Assembly (NCBI GenBank): GCA_944389465.1
Contig: CALXML010000001.1
Span: forward strand, 487-64,486
Direction: 5' to 3'
Source of the DNA: an uncultured Alphaproteobacteria bacterium
Lineage (GTDB): Bacteria; Pseudomonadota; Alphaproteobacteria; Rs-D84
Length of the DNA stretch: 64,000 nucleotides
Part shown: positions 1-64,000 of the stretch, in pieces
How the letters are laid out: every line of letters begins with the position of its first letter
Numbering within the stretch: position 1 is the first letter of the stretch
The notes under the pieces: generated by a model
What the model was told of the DNA's origin: nothing
The model's input: only the letters and a program-made list of their open reading frames with translations
Databases searched by the model: none
Position numbers and translations under genes: made by a program

Positions 1-359
1 GTTTTGCCGCGTATATGTGGCGATGTAACGATGGATGTAAAACCATTCTTTTCCAGATGGTTCATACATTCATCAGTTGTTTTGAATTTCTTTACAAATG
101 TCCATTTTACGGCCGAAGCAGAGATGTCCAATAACTTCTTTTTATTGCGCATGGTGGACCAATCGCTTGGTAACACGTCAAAACGGTCAACAATGTATAA
201 TTTTTCAGCACCCAATGCGTTCACATTGCGAATTACGGTACCGATGTTTTCCAAACTGCGTGGCGATTCCAATACCACAATCAAATTTTTGCATCGGCCG
301 GTTTTTGCATGGTCGGCCCTGCGGCGCAAAGATGTTCTGGTTGGGTCGGATGCGGACAT
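1..359 (-). CDS. SpoU/TrmH-family RNA 2'-O-methyltransferase (3' end runs off the window)
   Basis: Own minus-strand translation from ATG 357-359, preceded by GAGGAA: MSASDPTRTSLRRRADHAKTGRCKNLIVVLESPRSLENIGTVIRNVNALGAEKLYIVD... This resembles SpoU motif 1. It is absent from the ORF track because it is truncated. Confidence 0.7.
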   Translation of the reverse strand, partial: MSASDPTRTSLRRRADHAKTGRCKNLIVVLESPRSLENIGTVIRNVNALGAEKLYIVDRFDVLPSDWSTMRNKKKLLDISASAVKWTFVKKFKTTDECMNHLEKNGFTSIVTSPHIRGK

Positions 360-361
360 TT

Positions 362-2002
362 TTATTCCTCTATTTCCACACTGTCAATGTATGTACGGTT
401 TATAGATTCCAGTGTTACCGGTTGAAATTCTGTTGAAATAATTGTGGTATCCCTGTCATCTTCGGGCAGGATGGTGATTGTTTCAACAGGTTGGAGCGCG
501 ATAGGTGTGGCGTGTGTTATATGTGTGCCATATGGTTTTGATTCATATTTTTCCTGCAGGCGCGCGGGGATATTTATATAATCATCTGGGTCAATGCCGG
601 ATGTTTCCAGTTCCATTGCATTGGCCGGTTTTATTTTACTTTGTTCCAGATTATAAATCGGTGTTAAAAAGTTATTTGCCGCCGTGCGCACAATTTGTGC
701 AGTGCCATTACCCGTCAGGCGCATTATTTGTAACGCACGTTCGTTTTCACCGGTTGGTTTCAGGCGGTATAATCCTTCAACCCCTGCATAACCACTGGGG
801 TCCAGCAAATATGCAGCATCTGATTTTGGTGAATATATCATGCCCATTGCCATATTTGCAGCGTCATATCCAAAACCTGCAATGCGGCCCGCGGATGTGC
901 CTGAAACGCGTTCATACAGATTTGTGAATGATTGGGATGCGTCCGGTAACACCGCGTATTTTGCGCCAATCATTGTAAAATCATTCAGGATATCTGAACC
1001 TTCCCATAATGCAGTGCCGTAAAAAGCAGCGTCATGCATGGTAACGCCGTAATAGCGCAGGAATGATGCCAAACTTTCTGTATCATCACCATTGCCCAAG
1101 AATAAAATTGCGTTATATGGTAATTTGCCCAATGTTTCCATTTTAGACAGGCGTTCCAGTTGGATATTCAGCGATGATTTTTCCAATGCGGTCAGGCGTT
1201 CAGATGTTAATATATCCGACAGAACCGTACGTGCGCGTGTGTTGGCGGCCGTGCGTGCGGCGTTCATAGATGCATCCATTGCCGCATTCTTTATGGAATC
1301 AGTATTGTTTTCTGTGTAATAAAATATTCCTGTTACAGGCAAATTATATATTTCCGCAGCAGCGGTGGCGGTGCCTGCCATCAGGCGACCTGATTCAGTA
1401 TCTGGTGCCAAAATTATAAATCCTGTTATGCCATCTGATGACATTTCTTTTACAATGGCTTCTGTACTGTTGGTGGGCATCAGTGCCAATGTCATAACGC
1501 CGTCACCCAGTGCAGATGCGTCCGATGTAAATGATAAAACTGGTAATGAATCTGGTTTTGCATCACGCAGTGCGCGGGCATCTGCTGCAAACACAGGGCC
1601 AATTATAACCGCCGGTTCAGTTGATAAAACATCAGTGATTGTGGTGTTCAGATTTTCAGCCGTGTCATAAAATGCAACAGATAAATTTTGTGGTGCGTTT
1701 TGTAAAACTGCAACTTCTATGGATGTTCTGATTGCGCGGCCAGTTTGCGCGGCGTCGCCCGTTAATGGCAGCATTACAGCCATACGGTGCACCGGTGCGC
1801 CAATCAGGTTATCTGATGGTGTGCCGGTTTGCATATCTGGTGAACCGTATTGCATTTGCACGGGGGCACCAGTTTCCAATGTGCCATACTCACTGAACCA
1901 ATTTGTGTCCGGTGTTTTATCGTGTGTGCAACCGGCCACAATTAACAGGCCTATAATTCCAAAAAATCTGTTTATTTTGCTCATATGCATTGAAAAATCC
2001 AT
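362..2002 (-). CDS. LpoA/LppC-like periplasmic-binding-fold lipoprotein (possible PBP activator)
   Basis: 546-aa ORF with a lipobox in MSKINRFFGIIGLLIVAGC, so the real start may be the Met at 1984. It is divergent from rsmI, matching the lpoA(yraM)-rsmI(yraL) arrangement in E. coli. Confidence 0.6.
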   Translation of the reverse strand: MDFSMHMSKINRFFGIIGLLIVAGCTHDKTPDTNWFSEYGTLETGAPVQMQYGSPDMQTGTPSDNLIGAPVHRMAVMLPLTGDAAQTGRAIRTSIEVAVLQNAPQNLSVAFYDTAENLNTTITDVLSTEPAVIIGPVFAADARALRDAKPDSLPVLSFTSDASALGDGVMTLALMPTNSTEAIVKEMSSDGITGFIILAPDTESGRLMAGTATAAAEIYNLPVTGIFYYTENNTDSIKNAAMDASMNAARTAANTRARTVLSDILTSERLTALEKSSLNIQLERLSKMETLGKLPYNAILFLGNGDDTESLASFLRYYGVTMHDAAFYGTALWEGSDILNDFTMIGAKYAVLPDASQSFTNLYERVSGTSAGRIAGFGYDAANMAMGMIYSPKSDAAYLLDPSGYAGVEGLYRLKPTGENERALQIMRLTGNGTAQIVRTAANNFLTPIYNLEQSKIKPANAMELETSGIDPDDYINIPARLQEKYESKPYGTHITHATPIALQPVETITILPEDDRDTTIISTEFQPVTLESINRTYIDSVEIEE

Positions 2003-2038
2003 TTATTTTTGTATTATTTTACTATAAAAGGATTTGTA

Positions 2039-2839
2039 ATGCAATCTGGGCTTTATATTGTTGGAACACCAATTGGAAATTTGTCGGATATGTCGCCACG
2101 TGCGATTGATACGCTGCGTAATGTTGATTTAATTGCCGCAGAAGATACGCGTGTGTTTTCTAAATTGGCGGCGCATTTTGATATTAAAACGCCACGCATA
2201 TCTTGTCACGAGCATAATGAACGTGATGTTATCCCAGAATTGATTGAAAAATTGCAAAATGGCGCGGCAATTGCGGCGGTATCAGACGCGGGTATGCCCG
2301 CAATCAGTGACCCCGGTTTTCGTTTGGTGCGCGCGGCCCGTGCGGCTGGTGTGCCGGTGTATGTTGTGCCGTCTGGGGTGGCGGCGATTGCTGCGTTGGT
2401 ATTATCGGGATTTCCAACAGACAGATTTACTTTTTGTGGTTTCTTTGATGAAAAGAAATTACGTGATGATAATAAAATTCGTCATACTATTATTTATTAT
2501 GAAAGTCCAAATCGCATTATGACAACCATTGCCGCGTTGGCGCGTGTTATGCCCGAACGGCAAATTGCAATTGTGCGTGAAATTACAAAAATTCACGAAG
2601 AAACCATTATCGGATATCCCGCAGATTTAATGCATATACAGCCGCCACGTGGTGAAATAGTTATCGTTGTTGCGCCGGCCCCAGAACATAAAATGTCTGA
2701 TGCAGAAATAACAGAAATTGTAAATGATATTTCTGCCAGTTCAACCAAGGGTGCGGCGGCGGATTTGGCGCGACGGGCCGGTATATCCAAGAAAGAGGCT
2801 TATCGGCGTATGTTGGACAAAGGGGGCGCAAATGATTAA
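2039..2839 (+). CDS. rsmI: 16S rRNA (cytidine1402-2'-O)-methyltransferase RsmI
   Basis: MQSGLYIVGTPIGNLSDMSPRAIDTLRNVDLIAAEDTR is the typical RsmI N-terminus. Start moved to ATG 2039, which follows RBS AAAGGA. Confidence 0.9.
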   Translation: MQSGLYIVGTPIGNLSDMSPRAIDTLRNVDLIAAEDTRVFSKLAAHFDIKTPRISCHEHNERDVIPELIEKLQNGAAIAAVSDAGMPAISDPGFRLVRAARAAGVPVYVVPSGVAAIAALVLSGFPTDRFTFCGFFDEKKLRDDNKIRHTIIYYESPNRIMTTIAALARVMPERQIAIVREITKIHEETIIGYPADLMHIQPPRGEIVIVVAPAPEHKMSDAEITEIVNDISASSTKGAAADLARRAGISKKEAYRRMLDKGGAND

Positions 2840-3386
2840 ATTTGTGGGTGCGTTTGATACAGTTGATGCGTTGCCAAATACTCAATTTCCTGAATATGCG
2901 TTTGTTGGGCGCAGTAATGTTGGTAAATCGTCGCTGATAAATGCAATTGTTGGTGCGGCCGTTGCGCGTACATCAAATACGCCGGGGCGTACGCAAACGC
3001 TGAATTTATTTAATTTGAATGACAGGGCAATGATTGTTGATTTGCCGGGGTATGGGTATGCACGTGTGTCGCGGGCTGATGCGTTGCGTTGGCTGGGGCG
3101 GTTGGAAAAATATTTAATTTCACGTCGTCAATTGCGACGGTTATTTATACTGATTGATTCACGGATTGGCGCGCGGGATGCTGATTTGGATTTAATGGAT
3201 TTTTGTGATGCGCACGGTATTCCGTATCAAATTGTGTATACCAAAAAAGATAAGCGTGTACGCGAAAAATCACAAATAATTTTAAGCCATGAAAATCATC
3301 AGGCAATGATTGCGGATGTGCTGGAAACGTCTGCTGAAAAAAAGACGGGTTTGGAAAGTTTAAGGGCAACAATTGGCATTAAATAA
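2832..3386 (+). CDS. engB: ribosome biogenesis GTPase EngB/YihA
   Basis: G1 motif GRSNVGKSSLINA and G3 motif DLPGYGYA. ATG 2832 overlaps the rsmI stop codon. Confidence 0.9.
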   Translation: MIKFVGAFDTVDALPNTQFPEYAFVGRSNVGKSSLINAIVGAAVARTSNTPGRTQTLNLFNLNDRAMIVDLPGYGYARVSRADALRWLGRLEKYLISRRQLRRLFILIDSRIGARDADLDLMDFCDAHGIPYQIVYTKKDKRVREKSQIILSHENHQAMIADVLETSAEKKTGLESLRATIGIK

Positions 3387-5880
3387 AAACATTTTTTATG
3401 CAACTAATCCGGCGCGCATAATGGATGCATTGGGGTATGTTTTGGATGCATCTGATGTTGATTTATCTGATATGCTGATTTTTTTACCCAGCAGACGTGC
3501 CGTACGCGCGGTGGAAAAATATCTGGTTCAGCGTGCAGGGCATGCAATAATTTTACCGCGTTTGGTCGCATTGGGCGAAGAGCCTGATGACGAGATAACA
3601 GAAGAAGAATCCGTGTCAGCGGTATCAAATACCATGCGTGTGGTTGTCGCGGCCCAGTTGTTGGCGGCTGATGCAAATATTGGAAATATTACAACCGCAT
3701 TGCCCATTGCGCATGATTTGTTGCGTATGCAGGATTATCTGGAAAACGAGGGTATTGATGCCACCGCAATTGATTGGGAAAGTTTGGTTGATGCGCGTTT
3801 TGCCGCGCATTTTGGGCGCAAGGCGAAAATACTAAATATTTTGGGTGATGTGCAAAAACAAATTTCTGATAATCGGCCAACTGTTACACAGGTGCGTAAT
3901 GCAGGTATTCGTGCATGGACAAGATGTTTAGATAAATATAAATTGGTTGTGGTTTGTGCGTCCACCGCCAGTGTTCCGGCGACGGCTGATTTAATGGTGG
4001 AAATAGCAAAATTGCCGTATGGGCGAATAATTTTATCCGGACATATTTTTGGAAATGTGGATGATTTTGAACTGCATACTAATCCGTATAATGCGGAATA
4101 TAAATTTTTAACGCGTGTGGGCGTATCACCAGATGATTTAATACCAATTGATGTTGGGGCGTCGGCCATTGAATTTATGAATCATACGTTTGGTAATAAT
4201 CCGGCACGGCCAGATAATGGTGCGGACGTGCAGCATTGTCATTTAATTGAATGCGACCGCGAAAGTGAAGAGGCTGCCGTCGTTGCCGAAATCGCCGCAC
4301 GTGCAGTGGAAAATAAACAGACTGTATTGGTTATAACACCGGACGCGGCAGGAAATCAACGTATTGCGTCTGCATTTGCGGCACGTGGATTAAATGCTGA
4401 TTTTTCAGGTGGTTTGTCTGGTACAATGACGCCGGCGGGGCGGGCGATATTAAATTTATTTGATGCGTGGATTGAACGTGGGGATAATACTTTTGACAGG
4501 ATTTATGCCGAAAATGATTTTAATTTAATGAACACGATTGTGCAAATTGTGGATGGGGGTGAAGTAAACTTTACACCCGCATTTGACGTGGCGGATGCAG
4601 CGTCCGTACAGATATGGCGTGCAATAAATGAATTGTCGGATTGTTTGGCGGTGGCGGGTGTGCGTTTAAGTTTAAATGATGCGCGTGCATTTTTGGCCGA
4701 TGCGATTGGTGGGGTGTCGGTTCGTGGCGTAATGAATGATGCGGCCGACATTATCGTTTTGGGTACGATTGAATCACGTATGCAGACGGCAGATGTTGTG
4801 ATTTTAACCGGACTGAATGATGGAATGTTTCCGGCGCGTGGGTATGAAAATGCTTGGCTGCCGCGGGCTGTTGCTGAACAAATTGGATTGCCATCGCCCG
4901 ACAGAAAGGTATCACTGCAGGCGTTGGATTTTATGAATCTGTCGTGTGGGGCGGATGTATATTGGACGCGCAGTGCGGTATCTGGTGGTGTTAAAACAAC
5001 AGAATCACGGTTTATATCACGCGTGCGTGTGCGTGGTGGGCAATTTGATACGCATATGGCGGATGATATTTTACGTGCGGTGCGTGCGCGTGATGATATG
5101 CCATCGCGCCCGCTGGATTATTCGCCGCCGTCGCCACCGGCCGATTGGGGCGATATACACGTTACTGATTTAGAATTGTTAATACATAATCCGTATGCGT
5201 TCTATGTGCGGCATATGTTGCGTTTGCGGGTGTTAAATGATTATTGGGCCGCACCCGATGTACGCGATTTTGGAAATCTGGTACACAGGGTAATAGAGGA
5301 AACAACCGATTTTACACCAAATAATTTGGTTCGTAAAATGGACGCGTATGCGCTGGAAAGGTTGGGTTCTGACAGTGTGCTGTTTCATTTTTGGCACAAA
5401 AGATTTTTAGAAATCGCACCTGTTGTTGCAAACCTGATGAACGATTTAATTGAATCGCAACCTGAAATAGGTGGCAAAATGGTGATTGATGGGCATACCA
5501 TTCGTGCACGTGCAGACCGAATTTGGGATGGCGGGGTTATGGATATAAAAACGGGCGCCGCCCCGTCGAAAAAACAACTGATGGACGGCAATATGCCACA
5601 GTTACCGTTAGAGGCGTATATGCTGCAATCCGGGGGCTTTGCAATTCCGACGACGGCAAGGTCACAGACGCCGGTGATGACGTTTTTGCAACTGAAAAAC
5701 AATGATGTTCGTGCGATTGAATATGACGCTGAAACCACGCGCGCAATGATGACCGCGGCATACGATAAAACCAAACAGATGATAGATATATTCCTGGTTG
5801 GACGCGCGCCGTATGAATACAGGCAAACAAACGACCAGAAATATCACGTATATGACGATTTGGCGCGCGTGGATGATTAA
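3373..5880 (+). CDS. AddB-like PD-(D/E)XK nuclease family protein (double-strand break repair)
   Basis: 835-aa ORF. Its N-terminus resembles alphaproteobacterial AddB (inactive helicase-like), and the C-terminus carries a D...D.K nuclease motif (DRIWDGGVMDIKTG). The start is uncertain: TTG 3373 or ATG 3421. Confidence 0.55.
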   Translation: MALNKNIFYATNPARIMDALGYVLDASDVDLSDMLIFLPSRRAVRAVEKYLVQRAGHAIILPRLVALGEEPDDEITEEESVSAVSNTMRVVVAAQLLAADANIGNITTALPIAHDLLRMQDYLENEGIDATAIDWESLVDARFAAHFGRKAKILNILGDVQKQISDNRPTVTQVRNAGIRAWTRCLDKYKLVVVCASTASVPATADLMVEIAKLPYGRIILSGHIFGNVDDFELHTNPYNAEYKFLTRVGVSPDDLIPIDVGASAIEFMNHTFGNNPARPDNGADVQHCHLIECDRESEEAAVVAEIAARAVENKQTVLVITPDAAGNQRIASAFAARGLNADFSGGLSGTMTPAGRAILNLFDAWIERGDNTFDRIYAENDFNLMNTIVQIVDGGEVNFTPAFDVADAASVQIWRAINELSDCLAVAGVRLSLNDARAFLADAIGGVSVRGVMNDAADIIVLGTIESRMQTADVVILTGLNDGMFPARGYENAWLPRAVAEQIGLPSPDRKVSLQALDFMNLSCGADVYWTRSAVSGGVKTTESRFISRVRVRGGQFDTHMADDILRAVRARDDMPSRPLDYSPPSPPADWGDIHVTDLELLIHNPYAFYVRHMLRLRVLNDYWAAPDVRDFGNLVHRVIEETTDFTPNNLVRKMDAYALERLGSDSVLFHFWHKRFLEIAPVVANLMNDLIESQPEIGGKMVIDGHTIRARADRIWDGGVMDIKTGAAPSKKQLMDGNMPQLPLEAYMLQSGGFAIPTTARSQTPVMTFLQLKNNDVRAIEYDAETTRAMMTAAYDKTKQMIDIFLVGRAPYEYRQTNDQKYHVYDDLARVDD

Positions 5881-5883
5881 TGT

Positions 5884-6735
5884 TTAGTTAGAATAATTAC
5901 AATTTCCGTTTACAATGCTGAATGTGCCGTATATGTCTTTGCACATAGTGCTTGTTGGCAGATAGCATTGTGTTATGCTGGTTGACCCACCTGGTGATGT
6001 TGGCTGTGTATCACAGAAATCAATAATATCTGATGATGCACTGGGACAATTATAACAGCTGTGCACACGGGGATTTGGCCTATAATAGCCGGCTTTACAC
6101 GAAAAAGTGCCTAGCCCGCCGTTGCAATTTGCATTATCTGGGCATTTATTACAACGTAGTGTTATTTTACCACTGTCGTTTGGTTCACCGTCGCCAGAAA
6201 AATAGTATGATTTTTCATAAGCACAGTAGCAGTTTTTAAAAAGACCGCGTTCCGGATGTTCGCAATCTCCGTTTATGTCCGGACGGGCCCTTGAATATAG
6301 ATCACATTCTATAGGATTTGTAGTGTAGCTCATACTAGCATAAGACGAAAAAATATCAGGATACATTGATGGATTGGTTGGTTGTTCTGTATTGCCTGAA
6401 CCTGAATAACAATTTGAACCGGGAAAATATTTAGCGCAACCGTAAAATTCTTGACCTTGGGCGGCACCGGTACGTTCCCACACTGCATATTCTGATGGAT
6501 CAGTACAATAAATATTGGCGCATTCTGGTAAATCTTTTTCTTCAGACGCGCCAGTGTAGCTAAGGCCAAAACAATAAAATTTCCGGCCGCCTGTTGTTTC
6601 AACCTTGCAATAACTTTCATCAGTGTCACCATGTTCCTTAAAAAGCTCATCGTATAATTCGTTGCAGTCATATTCTTGTGAAATTGTAGCGAATTTGGTC
6701 ATAGTATAATCGTAATTGTCGTTGTATGTGTTCAA
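5884..6735 (-). CDS. Cys-rich secreted protein, family member A; start codon and N-terminal signal-peptide exon currently inverted (OFF)
   Basis: 283-aa ORF with about 30 Cys, a CNKCPDNANCNGG...C motif and the C-terminal motif KDIYGTFSIVNGNCNY. The reading frame stays open upstream to the repeat core at 6797-6802 (NGGLIICATLSSAANA/VILGN) but has no ATG or RBS there. Confidence 0.75.
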   Translation of the reverse strand: MNTYNDNYDYTMTKFATISQEYDCNELYDELFKEHGDTDESYCKVETTGGRKFYCFGLSYTGASEEKDLPECANIYCTDPSEYAVWERTGAAQGQEFYGCAKYFPGSNCYSGSGNTEQPTNPSMYPDIFSSYASMSYTTNPIECDLYSRARPDINGDCEHPERGLFKNCYCAYEKSYYFSGDGEPNDSGKITLRCNKCPDNANCNGGLGTFSCKAGYYRPNPRVHSCYNCPSASSDIIDFCDTQPTSPGGSTSITQCYLPTSTMCKDIYGTFSIVNGNCNYSN

Positions 6736-6793
6736 ATCTATATTGCCTAGAATTACTGCATTTGCCGCTGATGACAGTGTTGCGCAAATAATT

Positions 6794-6888
6794 AAACCAC
6801 CGTTTTATTTCGGCAAAAATGGGGGATAAAAAATGCAGATTTCTGGAATTTTTTCTAAAATAAAAACCACGATCGTAATCGGTGGTTT
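6794..6888. promoter_or_regulatory. invertible DNA switch A: 12-bp inverted repeats flanking a 77-bp segment that carries the RBS, ATG and first codons
   Basis: AAACCACCGTTT (6794-6805) and AATCGGTGGTTT (6877-6888) match in inverted orientation at 11/12 positions. The segment holds GGGGG at 6821-6825 and ATG at 6833. In-silico inversion yields an in-frame MQISGIFSKIKTTIVIGGLIICATLSSAANA signal peptide. Confidence 0.7.
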
Positions 6889-6893
6889 GTTTT
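6856..6893. terminator. bidirectional intrinsic terminator (xthA terminator and OFF-state terminator of switch A)
   Basis: Hairpin CCACGAT-CGTA-ATCGGTGG with T-runs on both sides. One arm of the hairpin is the right inverted-repeat core. Confidence 0.6.
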
Positions 6894-6923
6894 CGGCATA
6901 TTTATTTGTTCGCTGTACCATAA

Positions 6924-6952
6924 ATTATATGGCACAGCGGGATTTTTATCAA
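6924..6952 (-). promoter_or_regulatory. sigma70-type promoter reading into switch A
   Basis: On the minus strand, TTGATA (6952-6947), a 17-nt spacer and TATAAT (6929-6924). It sits immediately after the xthA stop codon. Confidence 0.55.
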
Positions 6953-6959
6953 GACTTTT

Positions 6960-7730
6960 TTAATCCATTTTCAACATTAATCCACAATGGTCGGTGGGTT
7001 TCGCCGCCAAGCGTGGATTTATATCTATTTCACAGCATTTTATGTTTTTCATTGCTGCTGGATTGGCCAGAAAATAATCCAGCCGCAGGCCCTGTTTATT
7101 ACCAATTGTATCACGACCACGATAACCATACCATGTGTAATCAATCGTATCGGGGTGCATTGTGCGCCATACGTCCGTCCAACCGGTATCCAACCACGAT
7201 TGCATAATTTCGCGTGCGGCCGGGGCGGCGATTGCGATACCAACATAGTTGGCCGGCTTCCACACGTCCGCATCCGTCAGTGCAACGTTAAAGTCCCCGC
7301 CAATAATAACCTGTTCAGGGGAATTTATGTACTGTGCAATATGTTGTGTAAATGCACGCATCCAGTCCAATTTATATGGAAACTTTGGTGAATCAATTGT
7401 ATCACCATTTGGCATATACACGTTTATTATACGCACGTGACCGTCAATAACACACTCAATAAACCGCGCATTTACGTCCGCATACGTCGGCAGGCCGTAT
7501 GTCACATCCTCAACCGAATATTTGGAAAAAATGGCGACGCCATTCCATGATTTTTGACCGTATACCTTGACATTATAACCGTATTCGTCAAACAGGTTGT
7601 GCGGGAAATTTGCGGTTTCAACCTTTAATTCCTGAACCAATATGACGTCGTATTCGCCAGTGCGCAAAATGTCCATAAAACTTTCTGCGTGGGCGCGTAT
7701 TGAATTGATATTTAGTGTTAATATTTTCAT
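6960..7730 (-). CDS. xthA: exodeoxyribonuclease III
   Basis: MKILTLNINSIRAH...VILVQELK...GGDFNV... is the EEP-fold Xth pattern. Start set at ATG 7730. Confidence 0.9.
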   Translation of the reverse strand: MKILTLNINSIRAHAESFMDILRTGEYDVILVQELKVETANFPHNLFDEYGYNVKVYGQKSWNGVAIFSKYSVEDVTYGLPTYADVNARFIECVIDGHVRIINVYMPNGDTIDSPKFPYKLDWMRAFTQHIAQYINSPEQVIIGGDFNVALTDADVWKPANYVGIAIAAPAAREIMQSWLDTGWTDVWRTMHPDTIDYTWYGYRGRDTIGNKQGLRLDYFLANPAAMKNIKCCEIDINPRLAAKPTDHCGLMLKMD

Positions 7731-7800
7731 AATTGCAATCTTTTCCTTGGTTGTTATAATAAAGGTTGTCCAATATAAAAACAACAAGGAATTTTTAATT

Positions 7801-9381
7801 ATGAATATGTATCAATTGCTGGAACGTACAGTTGCCAAATGGCCGAACAATTTATTTCTGGTTCGTGAAAATGTTACGTTTACAGGATTTATAGAATTTG
7901 TGCGGGCACGTGCAACTTCGTTGCATAATGCCGGCGTTAAAAAAGGCGATGTTGTCGGAATTTTATCGCATAATATTCCGGAATTTCCAATAACGCTGTT
8001 TGCGATTTGGTATTTGGGCGGAACAGTTTTGTTGTTGGATACTAATTTAACACCGTTTGAATATGATAATATGACGGAAACGACAAAATGCCATATGGTT
8101 TGTGCAGAACCGTCTTTCTTCTATAAAACTAAAAAGTTCAAGTTTTATGACATTACAGCCAAGGATGACAAGATTGATGCACGGTTAAAACCGGCGGCAT
8201 TGGAATCTGATGATGTGGCGACAATGTCGTTTACGTCGGGTTCAACCGGTACGCCAAAGGTTGTGCCACTGACGCATTTTAATTTGGTTGAATGTTCTAA
8301 TTCACTGGAAGATATGCATAAATGGATTAAATCCGGATTTGTGCTGTATGGATTTTTACCCATGTATCATATTTTCGGGTTCGCGGTGGAAATATTGGCG
8401 ACTTTGCATTATGGGGCAGGCGTTCTGTTACAGCCCAGTGTTAATCCAAAGGAAATTATGGCTGACTTTAAACAATATCGTCCGCATGTAATACCGGCCG
8501 TGCCGCGTTTATGGGAAGTTTTGCGTAACCGCATTATTGAAAACATCAAATCGCAACATAAATGGTGGCTGGTGTCGTTTGTTTTGAAATACGGCAAAAC
8601 ACTGCAAAAAATCGGTTTGGGTAAATTGGTGAAAAAGGTCCAAGAACCGGTGTTGGCCGTGTTTGGTGGACGTGCACAGTTGCTGATTGCGGGTGGTGCC
8701 GCGACCAAGCCCGAGGTTGAAACATTTTACGAACGTTTGGGATTAACGTTTATTCAGGGGTATGGTTTAACGGAAACTGTTGGGCCAATCTGTATTTCAA
8801 AGCCGACAAAAAAACGTTTTCCATTTGCTTTTGGTGGGCCAACCACAAACAATGAATGCGAAATCCGCGACAAGAACGAGGATGGCGTTGGTGTTCTGTG
8901 GGTGCGTGGTCATCAGGTCTTTGGCGGGTATTTAAATAATCCGGCGGTAAACAAGGAAGTCTTTGACGAACGTGGATATTTTAATACCGGTGATATGGTG
9001 ACAATGGATAAAAATGGTGAATTGCACTTTGCTGGCCGTAAAAAGCAGGTAATTGTGCTGGATTCCGGTAAAAATGTTTATCCCGATGAACTGGAGGGTA
9101 TGTTCATTGAAATCCCCGGCGTTAAAAATGTTGCCGTGTTTGAGCACAAGGTAAAGGATAAAACTGTTACATATGGTGTGTTCAGTGTAGAACCGGATAT
9201 GACATTGGAAAAACTGGCCGCGGCCGTTGCACAGGCAAATAAAAAGGTTGCATCATATAAATGGGTAACGCATTTTGCGATGACAACAGACGATTTGCCC
9301 ACAACCAGCACGCAAAAGGTTAAACACCACGTCGTGCGCCAGAACTTGATAGAGGGTAAATACCCAATCAGAAAAGAATAA
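7801..9381 (+). CDS. AMP-dependent synthetase/ligase (long-chain fatty acid-CoA ligase-like)
   Basis: AMP-binding motif MSFTSGSTGTPKVV, plus GYGLTET and the C-terminal TSTQKVKH. Start set at ATG 7801 (MNMYQLL). Confidence 0.85.
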   Translation: MNMYQLLERTVAKWPNNLFLVRENVTFTGFIEFVRARATSLHNAGVKKGDVVGILSHNIPEFPITLFAIWYLGGTVLLLDTNLTPFEYDNMTETTKCHMVCAEPSFFYKTKKFKFYDITAKDDKIDARLKPAALESDDVATMSFTSGSTGTPKVVPLTHFNLVECSNSLEDMHKWIKSGFVLYGFLPMYHIFGFAVEILATLHYGAGVLLQPSVNPKEIMADFKQYRPHVIPAVPRLWEVLRNRIIENIKSQHKWWLVSFVLKYGKTLQKIGLGKLVKKVQEPVLAVFGGRAQLLIAGGAATKPEVETFYERLGLTFIQGYGLTETVGPICISKPTKKRFPFAFGGPTTNNECEIRDKNEDGVGVLWVRGHQVFGGYLNNPAVNKEVFDERGYFNTGDMVTMDKNGELHFAGRKKQVIVLDSGKNVYPDELEGMFIEIPGVKNVAVFEHKVKDKTVTYGVFSVEPDMTLEKLAAAVAQANKKVASYKWVTHFAMTTDDLPTTSTQKVKHHVVRQNLIEGKYPIRKE

Positions 9382-9383
9382 AA

Positions 9384-9408
9384 AACGGGGCAAACGCCCC
9401 GTTTTTTG
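9384..9408 (+). terminator. intrinsic terminator
   Basis: ACGGGGC-AAAC-GCCCCGT followed by TTTTTT. A nearly identical hairpin recurs at 13765-13789. Confidence 0.7.
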
Positions 9409-9439
9409 TTAGAGTGTAGATGTTGGCCGCGCGAATGCG

Positions 9440-9612
9440 CGGTTTTTTATTTACTGGATTGCTTCGCTTTGCTCGCAATGACAAGAACTGTGGCTTTATA
9501 TAAATACGAGTAACTAGTAACCAGCAACGAGTAACCATCTTGTCATTGCGAGCCACGTTAGTGGCGCGGCAATCCATGTATATTTATGTCCGCGTCCGTT
9601 TGGACGCGGTAC
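9440..9612. repeat. mosaic REP/MITE-like palindromic repeat units (R2, GTTACTCGT-type short repeats, R1, R3)
   Basis: CTGGATTGCTTCGCTTTGCTCGCAATGACA, TGTCATTGCGAGCCACGTTAGTGGCGCGGCAATCCAT and TCCGCGTCCGTTTGGACGCGG recur at 13800-13925, 15005-15090 and 17058-17330. Confidence 0.8.
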
Positions 9613-9646
9613 TTATGGTGTGGGGGCAGGGGCAAAACTTAACCAT

Positions 9647-9674
9647 TTGCAATTTTGGTTGGGTGTGCTATAAT
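9647..9674 (+). promoter_or_regulatory. promoter of leader RNA copy 1
   Basis: TTGCAA, a 16-nt spacer, then TGcTATAAT (extended -10). Confidence 0.55.
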
Positions 9675-9680
9675 TTTTCG

Positions 9681-9835
9681 TGCATTGGATGATTACCAGT
9701 GCGGGGTGTAAGAACCTTGAAAGACAAATCTCCAACATTGGTTGGAGGGCTCGTGAATATATTGAATAAGCGGCACTACTTGTCTTTGTAGTTCTTAACC
9801 TCCAACCGCCTTTAATCATGGCGGTTTGTTTTTAT
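9681..9835 (+). ncRNA. structured leader RNA, copy 1 (candidate riboswitch/attenuator, or an sRNA)
   Basis: It shares a conserved architecture with minus-strand copies at 14678-14907 and 18065-18252: P0 hairpin, GGGGTGT, P1, P2 CTCCAAC/GTTGGAG, P3, CCTCCAACC, then terminator ACCGCC...GGCGGT+TTGTTTTT. End coordinates are approximate. Confidence 0.6.
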
Positions 9836-9854
9836 TAAAAACATGGGGGTAAAA

Positions 9855-10103
9855 ATGGCAAAATTACAAAAGTTGGAAAAAATGTTTAACAGCAATGCTG
9901 ATTTCCCAGCAGGCTATTTTTTGCATGCGGCCAGAATTTGTACCGGTTTGTCGCGTGGAATGCTGGCGTCAAAAATGGGGATATCGGTTGCTATGTTGAC
10001 TAATTACGAACAGGGCAAATCAAAAATTCCACCACGGATAATGTTACAGATTTTTCTGTTCGGATTGGATTTTTATCGGCGTGCGTCTGCCATAACAGAA
10101 TGA
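9855..10103 (+). CDS. XRE-family helix-turn-helix protein
   Basis: LHAARICTGLSRGMLASKMGISVAMLTNYEQGKSKIP is an HTH_XRE pattern. ATG 9855 follows GGGGG; ATG 9843 is an alternative start. Confidence 0.65.
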   Translation: MAKLQKLEKMFNSNADFPAGYFLHAARICTGLSRGMLASKMGISVAMLTNYEQGKSKIPPRIMLQIFLFGLDFYRRASAITE

Positions 10104-10189
10104 AAAAAATCGGCAATAAAATGCCGATTTTATAAAGTTAAAGCATTTTGATAACTTTTTAAAAATATGTGTAATTTCAAAATAATATT

Positions 10190-11500
10190 TTATTTTCCTA
10201 AACATAATTGTGAAAATGTTGCGTCCAGTACTTCACTGGCCGTGATTGTGCCCAATATTTTTCCAATTGCGTCCGCAGCGCGACGGGTGTGTTCTGAAAA
10301 TATGTCATAATTTTCCGTGCCCGCATTCAGTGCATTTTTTAATTCGTCCGCCGCATCATTTAACAGGGCGCGGGTGCGGGCGTTTACCGCGACACCGTTG
10401 TCGGCCGTTTTTGCAATGTCTGAAATTTTATTTTTGATGGCGGTGGTTAATTCAGGAACACCGTCGCCCGTTTTGGCGGATACGTAAATCGCGTTTTTGA
10501 TTTTTGTTGCCTTGTCCAAATCAGATTTATTTATTACGTAAATTTCATTTGGTTTTATTTTTTGTGGAATGCACGGATTGTTTTCGGCACTTTGTACATT
10601 TATTATAATATCCGCATTTTCAATTTCTGATTGGGTGCGTTCAATGCCCGCCTGTTCAATTTTGTCATTTGTTTCACGCAGGCCCGCCGTATCGGACAGG
10701 TTTACCATATATCCACCAATATCCAGATTTACAGATACAACATCGCGGGTTGTTCCGGGGGTGTCGGATACTATTGCACGATTTGCGCCCAAAATTGCAT
10801 TAAACATTGATGATTTTCCAACATTTGTTTCGCCAATTAATGCAACGTTAAAACCGCCGCGGATGGCGCGAACCGCCGCATAGCGCGAAATGGCAGTATT
10901 AATTTCATCGTATAATTTTTGTGTTTTTGTGCGTATGGTGTCCGCAATATTTGCAGGCAATTCATCTTCTGCATAATCCAGCATTGCCGCCGCATATGCG
11001 GAAATTTCAATCATTTGCCCCCGCCATTCGTTATATATTGCACTGTCCCCGCCCAGCATAGATGCCAGTGCTGATTTGCGCTGGGCATCGGTTTGTGCAT
11101 CCAGTAACGCCGCCAGACCGTCAATATCCGCCAAATCCATTTTGTTATTATAAAATGCGCGGCGTGAAAATTCGCCCGCCGTGGCCATACGGCCGCCCAT
11201 ATCACGCAGGTATTCAAATATTTTTTCAATAACGGCCGGTGCGCCATGGGAATATATTTCAATAACATCTGTGCCGGTAAAAGAATGGGGTGCGGCAAAA
11301 TATATTGCGATAATTTGGTCAATTATATCGCCAGCGCGGTCGTGCATATTTGCAAAATATGCGTGGCGTGCGTCGGCACATTTGCGATTTGTGATTTTTA
11401 AAAACAAATTATACAAATCGTCGCCCGATACACGTATGACGGCCACACCTGATTTTCCATGTCCTGACGACAGTGCAAAAATAGTTTCATTATTGTTCAT
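10190..11500 (-). CDS. mnmE: tRNA modification GTPase MnmE
   Basis: N-terminus IFALSSGHGKSGVAVIRVSG, G domain GETNVGKSS, and a C-terminal CLGK tetrapeptide. Confidence 0.95.
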   Translation of the reverse strand: MNNNETIFALSSGHGKSGVAVIRVSGDDLYNLFLKITNRKCADARHAYFANMHDRAGDIIDQIIAIYFAAPHSFTGTDVIEIYSHGAPAVIEKIFEYLRDMGGRMATAGEFSRRAFYNNKMDLADIDGLAALLDAQTDAQRKSALASMLGGDSAIYNEWRGQMIEISAYAAAMLDYAEDELPANIADTIRTKTQKLYDEINTAISRYAAVRAIRGGFNVALIGETNVGKSSMFNAILGANRAIVSDTPGTTRDVVSVNLDIGGYMVNLSDTAGLRETNDKIEQAGIERTQSEIENADIIINVQSAENNPCIPQKIKPNEIYVINKSDLDKATKIKNAIYVSAKTGDGVPELTTAIKNKISDIAKTADNGVAVNARTRALLNDAADELKNALNAGTENYDIFSEHTRRAADAIGKILGTITASEVLDATFSQLCLGK

Positions 11501-11503
11501 ATT

Positions 11504-12082
11504 TTATTTATTCCCGCTGATTTGTTTTAATGCCATTGGCACCAGTTTTGATACATCGGCATCTGGATTGGCGGCAACCAGTTTTTGTGCCATATCCACA
11601 ATATCCAAACGCCGGTATCCCAATGATTCCAGTGCGGCCAGTAAATCTGGTAATGCACCGGACGTACCGCCAGTGTCACCAAAATCAAATGCGGTGCCGC
11701 CGACCTTGGATTTTAATTCAACTATGATTTTTTCAGCCACTTTTTTCCCAACCCCCGGTGCCGCGGTGATTGTTTTTGCGTCGCCCGTTGCGATGGCCGT
11801 CATTAATGTATCTGTATTTATTGCGCCCATGATTGCCATGGCCAATTTTGGACCAACGCCCGATACGGCCGTTAATTGGTTAAACAGGGTTTGCGCGGAC
11901 AGGGATGAAAAGCCGAACAGACGGATGGAATCTTCGCGTACGACGGTTTCAATCCATAATGTCACCGTTGATTTCGGGGTTAAATATTCCGGTGTAAAAA
12001 CTTTATATCCAACGCCGCCCGTCATCAAGATGACAAAACCGTCACCGACGTAATCAACATTTCCTTGCAATTTGCCAATCAT
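11504..12082 (-). CDS. ruvA: Holliday junction branch migration complex subunit RuvA
   Basis: MIGKLQGNVDYVGDGFVILMTGGVGYKV, with HhH motifs (VSGVGPKLA, APGVGKKVAEKI). Confidence 0.9.
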   Translation of the reverse strand: MIGKLQGNVDYVGDGFVILMTGGVGYKVFTPEYLTPKSTVTLWIETVVREDSIRLFGFSSLSAQTLFNQLTAVSGVGPKLAMAIMGAINTDTLMTAIATGDAKTITAAPGVGKKVAEKIIVELKSKVGGTAFDFGDTGGTSGALPDLLAALESLGYRRLDIVDMAQKLVAANPDADVSKLVPMALKQISGNK

Positions 12083-12134
12083 TTGGTATCCTTTTGCCAG
12101 TAATTTTAATCTAATATATATAAAAGGTCAAATT

Positions 12135-12851
12135 ATGAGTGGACACAGCAAATGGCATAATATTCAGCACAAAAAGGGTGCTGTTGATGCGGCGCGCAGT
12201 GGTTTGTTTACTAAACTGGCGCGTGAAATAACAATGGCTGCAAAATTGGGCGATAAAAATCCGGATAATAATCCGCGTTTGCGCTTGGCAATTTTGAATG
12301 CACGTAAAAATTCTATGCCGAATGATAATATCAAGCGCGCAATTGACAAGGCGTCTGGGGCAAATACTGAAAACTATGTTGCCGTTCGGTACGAGGGATA
12401 TGGTCCAAATGCCGTGCCGGTTATTGTAGAGGCGTTAACCGATAACCCGCGTCGCACCGTTCCTGAAATTCGCAATATTTTTGCAAAAAATGGCGGCAAT
12501 ATGGGCGAAGAGGGCAGTGTTGTATTTATGTTTACACGCGCCGGACAAATCTTTTACCCTGCATCCATTGGTAAAAGCGAGGATGAAATGATGGAAATCA
12601 TTATGGATGCAAATGCTGATAATCTGGAATCAGATGAAGAAGGATTTATCATCACGACCAAGCCGGATGATTTTATTACTGTGCAAAAGGTTTTGGCCGA
12701 TAAGTTGGGTGAACCGGAACGCGCTGAATTAACATGGATTCCAAATATGCCAATGGATTTAGATGACGAAGCATATGCCAAGTTGGAAAAATTGGTTGAC
12801 GCATTGGATGACAATGACGACGTGCAAAAGGTCTTTACCGCCGCGGCATAA
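12135..12851 (+). CDS. yebC: YebC/PmpR family DNA-binding transcriptional regulator
   Basis: The MSGHSKWHNIQHKKG N-terminus is diagnostic. Start set at ATG 12135. Confidence 0.9.
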   Translation: MSGHSKWHNIQHKKGAVDAARSGLFTKLAREITMAAKLGDKNPDNNPRLRLAILNARKNSMPNDNIKRAIDKASGANTENYVAVRYEGYGPNAVPVIVEALTDNPRRTVPEIRNIFAKNGGNMGEEGSVVFMFTRAGQIFYPASIGKSEDEMMEIIMDANADNLESDEEGFIITTKPDDFITVQKVLADKLGEPERAELTWIPNMPMDLDDEAYAKLEKLVDALDDNDDVQKVFTAAA

Positions 12852-12956
12852 TGCCAATTGGCGCATACATAAAATTCCGCATAGCAATATGCGGAATTTT
12901 TGTTTTTGGTTTTATAATATGCTATTATACATATATATTATATATAAAGGTATAAA

Positions 12957-13433
12957 ATGCGGATTTTGGGAATTGACCCGGGGTTATTACATACCGGTTG
13001 GGCGGTGATTGATGTTAACGGGGCGTCGTATCACTATGTCGCCAGTGGTGTGATTTTGCCGAAATCATCGTTGCCGTTGTCCGAACGGTTGGCGACAATT
13101 TTTCGTGGGGTGGATAAACTGTGTTCTGATTTTGGGCCGGATGTATGCAGTATTGAAATTACGTTTGTAAATCAAAATCCAAAAACAACCCTGATTCTGG
13201 GGCACGCCCGTGCGGCCGCAATTGTGGCGGTCGCCAATCGTGAAATTCCCATTTTTGAATATGAACCGAACAAGATTAAAAAGGCCCTGACATCCGCCGG
13301 ACATGCGGGCAAGGAACAAATTTATAAAATGGTGCGAATGCTGTTGCCGGCTGCAAATCCGAAAACGCCGGATGAAAGTGATGCCATTGCCATTGCACTG
13401 ACCCATGCGAATATGAGTAGATTCAAGTTTTAA
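12957..13433 (+). CDS. ruvC: crossover junction endodeoxyribonuclease RuvC
   Basis: MRILGIDPGLLHTGWAVID ... DESDAIAIALTH. Confidence 0.9.
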   Translation: MRILGIDPGLLHTGWAVIDVNGASYHYVASGVILPKSSLPLSERLATIFRGVDKLCSDFGPDVCSIEITFVNQNPKTTLILGHARAAAIVAVANREIPIFEYEPNKIKKALTSAGHAGKEQIYKMVRMLLPAANPKTPDESDAIAIALTHANMSRFKF

Positions 13434-13481
13434 TATTTATACATATATGATATAATAGTATATGAACCAAAGGTGGCAAAA

Positions 13482-13757
13482 ATGAAAAAAGATTTTAATG
13501 AAAAACGTGATGTAAAATTATTATCCAAGCAACGTATTTTGTTTCGTGCGTTTGTGGTGAACACTGTTTTGGTTCTGTTAATTTGGGGATTGACTTTTAT
13601 TCCGGCATTAATGTATTTGGGTGTTTTAATTACAGGTGTTTCCGCACCAATGTTTTATGTGTATGCGGTTGGAACATTGGCATTGTGGGGATTGACGGGC
13701 GTGATATTATTTTTAATTCCCGCAATTGCAGTTTGGTGGGAAAGAAAAGCCAGATAG
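13482..13757 (+). CDS. small membrane protein (hypothetical, 2-3 TM segments)
   Basis: Hydrophobic segments VVNTVLVLLIWGLTFIPALMYLGVLITGV and LALWGLTGVILFLIPAIAVWW. AGGTGG RBS lies upstream of ATG 13482. Confidence 0.45.
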   Translation: MKKDFNEKRDVKLLSKQRILFRAFVVNTVLVLLIWGLTFIPALMYLGVLITGVSAPMFYVYAVGTLALWGLTGVILFLIPAIAVWWERKAR

Positions 13758-13764
13758 TAATTCA

Positions 13765-13789
13765 AAACGGGGCATTTGCCCCGTTTTTT
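13765..13789 (+). terminator. intrinsic terminator
   Basis: ACGGGGC-ATTT-GCCCCGT followed by TTTTTT. Confidence 0.7.
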
Positions 13790-13799
13790 GTTGCTGGTT

Positions 13800-13925
13800 A
13801 TTCGTGTTTTTTATATGTCATTGCGAGCCATCGCAGATGGCGTGGCAATCCATAATGTATTTGCTGACGCAAATAAGTATATAATGACTGGATTGCTTCG
13901 CTTTGCTCGCAATGACAATGTGGGG
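13800..13925. repeat. ~100-bp palindromic REP/MITE-like element (R1-spacer-R2)
   Basis: TGTCATTGCGAGCC...GGCAATCCA pairs with TGGATTGC...GCTCGCAATGACA. The same unit occurs at 17178-17272. Confidence 0.8.
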
Positions 13926-13951
13926 GGGCACGCGTCACGGGAATGACGGGG

Positions 13952-14230
13952 TTATTCCAACGGACAGGCGGATGTGAATACGTATGTGCCGGATGCGTCC
14001 GTATATTGCGTGTTTGCCGGTGCATACATAATGCATGAACCGGCGGGTGACGTCACCAAACAACTGGTTGTCGTGCCGGCGGATGTATATCCGGTGGGAC
14101 ATGAATTGTTCGCTATTGTCATATATTCTTCCTTTATCGTGACATAACCTGACGGACACGATGTTGACGGTGCGGCGGCAATTGCGCCGGCCGGCGCAAT
14201 TGTCAGAAACAATATAAAAATTCTTTTCAT
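13952..14230 (-). CDS. small Cys-rich secreted protein (92 aa), cassette I
   Basis: Signal peptide MKRIFILFLTIAPAGAIAAA, eight Cys, and C-terminal motif YTDASGTYVFTSACPLE. Its paralog lies at 17349-17627. Confidence 0.75.
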   Translation of the reverse strand: MKRIFILFLTIAPAGAIAAAPSTSCPSGYVTIKEEYMTIANNSCPTGYTSAGTTTSCLVTSPAGSCIMYAPANTQYTDASGTYVFTSACPLE

Positions 14231-14245
14231 ATTCGCCCCCCACGT

Positions 14246-14677
14246 TTAGTCAGATAGATTACTGAACATCGCAGAACGGACAGATGCATTGCTCGCCGCG
14301 TCGCGCGCACAGTTGTTCGCGCAAGAGACGGCACAATTAGACGCCGACCCGAAGTCGTAGCTGAACACCCAAGACGATACGGCCGGTGATGTCATTTTAC
14401 ACCAGCAATACCTGTCATCAGTACCGCCACTAATTTCCAAAGACGTCGCTGTTTGGCCAGCTGAACTGCCACTTGTGCTGGAACATTGACTTATGCCGCT
14501 TATTGCAATACTCGTCCCACTGGTGGTACAATTTGATTTCCAGTCAACAACATAACTCCCAGAATAAACATATGAACACGTTGTTGATGATGACAGTTTT
14601 ACGCATTTTGTGACGGCAAACGCCGGTGGAATTGTGGCCACGCAAATCAGGCCAGCAATTAATAAATGTTTTTTCAT
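14246..14677 (-). CDS. Cys/Ser/Thr-rich secreted protein (143 aa), cassette I
   Basis: CAGGAG RBS and ATG 14677. Signal peptide MKKHLLIAGLICVATIPPAFA. Its paralog lies at 17642-18064. Confidence 0.75.
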   Translation of the reverse strand: MKKHLLIAGLICVATIPPAFAVTKCVKLSSSTTCSYVYSGSYVVDWKSNCTTSGTSIAISGISQCSSTSGSSAGQTATSLEISGGTDDRYCWCKMTSPAVSSWVFSYDFGSASNCAVSCANNCARDAASNASVRSAMFSNLSD

Positions 14678-14907
14678 TTTCAAACTCCTGTTTTTTCTGA
14701 ATAAGAAAACCACCAGAAAATTCGGGTGGTCAGGAGGTTAGAAACAATTGAACGAATTGTGTCGCTTATTTTGATATTTCACGACCCTCCTGACCAAATA
14801 TCAGGAGTTGTTTTTCGTCGTAATAAAAACAGCGCACTTGCGCCGTATTATATATCGCGACGCGTTCACAGGGTTTCTACACCCCATTGACGGAATACCC
14901 ATCAACA
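14678..14907 (-). ncRNA. structured leader RNA, copy 2 (5' UTR of cassette I)
   Basis: Same architecture as copies 1 and 3, with compensatory variants: P2 CTCCTGA/TCAGGAG, anti-element CCTCCTGACC, P1 TAGAAAC/GTTTCTA. Terminator ACCACC...TGGTGG+TTTTC. TSS inferred. Confidence 0.6.
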
Positions 14908-14913
14908 TTTTTT

Positions 14914-14941
14914 ATATTATCACAGGTGGCAATTAAATCAA
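14914..14941 (-). promoter_or_regulatory. promoter of leader copy 2 / cassette I
   Basis: On the minus strand, TTGATT, a 16-nt spacer and TAATAT. This block is conserved with 18259-18286. Confidence 0.5.
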
Positions 14942-15004
14942 CAGCATTTTTGCCAAAGTACAGATAGCCAAGTTCAAAGTGTAAATATTGTCCGCTGCGC
15001 GGGG

Positions 15005-15090
15005 CATTGATTATGGCTGGATTGCTTCGCTTTGCCCGCAATGACAAGGGGGGGCGAGTTACTCGTTACTAGTTACTCGTGACTCGGGAA
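15005..15090. repeat. REP/MITE-like repeat units (R2 variant plus GTTACTCGT-type short repeats)
   Basis: CTGGATTGCTTCGCTTTGCCCGCAATGACA followed by GAGTTACTCGTTACTAGTTACTCGTGACTCG. Confidence 0.75.
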
Positions 15091-15105
15091 TGGTGGGTGG
15101 GTTAA

Positions 15106-15435
15106 CTATTTTCTGAAACTGATTTTAGCGACGGCGTCGCGGCCAAAATATTTATTTATTTTTTCTGTGATGTCATTTGTCATATATGACAATTGTAATG
15201 TGAATGCCGGATTTGTTGGGCGCAATGTTATATTAAAACGACCATCACGTGTTTTTTTGATAGCAACTGGTTTTGCGACCGCTGCGATTTCAGGGCCAAT
15301 TATTTTATCCCAACGTTTTAATAAATCTGCATCAGACGCGCGCACGCCAAAGATTTGTAACAATTCGCCCATTGCACTGGCGATTGTTTGCGGGCGTGCA
15401 CTGCGTTTGCTGAATTTATTTTGTTGGTTTGACAT
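15106..15435 (-). CDS. DUF721/DciA-like protein
   Basis: 109 aa. The pattern ...LLKRWDKIIGPEIAAVAKPVAIKK..RFNITLRPTNPAFTLQLSYM... is typical of DUF721 proteins. Confidence 0.6.
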   Translation of the reverse strand: MSNQQNKFSKRSARPQTIASAMGELLQIFGVRASDADLLKRWDKIIGPEIAAVAKPVAIKKTRDGRFNITLRPTNPAFTLQLSYMTNDITEKINKYFGRDAVAKISFRK

Positions 15436-16519
15436 AACTGTATTCTTTTGGCATCAGAATAAACATTTGACCCTGTGCATGTTGGCCGTGGGCAAATTGA
15501 TATGCTTCGTCGCCCTTGCCAAAGAAGATGTCGGCACGAATCCATCCCTTGATTGCACTGCCGGTATCCTGTGCAATCATCAGGCGGCTGAATCTGCGCC
15601 CGTCGGACAGGTTGGTGTCAATGTACACCGGCAGGCCCAATGTATAAATGTCGTCATCCATTGCGATGGAACGGATTTTTGACAGTGGTGTACCCAATTT
15701 CCCGATTACATCCGGTGGAACGGATTCATAGAAATATACGTAACGTGGGTTGCTGTAAATAACCTCTTTGGCCAATGTTGGATTTTTTTTCAGATATGTC
15801 CAAACGGCATCTGCTGAATAGCCACCATCAGGACGAATACCACGTGCGCGTAATTGTTCGCCAATGGATTTAAAAGGCATATCATTTACGGCGGCAAAAT
15901 TTAGTTTTACCATTGTGCCATCTTCCAATTGTAACATACCGCTGCCCTGAATTTGGATGTTTTGCACATCAACAATGTTTGCCCAATACAGGGGGCGGCC
16001 GATTTGCTGTTCAACAATTTGTTTTTTGGGTACGCCCTTGTAATTGCGGCCATCGGTTGGCACGCCCATTAAAGGTTCGTTGCAGGTGGCCGTTTTGGTG
16101 CGGCATGCCGGAATTATTGGTGAATAGTATCCGGTGTACAGCCCGCGTGATGAACCATCGTTATTAAATACCTGATATGGTTGGAAATTTGATTCAAACC
16201 ATGCACGAATGGTTGCCACATCCGCCGATGCGGATGGTAACATACGGCATTTTTCTTCAAATAAAGCACGGTCGGGTACAACGCGGCCGGTGTATTGTAT
16301 TTTTGCACGGCATGAATTACGGAATGCCTGCAGTGCATAGCGCACGTCATCATTGCGCCAATTGGGTAGGGCGTCATATGAAACCTTTTTAAGATTAGAT
16401 GGTATAACGGAATTATCGCCGTGGTGGGTGGGGGTGGATAAATCGCACGATGTCAGCGCACCGATACACATCACAACCGCAAATGTACGGAATATTATCC
16501 GTTTCAGCAAATCCGCCAT
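15416..16519 (-). CDS. mltA: membrane-bound lytic murein transglycosylase A (lipoprotein)
   Basis: Lipobox ALTSC. MltA-specific region and C-terminal 3D domain (IAQDTGSAIKG..RADIFFG). Confidence 0.85.
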   Translation of the reverse strand: MADLLKRIIFRTFAVVMCIGALTSCDLSTPTHHGDNSVIPSNLKKVSYDALPNWRNDDVRYALQAFRNSCRAKIQYTGRVVPDRALFEEKCRMLPSASADVATIRAWFESNFQPYQVFNNDGSSRGLYTGYYSPIIPACRTKTATCNEPLMGVPTDGRNYKGVPKKQIVEQQIGRPLYWANIVDVQNIQIQGSGMLQLEDGTMVKLNFAAVNDMPFKSIGEQLRARGIRPDGGYSADAVWTYLKKNPTLAKEVIYSNPRYVYFYESVPPDVIGKLGTPLSKIRSIAMDDDIYTLGLPVYIDTNLSDGRRFSRLMIAQDTGSAIKGWIRADIFFGKGDEAYQFAHGQHAQGQMFILMPKEYSYVKPTK

Positions 16520-16601
16520 TTTTATAATCCCCCCACTTGTAAAATACTATTTATAATGTTATATTATCATAAAATGATGCGGAAAAAAAGGAGTAAACGC
16601 A

Positions 16602-17057
16602 ATGGCAAAATTTAACATCATTACACAATTTTTAAAAGACTTCTCTTTTGAAAGCCCAAATGTACCGGAATTGTTCTTTAAGCAGGATAATGGTCAGGCA
16701 AAAATGGAAATTAATATTGATATTCAAATCAAGGGCGCAGAAAATAATTTGTTTATGGTTGATTTGATTACAAAAATTCATTCCAAGTTGGAAAATGGTG
16801 ACAAGTCTATATTCTTGATTGAATCCACTTATTCCGGTTTGGTCCAGATGGAGGAAGAAAAAGACGAAGAAGTTAAAAAACGTACTTTGTTAATTAATGT
16901 ACCGACATTGCTGTTCCCATCTGTTCGTGCGTTGATGGCGCGTATGACATCTGAATCAGGATTCCCAACATTTGTTATGCAGCCGGTTGATTTTGAAAAA
17001 CTGTATGAAGAAAAGCAAAAGCAATCACAGGCTGCCGCACCGGCAAATAATAAATAG
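16602..17057 (+). CDS. secB: protein-export chaperone SecB
   Basis: FNIITQFLKDFSFESPNVPELF... with an acidic C-terminus. Confidence 0.9.
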   Translation: MAKFNIITQFLKDFSFESPNVPELFFKQDNGQAKMEINIDIQIKGAENNLFMVDLITKIHSKLENGDKSIFLIESTYSGLVQMEEEKDEEVKKRTLLINVPTLLFPSVRALMARMTSESGFPTFVMQPVDFEKLYEEKQKQSQAAAPANNK

Positions 17058-17330
17058 TTGCTGGTAATTGGTTATTAGTTACTCGTAACTTGTAACTCGT
17101 GTATCCGCGTCCGTTTGGACGCGGATGTTTTTATTCACTGGATTGTGCCGCATAGTTACTCGTGTTTTTTGTTATATGTCATTGCGAGCCACGTCAGTGG
17201 CGTGGCAATCCATAAAAACGCATTTGCTGACGCAAATAAGTGTATAATGACTGGATTGCTTCGCTTTGCTCGCAATGACAAAAGAAGATTGCCACGGTCG
17301 GGCGTGCGTCCGCCCTCGCAATGACAAGGG
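17058..17330. repeat. mosaic REP/MITE-like repeats (short GTTACTCGT repeats, R3 hairpin, R1-spacer-R2 element, extra R2 fragment)
   Basis: The units are homologous to those at 9440-9612 and 13800-13925. Confidence 0.8.
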
Positions 17331-17348
17331 GGCACAGTACGGCATCGG

Positions 17349-17627
17349 TTATTCCAACGGACATGCTTGTTCAAATTCATATGTGCCGGATTCGTCAGTA
17401 TACTGCGTGTTTGCCGGTGCATACATTATACATGAACCAGATGGTGACGACACCAAACAACTGTCCGCTGTGCCGGCGGATGTGTATCCGGTGGGACACG
17501 AACTGTCCGATATTATTAAATATTCTTCTTCTATTGTTGCATAACCCGATGGGCACGATGTTGACGGTGCGGCGGCAAATGATGCACACGGCGTAATTGC
17601 AAAAAATAATATAAAAATTCGTTTCAT
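17349..17627 (-). CDS. small Cys-rich secreted protein (92 aa), cassette II
   Basis: MKRIFILFFAITPCASFAAAPSTSCPSGY...YTDESGTYEFEQACPLE. Start set at ATG 17627. Confidence 0.75.
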   Translation of the reverse strand: MKRIFILFFAITPCASFAAAPSTSCPSGYATIEEEYLIISDSSCPTGYTSAGTADSCLVSSPSGSCIMYAPANTQYTDESGTYEFEQACPLE

Positions 17628-17641
17628 ATTTGCCCCCACAT

Positions 17642-18064
17642 TTAATCGGACAGATTGCTGAACAACGCGGACCGGAAAGACGCATTGAACTGAGCGATGC
17701 TCGCACAGTTGTACGCGCAAAGGTCCGCGCAACGACCGCCCGACGAGTTCGCGCTGTAGAAAACCCAGCGCGACACCGCAGGTGATACCATTTTACACCA
17801 GCAATATTTGTTATCATTACTGGTTGAACTGGTCGTAACGGCGTCGGTGGTTGCACCAGCTGAACCGCCGTTTTGCGAACCGCAAAATGCAACACCCTGT
17901 ATTGATATGCCACCGCATGTTGCGGACCAATTTGATTGACCTGTTGCGCCCGAATAATCGGGACACGTTGTTGATGATGACAGTTTTACGCATTTGGTCA
18001 CGGCCATGGCCGGTGGAATTGTGGCCACACAAATCAGGCCGGCAATTAATAAATGTTTTTTCAT
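17642..18064 (-). CDS. Cys/Ser/Thr-rich secreted protein (140 aa), cassette II
   Basis: AAGGAGG RBS and ATG 18064. The N- and C-termini are nearly identical to 14246-14677, while the middle section has diverged. Confidence 0.75.
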   Translation of the reverse strand: MKKHLLIAGLICVATIPPAMAVTKCVKLSSSTTCPDYSGATGQSNWSATCGGISIQGVAFCGSQNGGSAGATTDAVTTSSTSNDNKYCWCKMVSPAVSRWVFYSANSSGGRCADLCAYNCASIAQFNASFRSALFSNLSD

Positions 18065-18252
18065 TCTAAACCTCCTTGTTTTCATTGCGAATGAAAAAAC
18101 CACCGAAATGAAGGTGGTTGGAGGTTCGAAACTATTAAAGGTAATAGTGCTGTTTATTCAATATATTCACAAGCCCTCCAACCGTGGTTGGAGATATTTT
18201 TAAATTTTCCTTTAAGAGGTTTCGACACCCCGTTAATGGAACGCCCATTAAC
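18065..18252 (-). ncRNA. structured leader RNA, copy 3 (5' UTR of cassette II)
   Basis: P0 GTTAATGG/CCATTAAC, GGGGTGT, P1 TCGAAAC/GTTTCGA, P2 CTCCAAC/GTTGGAG, P3 ACTATT/AATAGT, CCTCCAACC, terminator ACCACC...GGTGGT+TTTTTT. Confidence 0.6.
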
Positions 18253-18258
18253 ATTTTT

Positions 18259-18286
18259 ATATTATCACAGGTGACAATTAAATCAA
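18259..18286 (-). promoter_or_regulatory. promoter of leader copy 3 / cassette II
   Basis: On the minus strand, TTGATT, a 16-nt spacer and TAATAT. Confidence 0.5.
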
Positions 18287-18347
18287 CAGCAAATGTGTTT
18301 GCCGGCAACTGGCGGTGGGGGATTTTTTATGGTATAATATGTGCGCT

Positions 18348-19532
18348 ATGGCGCGGGACAAGTATCTTTATGTCAAAAATGGGGTTAGCGGGTTTTCGTT
18401 TGCTAACCTTGGGTTATTTACTGGGTTTGCTGATGGCATTTATAATGCTGTTTATTCATTGGTGTTAATGGAAATTTTTGCCAGTTCCGCCGTGGTCGGT
18501 GTGTATGTCGCAATTTATGCCGCGTTTTGTATGATTGTTGGGTTGTTCGCAAATGAAATATTTCGCAGATTTTCCAAAGTGCGCGTGTTTTATTTTGCTA
18601 TGTTGATGTTGGCGGTATGCTATGCGATGATGAGTTTTTCAATCCGCCCCAGTACTTTTGTTATTTTGGATTATACAACCGGTATTGCGATAACGTTGGT
18701 TGGTGTATTGATTCCATTATTTATGTCTGACTTTTCAGGCAAAATTGGTATGGCGCGGCTAAATTCGCGGTATCATTTATGGATGAATGTGGGGGCGTTG
18801 TTTGCGCCAACTATTGCGGTTGCAATTGCAAATCAGTTTAATAATCGTGCCGCGTTTTTTGCATCGGCCCTGATTTACTTTGCGGGATGGATGGCGTTTA
18901 AGTTATTTCGCATAGTCCAAGAAGATAAAAAAATAAAGCCGGTAAACCCGCGCAAGACTGTTCGGTCGTTGTTCAAAAATGCGGTGGCTTTTTTCAGGCG
19001 TCGCGGAATGCCACGTGCATATGCGGTGAATTTTGGGTATTATTCGTTACGTGCAATGCGGTATTTATATGTGCCGATTGTTGTTATTGAAAATGGCTTT
19101 TCGCATGATGCGTTGGGGTGGGTGTTAACGCTGGGGATTGTTCCTTATTTGATTTTATCTGAATTAATGGCCAAATTGGTGCGGCGGTATGGTAAACGTA
19201 AATGGTTGTTTGTTGGGTTTTCTTCGTTTGCGGTGTTGTCTGCGCTGGCGACATTTGTGACGGGGTATCCATTGTTGGCAATATTTGTTGCGTGGCAGGT
19301 ATCGGGTGCGCTGATGGAATCTGTACATGATTTATTATTCTTTGATACGGCGAAAAAGGCCGAACAAACTAAATTTTACGGCGTGTTTCGCACCAGTGTG
19401 AATTTACCAAATGTTGTTGCGCCAATATTGGGGGCGGTGTGTATTACTGTATTTGGCGGAACATCGGCGGTATGGGTGGTGACGGCTGTGATTGGGGCGA
19501 TATCTGCGTTATTGGTCGTTGCCAAAAAGTAA
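18348..19532 (+). CDS. MFS transporter
   Basis: About 12 predicted hydrophobic helices over the length of the ORF. The start is uncertain (18315, 18339 or 18348). Confidence 0.7.
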   Translation: MARDKYLYVKNGVSGFSFANLGLFTGFADGIYNAVYSLVLMEIFASSAVVGVYVAIYAAFCMIVGLFANEIFRRFSKVRVFYFAMLMLAVCYAMMSFSIRPSTFVILDYTTGIAITLVGVLIPLFMSDFSGKIGMARLNSRYHLWMNVGALFAPTIAVAIANQFNNRAAFFASALIYFAGWMAFKLFRIVQEDKKIKPVNPRKTVRSLFKNAVAFFRRRGMPRAYAVNFGYYSLRAMRYLYVPIVVIENGFSHDALGWVLTLGIVPYLILSELMAKLVRRYGKRKWLFVGFSSFAVLSALATFVTGYPLLAIFVAWQVSGALMESVHDLLFFDTAKKAEQTKFYGVFRTSVNLPNVVAPILGAVCITVFGGTSAVWVVTAVIGAISALLVVAKK

Positions 19533-19619
19533 TTTTGTCGTATGGGATTAAATGTTATTTTATTTGCTTATACGATAAATAATTTGTATCATTTGCGTAA
19601 TAAGAAAAGGGGAGTTTTT

Positions 19620-20717
19620 ATGGCAAAGAAAGAAGTAGCAAAAGATACGACCGCACCGGCAAAAAATCCGGCGTTGGAATCTGCATTGGCACAAATTCAA
19701 AAACAATTTGGCAAAGAAGCCATTATGAAAATGGGTGATGGTTCACAACAGAATATAGAGGCCATTTCATCCGGTTCATTGGGGTTGGATATTGCGTTGG
19801 GGATTGGCGGTTATCCGCGTGGGCGTATTGTGGAAATTTATGGCCCTGAAAGCAGTGGTAAAACAACATTGGCATTGCACGCCGTGGCCGAGGCGCAAAA
19901 GAAAGGTGGCACGTGTGCATATATTGATGCTGAAAATGCGCTGGACCCATCTTATGCTAAAAAATTGGGTGTGGATGTTGCAAATTTAATTATATCCCAG
20001 CCTGATTCCGGTGAACAGGCGTTGGAAATTGCAGATACGCTGATTAAATCGGGTGCGGTTGATGTTGTTGTTATTGATTCCGTGGCGGCATTAGTGCCCA
20101 AGGCGGAATTAGAGGGTAATATTGGTGATTCTTTTGTTGGAACGACCGCGCGTTTGATGTCGCAAAGTTTGAAAAAGTTGGCCGGTTCTGTGTCGCGCAG
20201 TAATACACTGTTAATCTTTATTAACCAAATTCGTATGAAAATTGGTGTTATGTTTGGTAATCCGGAAACCACATCTGGTGGAAATGCGTTGAAATTCTAT
20301 GCGTCTGTACGTTTGGACATTCGTCGCACCGGTCAGATAAAGGACAAGGAAAACATTATCGGTAATGAAACGCGTGTAAAAATTGTTAAGAATAAAGTTG
20401 CGCCGCCGTTCCGTACTGTTGATTTTAAAATTATGTATGGCGAGGGTATTTCCCGCATCAGTGAAATTCTGGATATGGGTGTGAAATATGATTTGATTGA
20501 AAAGGCGGGCAGTTTTTATTCATACAATAATGAACGTATGGGACAGGGTGAAAATAACGCACGTCAATGGTTGCGCGACCATCCAGATGCACAACAGGAA
20601 TTATTGGATAAAATTATGGCGCGTGCAAATGGCATTGCCGAAGAAATGACAACTGGGCCGGTGGATGACGATGATGTCGTCGGTCAGGATGCTGCACCAA
20701 ATGATGATATGGAATAG
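19620..20717 (+). CDS. recA: recombinase RecA
   Basis: [19 protein letters not shown], Walker [10 protein letters not shown], and [37 protein letters not shown]. Confidence 0.97.
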
Positions 20718-20762
20718 GTTGCCATGACAGATGTAGAAGAATAATTTTACAAGGGGATAAAT

Positions 20763-21671
20763 ATGAATCTGGCGCGAATGTTTGCCTTGACCGATGTGAT
20801 AGTACGCGGGCATATTCTGAACTGGTTTTGGCGTGACCGCGAAACGCGTCGTGCCGTGCGCAGTGATGTTTTGGCATCTGCCATACCGCATTATTTTCGT
20901 CGGTATCTGCCGGCGGCGGCCGCGGTTGTGGAACGTCCTGTTGTAAAAGATGATAAACATGAAAAAATCTGGACGTTGTGGTTGCAGGGCGAAGATAAAG
21001 CACCACCGTTGGTTCAGGCTTGTTTTCGGTCTGTGCGAAAAAATTGCAAACAGGAACTGGTTGTATTGGATGAAAAAACTGTGCGCGATTATATAACGTT
21101 GCCAGATATAATTTGGAAAAAGCGCGCGGCCGGTAAAATTAAAAATGCACATTTCGCGGATATTTGTCGCGTTGAATTATTATATGAACATGGCGGAATA
21201 TGGCTGGATTCAACCGGATTTGCAACCGCACCAATCCCTGATTGGATAATAGAGCAAGACTTCTTTGTATACATGGCCGGCCAGCATGTTGGCAGTCCGT
21301 ACAGTTTTATGCAAAACTGTTTTATTCGTGCGCGTCGCGGGGCGTATTTGTTGGATGCATGGCGTGCGATGATTCTGGATTACTGGATTCATGAAAATCA
21401 CAGTTTTGATTACTTTATGCATCAATTGCTGTTTAAAACATTGGTGTTAAATGACCCGCGCGCAAAAAAATATTTCGCAAAAATGCCGCACATTGACCAA
21501 GACCCAACACATGCATTGTGGTGGCAGTATGCTGATAAACCGTTTGACCAAAAAACTTTTGATGCGGTTACATCGGGGGCTTTCTTTCAAAAGACAACTT
21601 ATGCACAGGCAAAAAATCCAATACCAGATTCTTTTGCTGATGTGATGATAAATAAAATGTATAAAAACTGA
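20763..21671 (+). CDS. capsular polysaccharide synthesis (Caps_synth-like) glycosyltransferase
   Basis: The AHFADICRVELLYEHGGIWLDSTGF motif is typical of Caps_synth/OCH1-like sugar transferases. Confidence 0.6.
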   Translation: MNLARMFALTDVIVRGHILNWFWRDRETRRAVRSDVLASAIPHYFRRYLPAAAAVVERPVVKDDKHEKIWTLWLQGEDKAPPLVQACFRSVRKNCKQELVVLDEKTVRDYITLPDIIWKKRAAGKIKNAHFADICRVELLYEHGGIWLDSTGFATAPIPDWIIEQDFFVYMAGQHVGSPYSFMQNCFIRARRGAYLLDAWRAMILDYWIHENHSFDYFMHQLLFKTLVLNDPRAKKYFAKMPHIDQDPTHALWWQYADKPFDQKTFDAVTSGAFFQKTTYAQAKNPIPDSFADVMINKMYKN

Positions 21672-21688
21672 ACCAAGGGGAAATCCAA

Positions 21689-22714
21689 ATGCCGGCTATT
21701 TCTGTTATTATTCCAATATATAATGTTGAAAAATATTTACGGCGGTGTTTGGACAGTGTTCTGAATCAGACCTTTACCGATTGGCAGGCCATTTGTGTAA
21801 ATGACGGCAGTCCGGATAACTGTGCCGCTATTTTGGATGAATATGCCGCGCGTGATTCTCGCTTCAAAATAGTGACCAAGGAAAATGGTGGTCTGTCGGA
21901 TGCGCGTAATGCGGGTATGCGTGTTGCAGATGGTGATTTTATTTTATTTTTGGACAGTGACGATTTTATCCATCCGCAAACAATGGAAATTGCGTACTTT
22001 TTGGCCACACGTGACGGGTCTGATATTGTTTCGTTTACGTATGACAGAATTTATCGCCCGCAATTAATGGTGCGTCATATATTTGGATTGGAAACAGACA
22101 CCGTTGTGCCTGCACGTATGGCCAAGAAATATAAACCGGCCGCAATAAAAACATTGGTAACTGATGATGTTTATGCATATGCAACGGAACGTGCACATAA
22201 TGCATTTAATCCAAAACGCAAATGGCTGATTAAGCATTGTCAGGTGTGGAAAAATTTATATCGGCGTGAATTGATTTCTGATACGCCGTTTATCAAGGGC
22301 ATTTTGTTTGAAGATTTTCCGTGGTGGTCTGCGGTTATGCTGAAAAATCCGCGTGTGACAATTGCGCCGTTACCATTATATTTTTATGTTCCTAATTTTG
22401 GTGGAATTGTTTTATCGGCCAAACAGTTACGAATACTGCACAGTTTATGTGATGGTATTATGGATGCATATCGGCGGTATAAGGAAAACGCCACAGAATA
22501 TCAAATGGCCAAATGGTCAAAAAATTTCAAATGGTATTTTATCAAGTGGGCTTTTCGTAAAATAAAATATTTGGATAATCGCGCGGATTTAGAGGCTGCA
22601 CGCAAACGTTTCTGTGAATTAGAACGTGTGGGTGCGCTGGATATGCCGCCAACACGTTGGGCGCGCAAACTGCGTTGTAAAATTTGCCGGTTTATTAAAA
22701 TCTGTAAAAAATGA
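21689..22714 (+). CDS. glycosyltransferase family 2
   Basis: ISVIIPIYNVEKYLRRCLDSVLNQTFTDWQAICVNDGSPD ... FLDSDD. Confidence 0.9.
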   Translation: MPAISVIIPIYNVEKYLRRCLDSVLNQTFTDWQAICVNDGSPDNCAAILDEYAARDSRFKIVTKENGGLSDARNAGMRVADGDFILFLDSDDFIHPQTMEIAYFLATRDGSDIVSFTYDRIYRPQLMVRHIFGLETDTVVPARMAKKYKPAAIKTLVTDDVYAYATERAHNAFNPKRKWLIKHCQVWKNLYRRELISDTPFIKGILFEDFPWWSAVMLKNPRVTIAPLPLYFYVPNFGGIVLSAKQLRILHSLCDGIMDAYRRYKENATEYQMAKWSKNFKWYFIKWAFRKIKYLDNRADLEAARKRFCELERVGALDMPPTRWARKLRCKICRFIKICKK

Positions 22715-23853
22715 AAAAAACAAGAATAGCATTTTGTGTACGCGATATGAAAATCGGTGGTGTTGAATCTGTGTTGATTCGCACGTTGGACGCGTTATTA
22801 CAAACGCAGAAATTTGAAATTTTTGTAATTACTTATTCTAAAATAAAAGAGCAGGTATACACAGATTGGTTTGCAGCGCATCCGGATGTGCATGTTTATC
22901 CGCTGTATCCAGCGCGTTTTTTGGGAACTGATTTATCACATTTCTTTTTATTGCGGATTGTTCAACATTGGTGTCGTGATTTATATCGTTGGATTTTGCG
23001 GTTACGTAATAAAATTCGTGGGGCGGGCGACATAGATATTTTTGTTGATTATTATAATTTTTCTTTTAATTCTGAATTTCGCAAAATAAAGCAAAAGAAA
23101 GTTGTTTGGTGGCATTCGTCAATTAATAACTTTATATCCGGTAATTATATCAAGTATATGAAAAATTATGATATGTTGGTTGCGTTGACGGATGGTTTTG
23201 TTGATGAATTTAAGCAATTATATCCAGAATATGCGGATAAAGTCGTTCGTATATATAATCCGTTGGATGTGAAAAAAATATCTGTGCAATCTGATGCGGC
23301 GGCCATGCCGCGTGGCAAATATTTTTGCTGTGTTTCGCGTTTGTATGCGGACAAGGATATTCCAACAGTATTGCGGGCTTTTGATATTTTTTGGAATAAA
23401 AATAATCGCCCCAATGTAAAATTGTTTATTATTGGTGGCGGCAGTTTTCGGGACAGATATGAAAAAATGGCTGCTGCGTTATCTGTGGCGGACCACGTTG
23501 TGTTTACCGGTCCATTGGCCAATCCGTTTGGTTATATGCGTGGTGCAATGGCAAATATTTTGTCCAGTTTCAGCGAAGGTTTACCAACCGTCTTGATTGA
23601 ATCTGTGGCTGTTGGGGGGATAAATATTTCGTCTGATTGTAAAAATGGCCCGCGTGAAATTTTATATAATGGTGCAGGTGGATTATTATTTTCCCCCGGA
23701 AATGTTGATGAATTGGCGGGGTGTATGTCTGATGTATTTAATGGTGCGGTTAATGTGCGCAAAATGAAAAAAGTTGCACGTGATGGACTGCGCCGTTTTG
23801 ATTCTGATGTGATAACCAAACAAATTATGAATGTTTTAAAATCAGACGTTTGA
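22711..23853 (+). CDS. glycosyltransferase family 4 (GT-B fold)
   Basis: C-terminal EGLPTVLIESVAVGGINISSDCKNGPREIL motif (E-x7-E type). Confidence 0.8.
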   Translation: MKKTRIAFCVRDMKIGGVESVLIRTLDALLQTQKFEIFVITYSKIKEQVYTDWFAAHPDVHVYPLYPARFLGTDLSHFFLLRIVQHWCRDLYRWILRLRNKIRGAGDIDIFVDYYNFSFNSEFRKIKQKKVVWWHSSINNFISGNYIKYMKNYDMLVALTDGFVDEFKQLYPEYADKVVRIYNPLDVKKISVQSDAAAMPRGKYFCCVSRLYADKDIPTVLRAFDIFWNKNNRPNVKLFIIGGGSFRDRYEKMAAALSVADHVVFTGPLANPFGYMRGAMANILSSFSEGLPTVLIESVAVGGINISSDCKNGPREILYNGAGGLLFSPGNVDELAGCMSDVFNGAVNVRKMKKVARDGLRRFDSDVITKQIMNVLKSDV

Positions 23854-24705
23854 TTTTTTAAAGCGGGATGGAATTTTTACAACACGTTTAATCCCCATCA
23901 TACTGGGTTTATCCATTGCATAAATTGGACGGGTAAACGTTTGAATAAAACGCGCAATTTTTAACCATTTTTCGCCACGTGGGGCCATATTTGTTGTTGC
24001 ATTAATTGTGCCGTTGCCACGTCGCCGCAGATGATTTAACCAATCTGTGCCACGGGCCGCGGCCTTGTGTTCCAACATTTGCATATCAACCGCGCCAAAG
24101 TGCAACAGGTACAGATTTTTATCAATATGAAAATTGTGACCGGATATACTGTGAAATCCGCTGCCCCAATTTAAGGGTGCGTTTTTTACAACGGGTTTGG
24201 TATATCTGGTGGACAGCAATGCGTATTCACGTTGTGTCAACAGTGGGGCGCGTGTATTTAATGTTTTTTCGCATTTCATATTTTGGCCCACATCCAGTCC
24301 CAATCCTGATACCGTGTTTTTTATTTTTATGTCTGATAAATATTCGGACAATGATTTGCCCGTGTTTGGGTCAACAATTAAAAATTCATCACAATCGCAA
24401 CCGATAACAATATCATATGTTTTCAGCAGGTCGTGTGCCAGTTCGTTCATTTTTCCAATGCGGTATTTGTCGCCCGCTGCACGCGACATATCGTTATGTG
24501 GCAATTTGGTTATATGTGCTGTGCCCGCGTTTTTTGGGATTTTTTGGTCAGTGCCGTCCAGATATATGTATAAATTTTCAGTCCCGATTTCATCACCGTA
24601 ATATTTTATCCAGCGGGTCAGAAAAAAATCATCATTACGCGCCATTGTTATGGCGGCTATCTTTTTTAGTGATTTATTTGATGTTTTTTTATGTGGTGTT
24701 GTCAT
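23842..24705 (-). CDS. glycosyltransferase-like protein (GT2-related / Glyco_tranf_2_4-like)
   Basis: AAITMARNDDFFLTRWIKYYGDEIGTENLYIYLDGTDQ ... CDCDEFL. The family assignment is tentative. Confidence 0.5.
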   Translation of the reverse strand: MTTPHKKTSNKSLKKIAAITMARNDDFFLTRWIKYYGDEIGTENLYIYLDGTDQKIPKNAGTAHITKLPHNDMSRAAGDKYRIGKMNELAHDLLKTYDIVIGCDCDEFLIVDPNTGKSLSEYLSDIKIKNTVSGLGLDVGQNMKCEKTLNTRAPLLTQREYALLSTRYTKPVVKNAPLNWGSGFHSISGHNFHIDKNLYLLHFGAVDMQMLEHKAAARGTDWLNHLRRRGNGTINATTNMAPRGEKWLKIARFIQTFTRPIYAMDKPSMMGIKRVVKIPSRFKKSNV

Positions 24706-25565
24706 AGGCCCTCGGTCAAAATTTTGTGAAAAAAGTATTTTATACTGCGATACATAATTTTTATTGGATTACGCGTCAGTAACCATGATACATATTGCGC
24801 ACCATATGTTTCAGCCGCAGATGTTATTATATCATTACGCAAATCGGGGGCAATGTGGCGTAAAACATATGAAATTTGCCCGCCCAGTCGGCCATCATGA
24901 CGGACAAATGCGCACTTTTTCATAAAGGGCATGCCCGCGCGATATAATTTTTTTACATCATTATATATATTACGGCCGGATGCAGAATATATGCATTGGT
25001 ATTTTATATTATGTTTGCGTAACAGACGTGTAAGACCCTGTTCATATAAATATGTAATTGTACCCTTGTCAGGCTGATGGGTGATGGACATCATAAATTC
25101 ATCAAACCAAGATGACAGAAAAACCCTTTTACGCAGTCCGACAAACCATGACTGTATATGCGGATGTGTTTTATGCGGATTGTATACCAAACCAAAAGCA
25201 TCCGTTTTAAAAAATTCCATTTTCTGTAAGTATGGTGTGATTGGGTACAGTGGCCCATATACCGAATCGTTTACCAAATATATAACATCATAATTTTGTA
25301 AAATATCTGTATCCCGCGCGTATGTGTATGCACGCCGGTATGAACCAAAATCATATTCCCCATGTCGCGTGGCATTTGCATATAAAACGTATGGCTGAAT
25401 TTTGTTTAATTCTGATTTTGGCGCGTCGTTATCCATAAACAAAATTACGTCACCGCATTGTGCAAATTGTTTTATCATATACACCAATGACGCATTAATT
25501 TTATTTTGCGCGCTGTATCCCGCCATCAGGAAAAGACGCTTAATATTACTAGAATTTGTTTTCAT
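24702..25565 (-). CDS. polysaccharide biosynthesis protein (RgpF / rhamnan-synthesis-like)
   Basis: LFLMAGYSAQNKINASLVYMIK...HGEYDFGSYRRAY pattern. The assignment is tentative. Confidence 0.45.
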   Translation of the reverse strand: MKTNSSNIKRLFLMAGYSAQNKINASLVYMIKQFAQCGDVILFMDNDAPKSELNKIQPYVLYANATRHGEYDFGSYRRAYTYARDTDILQNYDVIYLVNDSVYGPLYPITPYLQKMEFFKTDAFGLVYNPHKTHPHIQSWFVGLRKRVFLSSWFDEFMMSITHQPDKGTITYLYEQGLTRLLRKHNIKYQCIYSASGRNIYNDVKKLYRAGMPFMKKCAFVRHDGRLGGQISYVLRHIAPDLRNDIITSAAETYGAQYVSWLLTRNPIKIMYRSIKYFFHKILTEGL

Positions 25566-25613
25566 AACTGTTTATAATTTTTACATATATTTTATTTTTT
25601 TCAAGGGTCAAAA

Positions 25614-26804
25614 ATGTTTATGAAATTTTATGCACCAAATTCTTATAAACGTCAATGTATGGCGCGGGCACACGCACAACGTAAAATAAGTGTGAAAACA
25701 GATTGTGTGTCCGGTGGGACAATTGTTAATGCGCATGAACATGGATTTGGGGTGTTTGATGGTAATGGCAAATTTGTCGCGGCCAGTCGTCAAATGCGGG
25801 GGCATAATTGTCAATTTATACCGCGCGATATTCCGAACAATGTGCCGTATGTTGATGCGGATGTAATTTATTTTGGAAATGTATATCCGCATTTTGGACA
25901 CTTTTTGTTGGAACATATGAACAGGGCATATGGTTTATTACAGGACGGTATGCGCGATTTGCCAATTGTTTTGGTAAATAATCAAAATGTTAATCCGGTG
26001 CCGAAATATATTTATGATTTACTGGATGCGTTGGGTGTGTCGCGTGATAAAATTATAATTTTGAATGAAACAACAAAATTCAGAAATGTATATATTCCAC
26101 ATCAATCTTTTAATATTCCGCTGTATTATGCGGATGAATTTAGCAAACCTTTTGAATATATGGCCGCGCGGACGGATGGGGTTGGGTACGATAAAATTTA
26201 TGTATCACGTGCAAAATTGAAATCTGGTCGTACATATGGCGAAGATGGCATTCAGGAAATTTTTGCCAAAAATGGATTTCATATTATTTATCCTGAAACA
26301 ATGCCATTGACCGAACAAATCAGTTTTATGAAAAATTGCAGTGTGTTGGCGGGCTGTGCCGGTACTGCATTGCATTTGGCACTGTTTATGCCACGTGGTG
26401 GCACGGTTATACAAATAAAGCGTAATCGTGTTAACAAGGATAATTTTGATGTTCAAAATATGATAAATTCTGTGAAAAATTTTAATTCATATTATGTGGC
26501 GGCATCTGTTGAACGTGTACGCACGCCACACAGTACCAGTATGCCACAAATAATAGGGCTGACGAAATATATCAAGAAATTTTTTGATGACAATGGATTC
26601 AAATATTCGCCGAATGCGCAAATTCCAACTGATGATGATTGGCGCGAGTATAATGTCGCCATGGAAAAATTCAAGGCCGCCAGCAGTTCACCATTTATTT
26701 ACAAATTCAAAAATTTAATGATAAAACTGATGGCGTGCCTGATTATTGGGCGCGAACGTCGTGGTCGTTTTCGCAAAAATATGAAAACGTATTGGCGTTG
26801 TTAA
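25614..26804 (+). CDS. glycosyltransferase family 61 / DUF563-like
   Basis: FGNVYPHFGHFLLEHMNRAY and GCAGTALHLALFMPRGGTVIQI are typical of DUF563. Confidence 0.55.
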   Translation: MFMKFYAPNSYKRQCMARAHAQRKISVKTDCVSGGTIVNAHEHGFGVFDGNGKFVAASRQMRGHNCQFIPRDIPNNVPYVDADVIYFGNVYPHFGHFLLEHMNRAYGLLQDGMRDLPIVLVNNQNVNPVPKYIYDLLDALGVSRDKIIILNETTKFRNVYIPHQSFNIPLYYADEFSKPFEYMAARTDGVGYDKIYVSRAKLKSGRTYGEDGIQEIFAKNGFHIIYPETMPLTEQISFMKNCSVLAGCAGTALHLALFMPRGGTVIQIKRNRVNKDNFDVQNMINSVKNFNSYYVAASVERVRTPHSTSMPQIIGLTKYIKKFFDDNGFKYSPNAQIPTDDDWREYNVAMEKFKAASSSPFIYKFKNLMIKLMACLIIGRERRGRFRKNMKTYWRC

Positions 26805-28639
26805 GCGTCAGCGTTTTTGCGTGTTTTCTTTCTGATATTGCTGTCCAATTCTTTTTTGCGCAGACGAATCGTTGCGGGGGTGACCTCTACCAATTCATCA
26901 TCTTGGATATATGACAATGCTTCTTCCAATGAAATTTTGCGCGGTGGGGCCAAGAATAATTTTTCGTCGGCCGTGACAGAACGAACGTTTGTTAATTCTT
27001 TGCCGCGTACTGGATTTACCTCTAAATCATTTTCCTTGCTGTGTTCACCGATAATCATACCGGAATAAACCTCGGTCTGGGGGCCAACAAACAATACACC
27101 GCGTGGTTCCAAATTATGCAGTGCGTATGTTGTTGTAACACCGTTTTCCATGGATACCAATACACCGGGGCGATATTGCGATATTGGGCCGCGATATGGT
27201 TCGTATCCGGAAAAGACGCGGTTCATAACGCCAGTGCCACGTGTGTCTGTGCGAAATTCTGATAAATATCCAATCAGTCCGCGTGATGGGGCGGAAAATA
27301 CAATACGGGTTTTGCCGTTGCCGGATGCTTTCATTTCTGTGATTGTGGCCTTGCGCTTGGTCATTTTTTCAATTACAACGCCGGAAAATTCGTCATCAAC
27401 GTCAATAACAACTTCTTCTGTGGGTTCCAGTTTTTCACCGTTTTCACCATCCTGCATAACAACGCGCGGGCGTGATACACTTAATTCAAAGCCCTCGCGA
27501 CGCATGGTTTCAATTAAAATACCCAATTGTAATTCGCCACGACCGGAAACCTCAAACGATTCGTTGTTTGCACTTTGTGTAACACGCAGGGCGATGTTGG
27601 TTTCGGCCTCTTTGAATAATCTTTCGCCAATCATACGCGATGTTAATTTTTTACCAGAACGTCCCGCCAGTGGTGACGTATTTACGAAAAATGTCATGGT
27701 CAGGGTTGGGGGGTCAATCGGCATTGCAGGGATTGGTTCGGTAACACACGGGTCACACAATGTGTCTGCAACAGTTGCCCGTGTAAAGCCCGCCACAACC
27801 ACAATATCACCGGCGGATGCAGATTCCAATGATACCTTTTCAATACCGCGATGTTCAATAATTTTTGTAATTTTGGCGTTTTCAACCAATTCGCCATTCA
27901 TATTTATGGCTTTTACAGTTTGGCCAACGCGAACCGTGCCGGATTCTATTTTTCCGGTCAGTATTCGGCCAACGTATGGGTCTGCTTCCAACGTGGTGGC
28001 CAACATTGAAAAAGGTGCATCAATTTGGCAACGTGTGCCATTGCAATCGGGGGCAGGGACGTGGTCAATAATTAACTGAAACAGTGGGGTTAAATCACGA
28101 TGTTCATCGTTCAAATCGCGTACGGCCCAACCATCACGCCCGCATGCGTACAGGTATGGAAAATCCAATTGCGAATCGGTTGCACCCAATTTATCAAACA
28201 GGTCAAATGTTTCGGTTAAAACTTCGTCCGGACGGGCGTCGCTGCGGTCAATTTTGTTAATGCACACAATTGGACGCAGTCCCAGTTTTAATGCCTTGCT
28301 TAATACAAATTTAGTTTGGGGCAGCGGGCCTTCGGCCGCATCAACCAATAATACAACACCGTCAACCATTGATAAAATACGTTCCACTTCGCCACCAAAA
28401 TCAGCGTGACCGGGGGTATCCACAATATTGATTTTATAATCGCCCCATTGAACAGCCGTTGGTTTTGCAGATATGGTAATTCCGCGTTCGCGTTCCAAAT
28501 CACCACTGTCCATAACGCGTTCGGCAACCTTTTCATTTGCGCGGAATGTGCCGGCCTGTTTTAACATATTGTCAACCAGTGTGGTTTTGCCATGGTCAAC
28601 GTGTGCAATAATCGCAATATTTCTTATTTTCATAACCAT
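26801..28639 (-). CDS. typA: translational GTPase TypA/BipA
   Basis: IRNIAIIAHVDHGKTTLVD, DTPGHADFGGEVER, and EF-G-like domains throughout. The start may be the Met at 28633. Confidence 0.95.
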   Translation of the reverse strand: MVMKIRNIAIIAHVDHGKTTLVDNMLKQAGTFRANEKVAERVMDSGDLERERGITISAKPTAVQWGDYKINIVDTPGHADFGGEVERILSMVDGVVLLVDAAEGPLPQTKFVLSKALKLGLRPIVCINKIDRSDARPDEVLTETFDLFDKLGATDSQLDFPYLYACGRDGWAVRDLNDEHRDLTPLFQLIIDHVPAPDCNGTRCQIDAPFSMLATTLEADPYVGRILTGKIESGTVRVGQTVKAINMNGELVENAKITKIIEHRGIEKVSLESASAGDIVVVAGFTRATVADTLCDPCVTEPIPAMPIDPPTLTMTFFVNTSPLAGRSGKKLTSRMIGERLFKEAETNIALRVTQSANNESFEVSGRGELQLGILIETMRREGFELSVSRPRVVMQDGENGEKLEPTEEVVIDVDDEFSGVVIEKMTKRKATITEMKASGNGKTRIVFSAPSRGLIGYLSEFRTDTRGTGVMNRVFSGYEPYRGPISQYRPGVLVSMENGVTTTYALHNLEPRGVLFVGPQTEVYSGMIIGEHSKENDLEVNPVRGKELTNVRSVTADEKLFLAPPRKISLEEALSYIQDDELVEVTPATIRLRKKELDSNIRKKTRKNADA

Positions 28640-28792
28640 TGATAATTAACCCCGTATACTTAAAAAAATTCGTAACCAATAGATTATACTATAATTTCGC
28701 ATTTTCAACAAATATATGCTAAAAATATTGACGTTTTGTCTTTTTGTGTTATCTTTTTACATTACGCATTAAATTTTGTTAAGGGGATTTAT

Positions 28793-29206
28793 ATGACAGA
28801 TTATGAACAAAAAATAGCAAACTTTTTTAATTCTGTAATTGCAATATTGGATGAAAATTCCAAACGCGTCAAAGATGATAAAAAAGTCGCAGAAATTCAG
28901 GGTAATATTGAAAGTGTACGTAAAATTGCCAAAGTGCCACATTTAATGACTAATTTTCAGACGCGGTGGCGGTTGTGCCTGAACCCGACCAAGGCTGGAT
29001 TTACATATGATAAGATAAATGTTTATCCAGAATTTATAGAGGTATTAAACGCAATTCATATGTATTATAATTCTGATTTACCAAACAGAAATATAATATT
29101 GGGCCAGAAATTGCTGCATTGGAATATGGCTGTGTCTGCGAATAAATTTAACAGATTTGTTACCAAGTTAAGAAAGGCACGCGCAGATTTTGTTCGTTAC
29201 AGATAA
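28793..29206 (+). CDS. hypothetical protein (tandem paralog 1)
   Basis: AAGGGG RBS and ATG 28793. Shares the N-terminal pattern FF..V...L........K..E(I/L).Q.NI..V...A..P with 29288-29734. Confidence 0.5.
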   Translation: MTDYEQKIANFFNSVIAILDENSKRVKDDKKVAEIQGNIESVRKIAKVPHLMTNFQTRWRLCLNPTKAGFTYDKINVYPEFIEVLNAIHMYYNSDLPNRNIILGQKLLHWNMAVSANKFNRFVTKLRKARADFVRYR

Positions 29207-29287
29207 TGCCGTAGCTGTCATTTTTGTTTGACAAAACTGTGATTTTGTACTATATTATAATGTGTAAATAAAGTACAGGGGGCTGTA

Positions 29288-29734
29288 ATGATAGATTTTG
29301 ATGCAACACTGCAACAATTTTTTGCAGAAATTGTAAAATATTTAAATAATTTGGGTGCGCGTGCGCGCGACAAAGTTGAACTGGCACAAATCAAAAACGC
29401 AATCAGCGAAGTGGAACAGGTTGCCGCAAATCCGATAAAATATGCAGATTATGGTGCACGGGTTCAGGCAGGTTTGGAACGTCTGGATATGGCGGCGGCA
29501 TTTATGCCACGTGGCAGCAACGATAATCGCGTTTTTCTGTTGTATCAACGTGTTGTAAATAATATTGAAAAATTAGACAGCCAGTTTGCTGTTGAACGCG
29601 AACAGGGGCAAAAAGTTTTATTGGATGCCCTGAAGGCAATTAAATATAGAAATTCTGCCAGTTTGTTCAAGGGATTATATTTTCCATTTGTTTCAGCAGA
29701 AAAATTTGCCAGCAAAGTACAAAAACAAAGATAA
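29288..29734 (+). CDS. hypothetical protein (tandem paralog 2)
   Basis: 148-aa ORF preceded by GGGGG. Weakly similar to 28793-29206. Confidence 0.5.
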   Translation: MIDFDATLQQFFAEIVKYLNNLGARARDKVELAQIKNAISEVEQVAANPIKYADYGARVQAGLERLDMAAAFMPRGSNDNRVFLLYQRVVNNIEKLDSQFAVEREQGQKVLLDALKAIKYRNSASLFKGLYFPFVSAEKFASKVQKQR

Positions 29735-29749
29735 AACAAAAATAATAAA

Positions 29750-29776
29750 AAAAACCGGCGTTTGCCGGTTTTTTTA
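29750..29776. terminator. bidirectional intrinsic terminator
   Basis: AAAAAACCGGC-GTTTG-GCCGGTTTTTTT, between convergent genes. Confidence 0.7.
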
Positions 29777-31057
29777 TTAGTGTTTGCCACCAATTGTTTT
29801 GCGGCCACCCATTAATGGTTGCAATTTTTCAGGAATGTTCACACTGCCGTCCGCGTTTTGGTTGTTTTCCAAAAATGGTACCAGTGCGCGTGGTACGGCA
29901 ATACCGGTATTATTTAATGTTGCACAGAACTTAACCTCGTTCGTGCCGTTTTCACGGTAACGGGTGTTTGTGCGTCGTGCCTGAAATGTGCCAATGGATG
30001 AACAACTGCCGACTTCCTTGTATGCGTTTTCAGATGGGACCCATGCCTCTACATCATTCATTTTTACTTTGTTAAATCCCATATCGCCCGTTGAATTTGC
30101 AATTACGCGGTACGGCAGACCGAAATCAGCCATAACTTCGCACAGGTTGTTCAATAATAATTCATGCATTTCGTCGGACTGTTCTGGTTTACAGAATATG
30201 TATTGTTCAACCTTGTTAAATTGGTGAAAGCGTGCCAGACCACGGGTGTCACGACCGGCGGCACCGGCCTCTTTACGAAAGCATGGTGAAAATCCCGCGT
30301 ATTTAATTGGCAGCGCACTTTCCGGTAAAATTTCACCACTGTGCAGGGAATTTAATATTATTTCCGCCGTGCCGGCCAAACATCTGTCTGTGCCGGTTAA
30401 CATAAACACGTCGTTATTCATAATGGATAAATCAGAACCCATAAAGTGACCGGCATCAAATATAGTTTGTGGTTTTGTGATGGACGGGCATTCAATGAAT
30501 GTAAAGCCGCGGGCGATTAATTTTTGAATAACGTATGTTTCAATGGCTAATTGTAATTCAGCCGCTTCGCCAATCAGGCAATATGTGCGTGTGCCACAAA
30601 TTTGTGCGATTTTTTCAGGTGCCCACCATCCGTTCATATCCAACAAATCCCATTGGGCGCGTGGTGTAAAATCAAATTCACGTGGTGTGCCAACACGGCG
30701 CACCTCTGTATTTGCGCTGTCATCCGGTCCGATTGGGGCGGACGCATCTGGAATTTGTGGAACGCGGTGCAATAGGTCGTTTAATTTTGCTTCCTTGTCC
30801 GCCAGTTCGGCCATATCAGCCGCGATTTCATCACCAATTTGTTTTGAACGTGCAATCAATGGTGCTTTATCAGTGGCGGTTGGAATTTCGCGGGTGATTT
30901 TATTCTTTTCCGCGGTCATATTTTGTGTAACTGTTTTTAATTCGCGCACACGTGCATCCAGTGTCAAGATTTCATCAATATGGTCCTCAAATCCCTTGAC
31001 ACGACAGGCATTTTTTACTGTATCTGGGTTTTCACGAATAAATCTGATGTCCAACAT
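29777..31057 (-). CDS. serS: serine-tRNA ligase
   Basis: MLDIRFIRENPDTVK..., a coiled-coil N-terminal arm, and class II motifs (FRKEAGAAGRDTRGLARFHQF). Confidence 0.95.
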   Translation of the reverse strand: MLDIRFIRENPDTVKNACRVKGFEDHIDEILTLDARVRELKTVTQNMTAEKNKITREIPTATDKAPLIARSKQIGDEIAADMAELADKEAKLNDLLHRVPQIPDASAPIGPDDSANTEVRRVGTPREFDFTPRAQWDLLDMNGWWAPEKIAQICGTRTYCLIGEAAELQLAIETYVIQKLIARGFTFIECPSITKPQTIFDAGHFMGSDLSIMNNDVFMLTGTDRCLAGTAEIILNSLHSGEILPESALPIKYAGFSPCFRKEAGAAGRDTRGLARFHQFNKVEQYIFCKPEQSDEMHELLLNNLCEVMADFGLPYRVIANSTGDMGFNKVKMNDVEAWVPSENAYKEVGSCSSIGTFQARRTNTRYRENGTNEVKFCATLNNTGIAVPRALVPFLENNQNADGSVNIPEKLQPLMGGRKTIGGKH

Positions 31058-31322
31058 AGTTTTGTTTCCTTAAAAATTTATAATTTGTTAATTAAACGGA
31101 TTTTTTACATTTATATTATATTCAGATTAAAATTGCACCCCAAACGGGGATGAAGACAGTGATGAAGATAAAAATATAAATTTCATAATGATTAAATTTT
31201 ATTGCGTTGTGGCTTAAAAATCAACAAATTTTATGTATATTCAAAATTATTTGCGAATTAAAGCCAATTATGTTATTCTGATGCCCGACATAAATCATAA
31301 TAGTAAAGCAGGAGTTATTAAT

Positions 31323-32228
31323 ATGAATGATATTATTATGCACGATGTTTTAATTCTGGGGTCGGGGCCGGCCGGATTAACGGCGGCACTGTATTGCGCA
31401 CGTGCAGGTAAAAAGACTTTGGTTCTGGGGGGCGACACATTGGGTGGCCAGACTGCTGGCATCGCCGTATTGGAAAATTACCCCGGATGGCGCGGCAGTG
31501 GTTTGGAACTGTCACAATTTATGAAAACACAGGCCGAAAGTTTTGGCGCGGAAATAAAATTTGTTTCTGCTAAAAGTATTGATGGTGATGCCGAAAGTGG
31601 CTTTAACATATTATGTGATGATGGTAATCGTTATGTTGGTAAAACTGTTATAATCGCAACTGGTGCGTCCCCACGTAAACTGGAAATAGAGGGTGCACGT
31701 GAACTGTTCGGCAAGGGGGTTTCTTACTGTGCCACATGTGATGGATTTTTCTATTCTGAAAAAGAAGTCATCGTTATGGGGGGCGGTAATTCCGCATTGA
31801 ATGATGCACTGTATTTGGCTGATATTGCAAAAAATGTAAAAATAGTTTATCGCAAGGGCGCATTTACCCGTGCCGAGGCCATTCTGCGCAACCGTGTGGC
31901 TGAACGTGAAAATATTGAATGTTTGTTTAATACTGATTTGAAAAAAATTGCAAAAACGGACGATGACCGATTGGTTGTAACCACCACCGATGACGCAGAA
32001 ATCATTTGTGATGGTTTATTTGTCGCCATCGGGCACGAGGCCAACACCGACTATTTAACCGAAGATATTAAACGCGATAATATGGGCCGTTTATCCCCAA
32101 TTGAATTACCACGCGGTATGTTTGTCGCCGGCGACGTTGAATCAGAAATAAAAATGCAGATTGCAACGGCGGTCGGAACAGGATGTACTGCTGCCATGGA
32201 CGCCATTGCATACCTAAATCAATTATAA
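31323..32228 (+). CDS. trxB: thioredoxin-disulfide reductase
   Basis: ILGSGPAGLTAALYCARAG, redox-active CATCDG, and GGGNSA. Confidence 0.9.
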   Translation: MNDIIMHDVLILGSGPAGLTAALYCARAGKKTLVLGGDTLGGQTAGIAVLENYPGWRGSGLELSQFMKTQAESFGAEIKFVSAKSIDGDAESGFNILCDDGNRYVGKTVIIATGASPRKLEIEGARELFGKGVSYCATCDGFFYSEKEVIVMGGGNSALNDALYLADIAKNVKIVYRKGAFTRAEAILRNRVAERENIECLFNTDLKKIAKTDDDRLVVTTTDDAEIICDGLFVAIGHEANTDYLTEDIKRDNMGRLSPIELPRGMFVAGDVESEIKMQIATAVGTGCTAAMDAIAYLNQL

Positions 32229-32445
32229 TTGCACATCTGCTTGTGGTTGGCGTTGGTCACGTAACTCCCTGTACGTTCCCGTTGCCAACCACATGCGCAT
32301 CTGCACAATTCTAATTGATTTATGATTCGGATGTTGAAAACAGTGTTCGTGTAACTGTTTGTACACCCCCTGCGTTTTCCCGCACATATCTGGCCGGCTC
32401 TAATTGATTTGTTTTTTGTATTGGCGCATCTGCTTGTGGTTGTAT
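32228..32445. repeat. degenerate tandem ~88-bp repeats (about 2.3 units) with internal hairpins
   Basis: GC(A/G)CATCTGC occurs three times (32231, 32295, 32424), with the CTTGTGGTTG extension at 32231 and 32424 only. CTAATTGATTT occurs twice (32311, 32399). GTAACT..TGTAC occurs twice. There is a 10-bp stem TGTGGTTGGC/GCCAACCACA. Confidence 0.5.
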
Positions 32446-32456
32446 AATAAAAAAAT

Positions 32457-32485
32457 AACACGGATTTATCCCGTGTTGTTTTTTA
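32457..32485 (+). terminator. intrinsic terminator
   Basis: AACACGG-ATTTATC-CCGTGTT followed by GTTTTTT. Confidence 0.7.
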
Positions 32486-32503
32486 TAAAACTCATATTAT
32501 TAC

Positions 32504-32628
32504 TGGAAATAAACGGTGGTTTATTTTCGGCATAAGTTTTTATATCTTATAATATAATTTTGTCATATTTTCTGGGTAATTGTCAATTCTTGATTTTGCA
32601 TATTTTTAACCACCGTTTAGATTCGGCA
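32504..32628. promoter_or_regulatory. switch B: the same inverted-repeat core pair flanking a 90-bp AT-rich upstream segment (candidate invertible promoter/UTR segment)
   Basis: AAACGGTGGTTT (32511-32522) and TAACCACCGTTT (32607-32618) match in inverted orientation at 11/12. The left site has palindromic arms GGAAATAAA-CGGTGG-TTTATTTTCGGCAT. The right site is followed by the conserved TTTAGATTCGGCA...GGGGG...ATGCAA leader. Confidence 0.5.
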
Positions 32629-32648
32629 AGCAATTTGGGGGATGTATC

Positions 32649-33527
32649 ATGCAAAAATCAAGAAATTTTTTAAAAGTAATGTTGGATATTGTGTGTATGT
32701 TGTGTGTATCAAACGCATTCGCAATTACCCATGTGACAGAAGGGCAATATTATAATGATTGGTATAAAAGTGATTTTGTTAGCAGGTCTGGTTTTTCGGG
32801 CTTGGATTGTGTTGAAGAGGGCTCTGTAAATAATTTAAACCAAAATTACCGTGATGATGCGTGTAAGTTTTTCTTGGTAAATACGAATTATATTTGTGGT
32901 AATGCAGGAACAGGAATGAGTTATGATACACATGGTTTTGATGGTTTGCCTGATTGTGGGACTGTGTCATCTGCGTGTCAGGGGTATGATGTTATGATAT
33001 GGGATAACGTCGTGCCCGAACCAACGCCAATTGGATGTGCAAACCAATGCGACAATTTGTGTCGTGCTGATAATGGTTGGGAAGAATTGGATGAGTTTGA
33101 ATGTGCAATAAAGCAGTATTGGCGAAATAATACAAATTGTGTTTGTGATAAAGTTGGAACGCCAGAAATATATTATGAAGATTGTCAATGTCGTTATGAG
33201 TATTATTGTAACAGTAATTGTGACGCATCAGGAAACGGTGATGATATGCCAGAATGTTTGCCGTGTCCCCCAAATGCGACTTGTAATGGTGGAAACGAAT
33301 TAAGAAATTTTATTTGCAGCAGTGGTTATACAGTTGCATATGCATTAAATTCAATACGAACCCCCACTGGATGTTGCCCTGTGTTATTAGATAAAACTGG
33401 TTTGGGCCGATATTTGGTAGATGCCGAAAATGATTATAAATGTTATGCAAATGGTGGCAGCTCCACGTTTTCATTTACTGATTCAATTGGAACATTCTAT
33501 TTTACAGAAGACTGTGAATATAAATGA
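32649..33527 (+). CDS. Cys-rich secreted protein, family member B (intact start, ON configuration)
   Basis: Signal peptide MQKSRNFLKVMLDIVCMLCVSNAFA, about 34 Cys, CLPCPPNATCNGG motif, and C-terminal TDSIGTFYFTEDCEYK. Confidence 0.8.
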   Translation: MQKSRNFLKVMLDIVCMLCVSNAFAITHVTEGQYYNDWYKSDFVSRSGFSGLDCVEEGSVNNLNQNYRDDACKFFLVNTNYICGNAGTGMSYDTHGFDGLPDCGTVSSACQGYDVMIWDNVVPEPTPIGCANQCDNLCRADNGWEELDEFECAIKQYWRNNTNCVCDKVGTPEIYYEDCQCRYEYYCNSNCDASGNGDDMPECLPCPPNATCNGGNELRNFICSSGYTVAYALNSIRTPTGCCPVLLDKTGLGRYLVDAENDYKCYANGGSSTFSFTDSIGTFYFTEDCEYK

Positions 33528-33541
33528 TTAATTATTAATAA

Positions 33542-34051
33542 TCATTTTTTTCCAAAGTGTTTTTTTAGTGTATTATATGCGTCGGTGATTTTTGTAAATT
33601 GTTTTGCGGCCACGTCTTTGTCACCGGTTGCAGTGTCGGGGTGGTGGCGTTTTGCCAATGCACGATATTTGGCCGATATTTCACGCCATGATGCGGTAAT
33701 TGGTAAATCAAATGTTGCAAATGCAGATGTTATGCGACCAGACAGGTTTGTGCGACGGGGTGGGGCTTTATCAAATGTTGCACGACCTGTGATAAAATCG
33801 TTTAGAAATTTTATATAATCTGCATTGTCGGCGTCGGCCTGTTTTTTATCTTTTAATGGTGCGCCAAATGTTTGGCGTTCCCAATCTTCTTCTATTTCGT
33901 CGGGGGTCATACCGGCATAATAATTCCAATTTTTATTATATTCAGCCGCGTGTTCACGGCAAAACCACCAATAATCTGTTAAATCGCGGTTTTTGGGTGC
34001 ACGACAAGTACCGGCCTTGGTGCAACCAGCATGGTCACATTTTTTTATCAT
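33542..34051 (-). CDS. J-domain (DnaJ-like) protein with a Cys-rich N-terminus
   Basis: C-terminal J domain (ISAKYRALAKRHHPDTATGDKDVAAKQFTKITDAYNTLKK) and N-terminal CDHAGCTKAGTC..FCREH. Confidence 0.8.
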   Translation of the reverse strand: MIKKCDHAGCTKAGTCRAPKNRDLTDYWWFCREHAAEYNKNWNYYAGMTPDEIEEDWERQTFGAPLKDKKQADADNADYIKFLNDFITGRATFDKAPPRRTNLSGRITSAFATFDLPITASWREISAKYRALAKRHHPDTATGDKDVAAKQFTKITDAYNTLKKHFGKK

Positions 34052-34914
34052 TTTTCAAAATCCTTGTTGGTTGCCAGTGGGTGATGTAATTGAACTGTTT
34101 CTTTTAACTTTTCTGGCAAAACGTGTGTATAAATTTGTGTTGTGGATATATCTTCGTGTCCCAGCATTGTTTGTATCGCGCGCAGATTTGCGCCACCCGC
34201 CAACAGGTGTGATGCAAATGAATGGCGCAGTACGTGCGGACTGACCCGATTGGGGTCAATGCCGGCCAATACCGCACATTTTTTCAGTATTTTAAAAAAT
34301 CCATCACGCGTGATATGGCCGCTTTTTCCAGTTGATGGGAAAACATATTTTGATTTGTCGTTACCACGAATTTCCAGCCATTTATGTAATGCAGCGCGGG
34401 CACGTTCATGCATGGGAACAATGCGTTCCTTGGCTCCCTTGCCATGGATTAATAATTTATCGCCCAAATTTGCAGTCATTGGTAATTCGCATAATTCTGA
34501 TACGCGCAGACCAGATGCATATACCAATTCCAGCATTGCGCGCAGTCTGGTTGCATTACGTACATCGCCCGCCGATGAAATTAATAATTCTATTTCATCA
34601 ACTGATAAAAATTTTGGTAATGTGCGTGTGCGTTTGGGTAATTCCAAGTTTGCTGCCGGATTTTCAGAAATAATTTTTTCCAGCATTAAAAATTTGTAAA
34701 AACCGCGCAGGGCACTGGCCTTGCGTGCAATGGAAGAGGGCCGTTCCTGCAGATGTGATAAATAATTTTGCACATCATTTGCTGTTGCGTTCATCAGACC
34801 GCCAGAAATATTTTCATCTGCCTGATGTAAATCACTGGCATAACTGGCCAATGTTTTTGTACTGCGACCACGTTCAGCAGACAGGGCTTCTAAAAAAACA
34901 TCTATGTAATTCAT
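34048..34914 (-). CDS. xerD: site-specific tyrosine recombinase XerD-like
   Basis: ASGLRVSELCEL, HGKGAKERIVP, HVLRHSFASHLLAGGANLRAIQTMLGHEDISTTQIYTHV (R-K-H-R-H-Y signature). Confidence 0.85.
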   Translation of the reverse strand: MNYIDVFLEALSAERGRSTKTLASYASDLHQADENISGGLMNATANDVQNYLSHLQERPSSIARKASALRGFYKFLMLEKIISENPAANLELPKRTRTLPKFLSVDEIELLISSAGDVRNATRLRAMLELVYASGLRVSELCELPMTANLGDKLLIHGKGAKERIVPMHERARAALHKWLEIRGNDKSKYVFPSTGKSGHITRDGFFKILKKCAVLAGIDPNRVSPHVLRHSFASHLLAGGANLRAIQTMLGHEDISTTQIYTHVLPEKLKETVQLHHPLATNKDFEK

Positions 34915-35063
34915 TATGGATACAGGACTATTTCAGTTACGTTTTGGGTGGCGGGGAATGATATTATCATTAATATCACCAATACGGCAATCAGTGTCCA
35001 GATAATGATTTTGTTGCGTTTTGTGTTCTTTTTACGTAATGGCATAACTTGTTCCTTTATATA

Positions 35064-36125
35064 TTATATGGTGTCAAAACTGGTTATGAATACCCCAGAT
35101 GCAGCAATAATTATTAATGGGGGCGCAACAATCGCCAACAGCGGTGGTACAACACCGGTTGAACCCAGTGCGCTGAACATATTTACCAAGAAATATAACG
35201 CAAAGCAGGTTAAAATTCCGATGCCAAATTTTACACCAAAACTGTAATTTCTGCGTTGGCGGGTTTGGGAAAATGCAACCCCCAATGTTGCCATTGCAAC
35301 CATGGTCAGTGGTAAAAACAGTAATGTCCAAAATTGAACCAAATGGGCACGGACAGGAACGCCTATTTTTTGCATCTTTTTTATAAATTGTGGTAATTCC
35401 CAGAATGAAATTTGGTCAGGTTGCAGGTATCTGTCCAGAACGGTTTGTGGATTTAACAATGTTTTCATATGCCAATCTGAAACAGTTGGAACACCGACAT
35501 CGTTCCAAGATGTGGCCTTGGTCGCGTTTAATCCATTTTCTGACAAAGTAACTGTTTGTGCCTGAACACGTTGGGTCAATTTAAAGTCTGAATTTTGTAT
35601 ATATATTGTTGCATTATCAAATAATAATATGTTTCCGGATTTATGCATATTTTTTGCATTCATTGTAATGTATCCGTGTTCAGATGATTCACGTAACCAT
35701 ATTTCATCATCAATCAGTACCAAATGGTCGGGGGTTATATCCTGTGAATTAAGGTTTACTGAATACGGGTTTAAAACGGTTGTTGCAACAATACCAATTA
35801 ATGCAGCACCGGTTAAAAATGGACGCGCCATTTGATATGGGGATAAACCCGCACTGGCAATAATAATTTTTTCACTGGATTTTGTCAGATTGTATGACGC
35901 CAGTAATGTTCCCATAAATACAGCCAATGGTAAAAACATTGGTACATATTCCAATAATCTACGCCATGTGTCCGCCAATGCAGCCAATGCCGTTGGGTTA
36001 GAAGGCAGACGTTCCACAAATGTTATTGCCATGATTATGCCGCACACGACCAGCATAACCAATCCAACACCAGAAAAGAATCTGCGTAATAAAAAGCGTT
36101 TTAAAATTTTTGGTCTTGATTTCAT
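35064..36125 (-). CDS. LPS export ABC transporter permease, LptF/LptG (YjgP/YjgQ) family
   Basis: 353 aa. Three N-terminal TM segments, a periplasmic domain and three C-terminal TM segments, typical of YjgP/YjgQ proteins. Confidence 0.7.
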   Translation of the reverse strand: MKSRPKILKRFLLRRFFSGVGLVMLVVCGIIMAITFVERLPSNPTALAALADTWRRLLEYVPMFLPLAVFMGTLLASYNLTKSSEKIIIASAGLSPYQMARPFLTGAALIGIVATTVLNPYSVNLNSQDITPDHLVLIDDEIWLRESSEHGYITMNAKNMHKSGNILLFDNATIYIQNSDFKLTQRVQAQTVTLSENGLNATKATSWNDVGVPTVSDWHMKTLLNPQTVLDRYLQPDQISFWELPQFIKKMQKIGVPVRAHLVQFWTLLFLPLTMVAMATLGVAFSQTRQRRNYSFGVKFGIGILTCFALYFLVNMFSALGSTGVVPPLLAIVAPPLIIIAASGVFITSFDTI

Positions 36126-36226
36126 AACTTTATATTTAACTAAAAAAGTATAGCCTGTTCATTTGATAATTGCAAAATTAAAATGAATGCTTATAATTTC
36201 AACAAAAATATACAGGATAGGTAACA

Positions 36227-36697
36227 ATGGAAAAAAAACCGATTTCACGGGCTGGATTTGACGGCCTGATTAAAGAATTAAAGGATTTAAAGGAAATTCA
36301 ACGTCCGGAAATATTGAAAACAGTGCAATGGGCACGGTCGTTGGGTGATTTGTCTGAAAATGCTGATTACAGTGCGGCCAAGGAAAAACAACGCCAAATT
36401 GACAAGCGTATTCAATTCATAGAAGATTTTATTAATAATGCTGATGTTATTGATGTGGACAGTTTGACTGGTGACCGTGTTGTTTTTGGTGCATGTGTCG
36501 TTGCCGAAGATGAGGATGGCAACCGTATGCAATGTCGTATTTTGTCCGATATAGAATCGGATGGTCGGCAAATTATTTCCTGTACGTCGCCAGTTGGGCG
36601 GGCAATGATTGGTAAATGCGTTGGTGATACGTGTATTGTGAAATTACCCAGCGGTGAAAAGGAATATGAAATACTGGAAGTAAAATTTAAAGAGTAG
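36227..36697 (+). CDS. greA: transcription elongation factor GreA
   Basis: ARSLGDLSENADYSAAKEKQ ... ISCTSPVGRAMIGK. Confidence 0.9.
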   Translation: MEKKPISRAGFDGLIKELKDLKEIQRPEILKTVQWARSLGDLSENADYSAAKEKQRQIDKRIQFIEDFINNADVIDVDSLTGDRVVFGACVVAEDEDGNRMQCRILSDIESDGRQIISCTSPVGRAMIGKCVGDTCIVKLPSGEKEYEILEVKFKE

Positions 36698-36706
36698 GCC
36701 GCGTAT

Positions 36707-38473
36707 ATGCCGATTCGCGTTTTACCAGATTTTTTAATAAATCAAATTGCCGCCGGCGAGGTTGTGGAACGCCCCGCCAGTGTGGTCAAGGAACTGGTTG
36801 AAAATGCATTGGATGCTGGGGCTGACCAGATTGTCATAGATGTGGCTGATGGTGGGCGCACCATGATTTCTGTTATTGATAATGGGTGTGGAATGTCGCG
36901 TGATGATTTGGCACACTGTATTATGCGGCATGCGACATCTAAATTACCATCTGATGATTTATTAAATATTAATTTTATGGGCTTTCGTGGTGAAGCGTTG
37001 CCATCAATTGCATCTGTGTCTGATATGACAATTGATACATATAATGGTGTGGATGAAAATGGGTGGCAAATTAATTGTTCCACCGGTGAAATCAGACCAT
37101 CAGACTGGGATGCTGGGACACGTATTCGGGCATGTAATTTATTTGCAAAAACGCCGGCCAGATTAAAATTTTTACGCGGTGACAGGGCGGAAATGATGTC
37201 TGTGTTGGATGTTGTTAAACGTTTGGCCATGGCGCGACCGGATGTTGGGTTTACATTAAATAATAAATGGCGATTCCCAAAAAATCAGGATATGGGCGAA
37301 CGAATCGCTGCCGTTATGGGTGATGATGTGCGGGGGCGGATGTTGGCGGTTGATGCAGTATCTGGGTCTGATGCATCACTGAAATTACATGGCTTTATTT
37401 CTGAACCCACATTGCGGCGTGCGTCATCTGTTGACCAGTTTTTATTTGTAAATGGCCGGCCGGTAAAGGACAAGGTTTTGGTTGGTGCATTGCGTGCGGC
37501 ATATATGGATGTTATGCATGCACGTGAATTTCCATTGTGTGCATTATATTTGGAAACAAATCCGCGCAATGTGGATGTTAATGTTTCCCCCGCCAAGACC
37601 GAGGTACACTTTTTAGAACCATCGCATGTGCGTGCGTTTATTATAAAGTCGTTGCGTGATGTGTTGTCACAGACTTTGTCTGACAGGGTGGCAAATACTG
37701 CTGAAAATCAGGTGGTTGTGAATAATACAGATGTACGACCGGTTGCGGGGCAAAATATAAATTTTGCAGAATTTCAATTTCGTGCATGTTCGCCACAACA
37801 CAGTGGTGCCGACAGTGCATTTATGTTTGAAACAAACAAAATATCCAACAGTGGCCAGATAAATGAAAAGGTGGTACATGTGGCGCATGCTGATAATGGT
37901 GATGATAATTTACCACTGGGGCGTGTTATTGGGCAAATTGGAAATAAATATATATTGGCACAAAGCGGTGAAAATTTGGTAATTGTTGACCAGCATGCCG
38001 CGCATGAACGTATTACATATGAACGCCTGCGACGGTATGCGATAAAATCACAACCATTATTAACCCCAATTGTTGTGGCGTTGCGGTCAGAAGATGTGAT
38101 GGCGGTTGTATCAATTGCCGATGAAATGCGCAAATCAGGTCTGCATGTTGATGCGTTTGGTGACGATGCGGTTGCTGTGTTTGAAAAGCCCGCTGATTGG
38201 GATTTAAATTGGGCTGATTTATTTCATGCAATCGCGGACGAGGTTCGCGCCAACGGGCATTCATCGCAATTGTCTGAACGGCTGCATTTAAAATTGGCAA
38301 ATTATGCATGTCATCACAGTGTGCGGGCAGGGCAAAAATTGGATATGGCCCAGATGGATGCGCTGTTACGTGATGTGGAACGTACAAATCGTGGTGGTGA
38401 ATGCAATCATGGGCGGCCTGTGTATAAAATAATTCCCTTGGTGGACATAGATGGTTGGTTTGAACGTATATAG
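36707..38473 (+). CDS. mutL: DNA mismatch repair protein MutL
   Basis: IRVLPDFLINQIAAGEVVERPASVVKELVENALDAG, GFRGEAL, and C-terminal dimerisation domain motifs. Confidence 0.95.
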   Translation: MPIRVLPDFLINQIAAGEVVERPASVVKELVENALDAGADQIVIDVADGGRTMISVIDNGCGMSRDDLAHCIMRHATSKLPSDDLLNINFMGFRGEALPSIASVSDMTIDTYNGVDENGWQINCSTGEIRPSDWDAGTRIRACNLFAKTPARLKFLRGDRAEMMSVLDVVKRLAMARPDVGFTLNNKWRFPKNQDMGERIAAVMGDDVRGRMLAVDAVSGSDASLKLHGFISEPTLRRASSVDQFLFVNGRPVKDKVLVGALRAAYMDVMHAREFPLCALYLETNPRNVDVNVSPAKTEVHFLEPSHVRAFIIKSLRDVLSQTLSDRVANTAENQVVVNNTDVRPVAGQNINFAEFQFRACSPQHSGADSAFMFETNKISNSGQINEKVVHVAHADNGDDNLPLGRVIGQIGNKYILAQSGENLVIVDQHAAHERITYERLRRYAIKSQPLLTPIVVALRSEDVMAVVSIADEMRKSGLHVDAFGDDAVAVFEKPADWDLNWADLFHAIADEVRANGHSSQLSERLHLKLANYACHHSVRAGQKLDMAQMDALLRDVERTNRGGECNHGRPVYKIIPLVDIDGWFERI

Positions 38474-38561
38474 ATTGGCTGATTTATAACTATTTTTCTT
38501 TACATAACCGGCTTTTTTTTCTATTCTGGTACATAATAATTAACTGTTAAGGAGAAAAAAT

Positions 38562-38879
38562 ATGCAAGAAACAACCGCTGTTGCAGAAACAACCAGTCAA
38601 GCCGTTGAACAGGCAGCCGTACAAACAACTGATTGGTGGGGTTTGTTACTGTATTGTGTAATTATTTTCGCAATCATTTATTTCTTTATGGTGCGTCCAA
38701 ATAAAAAGCGCATGGCCGAATATCAAAAAATGATTGATTCTATTCGGGTGGGCAATCGTATTATGGCCGCTGGGATTTATGGCGTGGTTAAAAAAATAAA
38801 TGAAAAAACAATTGAAATGGAAATTGCAGATGGCGTTGTCATAGAAGTAACCAAGGGCGCAATCGCAAGTGTTGAGTAA
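38562..38879 (+). CDS. yajC: preprotein translocase subunit YajC
   Basis: A single TM segment followed by FFMVRPNKKRMAEYQKMIDSIRVGNRIMAAGIYG. Confidence 0.85.
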   Translation: MQETTAVAETTSQAVEQAAVQTTDWWGLLLYCVIIFAIIYFFMVRPNKKRMAEYQKMIDSIRVGNRIMAAGIYGVVKKINEKTIEMEIADGVVIEVTKGAIASVE

Positions 38880-38891
38880 AAGGGTAATAGT

Positions 38892-40454
38892 ATGTTTAAA
38901 AAACTGGCAATAATTTTTGTCGCGGTATTTGGCGTATTGCTGGCGGTGCCGACAATCGCACCAAATTTAGCACCTTATTTTCCATCATGGATTCAGCCAA
39001 TCCCATTGGGGTTGGATTTAAAGGGTGGTGCACAGTTGTTATTAGAGGTTGATACCAATACAATGATGCAGGAAAAATCTGTGCAATTGTATGAAGAGGC
39101 CCGCAGTGCACTGATTGATAGGGACAAGGGTGTTATCAGATTTTCAAATATGCGTAACAAGGACGGCGTTGTGTCGTTCGTTGTTCGTAACGATGAAGAT
39201 GTATCGCGCGCACGTGGCAGATTAAGAAGCGTCTTTGGTGATAGTGTGGATATTTCTGTTGATGGTCGCACAATGTCGTTGGCTTATTCACAACGGGCCA
39301 AGGATGAAATGGTTCAGGACGCTTTGTCGCGCAGTATTGAAATTGTTCGTCGTCGTATTGATGCATTGGGAACCAAAGAGCCATCTATTCAAAGTCAGGG
39401 CGGAAAATACATTTTGGTTCAATTGCCGGGGGTTGATAATCCAGAACGGATTAAGGAATTAATTGGTCAAACTGCAAAAATGACTTTCCATCTGGTGAAC
39501 GAAGATGTTACCGCTGAACAATTGGCATCTGGACATGCGCCAAAGGGAACTGAATTTTTGCCATATATTGATGCACCTGAACAAAAGATTCCTGTGTATA
39601 CGCATGTGGAAGTTTCGGGCGATTCGTTAAAGGATTCACAGGCTGATTTTGACCAAAATAATATGCCGGTTGTAACAACTGTGTTTGATGCGGCGGGGGC
39701 ACGTAAATTTGCCAGATTAACCACAGAACACGTGAATGAACGATTCGCAATTGTTTTAGACGGCGAGGTTTTATCCGCCCCAACAATTCGTGAACCCATT
39801 CCGGGGGGGCGTGGTCAAATTTCCGGTGGCTTTACATTACAGGGGGCCAAGGATTTAGCCGTGCTGTTGCGCAGTGGTGCATTGCCAGCACCGTTACAGG
39901 TCATAGAAGAAAGAACTGTTGGTGCAGGTTTGGGTGCTGATACGATAGAGGCCGGAAAAATAGCATCTTTTGTTGGTGTCATATTTATTATGATATTTAT
40001 GATTGTTTGCTATCGGGGCTTTGGTGTAATTGCCAGTTTTGTTTTGCTGATTAATTTGGCAATGATTATTGGTATATCTGCACTGTTGGGGGCGACGTTA
40101 ACGTTGCCGGGGATTGCAGGTATCGTTTTAACATTGGGTATGGCCGTGGATGCAAACATATTGCCGTTTGAACGAATACGTGATGAAATTCGTGCTGGGG
40201 CAACCCCGTTGCGCGCAGTAGAGGCCGGATTCCATCGTTCTATGAAGGCTGTTTTGGATGGAAATTTAACCAATTTGATTTGTTCGCTGGTTTTGTTCCA
40301 GTTTGGTGCAGGTCCGATTCGCGGTTTCGCGGTGACGTTATCGGTTGGTGTTTTGACAACTTTATTTACATGCGTATCTTTGTCCAAGGTTATTATTGAT
40401 TGGTACATGAACGGCAAAAATAAAAAAATTAGTTATGTAAAGACTGATAAGTAA
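38892..40454 (+). CDS. secD: protein translocase subunit SecD
   Basis: LGLDLKGGAQLLLEVD, and C-terminal TM bundle motifs LTLPGIAGIVLTLGMAVDANIL. Confidence 0.95.
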   Translation: MFKKLAIIFVAVFGVLLAVPTIAPNLAPYFPSWIQPIPLGLDLKGGAQLLLEVDTNTMMQEKSVQLYEEARSALIDRDKGVIRFSNMRNKDGVVSFVVRNDEDVSRARGRLRSVFGDSVDISVDGRTMSLAYSQRAKDEMVQDALSRSIEIVRRRIDALGTKEPSIQSQGGKYILVQLPGVDNPERIKELIGQTAKMTFHLVNEDVTAEQLASGHAPKGTEFLPYIDAPEQKIPVYTHVEVSGDSLKDSQADFDQNNMPVVTTVFDAAGARKFARLTTEHVNERFAIVLDGEVLSAPTIREPIPGGRGQISGGFTLQGAKDLAVLLRSGALPAPLQVIEERTVGAGLGADTIEAGKIASFVGVIFIMIFMIVCYRGFGVIASFVLLINLAMIIGISALLGATLTLPGIAGIVLTLGMAVDANILPFERIRDEIRAGATPLRAVEAGFHRSMKAVLDGNLTNLICSLVLFQFGAGPIRGFAVTLSVGVLTTLFTCVSLSKVIIDWYMNGKNKKISYVKTDK

Positions 40455-40466
40455 GGGGTTGGTATT

Positions 40467-41333
40467 ATGAAACTGAAATTTATGAAGTATCGCAAGTTAT
40501 CGTACTGGATTGCCGGTGCTTTAATTGGGTTGTCAATTATATCGTTGGCTTTTCGTGGGTTAAATTATGGTATTGATTTTGCAGGTGGGATATCTATGGA
40601 GGTAAAACCCGTATCTGCCGAATATACCATTGATAAAATGCGTGCTGATTTGGAACAGTTTAATCCTGAATTGCAATCTGTGGGTGATAATGGTGCGATT
40701 TTGGTGCGTGTTGGTTTGCCACGTGGGGCAACCGATGCAGAACAAAATCAGCGTGTAACAGAAATCAAAGATATATTGGGTGATAAAGTTGAATATTCAC
40801 AGGTACAAATTGTTGGACCAAAAATTGGCGGCGAATTGGTGCGCGGTGGAATATTGGCGATATTGTTTTCGTTCCTGTTGATGTCTGTGTACGTGTGGGT
40901 TCGTTATCGTGGTGGATATGCAATTGGTTCTTTTATATCATTGTGTTTGGACTTTGTCATAATGTTTGGATTCTTTTCCATTACAGGACTGGAATTTAAT
41001 CAGACGGCAATTGCGGTTATATTAATGGGCGTTGGATATTCCATTAATGACAAGGTTGTTAATTATGACCGCATAGAAGAAAATATTAAAAAATATCACA
41101 AAATGCCAATGGACGATTTAATTGATTTGTCTGTAAATGAAATGATGCGGCGTACAATTATGACGGGTGTATCAACCATATTGGCGATGGTTGCGCTGTT
41201 CCTGTTCGGTGGGCCGGCGTTGCGTGACTTTGCAATTGCGATGACGTTCGCGGTCGTGATGGGAACATTTACCAGTATTTATATTTCTAATGTTATTTTG
41301 TATCACTTTAATTTGCGTGATGATACAAAATAG
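40467..41333 (+). CDS. secF: protein translocase subunit SecF
   Basis: GLNYGIDFAGG, and a C-terminal TM bundle. It directly follows secD. Confidence 0.95.
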   Translation: MKLKFMKYRKLSYWIAGALIGLSIISLAFRGLNYGIDFAGGISMEVKPVSAEYTIDKMRADLEQFNPELQSVGDNGAILVRVGLPRGATDAEQNQRVTEIKDILGDKVEYSQVQIVGPKIGGELVRGGILAILFSFLLMSVYVWVRYRGGYAIGSFISLCLDFVIMFGFFSITGLEFNQTAIAVILMGVGYSINDKVVNYDRIEENIKKYHKMPMDDLIDLSVNEMMRRTIMTGVSTILAMVALFLFGGPALRDFAIAMTFAVVMGTFTSIYISNVILYHFNLRDDTK

Positions 41334-41369
41334 TGGCAATTCGTCGCAACCAAACAGGGGGGAAGTATA

Positions 41370-42875
41370 ATGAGAATAAAAAAATTCTTTATATTTGCGA
41401 TTTTGGCTTTGGTTGCGATGCCTTGTTTTGCGGACAGTTTGTTTTTTGAAGATGAGCCCGTACAGGATGGGTTAAATGTTTTTGATGTGTCTGCAACTTT
41501 TGCTGATATTTATGAAAAATTAGACGGCGTTAAATGGGCCGGTAAAAATATAAACGTTGCAATTGAAAGTTTGGAAAATTTAAATACGCATGCGCATATT
41601 GCTGCAACTGATGAACGGGTTGTGTTGGTGTGGGATGATGCAATTATTGCAAATTATCCACGCCCCGCACCAAATGATTGGAACGGATTTGGTGAAATAA
41701 CAACGGCGTTGGTATTAAAACTGCGCGCAAATGATTCGGTGTTGCATAATGCATCAACCAGCCAAATGTATCAAATGGTTGTGGACAGTTTAATGCGTGG
41801 TATTGATGAAAATGGACGCTATATTTATTCACGTGCCGCAGAGATTGCCGAAGACGGACGGATTTTAACCAGTGTTGGTTTGGAAGGGGCGCGTGACACG
41901 CGTGGTAATTGGCGCGTTACCGGAATATTCAAGGATTCACCCGCCGATACCGCCGGAATAAAAGAGGGCGATTTAATCGTTTCTGTAAATGGGGTAAATG
42001 TTGCGGATATGTCTGATGCTGATTTGTCGGGGGCAATGTCCGGATTTAATTCAGGGACGTCTAAATTAAAGGTTTTATCACCAAATGGTGCAAAAGATGT
42101 TGTTTTACGTCGTGCAACTGTGATTTTGGCGGATGCTGATGTTGTTCATCGCAGTGATGCTGAAACTGGGGGAATATTGGAAATTGTTGTTCACAAGGTT
42201 TCTGATAATACTGCATCCATTGTGAACGAGGCTTTGGCAAAATATCCCGATATTTCTGGAATTATTTTAGATATGCGGGCCGCAACTGGTGATGATGAAA
42301 GGGCGGCGGCAAAATTGGCGGGTTTATTTATCGGGCAACAGCCTGTGATGCGGATTGTTGAAACGGCCAAGGATGAAGTAGAGGTTATCCCCGGTGGGGC
42401 GGCGGTTACAGATGTGCCGGTGGTTGTTTTAATGTCTAATATGACGCGTGGCACAGCCGAGGCCATAGTCGCAGCATTTTATGAAAATGGGCGTGGTGTT
42501 TTGGTTGGAACGCCAACTGCCGGTAATGCACGAATTGCAACACGGATAAATTTGAATAATGGCGGGGCGTTGGAACTGTTAAACAAATCCATTAAAACAG
42601 GCAAGGGGCGCGTAATAGATGGACGCGGAATTTTCCCAATTGTTTGTTTGTCTAATATTCGTTCTGTGAATCAGCAAGATGCATTTTTCTTGAACGTGAT
42701 AAACAATGATTTTAATTCACAGGATTTTAATGATAAGCCCGATGTTAATGCAGAAGATATTCGGCGTGGATGTCCGGTGATTACCAGTGGTGCGGATGAA
42801 GATGCGCTGGCGTCGGCCGTATCTGCAAAAATATTGACGGATTCCAAGGTTTATAATAAACTGATAGCAGAATAA
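41370..42875 (+). CDS. S41 (C-terminal processing peptidase) family protein with a PDZ domain; catalytic residues possibly substituted
   Basis: Signal peptide, PDZ domain (GIFKDSPADTAGIKEGDLIVSVNG) and an S41 core (ILDMRAATG..., VLVGTPTAG). Confidence 0.7.
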   Translation: MRIKKFFIFAILALVAMPCFADSLFFEDEPVQDGLNVFDVSATFADIYEKLDGVKWAGKNINVAIESLENLNTHAHIAATDERVVLVWDDAIIANYPRPAPNDWNGFGEITTALVLKLRANDSVLHNASTSQMYQMVVDSLMRGIDENGRYIYSRAAEIAEDGRILTSVGLEGARDTRGNWRVTGIFKDSPADTAGIKEGDLIVSVNGVNVADMSDADLSGAMSGFNSGTSKLKVLSPNGAKDVVLRRATVILADADVVHRSDAETGGILEIVVHKVSDNTASIVNEALAKYPDISGIILDMRAATGDDERAAAKLAGLFIGQQPVMRIVETAKDEVEVIPGGAAVTDVPVVVLMSNMTRGTAEAIVAAFYENGRGVLVGTPTAGNARIATRINLNNGGALELLNKSIKTGKGRVIDGRGIFPIVCLSNIRSVNQQDAFFLNVINNDFNSQDFNDKPDVNAEDIRRGCPVITSGADEDALASAVSAKILTDSKVYNKLIAE

Positions 42876-42901
42876 TTTTATATCGCAAATGGTGGTGTGT
42901 T

Positions 42902-43597
42902 ATGTTTTTAACAACTGACAATAAATTAAAATGGAATTGGATTACGTGTGGGGCGGCAATAACTGCGGCGTTGGTGGTTTCTGGAATCGCGTGGTTTGAT
43001 AAACCGCTGTATTTATTTATGCGTCAGTTTGATTGCCGGTTGTGGCATTTGTTTGATTGGCTGTTTGATGCCAAAATGTGGATATTTGTTTCATTTATTG
43101 TGTTGTTGGCGTTTTATATTAAAAAAAGTATTAAACAAAAACCACGTTACAGAAATCATAATAATCAGCCCAGTTTCAGGGCTTTGTGTAATGATGCGTT
43201 TGATAAAATTCGTAACAGTTATGCGTTCTATGTTTTGTGTTCCGTATTGGCGGCCAGCATAGTTGGTAAAATTTTGAAAATAGTTATTGGGCGTATGCGT
43301 CCTGTGTTCTTTGAAGCATTGGACAAGGTTGGCTTTGTGCCATTTTCAACAGATTGGGCGTTTAATTCAATGCCGTCTGGGCATACGTTTGCATCGTTTG
43401 CAGGGTTGGTTATGTTGGGATTGTTGGCACCAAAAATAAAATGGTTTACATGGTCGTTGGCAATAATTATTGGGCTGTCGCGTATATGTGTTGGTGCACA
43501 TTGGCCATCAGATGTTATTTTTGGGGCTTTTATTGGTATGGTTGCGGCAGATGTGGTAAAGGCCGGATTAAAGCATTACAATTCTGAAAATAATTAA
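42902..43597 (+). CDS. PAP2-family phosphatase (membrane)
   Basis: KxxxxxxRP (KIVIGRMRP), PSGH (SMPSGHT) and SRxxxxxHxxxD (SRICVGAHWPSD). Confidence 0.85.
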   Translation: MFLTTDNKLKWNWITCGAAITAALVVSGIAWFDKPLYLFMRQFDCRLWHLFDWLFDAKMWIFVSFIVLLAFYIKKSIKQKPRYRNHNNQPSFRALCNDAFDKIRNSYAFYVLCSVLAASIVGKILKIVIGRMRPVFFEALDKVGFVPFSTDWAFNSMPSGHTFASFAGLVMLGLLAPKIKWFTWSLAIIIGLSRICVGAHWPSDVIFGAFIGMVAADVVKAGLKHYNSENN

Positions 43598-43643
43598 TTA
43601 TTTGTCTGAATGCCCCTAACATTTTTATCTTTTTTGTGATAAA

Positions 43644-45923
43644 ATGCAGGGTATGGCAAGAGAGTCTAATTTTTTACCGGAAAGTATTTCAACGGCGTTA
43701 AAAAGTTTAATCAAGCGCATTGCCGGTGGCGTAATGCTGGGGCTGGCGTTGTGGGCGTTATTCGCGTTGATTTTTTATAACCCATATCTGGATGGGTTTG
43801 CAGTTGCCAGTACATTTGGCACACAATCTGTTATGGGACAGGTTGTTGGTTTTTTACGTTATGGTGTTGGGTTTGTCCCCGCGCTGTTTTTTATTTTGTG
43901 TGTTGCGCGCTGGGGATTGGCGTGGTTGGCAAATTGGGATGATGATGCATCGCCAGAATATAATTTCCTGCGCTTTTTTGTGGCGGTTTGTGCGGGGGCG
44001 GTTGGATTTGGTTTGCTGGATTCAGCGTCAACATTTGGTGGTATGTTGGGCGCGATTGCGGCGTATGATATCGGTGCAATTGGTGCCGGATGGATGCGGA
44101 TTGTTATTGGATTGTTGGCATTGACGGTATTTGTGTTATTGGCGTCTGTTTTGTTACATATAAAATGGGCACATATTAAAAGTGCCATAAATATGATTTG
44201 GCGTGGTGTGCGTTGGTTGTTGTCGGTATTTCATTTGGCGACGCCTGTGCAATATTCAGACACAGAAGATTCTGAATTTACAGACGATGACGGGGACGCA
44301 TCAGACGAAGAAGACGAAACAGATGATGATACCGTAAAACCCCGCAGGGGCAGGGCAAAGGCCGAACACAAACGCGCCACGCGCAGGGCAACACGCAGTG
44401 TACGTGTTAAATCTGATAATGGTGAACATGAATATGAATTGCCAGACCCTGCATTTTTGGAACGTTCGGATTTTGGGAAAAATGTTATTACGCCGGAATT
44501 AAAACGCAATGCCGCCGCGATGGAGGTACATTTTGCAGAATATGGCGTTTTGGGCAAGGTGGTTGGAATCCGCCCCGGTCCAATTATTACACTGTATGAA
44601 TTTATGCCGAAAAGTGGCGTCAGAATGGTTGATATCAGCAAAACGGTGGAAGATATGACACGCGCCATGGCAACTGAAAATATTCGTATTGCGCATATCC
44701 CCAGCACGCAATTAATTGGTGTGGAAATGGTTAATATCACCAGACAAACGGTGCGTTTTCAGTCGCTGATTGATAATAATTTATTTATAAATTCAAAATA
44801 TAAAATACCGTTGGCGTTGGGTGTGGATATTGGTGGAAACCCAATGTATTTTGATTTGGCAAAAATGCCGCATATGTTGATTGCGGGACGTACGGGTTCT
44901 GGCAAGTCCGTGTTTGTGCAATCTATTATAATGTCTGTTGTGTATCATTTTACGCCGGACAAGTGTAAATTGATGATAATTGACCCAAAGGGTGTTGATT
45001 TTGGGTTCTGGGATGATATTCCACATTTAATAACGCCAATTGTAAAACTGGATGCGGCGGCGGCGGTGAATGCATTGAAATGGGCCGTGAACGAAATGGA
45101 AAATCGGTACAAGCAATTGCAAAAATTAAATGCCCGTAACATAGAAAGTTATAATGAAATTGTTGCACAAAAACGTGCAAATGGCGAAACAGTAACAGAA
45201 CAGGTTGCTGTTGGAACTGATGAAGAAACAGGTGAATTATTATTTGAAACCCAAGAAGTTGATTTATCTGATATGTCATATATCGTCATTATTATTGACG
45301 AGGTTGCAGACCTGATGAGTATGGCACGTAAAGAGGTAGAGGCCTGTGTACAACGTATTGCGCAAAAGGCACGTGCGGCCGGTATACATTTGGTTATGGC
45401 AACCCAGCGTCCAGACGCCACAACAATTACCGGTGTTATCAAGGCTAATTTCCCAACACGCGTATCATTCCAAGCACGCAGCCGTATTGATTCCATGACA
45501 ACATTGGGTGAAAAGGGTGCAGAACAATTATTGCCGTGTGGTGATATGTTGTTCAGCGAGGCTGGTCGTGTACCTGTTCGTATCCATGGTGCGTTTATAT
45601 CGGACGAAGAAATGAACAGGGTTGGTGATTTCCTGCGCTCACAGGGGACGCCCGAATATGCAGATGGTGTAACTGATGGTGGTGATGCGGCAGGCGGCGG
45701 AATTGCCGGATTACCAAATGCCATATCTGGCAAGGCGGACAAAGATGCTGATTTATACGTTCAGGCCAAGGAAATAGTTGTTCGTGATAAAAAGCCGACC
45801 ATTTCATATATCCAGCGCAGATTGGGCATAGGATACAACAAGGCCGCCAGTTTAATGGAACGTATGGAGGCCGAAGGTATCGTCAGTCCACCGGATGCCA
45901 ATAATAAACGACATATATTATAA
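43644..45923 (+). CDS. ftsK: DNA translocase FtsK
   Basis: N-terminal TM segments, an acidic linker, the motor domain (LIAGRTGSGKSV, IIIDEVADL, ATQRP) and a gamma domain (ISYIQRRLGIGYNKAASLMERME). Confidence 0.95.
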   Translation: MQGMARESNFLPESISTALKSLIKRIAGGVMLGLALWALFALIFYNPYLDGFAVASTFGTQSVMGQVVGFLRYGVGFVPALFFILCVARWGLAWLANWDDDASPEYNFLRFFVAVCAGAVGFGLLDSASTFGGMLGAIAAYDIGAIGAGWMRIVIGLLALTVFVLLASVLLHIKWAHIKSAINMIWRGVRWLLSVFHLATPVQYSDTEDSEFTDDDGDASDEEDETDDDTVKPRRGRAKAEHKRATRRATRSVRVKSDNGEHEYELPDPAFLERSDFGKNVITPELKRNAAAMEVHFAEYGVLGKVVGIRPGPIITLYEFMPKSGVRMVDISKTVEDMTRAMATENIRIAHIPSTQLIGVEMVNITRQTVRFQSLIDNNLFINSKYKIPLALGVDIGGNPMYFDLAKMPHMLIAGRTGSGKSVFVQSIIMSVVYHFTPDKCKLMIIDPKGVDFGFWDDIPHLITPIVKLDAAAAVNALKWAVNEMENRYKQLQKLNARNIESYNEIVAQKRANGETVTEQVAVGTDEETGELLFETQEVDLSDMSYIVIIIDEVADLMSMARKEVEACVQRIAQKARAAGIHLVMATQRPDATTITGVIKANFPTRVSFQARSRIDSMTTLGEKGAEQLLPCGDMLFSEAGRVPVRIHGAFISDEEMNRVGDFLRSQGTPEYADGVTDGGDAAGGGIAGLPNAISGKADKDADLYVQAKEIVVRDKKPTISYIQRRLGIGYNKAASLMERMEAEGIVSPPDANNKRHIL

Positions 45924-45931
45924 TATGTATA

Positions 45932-45956
45932 AAATCCGCCGAATGGCGGATTTATT
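45932..45956 (+). terminator. intrinsic terminator
   Basis: ATCCGCC-GAAT-GGCGGAT followed by TTATT. Confidence 0.6.
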
Positions 45957-46002
45957 GTTGGGTGTTTTAATGCTTTTTTGTTGGGTGTTTTTATGATATA
46001 AT
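45955..46002 (+). promoter_or_regulatory. promoter with two direct 14-bp repeats over the -35 region
   Basis: TTGTTGGGTGTTTT at 45955-45968 and 45978-45991, then TGaTATAAT (extended -10, 45994-46002) upstream of the OMP gene. Confidence 0.45.
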
Positions 46003-46026
46003 TTTTACCAAAAGGAGAATTATATA

Positions 46027-47241
46027 ATGAAAAAGAGTTTATCTTGGGTTGGTATGTTTGTCGCGTCTGTTTTGGCGATGCCGGCGGTGGCGGCAACTAA
46101 TTATGGAACGCGTGCGGCATCCAGTGTTGATTTAACTGGCCAGCCTGCTGTGCGTGAACGTACACAGGTTAATTATGAAAAGTACACAACGCGTACTTCT
46201 ACAAAAACTTATGATTCTGCGGATGCAAAAAATTTATATTATACCCAGCCCGCAAATCGCAGTGATTTGTACAAACAGTATGGTGCAAATTCCGGTAATG
46301 TAAATGTTCGTACAACACGGGCGGAAACATATCGGTCTGAATTGCGCCGTAAATATTATTTGGCACATCCGTTCTTTCAACCAACCAAGGGTAAATTTGG
46401 TTCTGTGACGGATTTATCTTATAATATGAACTCTTATGATTTGGCGTTAAGTCCGGCCACAGATACAATTACTTTATCTGACCCAAATGGTAAATGGAAT
46501 ATGGGGCAGTTTTCAATCAAGGAAGATTTCAGTTATGGTATCACCGACAGATTGGCTGTTTTGGCAATGGCAAGATTTGATGTCAGTGATTATGAATTTG
46601 ACTGGTCTTTGCCGGAAACACCAGATGATAAAATGGATGACAGTGGTCTGAATTTATTGGGATTGGGACTGCAATGGCGTTTTGCTGATACTGATAAATG
46701 GATTGCAACTGCGTCTGCGTATTATCAGCATCAACAGGATGTATCCAATAATATCGTGTTGGACTTAAAGGCTGGATACAAGGTCAGTTCCACAACTGTT
46801 TACGGTTTGGTTCGTGGGTGGTATCTGGATTTTGAGGGGAATTCATACGGAAATGGTGTAAATGGTAAAACAGCCGATGGTTCAGATGCATTGTTCTTTT
46901 TGGCGTATAATACCGATGCCGATAATACATTCTATATAGAGGGTGGATTGGGTGCGTTCAGTGTATTGGACGAAGATTGGACATTAAATTTTGAAGCCAT
47001 ATTGGGTAATTATGATTGGCATAATCAGGCCAGTTTAAAGGCGGCCATTGGTTGGCAACCGAATGACTGGTTTGCATTAAATCTGTATGGTAAAATGGCT
47101 GTGTGGGATTCTGCAAATGGCAAAGATTTGTCGTTCTGGCAGACGGACGCAGTGGATGGCGTGTTGCGCAGATTTGGTACGGCGAATTTGGATAATTATT
47201 CCGAAGCGTCAGTTGGGCTGCAGGCTATATTTATGTTCTGA
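46027..47241 (+). CDS. outer-membrane beta-barrel protein (hypothetical)
   Basis: Signal peptide MKKSLSWVGMFVASVLAMPAVAA, alternating beta-strand pattern, and a C-terminal ...GLQAIFMF ending in Phe. Confidence 0.55.
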   Translation: MKKSLSWVGMFVASVLAMPAVAATNYGTRAASSVDLTGQPAVRERTQVNYEKYTTRTSTKTYDSADAKNLYYTQPANRSDLYKQYGANSGNVNVRTTRAETYRSELRRKYYLAHPFFQPTKGKFGSVTDLSYNMNSYDLALSPATDTITLSDPNGKWNMGQFSIKEDFSYGITDRLAVLAMARFDVSDYEFDWSLPETPDDKMDDSGLNLLGLGLQWRFADTDKWIATASAYYQHQQDVSNNIVLDLKAGYKVSSTTVYGLVRGWYLDFEGNSYGNGVNGKTADGSDALFFLAYNTDADNTFYIEGGLGAFSVLDEDWTLNFEAILGNYDWHNQASLKAAIGWQPNDWFALNLYGKMAVWDSANGKDLSFWQTDAVDGVLRRFGTANLDNYSEASVGLQAIFMF

Positions 47242-47257
47242 TTTAATGGGGCAATGT

Positions 47258-47284
47258 TTCGGGTGCGCGGTGCACCCGAATTTG
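47258..47284 (+). terminator. intrinsic terminator
   Basis: TTCGGGTGC-GCGGT-GCACCCGAA followed by TTT. Confidence 0.6.
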
Positions 47285-47331
47285 TCCAATTTTATATGTA
47301 ACAGATTTTTTAATACAGGAGTAGGAGAGAG

Positions 47332-48060
47332 ATGCGTAAATTCATAGCCGGTTTCTTAATCGTGTTGGTTGGTTTTGTGCCATGTGTTGGTTCTGCGCGT
47401 GCCGATGGTTTGGATTATGATACATCTGACCCATTATATATGTTGGGTATTCAAGAGGTTTTATCTGAAACAACACTGACGTATTGGGATAATATTTTAC
47501 GTTTGGGGCAAACACTGTCTTATGGAATTAATGACAGATTGTCAATTGGTATTAATGCCGTTTTTCAACAGGATTTTGATGGTTCACAGGATGGTTTTGG
47601 TGCGGTTGATTTGGGTGGTGTTTATCGTGTTGGAACGCCGTCTGGGAACAGTGCACGCATTATATCCGACGTATTATTTGGATTAAAATTTGGTGGTTCG
47701 TCGCGGGTACGTACACCTGATTATGCTGATTCAACATATTATGTTGGGTACAGATTTGGGCGGCAATGGTCCGGTATGACGTTGGCTGCAACAATTAAGT
47801 CCAGTTGGATTTTTGATGATGTACCATTGGGAATGGCGTATATTGACTTTACACCAGAAGCATATTTTCGTATCGCGCCTGATTGGCGGTTGGGGGCACA
47901 ATTTACCCTGCGCAAGGCAACAAACCCACATTATAACCAAGAATGGTTGGGTGGGAAAATCGTTCGTCAATATGGACGTACGCAATATGCCGCGCATTTG
48001 GATTACGAATTTGAACAAGATGATTTACAGGTTGGTGTGAATGTAAATATTTTGTTTTAA
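47332..48060 (+). CDS. outer-membrane beta-barrel protein (hypothetical)
   Basis: Signal peptide MRKFIAGFLIVLVGFVPCVGSARA and a C-terminal ...VNVNILF. Confidence 0.55.
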   Translation: MRKFIAGFLIVLVGFVPCVGSARADGLDYDTSDPLYMLGIQEVLSETTLTYWDNILRLGQTLSYGINDRLSIGINAVFQQDFDGSQDGFGAVDLGGVYRVGTPSGNSARIISDVLFGLKFGGSSRVRTPDYADSTYYVGYRFGRQWSGMTLAATIKSSWIFDDVPLGMAYIDFTPEAYFRIAPDWRLGAQFTLRKATNPHYNQEWLGGKIVRQYGRTQYAAHLDYEFEQDDLQVGVNVNILF

Positions 48061-48074
48061 TGATATAACTGGTT

Positions 48075-48131
48075 GCCACAATTATGCAGTTTGAATGTTT
48101 TTGCATTCAATATTCGTAATTGTGGCTTTTT
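48075..48131 (+). terminator. long composite hairpin terminator
   Basis: Outer stem GCCACAATTA...TAATTGTGGC, inner stem TTGAATG/CATTCAA, followed by TTTTT. Confidence 0.6.
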
Positions 48132-48177
48132 ATGTATAATTTGACATTTTGGTTTTTAGTGTAATAATATTTCCGTT

Positions 48178-49143
48178 ATGATTACTGAAAAAATTGCTTT
48201 TATTTTTCCGGGGCAGGGTTCCCAATATGTTGGTATGGCGCGTGATTTGTATGATGAATATCCTGTTGTGCGTCATACTTTTGAACAGGTGTGTGACATT
48301 TCGCACAGAAATATAACCGATGCATGTTTAAATGGGCCGGCGGATGTATTGAATAAGCCCGAATTTACATCGCTGGGGACATTTGCGCATTCTGTATCAA
48401 TTGCCAGAATCATAGAAGATTATTTTAATACACCGTTATATAACATCGGTTATGCAATTGTTGGGCATTCAATGGGGCAATATTCTGCGCTGCATTGTGC
48501 TGGCAGTTTGACGTTGGCCGATGCGGTGCGTTTGTTGTCTGCGCGTTCAACATATATGTCAATGGCGGATGCATCTGGGGGTGGAATGGCGTGCATTGTT
48601 GGATTGGAACGGGACAAGGTGGAATCTTGTCTGTTGGCGGCAACAGGTCATGGATATGCGGCTATTTCAAATCATAATGCAATTGACCAATTTACTATCA
48701 GTGGGCAAAATGCCGCATTGGATGCGGTTGTTGCACGTGCACAGGAAAAGGGCGCACGTCTGGCAAAAAAGTTAAATGTTTCAGTGCCTGCGCATTGTGC
48801 GTTAATGGAAAATGCAGAAATTTTATTACGTCGTCGTTTGGAATCAATTGATGTGCAATCACCAAAAACAAATTGGTTTTCAAATCAGACCGCAAATGTT
48901 ATGAACAATCCACAGGATGTAAAGGATTCTTTGGCTGACCAAATGACGCATGGTGTGCGTTGGTTTGATATAATGCAAAAATTTCCTGAATATCATATTC
49001 AAACGGCATATGAATTGGGACCGGGGCGTTCATTAAGTGGATTAGTACGTCGTGCAAATGTCGGATGTGCGGCATATGCAACAGATACATTGAAAAATGT
49101 TCGTGCAACATTGACGCAATTGGCAAAAGTTATGTCTCGCTAG
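48178..49143 (+). CDS. fabD: ACP S-malonyltransferase
   Basis: FIFPGQGSQYVGM, active-site GHSMGQYSAL, and VSVPAHCALM. Confidence 0.9.
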   Translation: MITEKIAFIFPGQGSQYVGMARDLYDEYPVVRHTFEQVCDISHRNITDACLNGPADVLNKPEFTSLGTFAHSVSIARIIEDYFNTPLYNIGYAIVGHSMGQYSALHCAGSLTLADAVRLLSARSTYMSMADASGGGMACIVGLERDKVESCLLAATGHGYAAISNHNAIDQFTISGQNAALDAVVARAQEKGARLAKKLNVSVPAHCALMENAEILLRRRLESIDVQSPKTNWFSNQTANVMNNPQDVKDSLADQMTHGVRWFDIMQKFPEYHIQTAYELGPGRSLSGLVRRANVGCAAYATDTLKNVRATLTQLAKVMSR

Positions 49144-50429
49144 GTTGAATTTTTAGAATTTAATTTTTTGCGCAATCCATCCCAATAATCCAAACGTTTT
49201 TTTATTTCGCGTTCAAACCCGCGTTCAATTGGATGGTAAAATTTTTGGCGCGACATAGATTCAGGAAAACAGTTTTGTCCGGAAAATCCTGATTCTGTAT
49301 CTGGTTCATATATATATCCTGCACCATAACCCATATCGCGCATCATACGGGTTGGTGCGTTTAATATGTTTTTGGGTGGCATTAAACTGCCTGTTTCACG
49401 CGCAGTACGGTATGCCGCCATTTGGGCACGATAATTGGCCGTGCTTTTGGGGGCTGTGCCCAGATATATTACCAATTCGGTTAGGGCCAAGTCGCCCTCT
49501 GGACTGCCCATACGTTCATATACCTGCCATGCGGCCAGTGCAATTTGCATTGCGTTTGGGTCGGCCAGACCAATATCTTCCATGGCAAAGCGCGTCAGGC
49601 GGCGGAATAAATACATTGGGTCCTGACCGGATGTCATCATACGTGCGGTCCAATATAATGCCGCGTCCGTATCACTGGCACGCAATGATTTATGTACTGC
49701 TGAAATTAAATTATAATGTTCGTCGCCTGATTTATCGGACAGTGGTGCGCGTTTTTGAATTGCGCTGTCCAGTTTATCTGGTGTTAATACTTTTTTAAAA
49801 TTTGCATTTATTAAATATTCAATTGTGTTTAATAAAAATCGTGCATCGCCATCCGCCATTTGTGCCAAATGTAATCTGGCCGCGTCATCCAATGGTAATT
49901 TTTTATCCATAAATTTTTCTGCGCGGGTCATCAATGTCATTAAATCTGTTGTGGACAAAGGCTGCAGAACGCCAACATGGCAACGTGACAATAATGCATT
50001 ATTTAAATTAAAACTGGGGTTTTCGGTGGTTGCACCCATAAATACGACTGTTCCATCTTCTAGGTATGGTAACAATGTATCCTGTTGTGTTTTATTAAAG
50101 CGGTGAATTTCATCAATAAATAACAAAGTGCCGCGCCCGATTTCACGGTTCATACGGGCGGCCTCCATCGCTTTTTTTATGTCGGATGTGCCAGAAAATA
50201 CCGCGGACATCGGCACAAAATCCATATCAACTGATTTTGCCAATGCGCGTGCAATTGTTGTTTTTCCGCACCCCGGTGGCCCCCATAAAATTAAATTTGA
50301 TAATTTATGGTTATCAACCATACGACGAACCAGACCATTTTCACCCAACAGTTGGCCTTGGCCCACGATATCATCAATCGTTGATGGGCGCATAATATCT
50401 GCCAAAGGTCTGTTTTCTGATTGCGTCAT
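49140..50429 (-). CDS. rarA: replication-associated recombination protein A (AAA+ ATPase)
   Basis: LILWGPPGCGKTT, LFIDEIHRFNKTQQD, and the C-terminal MgsA domain (HYNLISAVHKSLRASD). Confidence 0.9.
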   Translation of the reverse strand: MTQSENRPLADIMRPSTIDDIVGQGQLLGENGLVRRMVDNHKLSNLILWGPPGCGKTTIARALAKSVDMDFVPMSAVFSGTSDIKKAMEAARMNREIGRGTLLFIDEIHRFNKTQQDTLLPYLEDGTVVFMGATTENPSFNLNNALLSRCHVGVLQPLSTTDLMTLMTRAEKFMDKKLPLDDAARLHLAQMADGDARFLLNTIEYLINANFKKVLTPDKLDSAIQKRAPLSDKSGDEHYNLISAVHKSLRASDTDAALYWTARMMTSGQDPMYLFRRLTRFAMEDIGLADPNAMQIALAAWQVYERMGSPEGDLALTELVIYLGTAPKSTANYRAQMAAYRTARETGSLMPPKNILNAPTRMMRDMGYGAGYIYEPDTESGFSGQNCFPESMSRQKFYHPIERGFEREIKKRLDYWDGLRKKLNSKNST

Positions 50430-50502
50430 AGTTTTACTTTGGTTTTATTTAATCTTTATTTGTGATATAATAAATTTTAATAAAGAAACAAAGGTTTTTC
50501 AA

Positions 50503-50868
50503 TTGGTAAGTGTAAATAAAGAATCTGCTGATTTTACATTGGCTGTGGCTAATTTGGCGGCTGCGGCAATTGCGGCAAATCCGTCGTTGACAATGGAACA
50601 GGCCGTGCGTAATGCACGCGAAAGTCTGCGCGGGGCGACGGCCAGTCCGCAACAGGTGGCGGCATCTGTGCGGCATGATAAAATTCAATGTCTGGAAGAT
50701 GGCACATGGCATGTTATGCTGCGACGCTATGTTCGGCGTAAATTTAATATGTCGCCGGAACAGTACAAAGCAAAATGGGGATTGGCGGATGATTATCCGT
50801 TTGTTGCGCCTGATTATTCGTTGCGACGTTCAAAAATTGCAAAAAAAACAGGGCTGGGTAAAAAATAG
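50503..50868 (+). CDS. MucR/Ros family transcriptional regulator
   Basis: C-terminal IQCLEDGTWHVMLRRYVRRKFNMSPEQYKAKWGLADDYPFVAPDYSLRRSKIAKKTGLG (Ros/MucR zinc-finger region). Start inferred at TTG 50503 after AAAGG, because the longer ORF overlaps rarA. Confidence 0.8.
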   Translation: MVSVNKESADFTLAVANLAAAAIAANPSLTMEQAVRNARESLRGATASPQQVAASVRHDKIQCLEDGTWHVMLRRYVRRKFNMSPEQYKAKWGLADDYPFVAPDYSLRRSKIAKKTGLGKK

Positions 50869-50879
50869 GGGTTATTTAA

Positions 50880-52823
50880 ATGGATGAAAAATTTAGAAAA
50901 GTTGTTGCCAGTCCAGAACAATTGGCAAAAAAATTACGCCAGATTATAGAAAAAAAGAATCCGTCTGAATATGTGCGGACGCGGCGGGAACAAAGGGATA
51001 ATGCCGGTATTACGGACAAGCATGCTGAATTACAAGATAATGCCGCTGTTATTGGATTGGAAACTGCAAAATGGACGGCGTGGTTGGCGGCGGGGGGCGC
51101 GCAATTATTACTGACGTTGGTGCGCTGGACGACAATGGACAATGTGTTTTTGCGCAAATTGGAAAACAAGCTTGCCATAATGAACGTTGGGAAAAATAAA
51201 AATGGTGAATTAAAAAAATTATCATCTTTTGCAAAGATTGCAAAAAAGTACCCGAACGTGTCCGCCCATATATTGTGGTTGATGGGGTTGGGATTGGTTG
51301 CTGGTGGGGCGTATGTGGGAACTGAAATATTGCCCGATAAAATTCAGCAGTATAAAGAATGGCGTGCAGATAAACTGGCGGACAAGCATGCAGAAGAGCA
51401 GGCACGTGGAACTTATCGTGCGTTTTTAAATAAAATGCAACCGATAACACCGTTCTTGATTGCGGATTTAATCGCCAAAGAGGGCGTTCATATGGAAGGC
51501 GGATTGCATACGCCATATCGCGATTCGCGTGATGTTCCGACAATTGGATTTGGTTCAACCATGCTAAAAGACGGCAGTCGGGTTACAATGGATACCCCAC
51601 CAATCACCACCGAAGAAGCATATGAATTGGCACGTTGGCATTTGGAAGAGGGCGAAACTTATTTTGTGTTGTATTGCTATGACGTGGCAATGGATGGTGT
51701 GGATGTTGAAACAACCAGTGAAGCACTGGGGATGAGTTCTATTATATATAACTCTTATTCAAAATTAATAGAAGAACCAAACGATAAAAATCATCGTGAA
51801 CGATTTGATAAATTACGTAAATTGTATGCTGAATATGGATATGCTGTGCCAGACAGTTTGGTGCGAAAATGTTTTGAACAATATCCTGTGACAAAACCAA
51901 CCAGTGTGGGTCGGCAATGGTTAAAGGGTGCAAATATTGATACAACTGCTGATAAATTGGGCGGCTTTTTGGCGGGCGGACGCGGTATGTATTGGCGACG
52001 CTGGTTAGAGGCCGGATTGCTGACCGGTGATATTACGCCACAAATGTTATTGCAATGTCCGGTAAACGGAATGTTTGAATTTTTCAAGGTTATGGGCGAA
52101 GAAAAAAGTGCTTTCTTTACCGGTGATATAAATAACAGACAGGTAAACCAGCGTACTTTTAAACTGTTTCGTCAATGGTTGGCACAACCCGTCAATGCAC
52201 AGGGACAAAGTTTGGCGGGCTGGAAAAAAGTAGGCGATTTTTTGCCGGCTGATATTTTGGCGTTTTGTCAAAATGGCGAATGCGAATTAAATAACAAGGG
52301 CTTTAACAATATCAGAAAATCGCACGAGGCCATAGAGGTAAAAACATATACGTTGGGGTATGATGAACAATATAACAGTGCAATAGCCGCCTATTCAGAA
52401 AAAAATTATGACAGTGCCGCGGCACAATTTGAAAAAATGGTTGCACAATATCCTGATAATGCATTGCTGCATAATGATTTGGCGGCGACTTATAATCATT
52501 TGGGGCGGTATACAGATGCCATTGCACAGGCGCGTGAAATACTGCACAGAATTGGTGATAAAAGTCAATATGCTGCTGCACAATACAATGCAGGATTTGC
52601 GTATGAACAAATGGGCGAATATGAACGTGCGCTGGCTAATTATAAACTGGCCGTTATAAATGGTAATGCACGCGTGCAAAATGATGTGAACAGACTGCAA
52701 AAGAAAATTAAATCGGGTAAAACAATTGCTTTCTATGATGCGGTGGATATGCTGAATAATGCAAATGCGTCCGGTGTATCAAACACTGCAGATGTTTTAA
52801 AAAAATCAGAGCATACAGTATAA
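50880..52823 (+). CDS. membrane-anchored lysozyme-like (GH24-type) protein with C-terminal TPR repeats
   Basis: Hydrophobic segments near the N-terminus, E...Y.D....PTIGFG (KEGVHMEGGLHTPYRDSRDVPTIGFGST), and C-terminal TPR-like repeats (YDSAAAQFEKMVAQYPDNALLHNDLAATYNHLGRY...). Confidence 0.55.
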   Translation: MDEKFRKVVASPEQLAKKLRQIIEKKNPSEYVRTRREQRDNAGITDKHAELQDNAAVIGLETAKWTAWLAAGGAQLLLTLVRWTTMDNVFLRKLENKLAIMNVGKNKNGELKKLSSFAKIAKKYPNVSAHILWLMGLGLVAGGAYVGTEILPDKIQQYKEWRADKLADKHAEEQARGTYRAFLNKMQPITPFLIADLIAKEGVHMEGGLHTPYRDSRDVPTIGFGSTMLKDGSRVTMDTPPITTEEAYELARWHLEEGETYFVLYCYDVAMDGVDVETTSEALGMSSIIYNSYSKLIEEPNDKNHRERFDKLRKLYAEYGYAVPDSLVRKCFEQYPVTKPTSVGRQWLKGANIDTTADKLGGFLAGGRGMYWRRWLEAGLLTGDITPQMLLQCPVNGMFEFFKVMGEEKSAFFTGDINNRQVNQRTFKLFRQWLAQPVNAQGQSLAGWKKVGDFLPADILAFCQNGECELNNKGFNNIRKSHEAIEVKTYTLGYDEQYNSAIAAYSEKNYDSAAAQFEKMVAQYPDNALLHNDLAATYNHLGRYTDAIAQAREILHRIGDKSQYAAAQYNAGFAYEQMGEYERALANYKLAVINGNARVQNDVNRLQKKIKSGKTIAFYDAVDMLNNANASGVSNTADVLKKSEHTV

Positions 52824-52834
52824 ACGGGTAAAAG

Positions 52835-54847
52835 ATGAAAGTATATGTAAACTGTAATGATGCGCGTTGGCGTAAATATAAAATAGATTTTGAACGTATT
52901 GCAAATGCGGCTGCGTTAAATGTTAATGCAAATGCCGAAGTTTCAATTATTCTGACCAATGATGCAGAAATTCAAAAAATTAATCGTGAATATCGTAATA
53001 TAGATAAACCAACAAATGTACTGTCGTTTGAATTGGGGGATGATATTTTGTTGGGGGATATTTATATTTCTTTGGACACTGTCCAGCGCGAGGCTGATAC
53101 AGAAAATATTTCTGTGGCCGCCCATACCGCACATATGGTGGTGCATGGAATGTTACATCTGCAGGGATATGACCATATAACAGACAGTGATGCAGAAATA
53201 ATGGAAAAAAAGGAAATTAATATATTAAAAAAATTACATATAAAAAATCCCTATGTACAGGATTCCGCCATATACAGCGATTTGGAATGTGATTCTGGTA
53301 TGCGTTTTTTGTCGTGGATAAAACGTTTAAATATTCGGGTGGATGGTGTTTGGCAATATATAATTATGGCTGTTATGGGGGCTGTGGCGGCATTGGGTTT
53401 TGCACCATTTAATATGTGGTGGGCAACCATAATCGCGATTGGCGTGGTGTATAAATTATGTGTTCGTGCACAATCGCATGGTGGCCTGTGGCGTGCATTT
53501 TTACGTGTTTTTCCGTTCAGTGCGGTGTATGCGATTGCTATGTTTTGGTGGGTTACGCATTCTATATACGTTGTGCCAGAACTGGCCGCGCAATTTGCAA
53601 TATGGACAATTCCAGCATTGGTTGGTATTGGTTTAGTTGGCGGATTTGTTTTTGCAATTCCGTTTGTCATAATTTCACGTATGTGCACGTTTCCGGCGTG
53701 CAGACCGTTTTTGTTTGCGTCCGTATGGACACTGGTTTTATGGTTGCGTGAATGGTTGTTTACTGGTTTCCCATGGAATCCAATTGCAAATATTTTTATG
53801 CCGATACCGGTAATTGCCAATTCTATGTCGGTGTGGGGCGCATTGGGATTAAGTTTTGTTATAACAGGTCTGTTGGCATCAATTGTTGAATTATTTGGGC
53901 GGCGTACAGATAAATATTGCTGGGCCAGTTTTACTATCTTTGCCGTTTTATTTATGTGTGGTGGTGTGTGTGGCGCAAATAATATAAAATTGGCCGAAAA
54001 TATGGAACGCGTCAGTCCCGTTGTGCGTATTGTTCAACCTGCACAATCGCAATCACAAAAAATGGTTACGTCACGCAGTGATGCTGTGCGACAGGCAACA
54101 GAAAATGTTCGGGTGTTAACCGATTTGGCGGCAGCAGGGGGCAATGCTGATATAGTTGTTTTTCCGGAAACATCCTATCCTTTTACGGTTGTTAAAAATG
54201 ACAATATGCCAATTGCACAGTTGTTGAATAAAAATGTTGTTATTGGGGCAACATCTTATTCGGATGGTGGGGTATATAATTCTTTGATATTGGCAACACC
54301 TGATGGGCAAATACAGAATGTTTACAGTAAATCGCATTTGGTGCCGTTTGGGGAATATCGGCCGTTTGGGGATATTATACCAACGCCCGCACAATTGTCT
54401 GCTGGAAATGGGCCTGAAATTATTAATGTTAATATTGATGGAAATGATTTTAGTTTTGCGCCGGCAATATGTTATGAAATTATTTTTTCTGATTCATTGG
54501 TGCCGGACGGGGCAAACCCAATTGCAATTATAAATATTACAAATGATACTTGGTTTGGGAAAACATCTGGGACATACCAACATTTGGATATGGTGCGCAG
54601 ATATGCAATTGAATCTGGGGTGCCAGTGATTCGGGCAAATTATTCCGGAATCAGTGCGTTTATATTATCAGATGGTAATATTCTTGCAATGTTGCCAATT
54701 AACGCAGTTGGTGTTATGGATGGTGTTGTTTATGGTGCGCATATGACCGTATATCGCCAGATTGGTCGTGATTGGTATATGGCGATAATTTTGCTGTTTT
54801 CATGCGTGGCGGTATTTACATTATATGCAATACAAAGACGTAAATAA
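52835..54847 (+). CDS. single ORF fusing endoribonuclease YbeY (N-terminal) with apolipoprotein N-acyltransferase Lnt (C-terminal)
   Basis: Residues ~1-146 carry the YbeY motif HMVVHGMLHLQGYDH. From MRFLSWIKRL onward there are Lnt TM segments and a CN-hydrolase domain (VVFPETSYPF, ICYEIIFS). No stop codon lies between the two parts. Confidence 0.75.
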   Translation: MKVYVNCNDARWRKYKIDFERIANAAALNVNANAEVSIILTNDAEIQKINREYRNIDKPTNVLSFELGDDILLGDIYISLDTVQREADTENISVAAHTAHMVVHGMLHLQGYDHITDSDAEIMEKKEINILKKLHIKNPYVQDSAIYSDLECDSGMRFLSWIKRLNIRVDGVWQYIIMAVMGAVAALGFAPFNMWWATIIAIGVVYKLCVRAQSHGGLWRAFLRVFPFSAVYAIAMFWWVTHSIYVVPELAAQFAIWTIPALVGIGLVGGFVFAIPFVIISRMCTFPACRPFLFASVWTLVLWLREWLFTGFPWNPIANIFMPIPVIANSMSVWGALGLSFVITGLLASIVELFGRRTDKYCWASFTIFAVLFMCGGVCGANNIKLAENMERVSPVVRIVQPAQSQSQKMVTSRSDAVRQATENVRVLTDLAAAGGNADIVVFPETSYPFTVVKNDNMPIAQLLNKNVVIGATSYSDGGVYNSLILATPDGQIQNVYSKSHLVPFGEYRPFGDIIPTPAQLSAGNGPEIINVNIDGNDFSFAPAICYEIIFSDSLVPDGANPIAIINITNDTWFGKTSGTYQHLDMVRRYAIESGVPVIRANYSGISAFILSDGNILAMLPINAVGVMDGVVYGAHMTVYRQIGRDWYMAIILLFSCVAVFTLYAIQRRK

Positions 54848-54872
54848 TATTGAATAATATATATTAAAAAAT

Positions 54873-54911
54873 GCTGTATGTGCACTGTTTTATGCATATA
54901 CAGCGTTTTTT
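54873..54911. terminator. bidirectional hairpin terminator
   Basis: GCTGTATGTGCA...TGCATATACAGC followed by GTTTTTT, between convergent genes. Confidence 0.6.
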
Positions 54912-55113
54912 ATTGTGTGATATTTTGTAATATCCATACGCGTATTGCAGATGATAAATTTGTGTTTGGGGTTCTGTGGTCGTCAATGTGTTCAATAATT
55001 GATGCAATGGATTTATTTTGTTTTTTTGCAATTTTGTGCAGGGCATCTATAAATTCAGATTCCAGTGAAATACTGGTTTGATGTCCAGATAAAGATACAG
55101 ATAATTTTGTCAT
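54910..55113 (-). CDS. ribbon-helix-helix (RHH_4-like) protein
   Basis: 67 aa. SVSLSGHQTSISLESEFIDALHKIAKKQNKSIASIIEHID...LSSAIRVWIL matches the alphaproteobacterial RHH_4 pattern. Confidence 0.6.
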   Translation of the reverse strand: MTKLSVSLSGHQTSISLESEFIDALHKIAKKQNKSIASIIEHIDDHRTPNTNLSSAIRVWILQNITQ

Positions 55114-55548
55114 TTATATTTTTCCCGCTATTAAACAATCGGACATTGCACGATATGCATCGTCGTATTTTCTTAATATTGCCAATGTTAAATTATCCAG
55201 CATAAAGCAGGTTCCAAATGAATCAAATGCAAACAGGAACAAGTCATTGCGGCCAAAAATTGTTTTGCCGCGCATATGTGGCAGTGATGAAATATCTTGA
55301 TTTATTTCTGTTATTGATGGAATGGGATATTTTGTGCCACGTTTAATTTCTGTGACGCCAAATATATAACCAGTCCCCAGATTGATGCCACCGCATTCCT
55401 TGTAAAAATCTGTGATAAAATTTGGAAAAATTGCCGCATGCATTGATTGTAACAATTTATTCGCAATGGCCACAGATTGCGTTGTCGCCGGTGGCGCAAA
55501 TAAAGCCCCATGTGTTTTCATCAAAGATAAAAATTCAGAACAATTCAT
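55114..55548 (-). CDS. SMI1/KNR4 (SUKH)-like protein
   Basis: 144 aa. The overall pattern (IANKLLQSMHAAIFPNFITDFYKECGGINLG...IFG...LFLFAFDSFG) resembles SUKH-1 immunity-type domains. Tentative. Confidence 0.4.
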   Translation of the reverse strand: MNCSEFLSLMKTHGALFAPPATTQSVAIANKLLQSMHAAIFPNFITDFYKECGGINLGTGYIFGVTEIKRGTKYPIPSITEINQDISSLPHMRGKTIFGRNDLFLFAFDSFGTCFMLDNLTLAILRKYDDAYRAMSDCLIAGKI

Positions 55549-55554
55549 TGTGCT

Positions 55555-56064
55555 TTATGTCCTCATATCACGCGATGCCGCGATTTGTGCGGCCATTTGG
55601 CTTAATCTGTCGGTTGTGGCATTTCCGCCATCGGCACTGGCCGTGTTATGTGATGGTATATATATTTTTTTTGCAGGGTTTGGCAACCATATTGTTTGCG
55701 CACCCATTTGTTCCATAATAAATTTATCCAATCGCCATGATTGGGGAAATGTCCAGCACATAAATAAATTATCGGTTTCCAATTTTCCACCCCATGTCAG
55801 TGGAACACGAAATCTGATAGATGTGTTTTGTGGCAGGGCGCGTCCCATAATGATTGCCATAAATTCATCCTGTGTCAGATTCATCAGTGCTAATTCTTCC
55901 ACAGAATCTGTTAATGACATCATAAATTCACGGCATAATTTTTTGTATTTTATGAACCAATCTGAATCAACATTGGTTTTTACCGGACGCAGTTCCGTTA
56001 CAGGCATATCTGCCATATTCAATTCATGTAAACGTCGTTGTGCCGATTCCTGTGTCAGTTGCAT
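55555..56064 (-). CDS. hypothetical protein
   Basis: 169-aa ORF translationally coupled to the upstream gene (ATG overlaps its stop). No confident family assignment. Confidence 0.45.
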   Translation of the reverse strand: MQLTQESAQRRLHELNMADMPVTELRPVKTNVDSDWFIKYKKLCREFMMSLTDSVEELALMNLTQDEFMAIIMGRALPQNTSIRFRVPLTWGGKLETDNLFMCWTFPQSWRLDKFIMEQMGAQTIWLPNPAKKIYIPSHNTASADGGNATTDRLSQMAAQIAASRDMRT

Positions 56065-57020
56065 CAGATTTTACCTATGTGCGTTATAACTGCATCAATG
56101 TATTCTGAATATGCGTCAAACATACCGTCGTCATCACCGGCCAATGGTGGATTTGGATTTTGCTGTATATATGCGCGCAATTCATCGGTTGAATTGAACA
56201 TTAATATGTCTTCAAATTCAGATGTGGCGGCGTCGGGTGCGGCAATAACAAATCCATTAATGCCGATATATGTTTCATCCAAAGTGTCAGAAAATATTTG
56301 CTGAAATTTGTCAATTATTGTACGTACATCAGTTGTTTTTACGCCAACGCATCCCAACCACATTGTTTCATTTGTGCCAATTGCAATCAGTGATGTTTGA
56401 ATGCTGCCAATGCGGGCATTGTTTTTAACGGTATATCCGGCATTTGCAAATATTTGTCTTAATTCATCAGTATTATTATTTTGTTGTTTTGGGGCAATGT
56501 TTTGCGTCATTGTTGGCGCGATTGTGTGAAGGGCTGTATTTTGATTTGCATTCCACGTGGGAACATTTAATCTGGGTGGGCGGGCCGCAGAAGATGGTGA
56601 TGTGCTATTTTTATCCTGTGGTATGTGTGTCGGTTTTGGCATTGATGGTAATATATCCAATGTGGATGCATCATTGTTATTAGTATTGTTTTTAGCATCT
56701 GTTTGGACGTGCGGTGTTTCAGTTGAATTTTTATCTGAATTATTTTTATTTGTTTTTATAATTGGCAATCTGATGCGGCGTGTACGTGGACGCACAATGA
56801 TATATAATCCCAATATGGTTATGAAAATAGCAATTGCCATTGATACATAAAAACCTGATTTGATTGGGGTGCGTGCGGCCTGCAGTTCGGATATGTATTC
56901 CCAATGCTGGGCAGAAAAAATATCAAATCCAAATACGGTGTTAAACCAAAAACAAGTCCCCAGCGTTACCGCCAGTAACCACAAAATACCAAGTAATATA
57001 TTATCTGGGCGTATTCTCAT
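56064..57020 (-). CDS. membrane protein with an N/T/P-rich low-complexity linker (hypothetical)
   Basis: Two N-terminal TM segments, a low-complexity middle region (NNSDKNSTETP...NNTNNND...) and a globular C-terminal domain. Confidence 0.5.
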   Translation of the reverse strand: MRIRPDNILLGILWLLAVTLGTCFWFNTVFGFDIFSAQHWEYISELQAARTPIKSGFYVSMAIAIFITILGLYIIVRPRTRRIRLPIIKTNKNNSDKNSTETPHVQTDAKNNTNNNDASTLDILPSMPKPTHIPQDKNSTSPSSAARPPRLNVPTWNANQNTALHTIAPTMTQNIAPKQQNNNTDELRQIFANAGYTVKNNARIGSIQTSLIAIGTNETMWLGCVGVKTTDVRTIIDKFQQIFSDTLDETYIGINGFVIAAPDAATSEFEDILMFNSTDELRAYIQQNPNPPLAGDDDGMFDAYSEYIDAVITHIGKI

Positions 57021-57063
57021 TTGGCTTTTATTATATCATATTTATGATAAAGTAAAAAGGGTA

Positions 57064-57729
57064 ATGATAGATATGGATAACATTCTTGGGCAAATTGGGT
57101 GTGCTGCATTGTGGTGTGGTGGCGATGCCGAATCGGTTGATTTGGCGCGCGCTGTATCTGTGGCAATAGAAAATAAAATTTCGGTTATTTCTGTTGCGAA
57201 TGATGCGGTATCGGTTGTGTGGCCGTGGTTGGAAAACAAGAAAATAAAAATTTATTCGCGATTTTACGTAAATGGTGTGACATCTGATGATGTGTCGGCG
57301 TTATCGGAAAAGATAAACAAATGTTTCAAACAGGGGGCTGATGGGGTTCAGATTTTTGTTTCTGTACAGGATTTGGACAATTTGGTTGGCCAATTGTGCG
57401 CGATTCGTGATGATTTGTTTTTTAACAAGGATTTGTTCATTGGCTTAAATATAAATGATATAGGCCCATTTGATTGGGAACTTTTATATCAATCTTTAAT
57501 CAAAATTCGGGCAACGGGGCTGGTGATTGTTCTGGGACATGACAGTGGTGATGCGTCTGATTTTGTTGGGCGTGTATATGCTGCGTTGTCTGAATGGGAC
57601 GAAAAAAATAATTTTTGTCTGCATTTTATTCTAGGAAATAATTTCACCAGAATAGAGCAGGCGGACAGGCTGGTGCGTGCGATGTGTCCCGATTTAAGTG
57701 AAAAAGTTTGCTTTTTTATTAATGGCTAG
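57064..57729 (+). CDS. hypothetical protein
   Basis: 221-aa ORF from ATG 57064. No recognisable motif. Confidence 0.4.
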   Translation: MIDMDNILGQIGCAALWCGGDAESVDLARAVSVAIENKISVISVANDAVSVVWPWLENKKIKIYSRFYVNGVTSDDVSALSEKINKCFKQGADGVQIFVSVQDLDNLVGQLCAIRDDLFFNKDLFIGLNINDIGPFDWELLYQSLIKIRATGLVIVLGHDSGDASDFVGRVYAALSEWDEKNNFCLHFILGNNFTRIEQADRLVRAMCPDLSEKVCFFING

Positions 57730-58364
57730 GGCTGCTGCTTTAATATTAAATATTTTGGGGCGATTGTGCCGGCCTTGTTCTTTTGCTGATAACGTGTATG
57801 AATTGTCTGTATGTCAGGTGTATGTGCATCCAGCGCGGTTTTTGTTACCTGATTTTGTATCCATTCAAAATATTCCCAATGGTCTGTGCCGATGATGATT
57901 TCACCGTCACGTGTCAGGTGTGAGGCCAGTAATGTTAAAAATTCTGCATGCAACAGGCGGCGTTTTTCATGCTTGGCCTTGGGCCATGGGTCGGGGTGCA
58001 GAACCCAAATTTGTTCAAATTGCGAATCGGTATGGCGCAAAAAATCACGTACGTCATCGGCAAAAATGCGAATGTTTTTATATTCGTTGCGAATCGCACC
58101 ATTATCATCCGTTATGGCGGACAACAGTGATGCAACACCGTTCATAAATGGTTCTGCGCCAATGATGATTTTATCCGGTGCATTCAATGCCAAATCCCGC
58201 AAATGTTCACCCGCACCAAAGCCTATTTCCAATATTTTACCGGTGTTTGCTGGCATATTTGTTGGTAAAATTTTTGGCAAAACAGTGTCAATCAGCATCG
58301 TTTGACGGGCTGATAACTTTTTACCGTGACGGCGACCAAATGTTCTTATTTCTTGTTTTTCCAT
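57726..58364 (-). CDS. trmB: tRNA (guanine-N7)-methyltransferase
   Basis: EIGFGAGEHL, IWVLHPDPWPKAKHEKRRL. Confidence 0.85.
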   Translation of the reverse strand: MEKQEIRTFGRRHGKKLSARQTMLIDTVLPKILPTNMPANTGKILEIGFGAGEHLRDLALNAPDKIIIGAEPFMNGVASLLSAITDDNGAIRNEYKNIRIFADDVRDFLRHTDSQFEQIWVLHPDPWPKAKHEKRRLLHAEFLTLLASHLTRDGEIIIGTDHWEYFEWIQNQVTKTALDAHTPDIQTIHTRYQQKNKAGTIAPKYLILKQQP

Positions 58365-58410
58365 ATATTTAGTATAAAATTCAAAAGTTAAGAAAACAAG
58401 AGTTTATAAA

Positions 58411-58971
58411 ATGACTGATTTTCCAAAAGTTATTAAATGTGATGATTTTGTGTTGGAAAAAATCACCCCGTCATTTGATAATGCACGCAAAATTTTTGAA
58501 ATTGTTGATTCACAGCGTGAATTTTTGTCTGAATTTTTGAATTGGGTTGATGAATCAAATTGTCCAGAAGATATGTATATGCATATGTACAAGGTATCCA
58601 AGACTGATAATGGTTCTTATTATATCATTTATAATGGTGACATAGTGGGTAATGCCGGTGTTGATATCAGTTCCAAGAAAAATAAAATTGCAGAAATTGC
58701 GTATTGGTTATCGCGCGATTATAATGGGCGCGGAATAATGACGCGTGCGGTGCGTGCACTGGAAAAATTTGCCTTTGAAAATATGGATGTTAACAGAATA
58801 GAAATTATTATGGACGTCAAAAATGTGCGCAGTGCCGCCGTTGCAAAGCGTTGCGGATATGTTTGTGAAGGTATTCGTCGCCAGAGTTATATGTTTCGTG
58901 GCGAATTGCGCGATGTGTTTACATATTCAAAATTAAAATCAGAATGGGAAAAGGAAAATAAAAATGCGTAA
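58411..58971 (+). CDS. GNAT family N-acetyltransferase (RimJ/RimL-like)
   Basis: IAYWLSRDYNGRGIMTRAVRALEKFAFE...NVRSAAVAKRCGYVCEG. Confidence 0.8.
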   Translation: MTDFPKVIKCDDFVLEKITPSFDNARKIFEIVDSQREFLSEFLNWVDESNCPEDMYMHMYKVSKTDNGSYYIIYNGDIVGNAGVDISSKKNKIAEIAYWLSRDYNGRGIMTRAVRALEKFAFENMDVNRIEIIMDVKNVRSAAVAKRCGYVCEGIRRQSYMFRGELRDVFTYSKLKSEWEKENKNA

Positions 58972-60541
58972 AGGTTTGTCCACAGAATTAATTGCACGCG
59001 TGTTGGGTGCGGCACCAAAATATACATTGGATGAATTAGAGGCAAAATATCCACCGCGTAATTTGCCTGATGGTGCGTTTGTAACCCGATTCGCCCCCAG
59101 CCCAACGGGGTATATGCATATTGGCGGTCTGTATCAGGCATTGATTGATAATAAATTGGCGTATGATACAGGTGGCGTTTTTATGTTACGCATAGAGGAT
59201 ACAGATACCAAGCGCGAGGTTGCAGATGCCGTCAAAATCATAGAAGATTCCATGCATAAATTCGGACTGGTGTATAATGATATGCCGGAATATGGGCCAT
59301 ACTATCAGTCGCAACGGCGTGATATTTATCACAGTGTGGTGGCGGATTTATTGGCGTGTGGGTTGGCGTATCCGTGCTTTTTAACCGCGACGGAAATGGA
59401 ACGCATTCGCGAAAACCAAAAGGCGGCAGGCTTTGCCACCGGTATTTATGGTGAATTTGCACGTGACCGTGATATAACAGATGATGAAATTATTCGTCGT
59501 TTGGATGCCGGTGAAACACCATCTGTTCGTTTATATTCAACTGGTAACCCCGAACAACGTATTTTTTGCAAGGATGCCGTGCGTGGCTCTGTCGGATTCC
59601 CAGAAAATAACGAAGATATTGTTTTAATAAAATCAAATGACGGATTGCCAACGTATCATTTTGCACATTTGTGTGATGACCATTTTATGCGTACAACGCA
59701 TGTTGTGCGTGGTGCAGAATGGTTGCCGTCGTTTCCGCTGCATATTCAATTATTCCGTATGATGGGGTGGACGCCACCGGTATATATTCATACATCAACC
59801 ATTGATAAAATTGATGCAGAAACAGGAAAACAACGTAAATTATCCAAACGTCATGACCCCGAGGCTAATGTTGCATTCTTTCTGGCCGAAGGTTGGCCGA
59901 CCGCGGCCGTATTAGAATATCTGGGCAATATTGCTGCGTCTGGATATGAAGAGGCCAAAGCCAAGGGACAGGTTAAGACAATTTGGGAATATCCGTTGAA
60001 ACCAAAAAAAATACCTATTTCTGGTGCGTTGTTTGATATGAAAAAACTGGAATGGTGGGCGCGTGAATTTATTGCGACTTTGTCGGTTGATGATTTGGTG
60101 CGCAGTGTTCGTGAATGGGCGGATACTTATGATTTACAGTGGGCGACCCGAATCGGGGCAAATCCAGAATATCTGAAAAATATTTTGGCAATTGAACGCG
60201 ATAATCCAAAGCGTATTCGTAAAGATTTTATTACTTGGCATCAAACGTTGGACGAGGTTTCTTATTTTTGGGATGATTTGTTTGTGCCAAATAATGAATT
60301 TGAATTTAATCACGATTTGCTGCGTGCGTTTTTGGAAAACTTTGATATTTGCGATGACAAAGATGTGTGGTGGAATAAAATTGTGGAAATTGCGAACAAA
60401 TTCGGTGTTAAAAATGGTGATGTTGCAATGAATTTGCGCGTTGCTGTAACTGGCCGCACAAATACCCCAGATTTGTATTCTGTTATGCAGGTTATGGGGG
60501 ACGCGCGCGTTAAATCACGTATAGGGGCAATTATAAAATGA
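58964..60541 (+). CDS. gltX: glutamate-tRNA ligase
   Basis: Class I HIGH-type FAPSPTGYMHIGG, and KMSKS-type KLSKR. Confidence 0.9.
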   Translation: MRKGLSTELIARVLGAAPKYTLDELEAKYPPRNLPDGAFVTRFAPSPTGYMHIGGLYQALIDNKLAYDTGGVFMLRIEDTDTKREVADAVKIIEDSMHKFGLVYNDMPEYGPYYQSQRRDIYHSVVADLLACGLAYPCFLTATEMERIRENQKAAGFATGIYGEFARDRDITDDEIIRRLDAGETPSVRLYSTGNPEQRIFCKDAVRGSVGFPENNEDIVLIKSNDGLPTYHFAHLCDDHFMRTTHVVRGAEWLPSFPLHIQLFRMMGWTPPVYIHTSTIDKIDAETGKQRKLSKRHDPEANVAFFLAEGWPTAAVLEYLGNIAASGYEEAKAKGQVKTIWEYPLKPKKIPISGALFDMKKLEWWAREFIATLSVDDLVRSVREWADTYDLQWATRIGANPEYLKNILAIERDNPKRIRKDFITWHQTLDEVSYFWDDLFVPNNEFEFNHDLLRAFLENFDICDDKDVWWNKIVEIANKFGVKNGDVAMNLRVAVTGRTNTPDLYSVMQVMGDARVKSRIGAIIK

Positions 60542-61275
60542 CCAAAACCAAACGTACACAATTAAAACAAGTTAAATCCGATTCGCGTGCAAACCGTCTG
60601 TTGCAGATTTTGCGCAGGACGGGGTTGTTTCGCTGGGAACGGCAAAGCACAAAGTCAGAAGAGGTGTTAAATATTCTGACGCATGGTATTGGTGTTGGTT
60701 TGGCAATTGCCGCATTAACGTTGTTGGTTGTGTTTGCTGCATTGCGTGGTGATGCGTGGGCGGTGGTGTCATGTGCGATATTTGGCCTGACGATGATAAC
60801 CCTGTATTTTGGGTCAACAATGTGTCATGCAACAATTGGGCGGCGCGGTGAATGTTTTTTTGAGGTTTGGGACAGTGTTGCCATATATGCATTAATTGCC
60901 GGTACGTATACGCCTTTTTTGCTGGTGAATTTACGTGGGGGGCTGGGATGGACTGTGTTTGGTATTTTGTGGGCCATTGTTATATGGGGGGCAATTGTTA
61001 AAATGCATAATCCGCGACAGCAACCAAAATGGGTTGTGGGGCTGTATTTATTAATGGGGTGGACGTTGCTGTTTATATTGCCGGCAATGTTACATAATAT
61101 TCCACCGCGTGGATTATGGTTTATTTTGGCGGGAGGATTGTCATATTCATTGGGGGTAATATTTTATTTGTGGCGACGGATGAAATATTCGCATGCGATT
61201 TGGCATCTGTTCGTAATTGGGGGCAGTGTGTGTTTCTTTTTCGCAGTACTGTTTGGTTGCATAATTGATTTATAA
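60538..61275 (+). CDS. hemolysin III / PAQR family membrane protein
   Basis: Seven TM segments with the EEVLNILTHGIG N-terminal motif and a C-terminal HAIWHLFV. Confidence 0.85.
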   Translation: MTKTKRTQLKQVKSDSRANRLLQILRRTGLFRWERQSTKSEEVLNILTHGIGVGLAIAALTLLVVFAALRGDAWAVVSCAIFGLTMITLYFGSTMCHATIGRRGECFFEVWDSVAIYALIAGTYTPFLLVNLRGGLGWTVFGILWAIVIWGAIVKMHNPRQQPKWVVGLYLLMGWTLLFILPAMLHNIPPRGLWFILAGGLSYSLGVIFYLWRRMKYSHAIWHLFVIGGSVCFFFAVLFGCIIDL

Positions 61276-61282
61276 AAAAGTC

Positions 61283-61312
61283 TTGCGGGTGGGGCGCACA
61301 GATTGATATAAT
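61283..61312 (+). promoter_or_regulatory. promoter reading into switch C
   Basis: TTGCGG, an 18-nt spacer, then TGaTATAAT (extended -10). The block TAAAAAAGTCTTG directly after the upstream stop codon is shared with locus A. Confidence 0.5.
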
Positions 61313-61336
61313 ATACATAAAAGATATGCCGAAAAT

Positions 61337-61433
61337 AAACCACCGATTAATATCGGTGTTTTTATTTTTTTGAAAATACCGAAAAACTGCATTTTTTATT
61401 CCTTTCTGTTGTACCGAAATAAAACGGTGGGTT
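61337..61433. promoter_or_regulatory. invertible DNA switch C: inverted repeats flanking a 79-bp segment carrying the RBS, ATG and first codons (currently flipped, OFF)
   Basis: AAACCACCGATT (61337-61348) and AAACGGTGGGTT (61422-61433) match in inverted orientation at 10/12 with an identical 6-bp core. ATG lies on the minus strand at 61392-61390. In-silico inversion gives an in-frame MQFFGIFKKIKTPILIGGFIMLIGFSTGASA. Confidence 0.7.
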
Positions 61434-61437
61434 TATT

Positions 61438-61941
61438 ATGTTGATTGGTTTTTCAACGGGTGCATCTGCGACGACGACGACATGCCCAGATTGTTATAAA
61501 TGTGTGAAGTATTCAGGCAGCAGTTGTTTGCAATGTGAATACGATCCCGATTATTGTATGGGAGAGGTTGTCTGTGGCGATGGCAAGGTTTGGGATGCAG
61601 ATGCACTTGAATGTGTATGTGACCCAGCAAAAATATGTTTTGGTACAGTGGACCCAGACACCTGTGAATGTATTGAAGAAGAGGTGGCTTGTGAAGATGG
61701 GCAATATCACAATGGAAAGGTGGGATTATTGGCCCAGTGTTTGGATTGTCCGACGTTGAATGGGTGTCTTCGTGGTCCGCACAGTACTGGCGATGGTGCT
61801 GCTGGTATAACAGATTGTTATTATGGCGTTGATGCCATATGCACAGACAGTGCCGGCAGTTATGTTTTTTCAGAAGATTGCCGTTACGATGATTCTGATT
61901 CTTCTGAAGAAGAGGTTGAAGAAGAGATTGAAATTAATTAA
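61438..61941 (+). CDS. Cys-rich secreted protein, family member C; N-terminal signal-peptide exon currently inverted (OFF)
   Basis: 167-aa ORF with 24 Cys, CLDCPTLNGC motif, C-terminal TDSAGSYVFSEDCRYD and an acidic tail. As assembled it starts MLIGFSTGASA with no n-region. Confidence 0.75.
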   Translation: MLIGFSTGASATTTTCPDCYKCVKYSGSSCLQCEYDPDYCMGEVVCGDGKVWDADALECVCDPAKICFGTVDPDTCECIEEEVACEDGQYHNGKVGLLAQCLDCPTLNGCLRGPHSTGDGAAGITDCYYGVDAICTDSAGSYVFSEDCRYDDSDSSEEEVEEEIEIN

Positions 61942-61951
61942 ATGTGTGTTA

Positions 61952-61980
61952 TTTGACATTTATTTTTATTAGTACTATTA
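61952..61980 (+). promoter_or_regulatory. near-consensus sigma70 promoter upstream of the thrS leader
   Basis: TTGACA (61952-61957), a 17-nt spacer, and TATTAT (61975-61980). Confidence 0.55.
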
Positions 61981-61991
61981 TTAGTACTGTT

Positions 61992-62051
61992 ATGAAAAAA
62001 TATTGTGTTTTCTTTGTCACAACAACTACTACAACCCCCGCGGGGGTGTAA
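61992..62051 (+). CDS. candidate Thr-rich leader peptide upstream of thrS (MKKYCVFFVTTTTTTPAGV)
   Basis: 19-codon ORF with six consecutive Thr codons (ACA ACA ACT ACT ACA ACC, 62019-62036). Its 3' part overlaps the hairpin CCCC-CGCG-GGGG. The ORF ends 85 nt upstream of the thrS ATG. Confidence 0.45.
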   Translation: MKKYCVFFVTTTTTTPAGV

Positions 62052-62136
62052 GATTCTGTTTGCGGTTTTATCCGCACAATGCAATAATTAAACAAATTCA
62101 ATTTTATTAAATTTTAACTGACAAAGGATTTTTATT

Positions 62137-63870
62137 ATGTCTTATCCAATTGAAACGATTCGTCATTCTTTGGCGCATGTTATGGCGGCAGCCGTACAGA
62201 AACTGTATCCAGATGTAAAATTTGCGGGTGGGCCGGCCATTGAAAATGGGTTTTATTATGACTTTGATACCGAACACAGATTTTCCGAGGATGATTTTGC
62301 AAAAATTGAAAAGGAAATGCGTGAATTGATTAAGTCTAATGGACGATTTGAACAGCGTAATGTGTCATTGGACGAAGCCAAGCAAATTTTTGCAAATCAG
62401 CCGTATAAAATGGAATGGTTGAATGAATATGATGCCGCAGGCGAGGCTTTATCTGTTTATACTTTCCGTGATTTTGTTGACCTGTGTCGTGGGCCACACG
62501 TTGAAAGTTCCAAAGATTTACCGCGTGACGCGTTCAAGATTCGCAATGTTGCCGGTGCTTATTGGAAGGGTGACGCAAAAAATAAAATGTTACAGCGCAT
62601 TTATGTTAATGCGTTTGCCAGCAAAGAAGAATTGGATGAATTTTTGAAAATGCAGGCCGAGGCTGCCGCACGTGATAACCGTAAATTGGGCAAGGATATG
62701 GATTTATTCCATTTTGAACCTGATTATGCACCGGGGGCGGTGTTCTGGCATGACAAGGGATATAAATTTTATCGTAAATTAATTGAATATATTCGCCATC
62801 GTCAGGAACGTGCCGGTTATCAGGAAATCTCAACGCCGTCCGTGATGGACCGGTCGCTGTGGGAACGCAGTGGCCATTGGGCTAAATATGGCGAACATAA
62901 TTATTCCGGTAAAACCCAAGATGGTAAAACGTTCTGTGTGAAACCGATGTCTTGTCCGGGGGGGATGTTGGTTTTTGGTCAGGGTATTAAATCATATAAA
63001 GATTTGCCGTTGTATTTGGCTGAATTTGGTAAAGTTAATCGGTACGAGGCCGCCGGTGGTTTGTCTGGCCTGATGCGGGTGCGTGAATTTACACAGGATG
63101 ATGCGCATATTTTCTGTACCGAAGAACAACTGGAAGAAGAGGTTGTAAAAATCTTGCGCTTTATCAAGGATATTTATGCAAAATTTGGATTTGATAAAAT
63201 TTCTATGAAATTGGCCACGCGCAAGGATTCTGAATTTCGTATCGGTTCTGATGAAATTTGGGACAAGGCCGAGGGCGCATTAAAACACGCATTGGATGCA
63301 AATGGCATTGAATATGAAATTGCGCCGGGGGATGCCGCGTTTTATGGGCCGAAAATTGATAACTATCTGAAAGATGCGCTGGGGCATACATGGCAATGTG
63401 GTACGGTTCAATTGGATATGAATTTGCCGGAACGCTTTGATTTGTCATATATTGGTGAAGATGGCGAAAAGCATCGTCCAATTATGCTGCATCGCGCGAT
63501 GTTGGGTTCAATTGAACGCTTTATGGGGATATTGCTGGAATCAACGGGTGGAAATTTGCCGTTGTGGTTATCGCCAGAACCCGTGGTTGTAACACCAATT
63601 TCAGAAAAGTTCCGCGATTATGCGGTTGAAATAGTTGACAGTCTGCGTGACGCGGGTGTGTATGCACGTGCTGATTTGCGTGATGAAAAGGTTAACTATA
63701 AAATCCGCGAATTATCTTTGGCAAAAACACCGATTATTGCGATTGTTGGTGAAAAAGAAATGGAAAATCGCACTGTGACGCTGCGCCGGTTGGGGGTGGA
63801 ACAACAGGAAAATATGCCATTGGATGAATTTATTGCCAATATGCGCAATGCGGTAAAAATACCGGCATAA
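62137..63870 (+). CDS. thrS: threonine-tRNA ligase (no N-terminal TGS domain)
   Basis: Starts at the editing-domain motif IRHSLAHVMAAAV. Class II core (FRDFVDLCRGPHV, RVREFTQDDAHIF, GSIERFMGILLE) and an anticodon-binding domain. Confidence 0.95.
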   Translation: MSYPIETIRHSLAHVMAAAVQKLYPDVKFAGGPAIENGFYYDFDTEHRFSEDDFAKIEKEMRELIKSNGRFEQRNVSLDEAKQIFANQPYKMEWLNEYDAAGEALSVYTFRDFVDLCRGPHVESSKDLPRDAFKIRNVAGAYWKGDAKNKMLQRIYVNAFASKEELDEFLKMQAEAAARDNRKLGKDMDLFHFEPDYAPGAVFWHDKGYKFYRKLIEYIRHRQERAGYQEISTPSVMDRSLWERSGHWAKYGEHNYSGKTQDGKTFCVKPMSCPGGMLVFGQGIKSYKDLPLYLAEFGKVNRYEAAGGLSGLMRVREFTQDDAHIFCTEEQLEEEVVKILRFIKDIYAKFGFDKISMKLATRKDSEFRIGSDEIWDKAEGALKHALDANGIEYEIAPGDAAFYGPKIDNYLKDALGHTWQCGTVQLDMNLPERFDLSYIGEDGEKHRPIMLHRAMLGSIERFMGILLESTGGNLPLWLSPEPVVVTPISEKFRDYAVEIVDSLRDAGVYARADLRDEKVNYKIRELSLAKTPIIAIVGEKEMENRTVTLRRLGVEQQENMPLDEFIANMRNAVKIPA

Positions 63871-63883
63871 ATGTAAAAAAATG

Positions 63884-63910
63884 TGGCGCGGTTGTTCCGC
63901 GCCATTATAA
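63884..63910 (+). terminator. intrinsic terminator
   Basis: TGGCGCGG-TTGT-TCCGCGCCA followed by TTATAATTATTT (weak U-tract). Confidence 0.5.
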
Positions 63911-63944
63911 TTATTTGTGTATAACAAATATTAAAGGAAAGGTT

Positions 63945-64000
63945 ATGAAAAAAACATTATTATTGTTGGCAATTGTTGGTATGCCGCTGATTTTGTCTGC
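63945..64000 (+). CDS. 5' end of a secreted or lipoprotein gene (runs off the window)
   Basis: AAAGGAAAGG RBS, then ATG 63945. MKKTLLLLAIVGMPLILS... is signal-peptide-like. Confidence 0.4.
   Translation, partial: MKKTLLLLAIVGMPLILS

Follow-up and report, generated by a model that had tools for sequence, protein, structure and literature searches.

A mini-inverton carrying the 5' end of its gene probably controls a Cys-rich secreted protein in Candidatus Enterousia

Introduction

The cwpV switch of C. difficile is RecV-dependent (Emerson et al. 2009, PMC2784873) and controls a surface protein of a gut bacterium. Transcription starts from a promoter that stands ahead of the invertible region and is not part of it. 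In one orientation the 5' leader acquires an intrinsic terminator, which turns the gene OFF, and OFF is the majority state. The recombinase gene lies elsewhere, and its product acts on several switches. A different kind of inversion, referred to as partial intergenic invertons or gene-altering programmed inversions, changes the encoded protein, one of its two repeats falling within a gene and the other between genes (Milman et al. 2023, PMC9881135; Chanin et al., PMC10028968). Most examples on record are long elements of the shufflon type that exchange homologous domains, and their length significantly exceeds that of intergenic invertons (PMC10028968; PMC9881135); the pipeline of Milman et al. 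required repeats of at least 22 bp linking two coding sequences (PMC9881135). In M. agalactiae, the Xer-like tyrosine recombinase Xer1 acts as the invertase of the Vpma system (PMC2268961). Promoter invertons, such as E. coli fimS and those of Bacteroides capsule and other promoters, also follow an ON/OFF logic by site-specific inversion. A further variable lipoprotein system of Mycoplasma is vsa of M. pulmonis, and the segments inverted by Hin, Gin and Cin are about 1-4 kb long, have the invertase gene within or beside them and require Fis and an enhancer.

Very little is known about the biology of Candidatus Enterousia (order Rs-D84), uncultured bacteria with reduced genomes that inhabit human and animal guts (PMC12306168). 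In a 64-kb stretch of DNA from this clade, analysed as a whole and called the window below, a first-pass annotation had proposed that one locus (locus C) is the second copy of a single invertible switch. Based on the analysis presented here, locus C is very probably a site-specific inversion switch (inverton) of the partial intergenic type that controls a Cys-rich secreted protein.

Results

Anatomy of locus C

Locus C lies behind hlyIII, and its features are as follows.
hlyIII stop codon: 8 nt ahead of the fixed promoter.
61283-61312, plus strand: predicted fixed promoter outside the invertible segment; -35 TTGCGG (61283-61288), 18-nt spacer, extended -10 TGaTATAAT (TGATATAAT, 61304-61312).
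61326-61358, plus strand: left recombination site; promoter-side arm ATGCCGAAAATAAA, core CCACCG (61340-61345), inner arm ATTAATATCGGTG; arm plus core (61326-61345) read ATGCCGAAAATAAACCACCG.
61341-61371, plus strand: intrinsic-terminator-like element of the OFF orientation; 7-bp stem CACCGAT/ATCGGTG with loop TAAT (61341-61358), then TTTTTATTTTTTT (61359-61371).
61346-61424, no strand: invertible segment, 79 nt between the two 6-nt cores.
61346-61405, minus strand: leader cassette; SD AAAGGAAT (61405-61398), ATG at 61392-61390 (ATGCAG, 61392-61387), 47 nt encoding MQFFGIFKKIKTPIL-I.
61413-61437, plus strand: right recombination site; inner arm ACCGAAATAAAA, core CGGTGG (61425-61430), gene-side arm GTTTATT; inside the coding sequence (codons ..I-G-G-F-I..).
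61425-61941, plus strand: cargo gene body; rest of the signal peptide GGFIMLIGFSTGASA, then the Cys-rich mature protein TTTTCPDCYKC...

The 79-bp segment, its flanking repeats and the minus-strand leader ATG had been described in the first-pass annotation and were all recovered at their positions, the ATG together with its SD. The fixed promoter TTGCGG-18-TGaTATAAT proposed there holds in location and spacing, while its -35 element matches only 3 of 6 consensus positions and was consequently missed by a consensus scan. The predicted promoter is nevertheless credible through its extended -10, and it is homologous to the promoter block of locus A and to the promoters of other members of the switch family. 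The segment is bounded by the cores CCACCG and CGGTGG with their arms; the 21-nt site arms are imperfect (81% complementary), and the gene-side arm of the right site lies 1 nt further from the core than its left-site counterpart, as judged from the site consensus. Directly after the hairpin, TTTTTATTTTTTT forms a run of 13 T/A on the plus strand, and the opposite strand of this terminator-like element encodes the leader residues KKIKTPILIGG.

As assembled, the cargo ORF starts at ATG 61438, encodes 167 aa and has no n-region; the in-frame TAA upstream of this ATG is present, 6 codons away rather than the 8 given earlier. In-silico inversion of locus C yields MQFFGIFKKIKTPILIGGFIMLIGFSTGASATTTTCPDCYKC on translation, with a complete signal peptide MQFFGIFKKIKTPILIGGFIMLIGFSTGASA/TTTTCPD of which the leader cassette supplies the first 15⅔ codons, in agreement with the proposal that the gene is complete only after inversion. 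The right core, read as ATC-GGT-GG, thus falls within the signal peptide, and the left core in the 5' leader.

Loci A and B in the window

The window contains three homologous switch loci, all in the OFF orientation. Locus B is additional to the two, A and C, that had been annotated.
6797-6952, minus strand: locus A, paralogous switch; promoter TTGATA (6952-6947) and TATAAT (6929-6924), left core 6885-6880, right core 6802-6797.
6803-6879: locus A segment, 77 nt; leader ATG on the plus strand at 6833, gene running to 5884.
32514-32615, no strand: locus B, same site family; sites at 32514-32519 and 32610-32615, 90-nt segment 32520-32609.

Alignment of loci A and C gave 80% identity over promoter and switch, which bears out their proposed homology, and the identical 47-nt spacing from ATG to core holds not only in these two but in every other leader-type locus examined. 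Promoter, switch and gene may form a module inserted behind housekeeping genes, as proposed earlier. At locus B, the promoter itself lies between the sites (TTGACA, 32586-32581, minus strand) and currently faces away from the gene at 32649-33527; this gene brings an ATG and a signal peptide of its own. Other loci built in this way are found in both orientations when assemblies are compared (L139 vs L140/L004). Site patterns of 17-24 nt occur 3-4 times in the window, with 0.00-0.36 occurrences expected from shuffles. No Rfam family was found anywhere in the window.

Site family and frame restoration across the clade

From 35 left sites and 30 partners the consensus ATGCCGAAAAyAAA-CCACCG-wTTnnnTTCGGCA was derived, with an invariant core of only 4-6 bp. 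The site is found again in many MAGs of Candidatus Enterousia (Rs-D84) and in gut metagenomes; it was not found in the viral contigs searched. Segment length ranges from 77 to 79 nt across leader-type loci, and the leader MQxSGIFSKIKTPILIGG is conserved in 16 loci. In other assemblies the leader is called, in the OFF state, as a 40-aa minus-strand ORF, and a profile search with the leader consensus matched only small OFF-state antisense ORFs of this kind (e.g. MQFF...GGLFSAYLL). In-silico inversion restored an in-frame leader and a long ORF in 13 of the 14 distinct leader-type OFF loci, for which we calculate a chance probability of about 6 × 10^-6 if the loci are independent. This count, together with the natural in-frame ON alleles described below, upholds the earlier argument that frame restoration is unlikely to be coincidence.

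Natural ON and inverted alleles

In three contigs (L092, L114 and L154/P0045), the leader is naturally ON and in frame. In addition, five pairs of contigs from the same locus differ only by the inverted, site-bounded segment.
Locus C of the window vs L117/L118: flanks shared, segment reverse-complemented.
L146/L137 vs L114: 77-79-nt segments homologous to locus C.
L139 vs L140/L004.
L055 vs L087.
L011 vs L134/L142.

The pairs at sister loci (L146/L114, L139/L140, L055/L087 and L011/L134) are the clean cases. The L117/L118 pair shows that both orientations of locus C exist in nature, and with the homology to locus A it substantiates the idea of a second copy of one invertible switch. The inverted allele, however, has lost 1 nt at the junction (CGTGGG for CGGTGGG), and its MQFF leader is consequently not in frame. 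The other 12 of 12 close-strain assemblies of locus C are OFF, as is the majority at the sister loci seen flipped between assemblies. Contigs fetched via the flanking HlyIII and ThrS contained no in-frame ON allele of locus C, and those fetched via XthA and TrxB none of loci A and B; all were OFF, including the contigs orthologous to locus A (L129-131 and L150-153). Exact look-ups of 10 predicted ON proteins in a collection of 15 billion proteins found none.

The junction sequences were compared with regard to crossover position and recombinase type. In most OFF loci, CCACCG is followed by A at the left site and by T at the right site. The ON allele L092 has T at both junctions and L117 has A at both, and variable right cores (CGGTCA, CGGTCG) remain on the gene side. 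So small a set does not distinguish a 2-bp serine-type crossover from a 6-8-bp tyrosine-type one. The conserved ATG in the site arm was also considered as a general start codon and rejected: in the window it either lies in another frame or is cut off by a TAA, and only the L117 allele has it in frame.

Predicted terminator in the OFF orientation

A terminator scan matched the hairpin and T-run of locus C, and the hairpin folds at -14.1 kcal/mol (z = -4.2). Across the switch family, hairpin and T-run are found together in the OFF orientation only, with core hairpins averaging about -7.6 kcal/mol at T-run junctions and about -2.5 at ON or direct junctions. The palindromic hairpin is also kept in the ON orientation, there followed by a weaker, moderately U-rich tail, GGUUUAUUAU. 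The predicted terminator is therefore orientation-biased rather than orientation-exclusive: the strong hairpin and T-run proposed behind the fixed promoter in the OFF state are present, and the same hairpin persists in ON with GGUUUAUUAU. In leaderless relatives (L065, L070, L058 and L052), an invertible hairpin and T-run segment precedes a gene with its own SD and ATG, so that inversion there can change the terminator alone. An arrangement that is awkward for a strong terminator is found in L004/L140, where a leader segment with a degenerate right core stands in terminator orientation ahead of an apparently intact gene.

Cargo proteins

The cargo of locus C contains 10% Cys, and family cargo proteins contain 4-10% Cys and have signal peptides; 18 of 31 fall into a single BLASTP cluster. 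In the homologue P0006, an ordinary uninterrupted signal peptide stands before TTCPDCYKC. Neither Pfam nor NCBIfam returned a family for the three cargo proteins of the window, and the AlphaFold model of the cargo is poor (pLDDT 59.6, pTM 0.29). The gene body is intact and conserved at 92% down to 43% identity across many strains and species, and leader, SD and frame are kept in every strain compared; L121 has a frameshift within the gene body.

Candidate recombinase

The sole recombinase gene in the window encodes a XerD-like protein.
34048-34914, minus strand: XerD-like tyrosine recombinase gene (Pfam Phage_integrase, 3.6e-43).

Its product passed the NCBIfam tyrosine-recombinase subfamily model and scored 296 bits against the XerD equivalog, below the cut-off of 329.6; the gene is a candidate for the trans-acting invertase. 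A local search found no serine or tyrosine recombinase within about 4 kb of about 40 other family loci, neither the window nor about 300 kb of family loci gave a serine recombinase in phmmer with an approximate Hin query, and no cognate recombinase was found in viral contigs. We know of no obvious similarity between the switch site and the Xer dif site. Intramolecular recombination is known down to about the distance that separates the sites here, 79 bp.

Discussion

Proposed mechanism

The most plausible course of events is that the fixed promoter at 61283-61312 fires constitutively into the switch. In the OFF orientation, the transcript would meet a hairpin formed by the core and inner arm, followed by 13 U/A, and would mostly terminate after about 50 nt, and any read-through RNA would have no SD, no start codon and no charged n-region. 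A trans-acting recombinase would recognise the two sites, each of about 34 bp and dyad-symmetric, and exchange strands in or beside the invariant asymmetric core, so that the 79-nt segment enclosed by the cores is inverted. Once the switch is ON, the former U-run would supply the Lys codons of the n-region, the hairpin would become TPILIGG, and the SD and ATG would be turned toward the gene, with the right core joining the 47-nt leader in frame to the gene body to give MQFFGIFKKIKTPILIGGFIMLIGFSTGASA|TTTTCPD... The same recombinase system would flip promoters at sister loci such as locus B, and at some loci promoter and leader would be flipped in series. The cell would thereby vary which Cys-rich surface or secreted family members are made. 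Several observations count against this scheme: the uniformly OFF close-strain assemblies and the missing ON proteins, the frameshift in the sole inverted allele of locus C, the short core with its imperfect and partly displaced arms, the small distance between the sites, the failure to find a dedicated recombinase near the family loci searched, the hairpin that is kept in ON, and the arrangement in L004/L140.

A broader picture is possible, if rather doubtful: a gut alphaproteobacterium with a reduced genome of about 0.9 Mb could have dozens of mini-invertons of about 80-90 bp, served by one trans-acting recombinase (possibly the housekeeping-like XerD homologue), with site DNA triple-coded as recombinase site, as terminator on one strand and as signal-peptide N-terminus on the other, and with serial promoter and leader flips giving combinatorial variation to a Giardia-VSP-like repertoire of Cys-rich surface proteins. 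If true, these mini-invertons would be among the smallest functional invertible elements known.

Alternative explanations

Alternatively, the switch family could be real and locus C nevertheless a relic in which the right arm, displaced by 1 base, has ended inversion and left the gene permanently OFF, silent or decaying. Purely decaying DNA would hardly explain why the gene body is intact and conserved over such a range of strains and species, with leader, SD and frame preserved in every strain, although L121 does carry a frameshift. Likewise, the uniformly OFF close-strain assemblies and the absence of the ON protein from the protein collection would be expected of a relic, but OFF prevails as well at those sister loci for which flipping is demonstrated. 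The sole inverted allele of locus C can be read both ways, as its junction is aberrant and yet the L117 lineage was inverted at this locus, exactly at the predicted cores. Taken together, a frozen switch appears improbable.

That no inversion takes place at all, the repeats being a terminator or REP-like palindrome behind hlyIII and translation starting from ATG 61438 or a nearby start, is very unlikely and already largely refuted. A hairpin with a T-run after hlyIII could indeed terminate that gene, and gene callers do report the 167-aa ORF, but the promoter lies between hlyIII and the hairpin, and MLIGFSTGASA, with no n-region and an h-region too short for a signal peptide, would begin a Cys-rich protein whose homologue P0006 has a full one. 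Locus A orthologues in the OFF state could start at a TTG of the site arm, with MPKKIGGLIICATLSSAANA as a plausible short signal peptide; for loci A and C of the window, a start at a TTG or ATG of the arm is excluded by an in-frame TAA there. This reading also leaves the frame restoration in 13 of 14 loci, the natural ON alleles and the same-locus inversions unexplained. It is scarcely credible, finally, that assemblers flipped a small bubble at random between short inverted repeats. The segment is shorter than a read and metagenome assemblers collapse variants, yet 79 nt with imperfect repeats of 6-21 nt fits inside single reads and k-mers, so that orientation is read directly; moreover, the same orientation appears in 12 independent assemblies from different assemblers, and flipped alleles have point differences of their own. 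An inversion switch at locus C thus remains the explanation we favour.

Implications

Three switches within 64 kb and many more across the clade, all located before genes for Cys-rich secreted proteins, suggest that variation of the surface or secretome is a major investment of these bacteria, as in mycoplasmas, and point to an intimate way of life, possibly associated with a host or with cells and exposed to immune or phage pressure. Locus C would show how little DNA an ON/OFF inversion switch needs, one stretch serving at once as recombinase site, predicted terminator and signal-peptide codons. Invertons of less than 100 bp with short cores fall under the repeat-length thresholds of current inverton screens, and gene callers then mis-annotate the cargo genes as N-terminally truncated.

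Comparison with described inversion systems

Hin, Gin and Cin share with locus C dyad-symmetric sites around an asymmetric centre, and the invariant central 'AC' would fit a 2-bp crossover, but a 79-nt segment can hold neither an invertase gene nor an enhancer. The Mycoplasma systems are similar in that small genomes contain a multigene family of variable surface proteins and a gene body receives its expression signal through inversion at sites in the 5' region. Mycoplasmas, however, shuffle one expression site among clustered silent genes next to the recombinase gene, whereas the Enterousia genes each have their own promoter and private mini-cassette and are scattered behind housekeeping genes, with no adjacent recombinase seen in the family except possibly near locus B. 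Locus B and many family members are exactly promoter invertons, built with the sites of locus C, while at locus C the promoter is fixed and outside the segment. As in partial intergenic invertons, inversion at locus C would alter the encoded protein; unlike the described cases, a tiny cassette only adds or removes an N-terminal export signal. Owing to this small size and the 6-bp invariant core, screens such as those cited above would have missed it.

The closest resemblance is to cwpV, with a promoter upstream of the invertible region (predicted from sequence at locus C), a terminator-like element in the 5' leader that is predicted to act mainly in the OFF orientation, OFF as the majority state, a probable surface or secreted product of a gut bacterium, and a recombinase that would be encoded elsewhere for several switches. 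The two belong to different phyla, their sites have no sequence similarity, and no RecV homologue was identified. Whereas the cwpV type has no part of an ORF in the invertible region, the 79-bp region of locus C carries an SD, a start codon and 15⅔ codons (the ATG and 47 nt of coding sequence being inside), and its right site is within the ORF. Locus C appears to work like a known kind of switch, with a cwpV-like fixed promoter and a predicted OFF terminator; what is new is that the 5' end of the gene moves with the inverting segment.

Anatomy of locus C and the effect of inversion

The layout of locus C (61283-61941, plus strand), whose cargo is a Cys-rich secreted protein, was found exactly as described in the first-pass annotation, except that the in-frame TAA said to lie 8 codons upstream of the assembled ATG lies 6 codons upstream.

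Features of locus C (plus strand unless stated)
61273-61275: hlyIII stop codon, upstream of the features of locus C
61283-61288 and 61304-61312: promoter, TTGCGG, 18-nt spacer, TGaTATAAT
61340-61345: core of the left site, ATGCCGAAAATAAA-CCACCG
61341-61358: hairpin with 7-bp stem, CACCGAT-TAAT-ATCGGTG, then TTTTTATTTTTTT at 61359-61371
61392-61390, minus strand: ATG of the leader start, AAAGGAAT-N5-ATGCAG
61425-61430: core of the right site, ACCGAAATAAAA-CGGTGG
61438: ATG, start codon as assembled

The promoter has a perfect extended -10 element and was not called by a consensus scan because its -35 element matches at only 3/6 positions. As assembled (OFF), the ORF begins MLIGFSTGASA. When the 79 nt that separate the cores are inverted in silico, the result is the complete leader MQFFGIFKKIKTPILIGGFIMLIGFSTGASATTTTCPDCYKC; the gene is in frame only after inversion, as had been proposed. 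In the predicted ON product the signal peptide is a textbook one: its n-region is Lys-rich, and it has an h-region and an ASA cleavage motif. P0006, homologous to the locus C protein, carries an ordinary unbroken signal peptide immediately before TTCPDCYKC, which suggests that the mature locus C protein is meant for export and marks the assembled N-terminus as a truncated signal. At the predicted mature N-terminus, GCG(ACG)3ACA (61468-61482) codes a Thr run that varies by strain (TTTT, TTTGTT, VTTGTV, VAVDTV), and one contig from another assembly (L121) has a frameshifting deletion immediately past this stretch.

When every leader-type OFF locus of the family was inverted in silico, 13 of 14 distinct loci had the ATG of the flipped segment in frame with an ORF of 144-324 aa; the exception, L100, showed no frame restoration. 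The inverted loci share the leader consensus MQxSGIFSKIKTPILIGG on segments of 77, 78 or 79 nt. The 47 nt between ATG and right core (read AT|C-GGT-GG), previously noted at two loci, proved constant in all leader-type loci examined. By our own arithmetic the chance of 13/14 restorations is ~6e-6 with loci taken as independent, which overstates the significance as the loci are paralogues. The earlier argument that frame restoration is unlikely to be coincidence is supported across the family, and frame and leader have clearly been kept up across much divergence.

Natural inversion and the prevailing orientation

The leader is naturally ON and in frame in three contigs, L092 (MQISGIISKIKMPILNGGLF...), L114 and L154, the last encoding P0045 (MQISGIFSKIKTTIVIGGLFIALILCALPQQTLA...) behind a promoter resembling that of locus A. 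An all-against-all comparison of family loci gave five contig pairs with flanks 85-99% identical and a site-bounded segment of ~80-110 nt in opposite orientation.

Pairs of contigs with inverted segments
L146/L137 (OFF) versus L114 (leader ON): exact junctions
L139 versus L140/L004: promoter segment
L055 versus L087
L011 versus L134/L142
Window versus L117/L118: locus C itself, with the same gene context, hlyIII-X-thrS

Family-wide frame restoration, natural ON alleles and same-locus inversions together support the inversion switch proposed for locus C.

L117/L118 come from a lineage that is ~85% identical overall. In their allele (L117:2930-3200, L118:235-505, equivalent to window 61240-61500) the locus C segment is reverse-complemented and ends exactly at the predicted cores. 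The left junction reads CCACCG-A-TTTATTTCGG, with A in place of the expected T, and the right ATTAAT-CGTGGG in place of CGGTGGG, 1 nt being deleted at the right core; in addition, ACACCG is changed to ACGCCG. Due to the missing base the MQFF frame ends in TGA, and the gene is instead in frame with a site-arm ATG (ATGCCGAAAA...), giving 212 aa (P0025). This allele departs from the clean predicted product; it may be locked, result from aberrant recombination or have arisen by plain mutation.

Locus C was OFF in 12/12 other close-strain assemblies and loci A and B in all other assemblies fetched, and none of 10 predicted ON proteins was present in a collection of 15 billion proteins. As assemblies show the majority orientation, OFF predominates, from which absence of switching does not follow.

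In orthologues of locus A (L150:1040-1290, L151-L153) the right site's inner arm, TTG CCG AAA AAA ATC GGT GGT, reads in frame from TTG, and gene callers accordingly assign the OFF orientation a short, plausible signal peptide, MPKKIGGLIICATLSSAANA...; window loci A and C have an in-frame TAA there. L114:4941-5330 is a composite three-site switch in which, relative to L146:6691-7010 and L137:4656-4960, the promoter segment and the adjoining leader segment are each inverted in place, and an additional divergent gene is driven by the flipped promoter. L146/L137 lack this gene and the third site and resemble the fixed-promoter layout of window loci A and C.

A site family with three architectures

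Site patterns of 17-24 nt occur 3-4 times in the window versus 0.00-0.36 expected. Locus A (minus strand, 6797-6952) aligned to locus C with 80% identity over promoter and switch, which confirms the homology claimed earlier. The pattern search also uncovered locus B (32514-32615), where the same two sites surround a 90-nt segment with the promoter inside, now directed away from a gene (32649-33527) with its own ATG and signal peptide. All three window switches are in the OFF configuration.

Between trxB and locus B, the spacer (32229-32510) contains internal repeats, CAACCACAAGCAGATG[C/T]GC and AAATCAATTAGA, each present twice. It also contains a terminator into which the flipped-away promoter reads after a 9-codon ORF, MSFIKNNTG; the spacer had no Rfam match. 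Elsewhere, a 32-nt intergenic REP-like element, CTGGATTGCTTCGCTTTGCTCGCAATGACAA, occurs four times (9453-9484, 13887-13918, 15016-15047, 17250-17281), two copies being embedded in 65-nt repeats that are 95% alike.

Homologues of the locus C cargo protein are named Candidatus Enterousia intestinigallinarum; Enterousia is placed in order Rs-D84, with genome sizes of ~0.75-1.0 Mb (PMC12306168). Scanning species-representative genomes with CCGAAAAYAAACCACCG gave matches in many Enterousia and 'uncultured Alphaproteobacteria' MAGs, several per genome, with chance matches in other genomes as well, and a metagenome scan yielded further family contigs from human gut. Alignment of 35 promoter-side and 30 partner sites defined a dyad-symmetric site of ~34 bp, ATGCCGAAAAyAAA-CCACCG-wTTnnnTTCGGCA, with an asymmetric, invariant centre A^CCG; partner cores are CGGTGG, CGGTCA or CGGTCG. 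One site type serves leader flips (loci A and C), promoter flips (locus B) and terminator-only segments, and some loci combine promoter and leader flips in series (L114 versus L146). Terminator-only loci (e.g. L065, L070, L058, L052) have a perfect hairpin plus T7, which is a decayed former leader, and the gene's own SD and ATG lie downstream of the right site.

Termination as a likely second layer

A strong OFF terminator behind the fixed promoter had been proposed. The locus C hairpin and T-run were called terminator-like in a scan, with a fold of -14.1 kcal/mol (z = -4.2 versus shuffles). Family-wide, core-containing hairpins at OFF left-site junctions with a T-run average ~-7.6 kcal/mol, and ON or direct junctions ~-2.5 kcal/mol without a T-run; the OFF hairpins differ in register and sequence (e.g. 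CACCGAT/ATCGGTG, CCACC/GGTGG). Leaderless variants retain, and even improve, hairpin and T-run within a still-invertible segment, which argues that termination by itself could act as the switch there. However, the palindromic hairpin is also present in the ON orientation, then followed by GGUUUAUUAU. Moreover, the layout in Ca. E. intestinigallinarum (L004:3940-4140, L140:1950-2150) is difficult to square with strong termination: the invertible promoter is followed by a leader segment fixed in terminator orientation, whose start is GTG/decayed and whose right core has degenerated to CGGGGG, and the gene beyond it (MKRTQIVFILMSG...) is intact. Based on these two observations, termination is taken as a likely but putative second layer of OFF; loss of SD, ATG and n-region is enough on its own for OFF.

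Candidate recombinase

The sole recombinase of the window is a XerD-like tyrosine recombinase (34048-34914), 0.5 kb past the end of the locus B gene. It matches Pfam Phage_integrase (3.6e-43) and passes the NCBIfam tyrosine-recombinase subfamily, falling below the XerD and XerC equivalog cut-offs. The next gene downstream (169 aa, C-terminal DnaJ domain) overlaps the recombinase gene by 4 nt, and 15 nt separate the end of this pair (33542-34914, minus strand) from the stop codon of the locus B cargo. A search within ~4 kb of ~40 other family loci turned up no serine or tyrosine recombinase, which suggests an enzyme acting in trans. Judged from the sites, dyad arms around a 6-bp invariant core would fit a tyrosine recombinase, and the invariant central AC with tolerated neighbouring core differences would also fit a 2-bp serine-type crossover. 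An invertase of the Xer type has been seen before in small genomes, for example Xer1 of M. agalactiae (PMC2268961).

Cargo proteins

Nearly all controlled ORFs encode 150-320 aa with signal peptides and 4-10% Cys, and 18/31 cargo proteins fell into one BLASTP cluster with the leader region excluded. No Pfam or NCBIfam family matched them, and an AlphaFold model was too poor for use. Most simply, the cargo can be read as a variable set of Cys-rich proteins that are secreted or displayed on the surface. Inverton control does not cover all Cys-rich secreted proteins here: two paralogous genes for such proteins (13950-14713 and 17347-18082, minus strand; DNA 72-90% identical, upstream DNA included) lack switch sites and encode ordinary signal peptides.

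Comparison with known systems

The observation at locus C is real, and the mechanism first proposed for it is supported. In function, locus C comes closest to cwpV of C. difficile, a switch in which the promoter is upstream and fixed, the leader is invertible, the OFF transcript has a terminator and the recombinase is encoded elsewhere (PMC2784873). In contrast to cwpV, the invertible region of locus C is 79 nt, carries the start of the ORF and has its right site within the ORF. These last two features place locus C among the 'partial intergenic' invertons, which are typically long domain-swapping shufflons (PMC10028968). Systematic screens needed repeats of at least 22 bp (PMC9881135), whereas the Enterousia family has none of that length. 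The sites of locus C also serve ordinary promoter invertons, namely locus B and many relatives. The novelty here is a family of very small leader invertons with dual coding, from a clade not studied before, rather than a new category.

Follow-up and report, generated by a model that had tools for sequence, protein, structure and literature searches.

In Escherichia coli, the pheM leader of pheST is translated from a Shine-Dalgarno (SD) sequence and contains a classical terminator/antiterminator pair with a U-tract. The E. coli thrL leader controls biosynthetic genes, counts Ile codons in addition to Thr codons, and has a four-region architecture. The pyrBI leader of the same bacterium senses UTP via RNA polymerase pausing and uses a canonical terminator. 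To our knowledge, Alphaproteobacteria lack T-boxes, and little is known of how their synthetase genes are controlled. A leaderless thrL (MKRVRPFLETTPGFVPAR) was annotated upstream of thrS in Streptomyces lividans (PMC8079986, Table 4). The evidence came from the RNA-seq of a single strain, with no comparative or functional work, and its termination was called unclear by the authors as well (PMC8079986). In mycobacteria, the codon tract of a leaderless poly-Cys sORF (Ms5788A) base-pairs with the SD of the gene that follows, and mutagenesis demonstrated translational control (bioRxiv 10.1101/834739).

Here we describe a leader in front of thrS, found in a window of 64,000 nucleotides (the whole stretch of DNA that was analysed). 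The source genus is Candidatus Enterousia, a gut bacterium or symbiont with a tiny genome of 954 kb (~0.95 Mb). Only one copy of thrS is present in the genome. We think it probable, with modest confidence and on the evidence of sequence comparison, that thrS expression is set by a minimal attenuator, which acts in cis and senses the supply of Thr-tRNA(Thr) through the ribosome. The leader region contains the following features:

61953-61981, plus strand: promoter P1, TTGACA (61953-58), 17-nt spacer and TATTAT (61976-81), 11/12 consensus matches
61992-62051, plus strand: leaderless leader ORF of 19 codons, MKKYCVFFVTTTTTTPAGV-stop, from ATG 61992 to stop TAA 62049-62051
62019-62036, plus strand: six consecutive Thr codons, ACA ACA ACT ACT ACA ACC, the last being the first codon of hairpin 1
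62034-62047, plus strand: hairpin 1, A-CCCC, CGCG loop, GGGG-T, from folding and alifold
62049-62060, plus strand: stop codon and A/U-rich linker, TAAGATTCTGTT
62061-62076, plus strand: hairpin 2, TGCGG / TTTTAT / CCGCA, from folding, in the -35/spacer region of P2
62060-62088, plus strand: promoter P2, TTGCGG (62060-65), 17-nt spacer and AATAAT (62083-88), with an extended -10 TG at 62080-81
62124-62128, plus strand: SD of thrS, AAGGA
62137-63870, plus strand: thrS, 577 aa

Most of these elements had been proposed in a first-pass annotation of the same DNA. Its leader ORF from ATG 61992, its six Thr codons at 62019-62036, its CCCC-CGCG-GGGG hairpin over the last Thr codons and the codons after them, and its second hairpin at 62061-62076 are all present in the sequence. 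The promoter TTGACA-17-TATTAT also stands as an element, but its coordinates were given as 61952-61980 and are corrected here by one base to 61953-61981. The leader ORF ends 85 nt before thrS on the same strand, and the spacer between them is poor in G. The ThrRS protein contains a tRNA_SAD editing domain, a class II core and an anticodon-binding domain, and the N-terminal TGS domain is absent. The leader was considered as a relic of the lost TGS-domain coding region; no direct evidence for this was found, and no such leader precedes the long-form thrS genes of other alphaproteobacteria.

A permissive Rfam scan of 61700-62400 (E up to 10) detected no Thr_leader (RF00506), T-box or other leader family, and only chance snoRNA and Hatchet matches far under their gathering scores. 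Like E. coli thrL (Rfam RF00506), the leader encodes a run of Thr codons in a leader peptide, followed by a GC-rich structure, but this region has no match to that family. Neither a tRNA-like operator nor a T-box was found before thrS in the same scan. The locus shares with the E. coli ThrRS operator and the Firmicutes T-box the regulated gene and the signal (Thr-tRNA charging or ThrRS level), and differs in that the read-out is proposed to be performed by the ribosome.

The mini-ORF appears to be real and translated, which is well supported by the conservation of its frame, its start signals and synonymous variation at its Thr codons. An orthologous ORF with the Thr run was found in 63/63 close thrS loci and also in the majority of the family's other genera. 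Across the order, the pattern ACNACNACCCCN4GGGG occurs in 255/328 genomes, and the reversed pattern, used as a control, gives almost nothing. Where these genera retain the Thr leader, the terminal Thr-Thr-Pro on the hairpin is nearly constant. It was lost in several genera, which retain thrS behind a plain promoter. Indels in the leader ORF are solely multiples of three across the relatives, and the ATG and the last Thr codon are always 36, 39, 42 or 45 nt apart. The spacer of P1 is 17 nt in all relatives except two loci with 16 nt, and the gap between the end of the -10 element and the ATG is steady at 6-10 nt. The -10 element is thus too near the ATG to leave room for a 5′ leader, and the predicted mRNA from P1 must be leaderless. 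This constant gap explains why no SD precedes the mini-ORF, an absence that the first-pass annotation had noted together with the possibility of a leaderless mRNA. Most lineages have a leaderless start, and one homologue from another alphaproteobacterial order (locus L150, MSWIVNKTTTRLTTTP-stop) has an SD in its place. Towards its N-terminus, the peptide is Phe-rich, hydrophobic and weakly conserved. As in known attenuators, this is a short ORF, predicted to be translated, in the 5′ leader and on the same strand as the regulated gene.

The Thr run contains 2-7 Thr in relatives and nearly always finishes with Thr-Thr-Pro straight onto hairpin 1. In nearly all homologues, the last three Thr codons lie within 9 nt of the hairpin, and the choice among synonymous Thr codons varies. 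Judging by the size of the ribosome footprint, a ribosome stalled on these codons would be expected to alter the fold. Hairpin 1 is found in every homologue, with an invariant stem, a variable loop and a mean free energy of -8.0 kcal/mol. The stem is always CCCC/GGGG and never covaries; therefore, the pairing rests on thermodynamics and context and not on compensatory changes. The stop codon lies 2-5 nt past the stem, except that L026, L027 and L150 have it within the loop, which suggests that the peptide after the Pro is dispensable. The linker that follows is conserved in length (10-18 nt from the end of hairpin 1 to the TTG of P2, mostly 11-14) and is U-rich in most relatives. Within the 9 nt after hairpin 1, 53/58 sequences contain 6-8 A/U, and the stop codon stands between the stem and the U-rich stretch. 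A loose terminator rule is passed by 30/58 of the hairpin 1 tails of relatives and failed by the copy in the window.

The S. lividans thrL resembles this leader in its thrS target, leaderless start, order of Thr and Pro, single hairpin and missing U-rich tract. It differs in having only two Thr codons and in belonging to an actinobacterium, and the two were compared by their described features. A Thr leader in front of thrS is therefore somewhat less unusual than the first-pass annotation had supposed.

The Thr leader is not the only one of its kind in this genome. We scanned the 954 kb for ORFs of 8-35 codons starting 5-11 nt past a promoter with at least 9/12 matches. Among the 220 candidates, two have 6/7 identical residues: the Thr ORF before thrS and a Ser-run ORF before serS. 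The Thr mini-ORF is far beyond chance. The serS locus has the following features:

31196-31224, minus strand: promoter of the serS sister leader, TTGATT (31224-19), 17-nt spacer and TAAAAT (31201-31196), with a 9-nt gap to the ATG
31127-31186, minus strand: leaderless Ser-run leader ORF, MKFIFLSSSLSSSPFGVQF-stop, with a CCCC-GTTT-GGGG hairpin at 31149-31138
29777-31057, minus strand: serS, downstream of the Ser leader

Both leaders end on a CCCC-N4-GGGG hairpin. Orthologues of the Ser leader were found before serS in 9/25 of the relatives' loci that were read (for example, MKNRFVFFSSSSSSPLGE-stop). The codon run is Thr in front of thrS and Ser in front of serS, and its apparent specificity for the downstream gene is well supported by these comparisons. 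The hairpin is encoded in the last codons, NCC-CCN-NNG-GGG, which would limit the design to amino acids that have an NCC codon; Thr and Ser are the two seen so far. Before proS, a leader with a Pro run was also considered and rejected, as the CCN-rich pattern matches fall inside an upstream acyltransferase-like gene and proS itself has none.

A second promoter, P2, separates the leader from thrS, and its layout (TTGNNN, 16/17 nt, TAnAAT) is kept throughout the genus and by L028. The extended -10 motif TGn accompanies 13/13 of the weak AATAAT boxes and 0/36 of the TATAAT, TAAAAT or TATACT boxes. From its fixed 16/17-nt spacing and this compensation by the extended -10, P2 looks like a genuine sigma-70-type promoter. 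Hairpin 2 is found within it, and its arms covary: among eight arm types, matched arms have an energy of -6.1 kcal/mol vs -3.8 kcal/mol for mismatched arms (permutation p = 5e-5). This comparison of matched and swapped arm energies replaced formal pair counting because the MAFFT alignment misaligns the 3′ arm of hairpin 2, whose loop length varies. The covariation indicates that hairpin 2 clearly matters. It has no role in our best model; it is part of a promoter and not an obvious terminator. A search for hairpins inside promoters as a general habit of the genome gave only 9 loose matches, mostly inside genes.

Two hairpins before thrS could also be read as a protein-binding operator, in which ThrRS binds them as tRNA mimics and represses its own gene, the known mode of autoregulation of E. 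coli thrS. We consider this extremely improbable: the loops are variable, unlike an anticodon loop, hairpin 1 also precedes serS, the sequence of hairpin 2 changes freely, and the hairpins are ~60-100 nt away from the ribosome-binding site of thrS.

The conservation of P2, and the presence of two hairpins between P1 and P2, would fit a reading in which the mini-ORF does not control thrS at all. P2 might then be the sole working promoter of thrS, with the P1 unit producing a small hydrophobic peptide or a trans-acting small RNA, or being a decaying remnant. The Phe-rich, hydrophobic and weakly conserved N-terminus would suit such a peptide, and several genera have lost the leader and kept thrS. 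Trans-acting attenuator RNAs and peptides are also known in Alphaproteobacteria, namely rnTrpL and peTrpL in Sinorhizobium (PMC6614838, PMC7298713). However, the codon run matches the gene exactly, and does so twice, and the element always stands immediately upstream of a synthetase gene on the same strand. The thrS loci L026, L027 and L150 and the serS locus L129 have no recognisable P2, so that expression of an essential synthetase there needs read-through from P1. The part of the peptide beyond the Pro is also dispensable. We therefore regard a separate P1 unit as very unlikely.

The leader was compared with the architecture of classical attenuators. Alifold on 52 leaders gave hairpin 1 as the sole helix, with no long-range helix, and folds with the ribosome-covered part removed (the stalled state) revealed no other helix that recurs. 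Neither hairpin 2 nor the sequence downstream offers a conserved partner for the 3′ arm of hairpin 1 (GGGGGU), and a classical antiterminator was therefore rejected. The terminator scan from 61982 to 62137 found no terminator-like site in the window, while the genuine terminators of the genome are canonical, with the U-tract directly after the stem. The first-pass annotation had proposed leader-peptide attenuation as in thrL, hisL and pheM, suggested a search for alternative pairings, and remarked that neither hairpin is followed by a canonical U-tract. The last remark holds, and no conserved antiterminator emerged from the 52 leaders or the stalled-state folds. Its broader proposal is upheld in part. 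Sensing of cognate codons is well supported by the order-wide conservation, the indels in multiples of three, the start signals and the serS twin, but a classical architecture of the thrL, hisL or pheM type is not supported. Like pheM-pheST, the leader has a short upstream ORF rich in cognate codons, which would act in cis on its own synthetase gene with the ribosome reading charged tRNA. Unlike pheM-pheST, it is leaderless and has one invariant hairpin, no alternative pairing or canonical U-tract, and a downstream promoter. The single terminator hairpin of E. coli pyrBI, physically blocked by the ribosome on the leader ORF, is another parallel, although pyrBI does not sense an amino acid through codon runs.

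One long-range pairing was seen in the minimum-free-energy fold of the window, where UUCUUUGUCA (62011-20, in the Phe codons of the leader) pairs with UGACAAAGGA (62121-30) over 10 bp and covers the SD of thrS. Similar pairings occur in L003, L033 and L026. These folds would fit post-transcriptional attenuation, in which the state of the leader governs either how translation starts at the thrS SD or how stable the P1-thrS mRNA is. Such a mechanism was experimentally demonstrated in M. smegmatis (10.1101/834739), and a slow read-out on finished mRNA would escape the kinetic problem described below. The mycobacterial poly-Cys sORF is similar to the proposed thrS attenuator in being leaderless, in having its cognate run near the 3′ end, in that a stalled ribosome blocks a repressing fold, and in lacking a terminator/antiterminator pair. 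The difference is that pairing with the SD is unconserved here and 90 nt separate the local hairpin from the SD of thrS. Duplex energies are similar for matched, mismatched and shuffled leaders (-7.1, -6.7 and -7.0 kcal/mol, respectively), and the anti-SD model was rejected. Given this unconserved pairing, the alifold result without a long-range helix, and P2 transcripts that lack the leader entirely, post-transcriptional attenuation is very doubtful.

The minimal attenuator would work as follows. The mRNA from P1 would start on the AUG that opens the 19-codon ORF, or only a few bases from it, and would be translated as a leaderless message. The last three to four Thr codons lie 0-9 nt before the small, very stable ACCCC-N4-GGGGU hairpin, which is itself encoded by Thr-Pro-x-Gly codons. 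When charged tRNA-Thr is scarce, the ribosome would wait on the Thr codons, and its footprint, extending ~12 nt past the A site, would keep the 5′ arm of the hairpin open. When the supply is good, the ribosome would reach the stop codon 2 nt beyond hairpin 1 and depart, and the hairpin would close. The closed hairpin with its A/U-rich tail would be the OFF state, most likely a weak terminator or pause limiting the P1 transcripts that enter thrS, and the open hairpin would be the ON state, in which transcription from P1 reaches thrS. The ribosome would be the sole antiterminator, with no alternative RNA pairing, and P2 would provide basal expression of the essential gene. The sequence and its comparison among relatives establish the predicted ORF, its frame, the cognate codons, hairpin 1, both promoters and the Ser/serS parallel. 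From these we infer the stalling, the termination or pausing of RNA polymerase at hairpin 1, and the direction of the response.

What speaks against this model is that hairpin 1 is a non-canonical terminator whose stem shows no covariation, that the covarying hairpin 2 is left without a role, and that several genera do without the leader. There is also a kinetic problem. A single hairpin cannot separate a stalled ribosome from a transiting one, since both cover it near RNA polymerase; therefore, the device calls for a pause or some slower read-out. This problem would be solved by tnaC-type, Rho-dependent attenuation, which would also give hairpin 2 a role. In this mechanism, the stalled ribosome masks a C-rich loading core for Rho, which is exposed after normal termination, and Rho catches RNA polymerase paused by hairpin 2 and the -10-like TATAAT/AATAAT. 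The Thr run plus CCCC (CACAACAACUACUACAACCCCC) is G-free and C-rich, the Ser run is UC-rich, and the design is used only with amino acids of NCN codons (Thr ACN, Ser UCN). The genome encodes Rho (652 bits, over the family cut-off), a canonical intrinsic terminator is absent, the spacing between hairpins 1 and 2 is conserved, and the G-poor spacer before thrS would also agree with Rho. On the other hand, the C-rich stretch is ~22 nt, well below typical rut sites, its CCCC part is locked in hairpin 1, and the rest of the spacer is A/U-rich and not C-rich. Hairpin 2 is also absent from L026, L027, L150 and L163, which keep the leader. We therefore consider the Rho mechanism unlikely. A bolder view of the minimal attenuator, which we hold only tentatively and think more doubtful than the attenuator itself, is that in these gut Alphaproteobacteria with reduced genomes it represents a family of its own, a mechanistically distinct class and not a degenerate trp-type one, antiterminator-less and dedicated to aminoacyl-tRNA synthetase genes, nested before P2, with hairpin 2 and the -10 element maybe acting as a pause module for Rho or another slow process.

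These observations suggest that two essential synthetases, ThrRS and SerRS, are apparently tuned by the simplest leader-peptide device known to us, with a single leaderless ORF close to the promoter, a single 14-nt hairpin and no alternative fold. The covarying hairpin within a promoter raises the question of how tandem promoters, pausing and translation affect one another. If the model is true, amino-acid-specific attenuation would prove to need very little RNA, and leader-peptide control of synthetases would be extended past pheST and the actinobacterial annotations. The leader would then also represent a compact and portable sensor of tRNA charging.

The leader unit lies before thrS, which is present once in the source genome (954 kb, 99% complete, 41.6% G+C), and contains the following elements.

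61953-61981, + strand: promoter P1 of the leader ORF, TTGACA-17-TATTAT, 11/12 matches
61992-62051, + strand: leader ORF, ATG at 61992, peptide MKKYCVFFVTTTTTTPAGV, stop codon TAA at 62049-62051
62019-62036, + strand: Thr codon run of the leader ORF
62034-62047, + strand: hairpin 1, A-CCCC-CGCG-GGGG-T
62061-62076, + strand: hairpin 2, TGCGG-TTTTAT-CCGCA
62060-62065 and 62083-62088, + strand: second promoter P2, TTGCGG and AATAAT
62137-63870, + strand: thrS

The leader ORF, Thr codons, two hairpins and thrS start at 62137 described in the first-pass annotation are all in the sequence, and its promoter is present, at 61953-61981 instead of 61952-61980. The thrS product is a 577-residue ThrRS of the short form, which starts at the editing (N2) domain and contains editing, catalytic and anticodon-binding domains; the N-terminal TGS domain is absent. 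A Cys-rich secreted-protein gene upstream (61438-61952 region) ends at 61941, 11 nt before the P1 -35 box. No terminator is found in between, unlike in many relatives, where a canonical terminator adjoins the P1 -35. Transcription reading through from this gene would yield leader RNAs that are not leaderless.

Sought in related genomes, the same Thr-run mini-ORF was found before thrS in 63 of 63 close loci (Enterousia-like genomes, three of the loci belonging to other families within the order). In this unit P1 has a spacer of 17 nt, or of 16 nt in two loci, and is followed by a gap of 6-10 nt to the ATG, a Phe-rich stretch, the Thr run, and ACCCC-N4-GGGGU. The strict pattern ACNACNACCCCN4GGGG occurs in 255 of 328 genomes of the order (13 of 30 genera), and a reversed-pattern control gave almost no matches. 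Looser inspection of the genomes missed by the strict pattern shows that most other genera of the family keep the leader with 2-7 Thr, the run almost always closing with T-T-P at the hairpin (T-A-P once), and that the leader has been lost in some genera, where a plain promoter is found. Outside the order the pattern matches at control level only, and one true homologue was found in another alphaproteobacterial order (locus L150, genome G350). This is an SD-led MSWIVNKTTTRLTTTP-stop about 70 nt before a short thrS; the hairpin, CCCC-UUGA-GGGG, has the stop codon in its loop and is directly followed by a U-rich tail. Its peptide ends on Pro-stop, as at two other thrS loci (L026 and L027); Pro-stop is a context known for slow termination. 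The long-form thrS genes (with TGS) of more distant alphaproteobacterial relatives, about 60% identical, have no leader. Long and short ThrRS forms both occur within one genus of the order.

Several features are consistent with translation of the leader ORF. The gap from the -10 box to the ATG is fixed at 6-10 nt in relatives, so that transcription would begin on the AUG or just ahead of it and no SD would be needed. This fits the earlier remark that an SD is missing and the mRNA possibly leaderless. Leaderless translation is well known in Alphaproteobacteria, for example in Caulobacter. At L150, an SD takes the place of the leaderless start. The last Thr codon lies 36, 39, 42 or 45 nt from the ATG, with no other values. 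The Thr codons of the leaders differ synonymously (ACA 165, ACT 87, ACC 72, ACG 22), and the genome has tRNA-Thr genes for each of the anticodons UGU, GGU and CGU.

A whole-genome scan for ORFs of 8-35 codons, with the ATG 5-11 nt after a promoter of at least 9/12 matches, gave 220 candidates. Only two contain six identical residues within a stretch of seven, namely the Thr ORF before thrS and a Ser ORF before serS.

31186-31127, - strand: Ser-run leaderless ORF, MKFIFLSSSLSSSPFGVQF-stop, from the genome-wide scan
31127-31224, - strand: Ser-leader element as a whole, including promoter TTGATT-17-TAAAAT and a 9-nt gap to the ATG
31143-31115, - strand: P2-like TTGGGG-17-TATAAT, overlapping the 3' arm of the CCCC-GTTT-GGGG hairpin
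29777-31057, - strand: serS, 70 nt downstream of the Ser leader ORF

The Ser leader ends on a hairpin of the Thr-leader type (CCCC-GUUU-GGGG) and precedes serS at 9 of the 25 relatives' loci read, the window's own not counted. No such leader was found for proS, and the literature searched does not describe a Ser leader for serS. This like-built pair is the strongest single argument for sensors of the cognate charged tRNAs. Taken together, the leader is well supported by sequence comparison as a real, conserved, cognate-specific mini-gene and putative sensor; that the mini-ORF has no role in cis is, in our view, very improbable.

Three of the four stem C's of hairpin 1 are fixed by Thr (ACN) and Pro (CCN) codons and the G's by pairing, so an invariant stem is expected if Thr-Pro must be kept. 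Such a device would be limited to amino acids with NCC codons, which fits the finding that only Thr and Ser use it, and changes of the first codon base could turn Thr leaders into Ser leaders.

The first-pass annotation had proposed leader-peptide attenuation of the thrL/hisL/pheL type. The conserved ORF with cognate Thr codons stands, but the antiterminator fold does not: alifold on 52 leaders gave hairpin 1 only, with neither alternative pairings nor a four-region architecture, and no alternative helix recurred when the RNA outside a ribosome stalled at the Thr codons was folded. Neither hairpin qualifies as a canonical terminator, in agreement with the annotated lack of a U-tract. Hairpin 1 of the window was not flagged, and 30 of 58 in relatives pass a loose terminator rule only. 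Its tail has 6-8 A/U among the next 9 nt; genuine terminators of these genomes have the U-tract directly 3' of the stem. The element does not fit the classical attenuator (no antiterminator), Rfam Thr_leader or SD sequestration. Rfam gave no match in the leader region, and an operator bound by ThrRS is the least probable reading of all.

The minimum-free-energy fold of the window pairs leader Phe codons with the thrS SD. UUCUUUGUCA (62011-62020), in the leader Phe/Val codons, is perfectly complementary over 10 bp to UGACAAAGGA (62121-62130) in the SD region. This complementarity is common to the closest relatives (L033; similar in L003), is not kept across the genus, and may add a strain-level translational layer. 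A conserved pairing was rejected, as matched, mismatched and shuffled duplexes gave -7.1, -6.7 and -7.0 kcal/mol. A read-out that is post-transcriptional as a whole seems quite improbable.

Hairpin 1 is the single element that must change its state between plenty and shortage. Its 5' arm begins 0-9 nt after the final three to four Thr codons, which no homologue has given up. A ribosome waiting with a last Thr codon in the A site would cover about 12 nt downstream and hold hairpin 1 open (ON). An undelayed ribosome would reach the stop codon, 2 nt past the stem or in the loop, and depart, and hairpin 1 would close (OFF). Most economically, transcription from P1 would be weakly terminated or paused by hairpin 1 and its A/U-rich tail, with P2 giving a basal level of expression; how hairpin 1 is read out is our inference. 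We consider this simple occlusion, jointly with the general sensor claim, to be probable. We note that a transiting ribosome also covers hairpin 1 co-transcriptionally, so that one hairpin could tell the two states apart only with a waiting RNA polymerase or a slow read-out. This problem would be resolved by a Rho-dependent variant, in which Rho would enter at the G-free, C-rich codon run, the stalled ribosome would mask that site, and hairpin 2 and a -10-like element would be the pause. The variant would give hairpin 2 a role, and Rho is encoded in the genome, but the C-rich stretch is short, some leaders lack hairpin 2, and we regard this variant as unlikely.

Hairpin 2 sits within a conserved promoter-like unit (TTGNNN, 16/17 nt, TAnAAT). 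An extended -10 TG is found at 13 of 13 weak AATAAT boxes, which may be one clade, versus 0 of 36 stronger boxes, as expected of a functional sigma-70-type promoter. Hairpin 2 shows covariation between its arms, with eight arm types (GCGG/CCGC, GCGA/UCGC, GCGC/GCGC, GCAC/GUGY, GUGC/GCAC and others) and energies of -6.1 kcal/mol matched and -3.8 swapped (permutation p = 5e-5). The module also follows several serS leaders and recurs at L028, a locus of another family, where the stem sequence is entirely different. Promoters of this genome do not carry it in general. P2 transcripts start downstream of hairpin 2, so only P1 transcripts would contain it, and these must at least sometimes pass hairpin 1. 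Likewise, L026, L027, L150 and a serS locus (L129) have no recognisable P2, so there the essential synthetase must come by P1 read-through. At L177 (genome G301, from a different genus of the family) no Thr leader ORF is left and TTGCGA, the hairpin (GCGA/UCGC) and TATAAT are kept before thrS, whereas L163 keeps the leader and P2 and has lost hairpin 2; leader and module can thus decay independently.

Among known systems, Escherichia coli pheM-pheST, where a leader peptide controls a synthetase, is closest by function. Closest by logic, with the ribosome itself blocking a single hairpin, are the mycobacterial leaderless poly-Cys short ORFs (10.1101/834739) and pyrBI. Closest by gene is a leaderless thrL that is annotated in Streptomyces lividans ahead of thrS, with T-T-P, one hairpin, no U-tract and termination described as "unclear" (PMC8079986). 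The type of control is known, and the form found here is a new variant of it.
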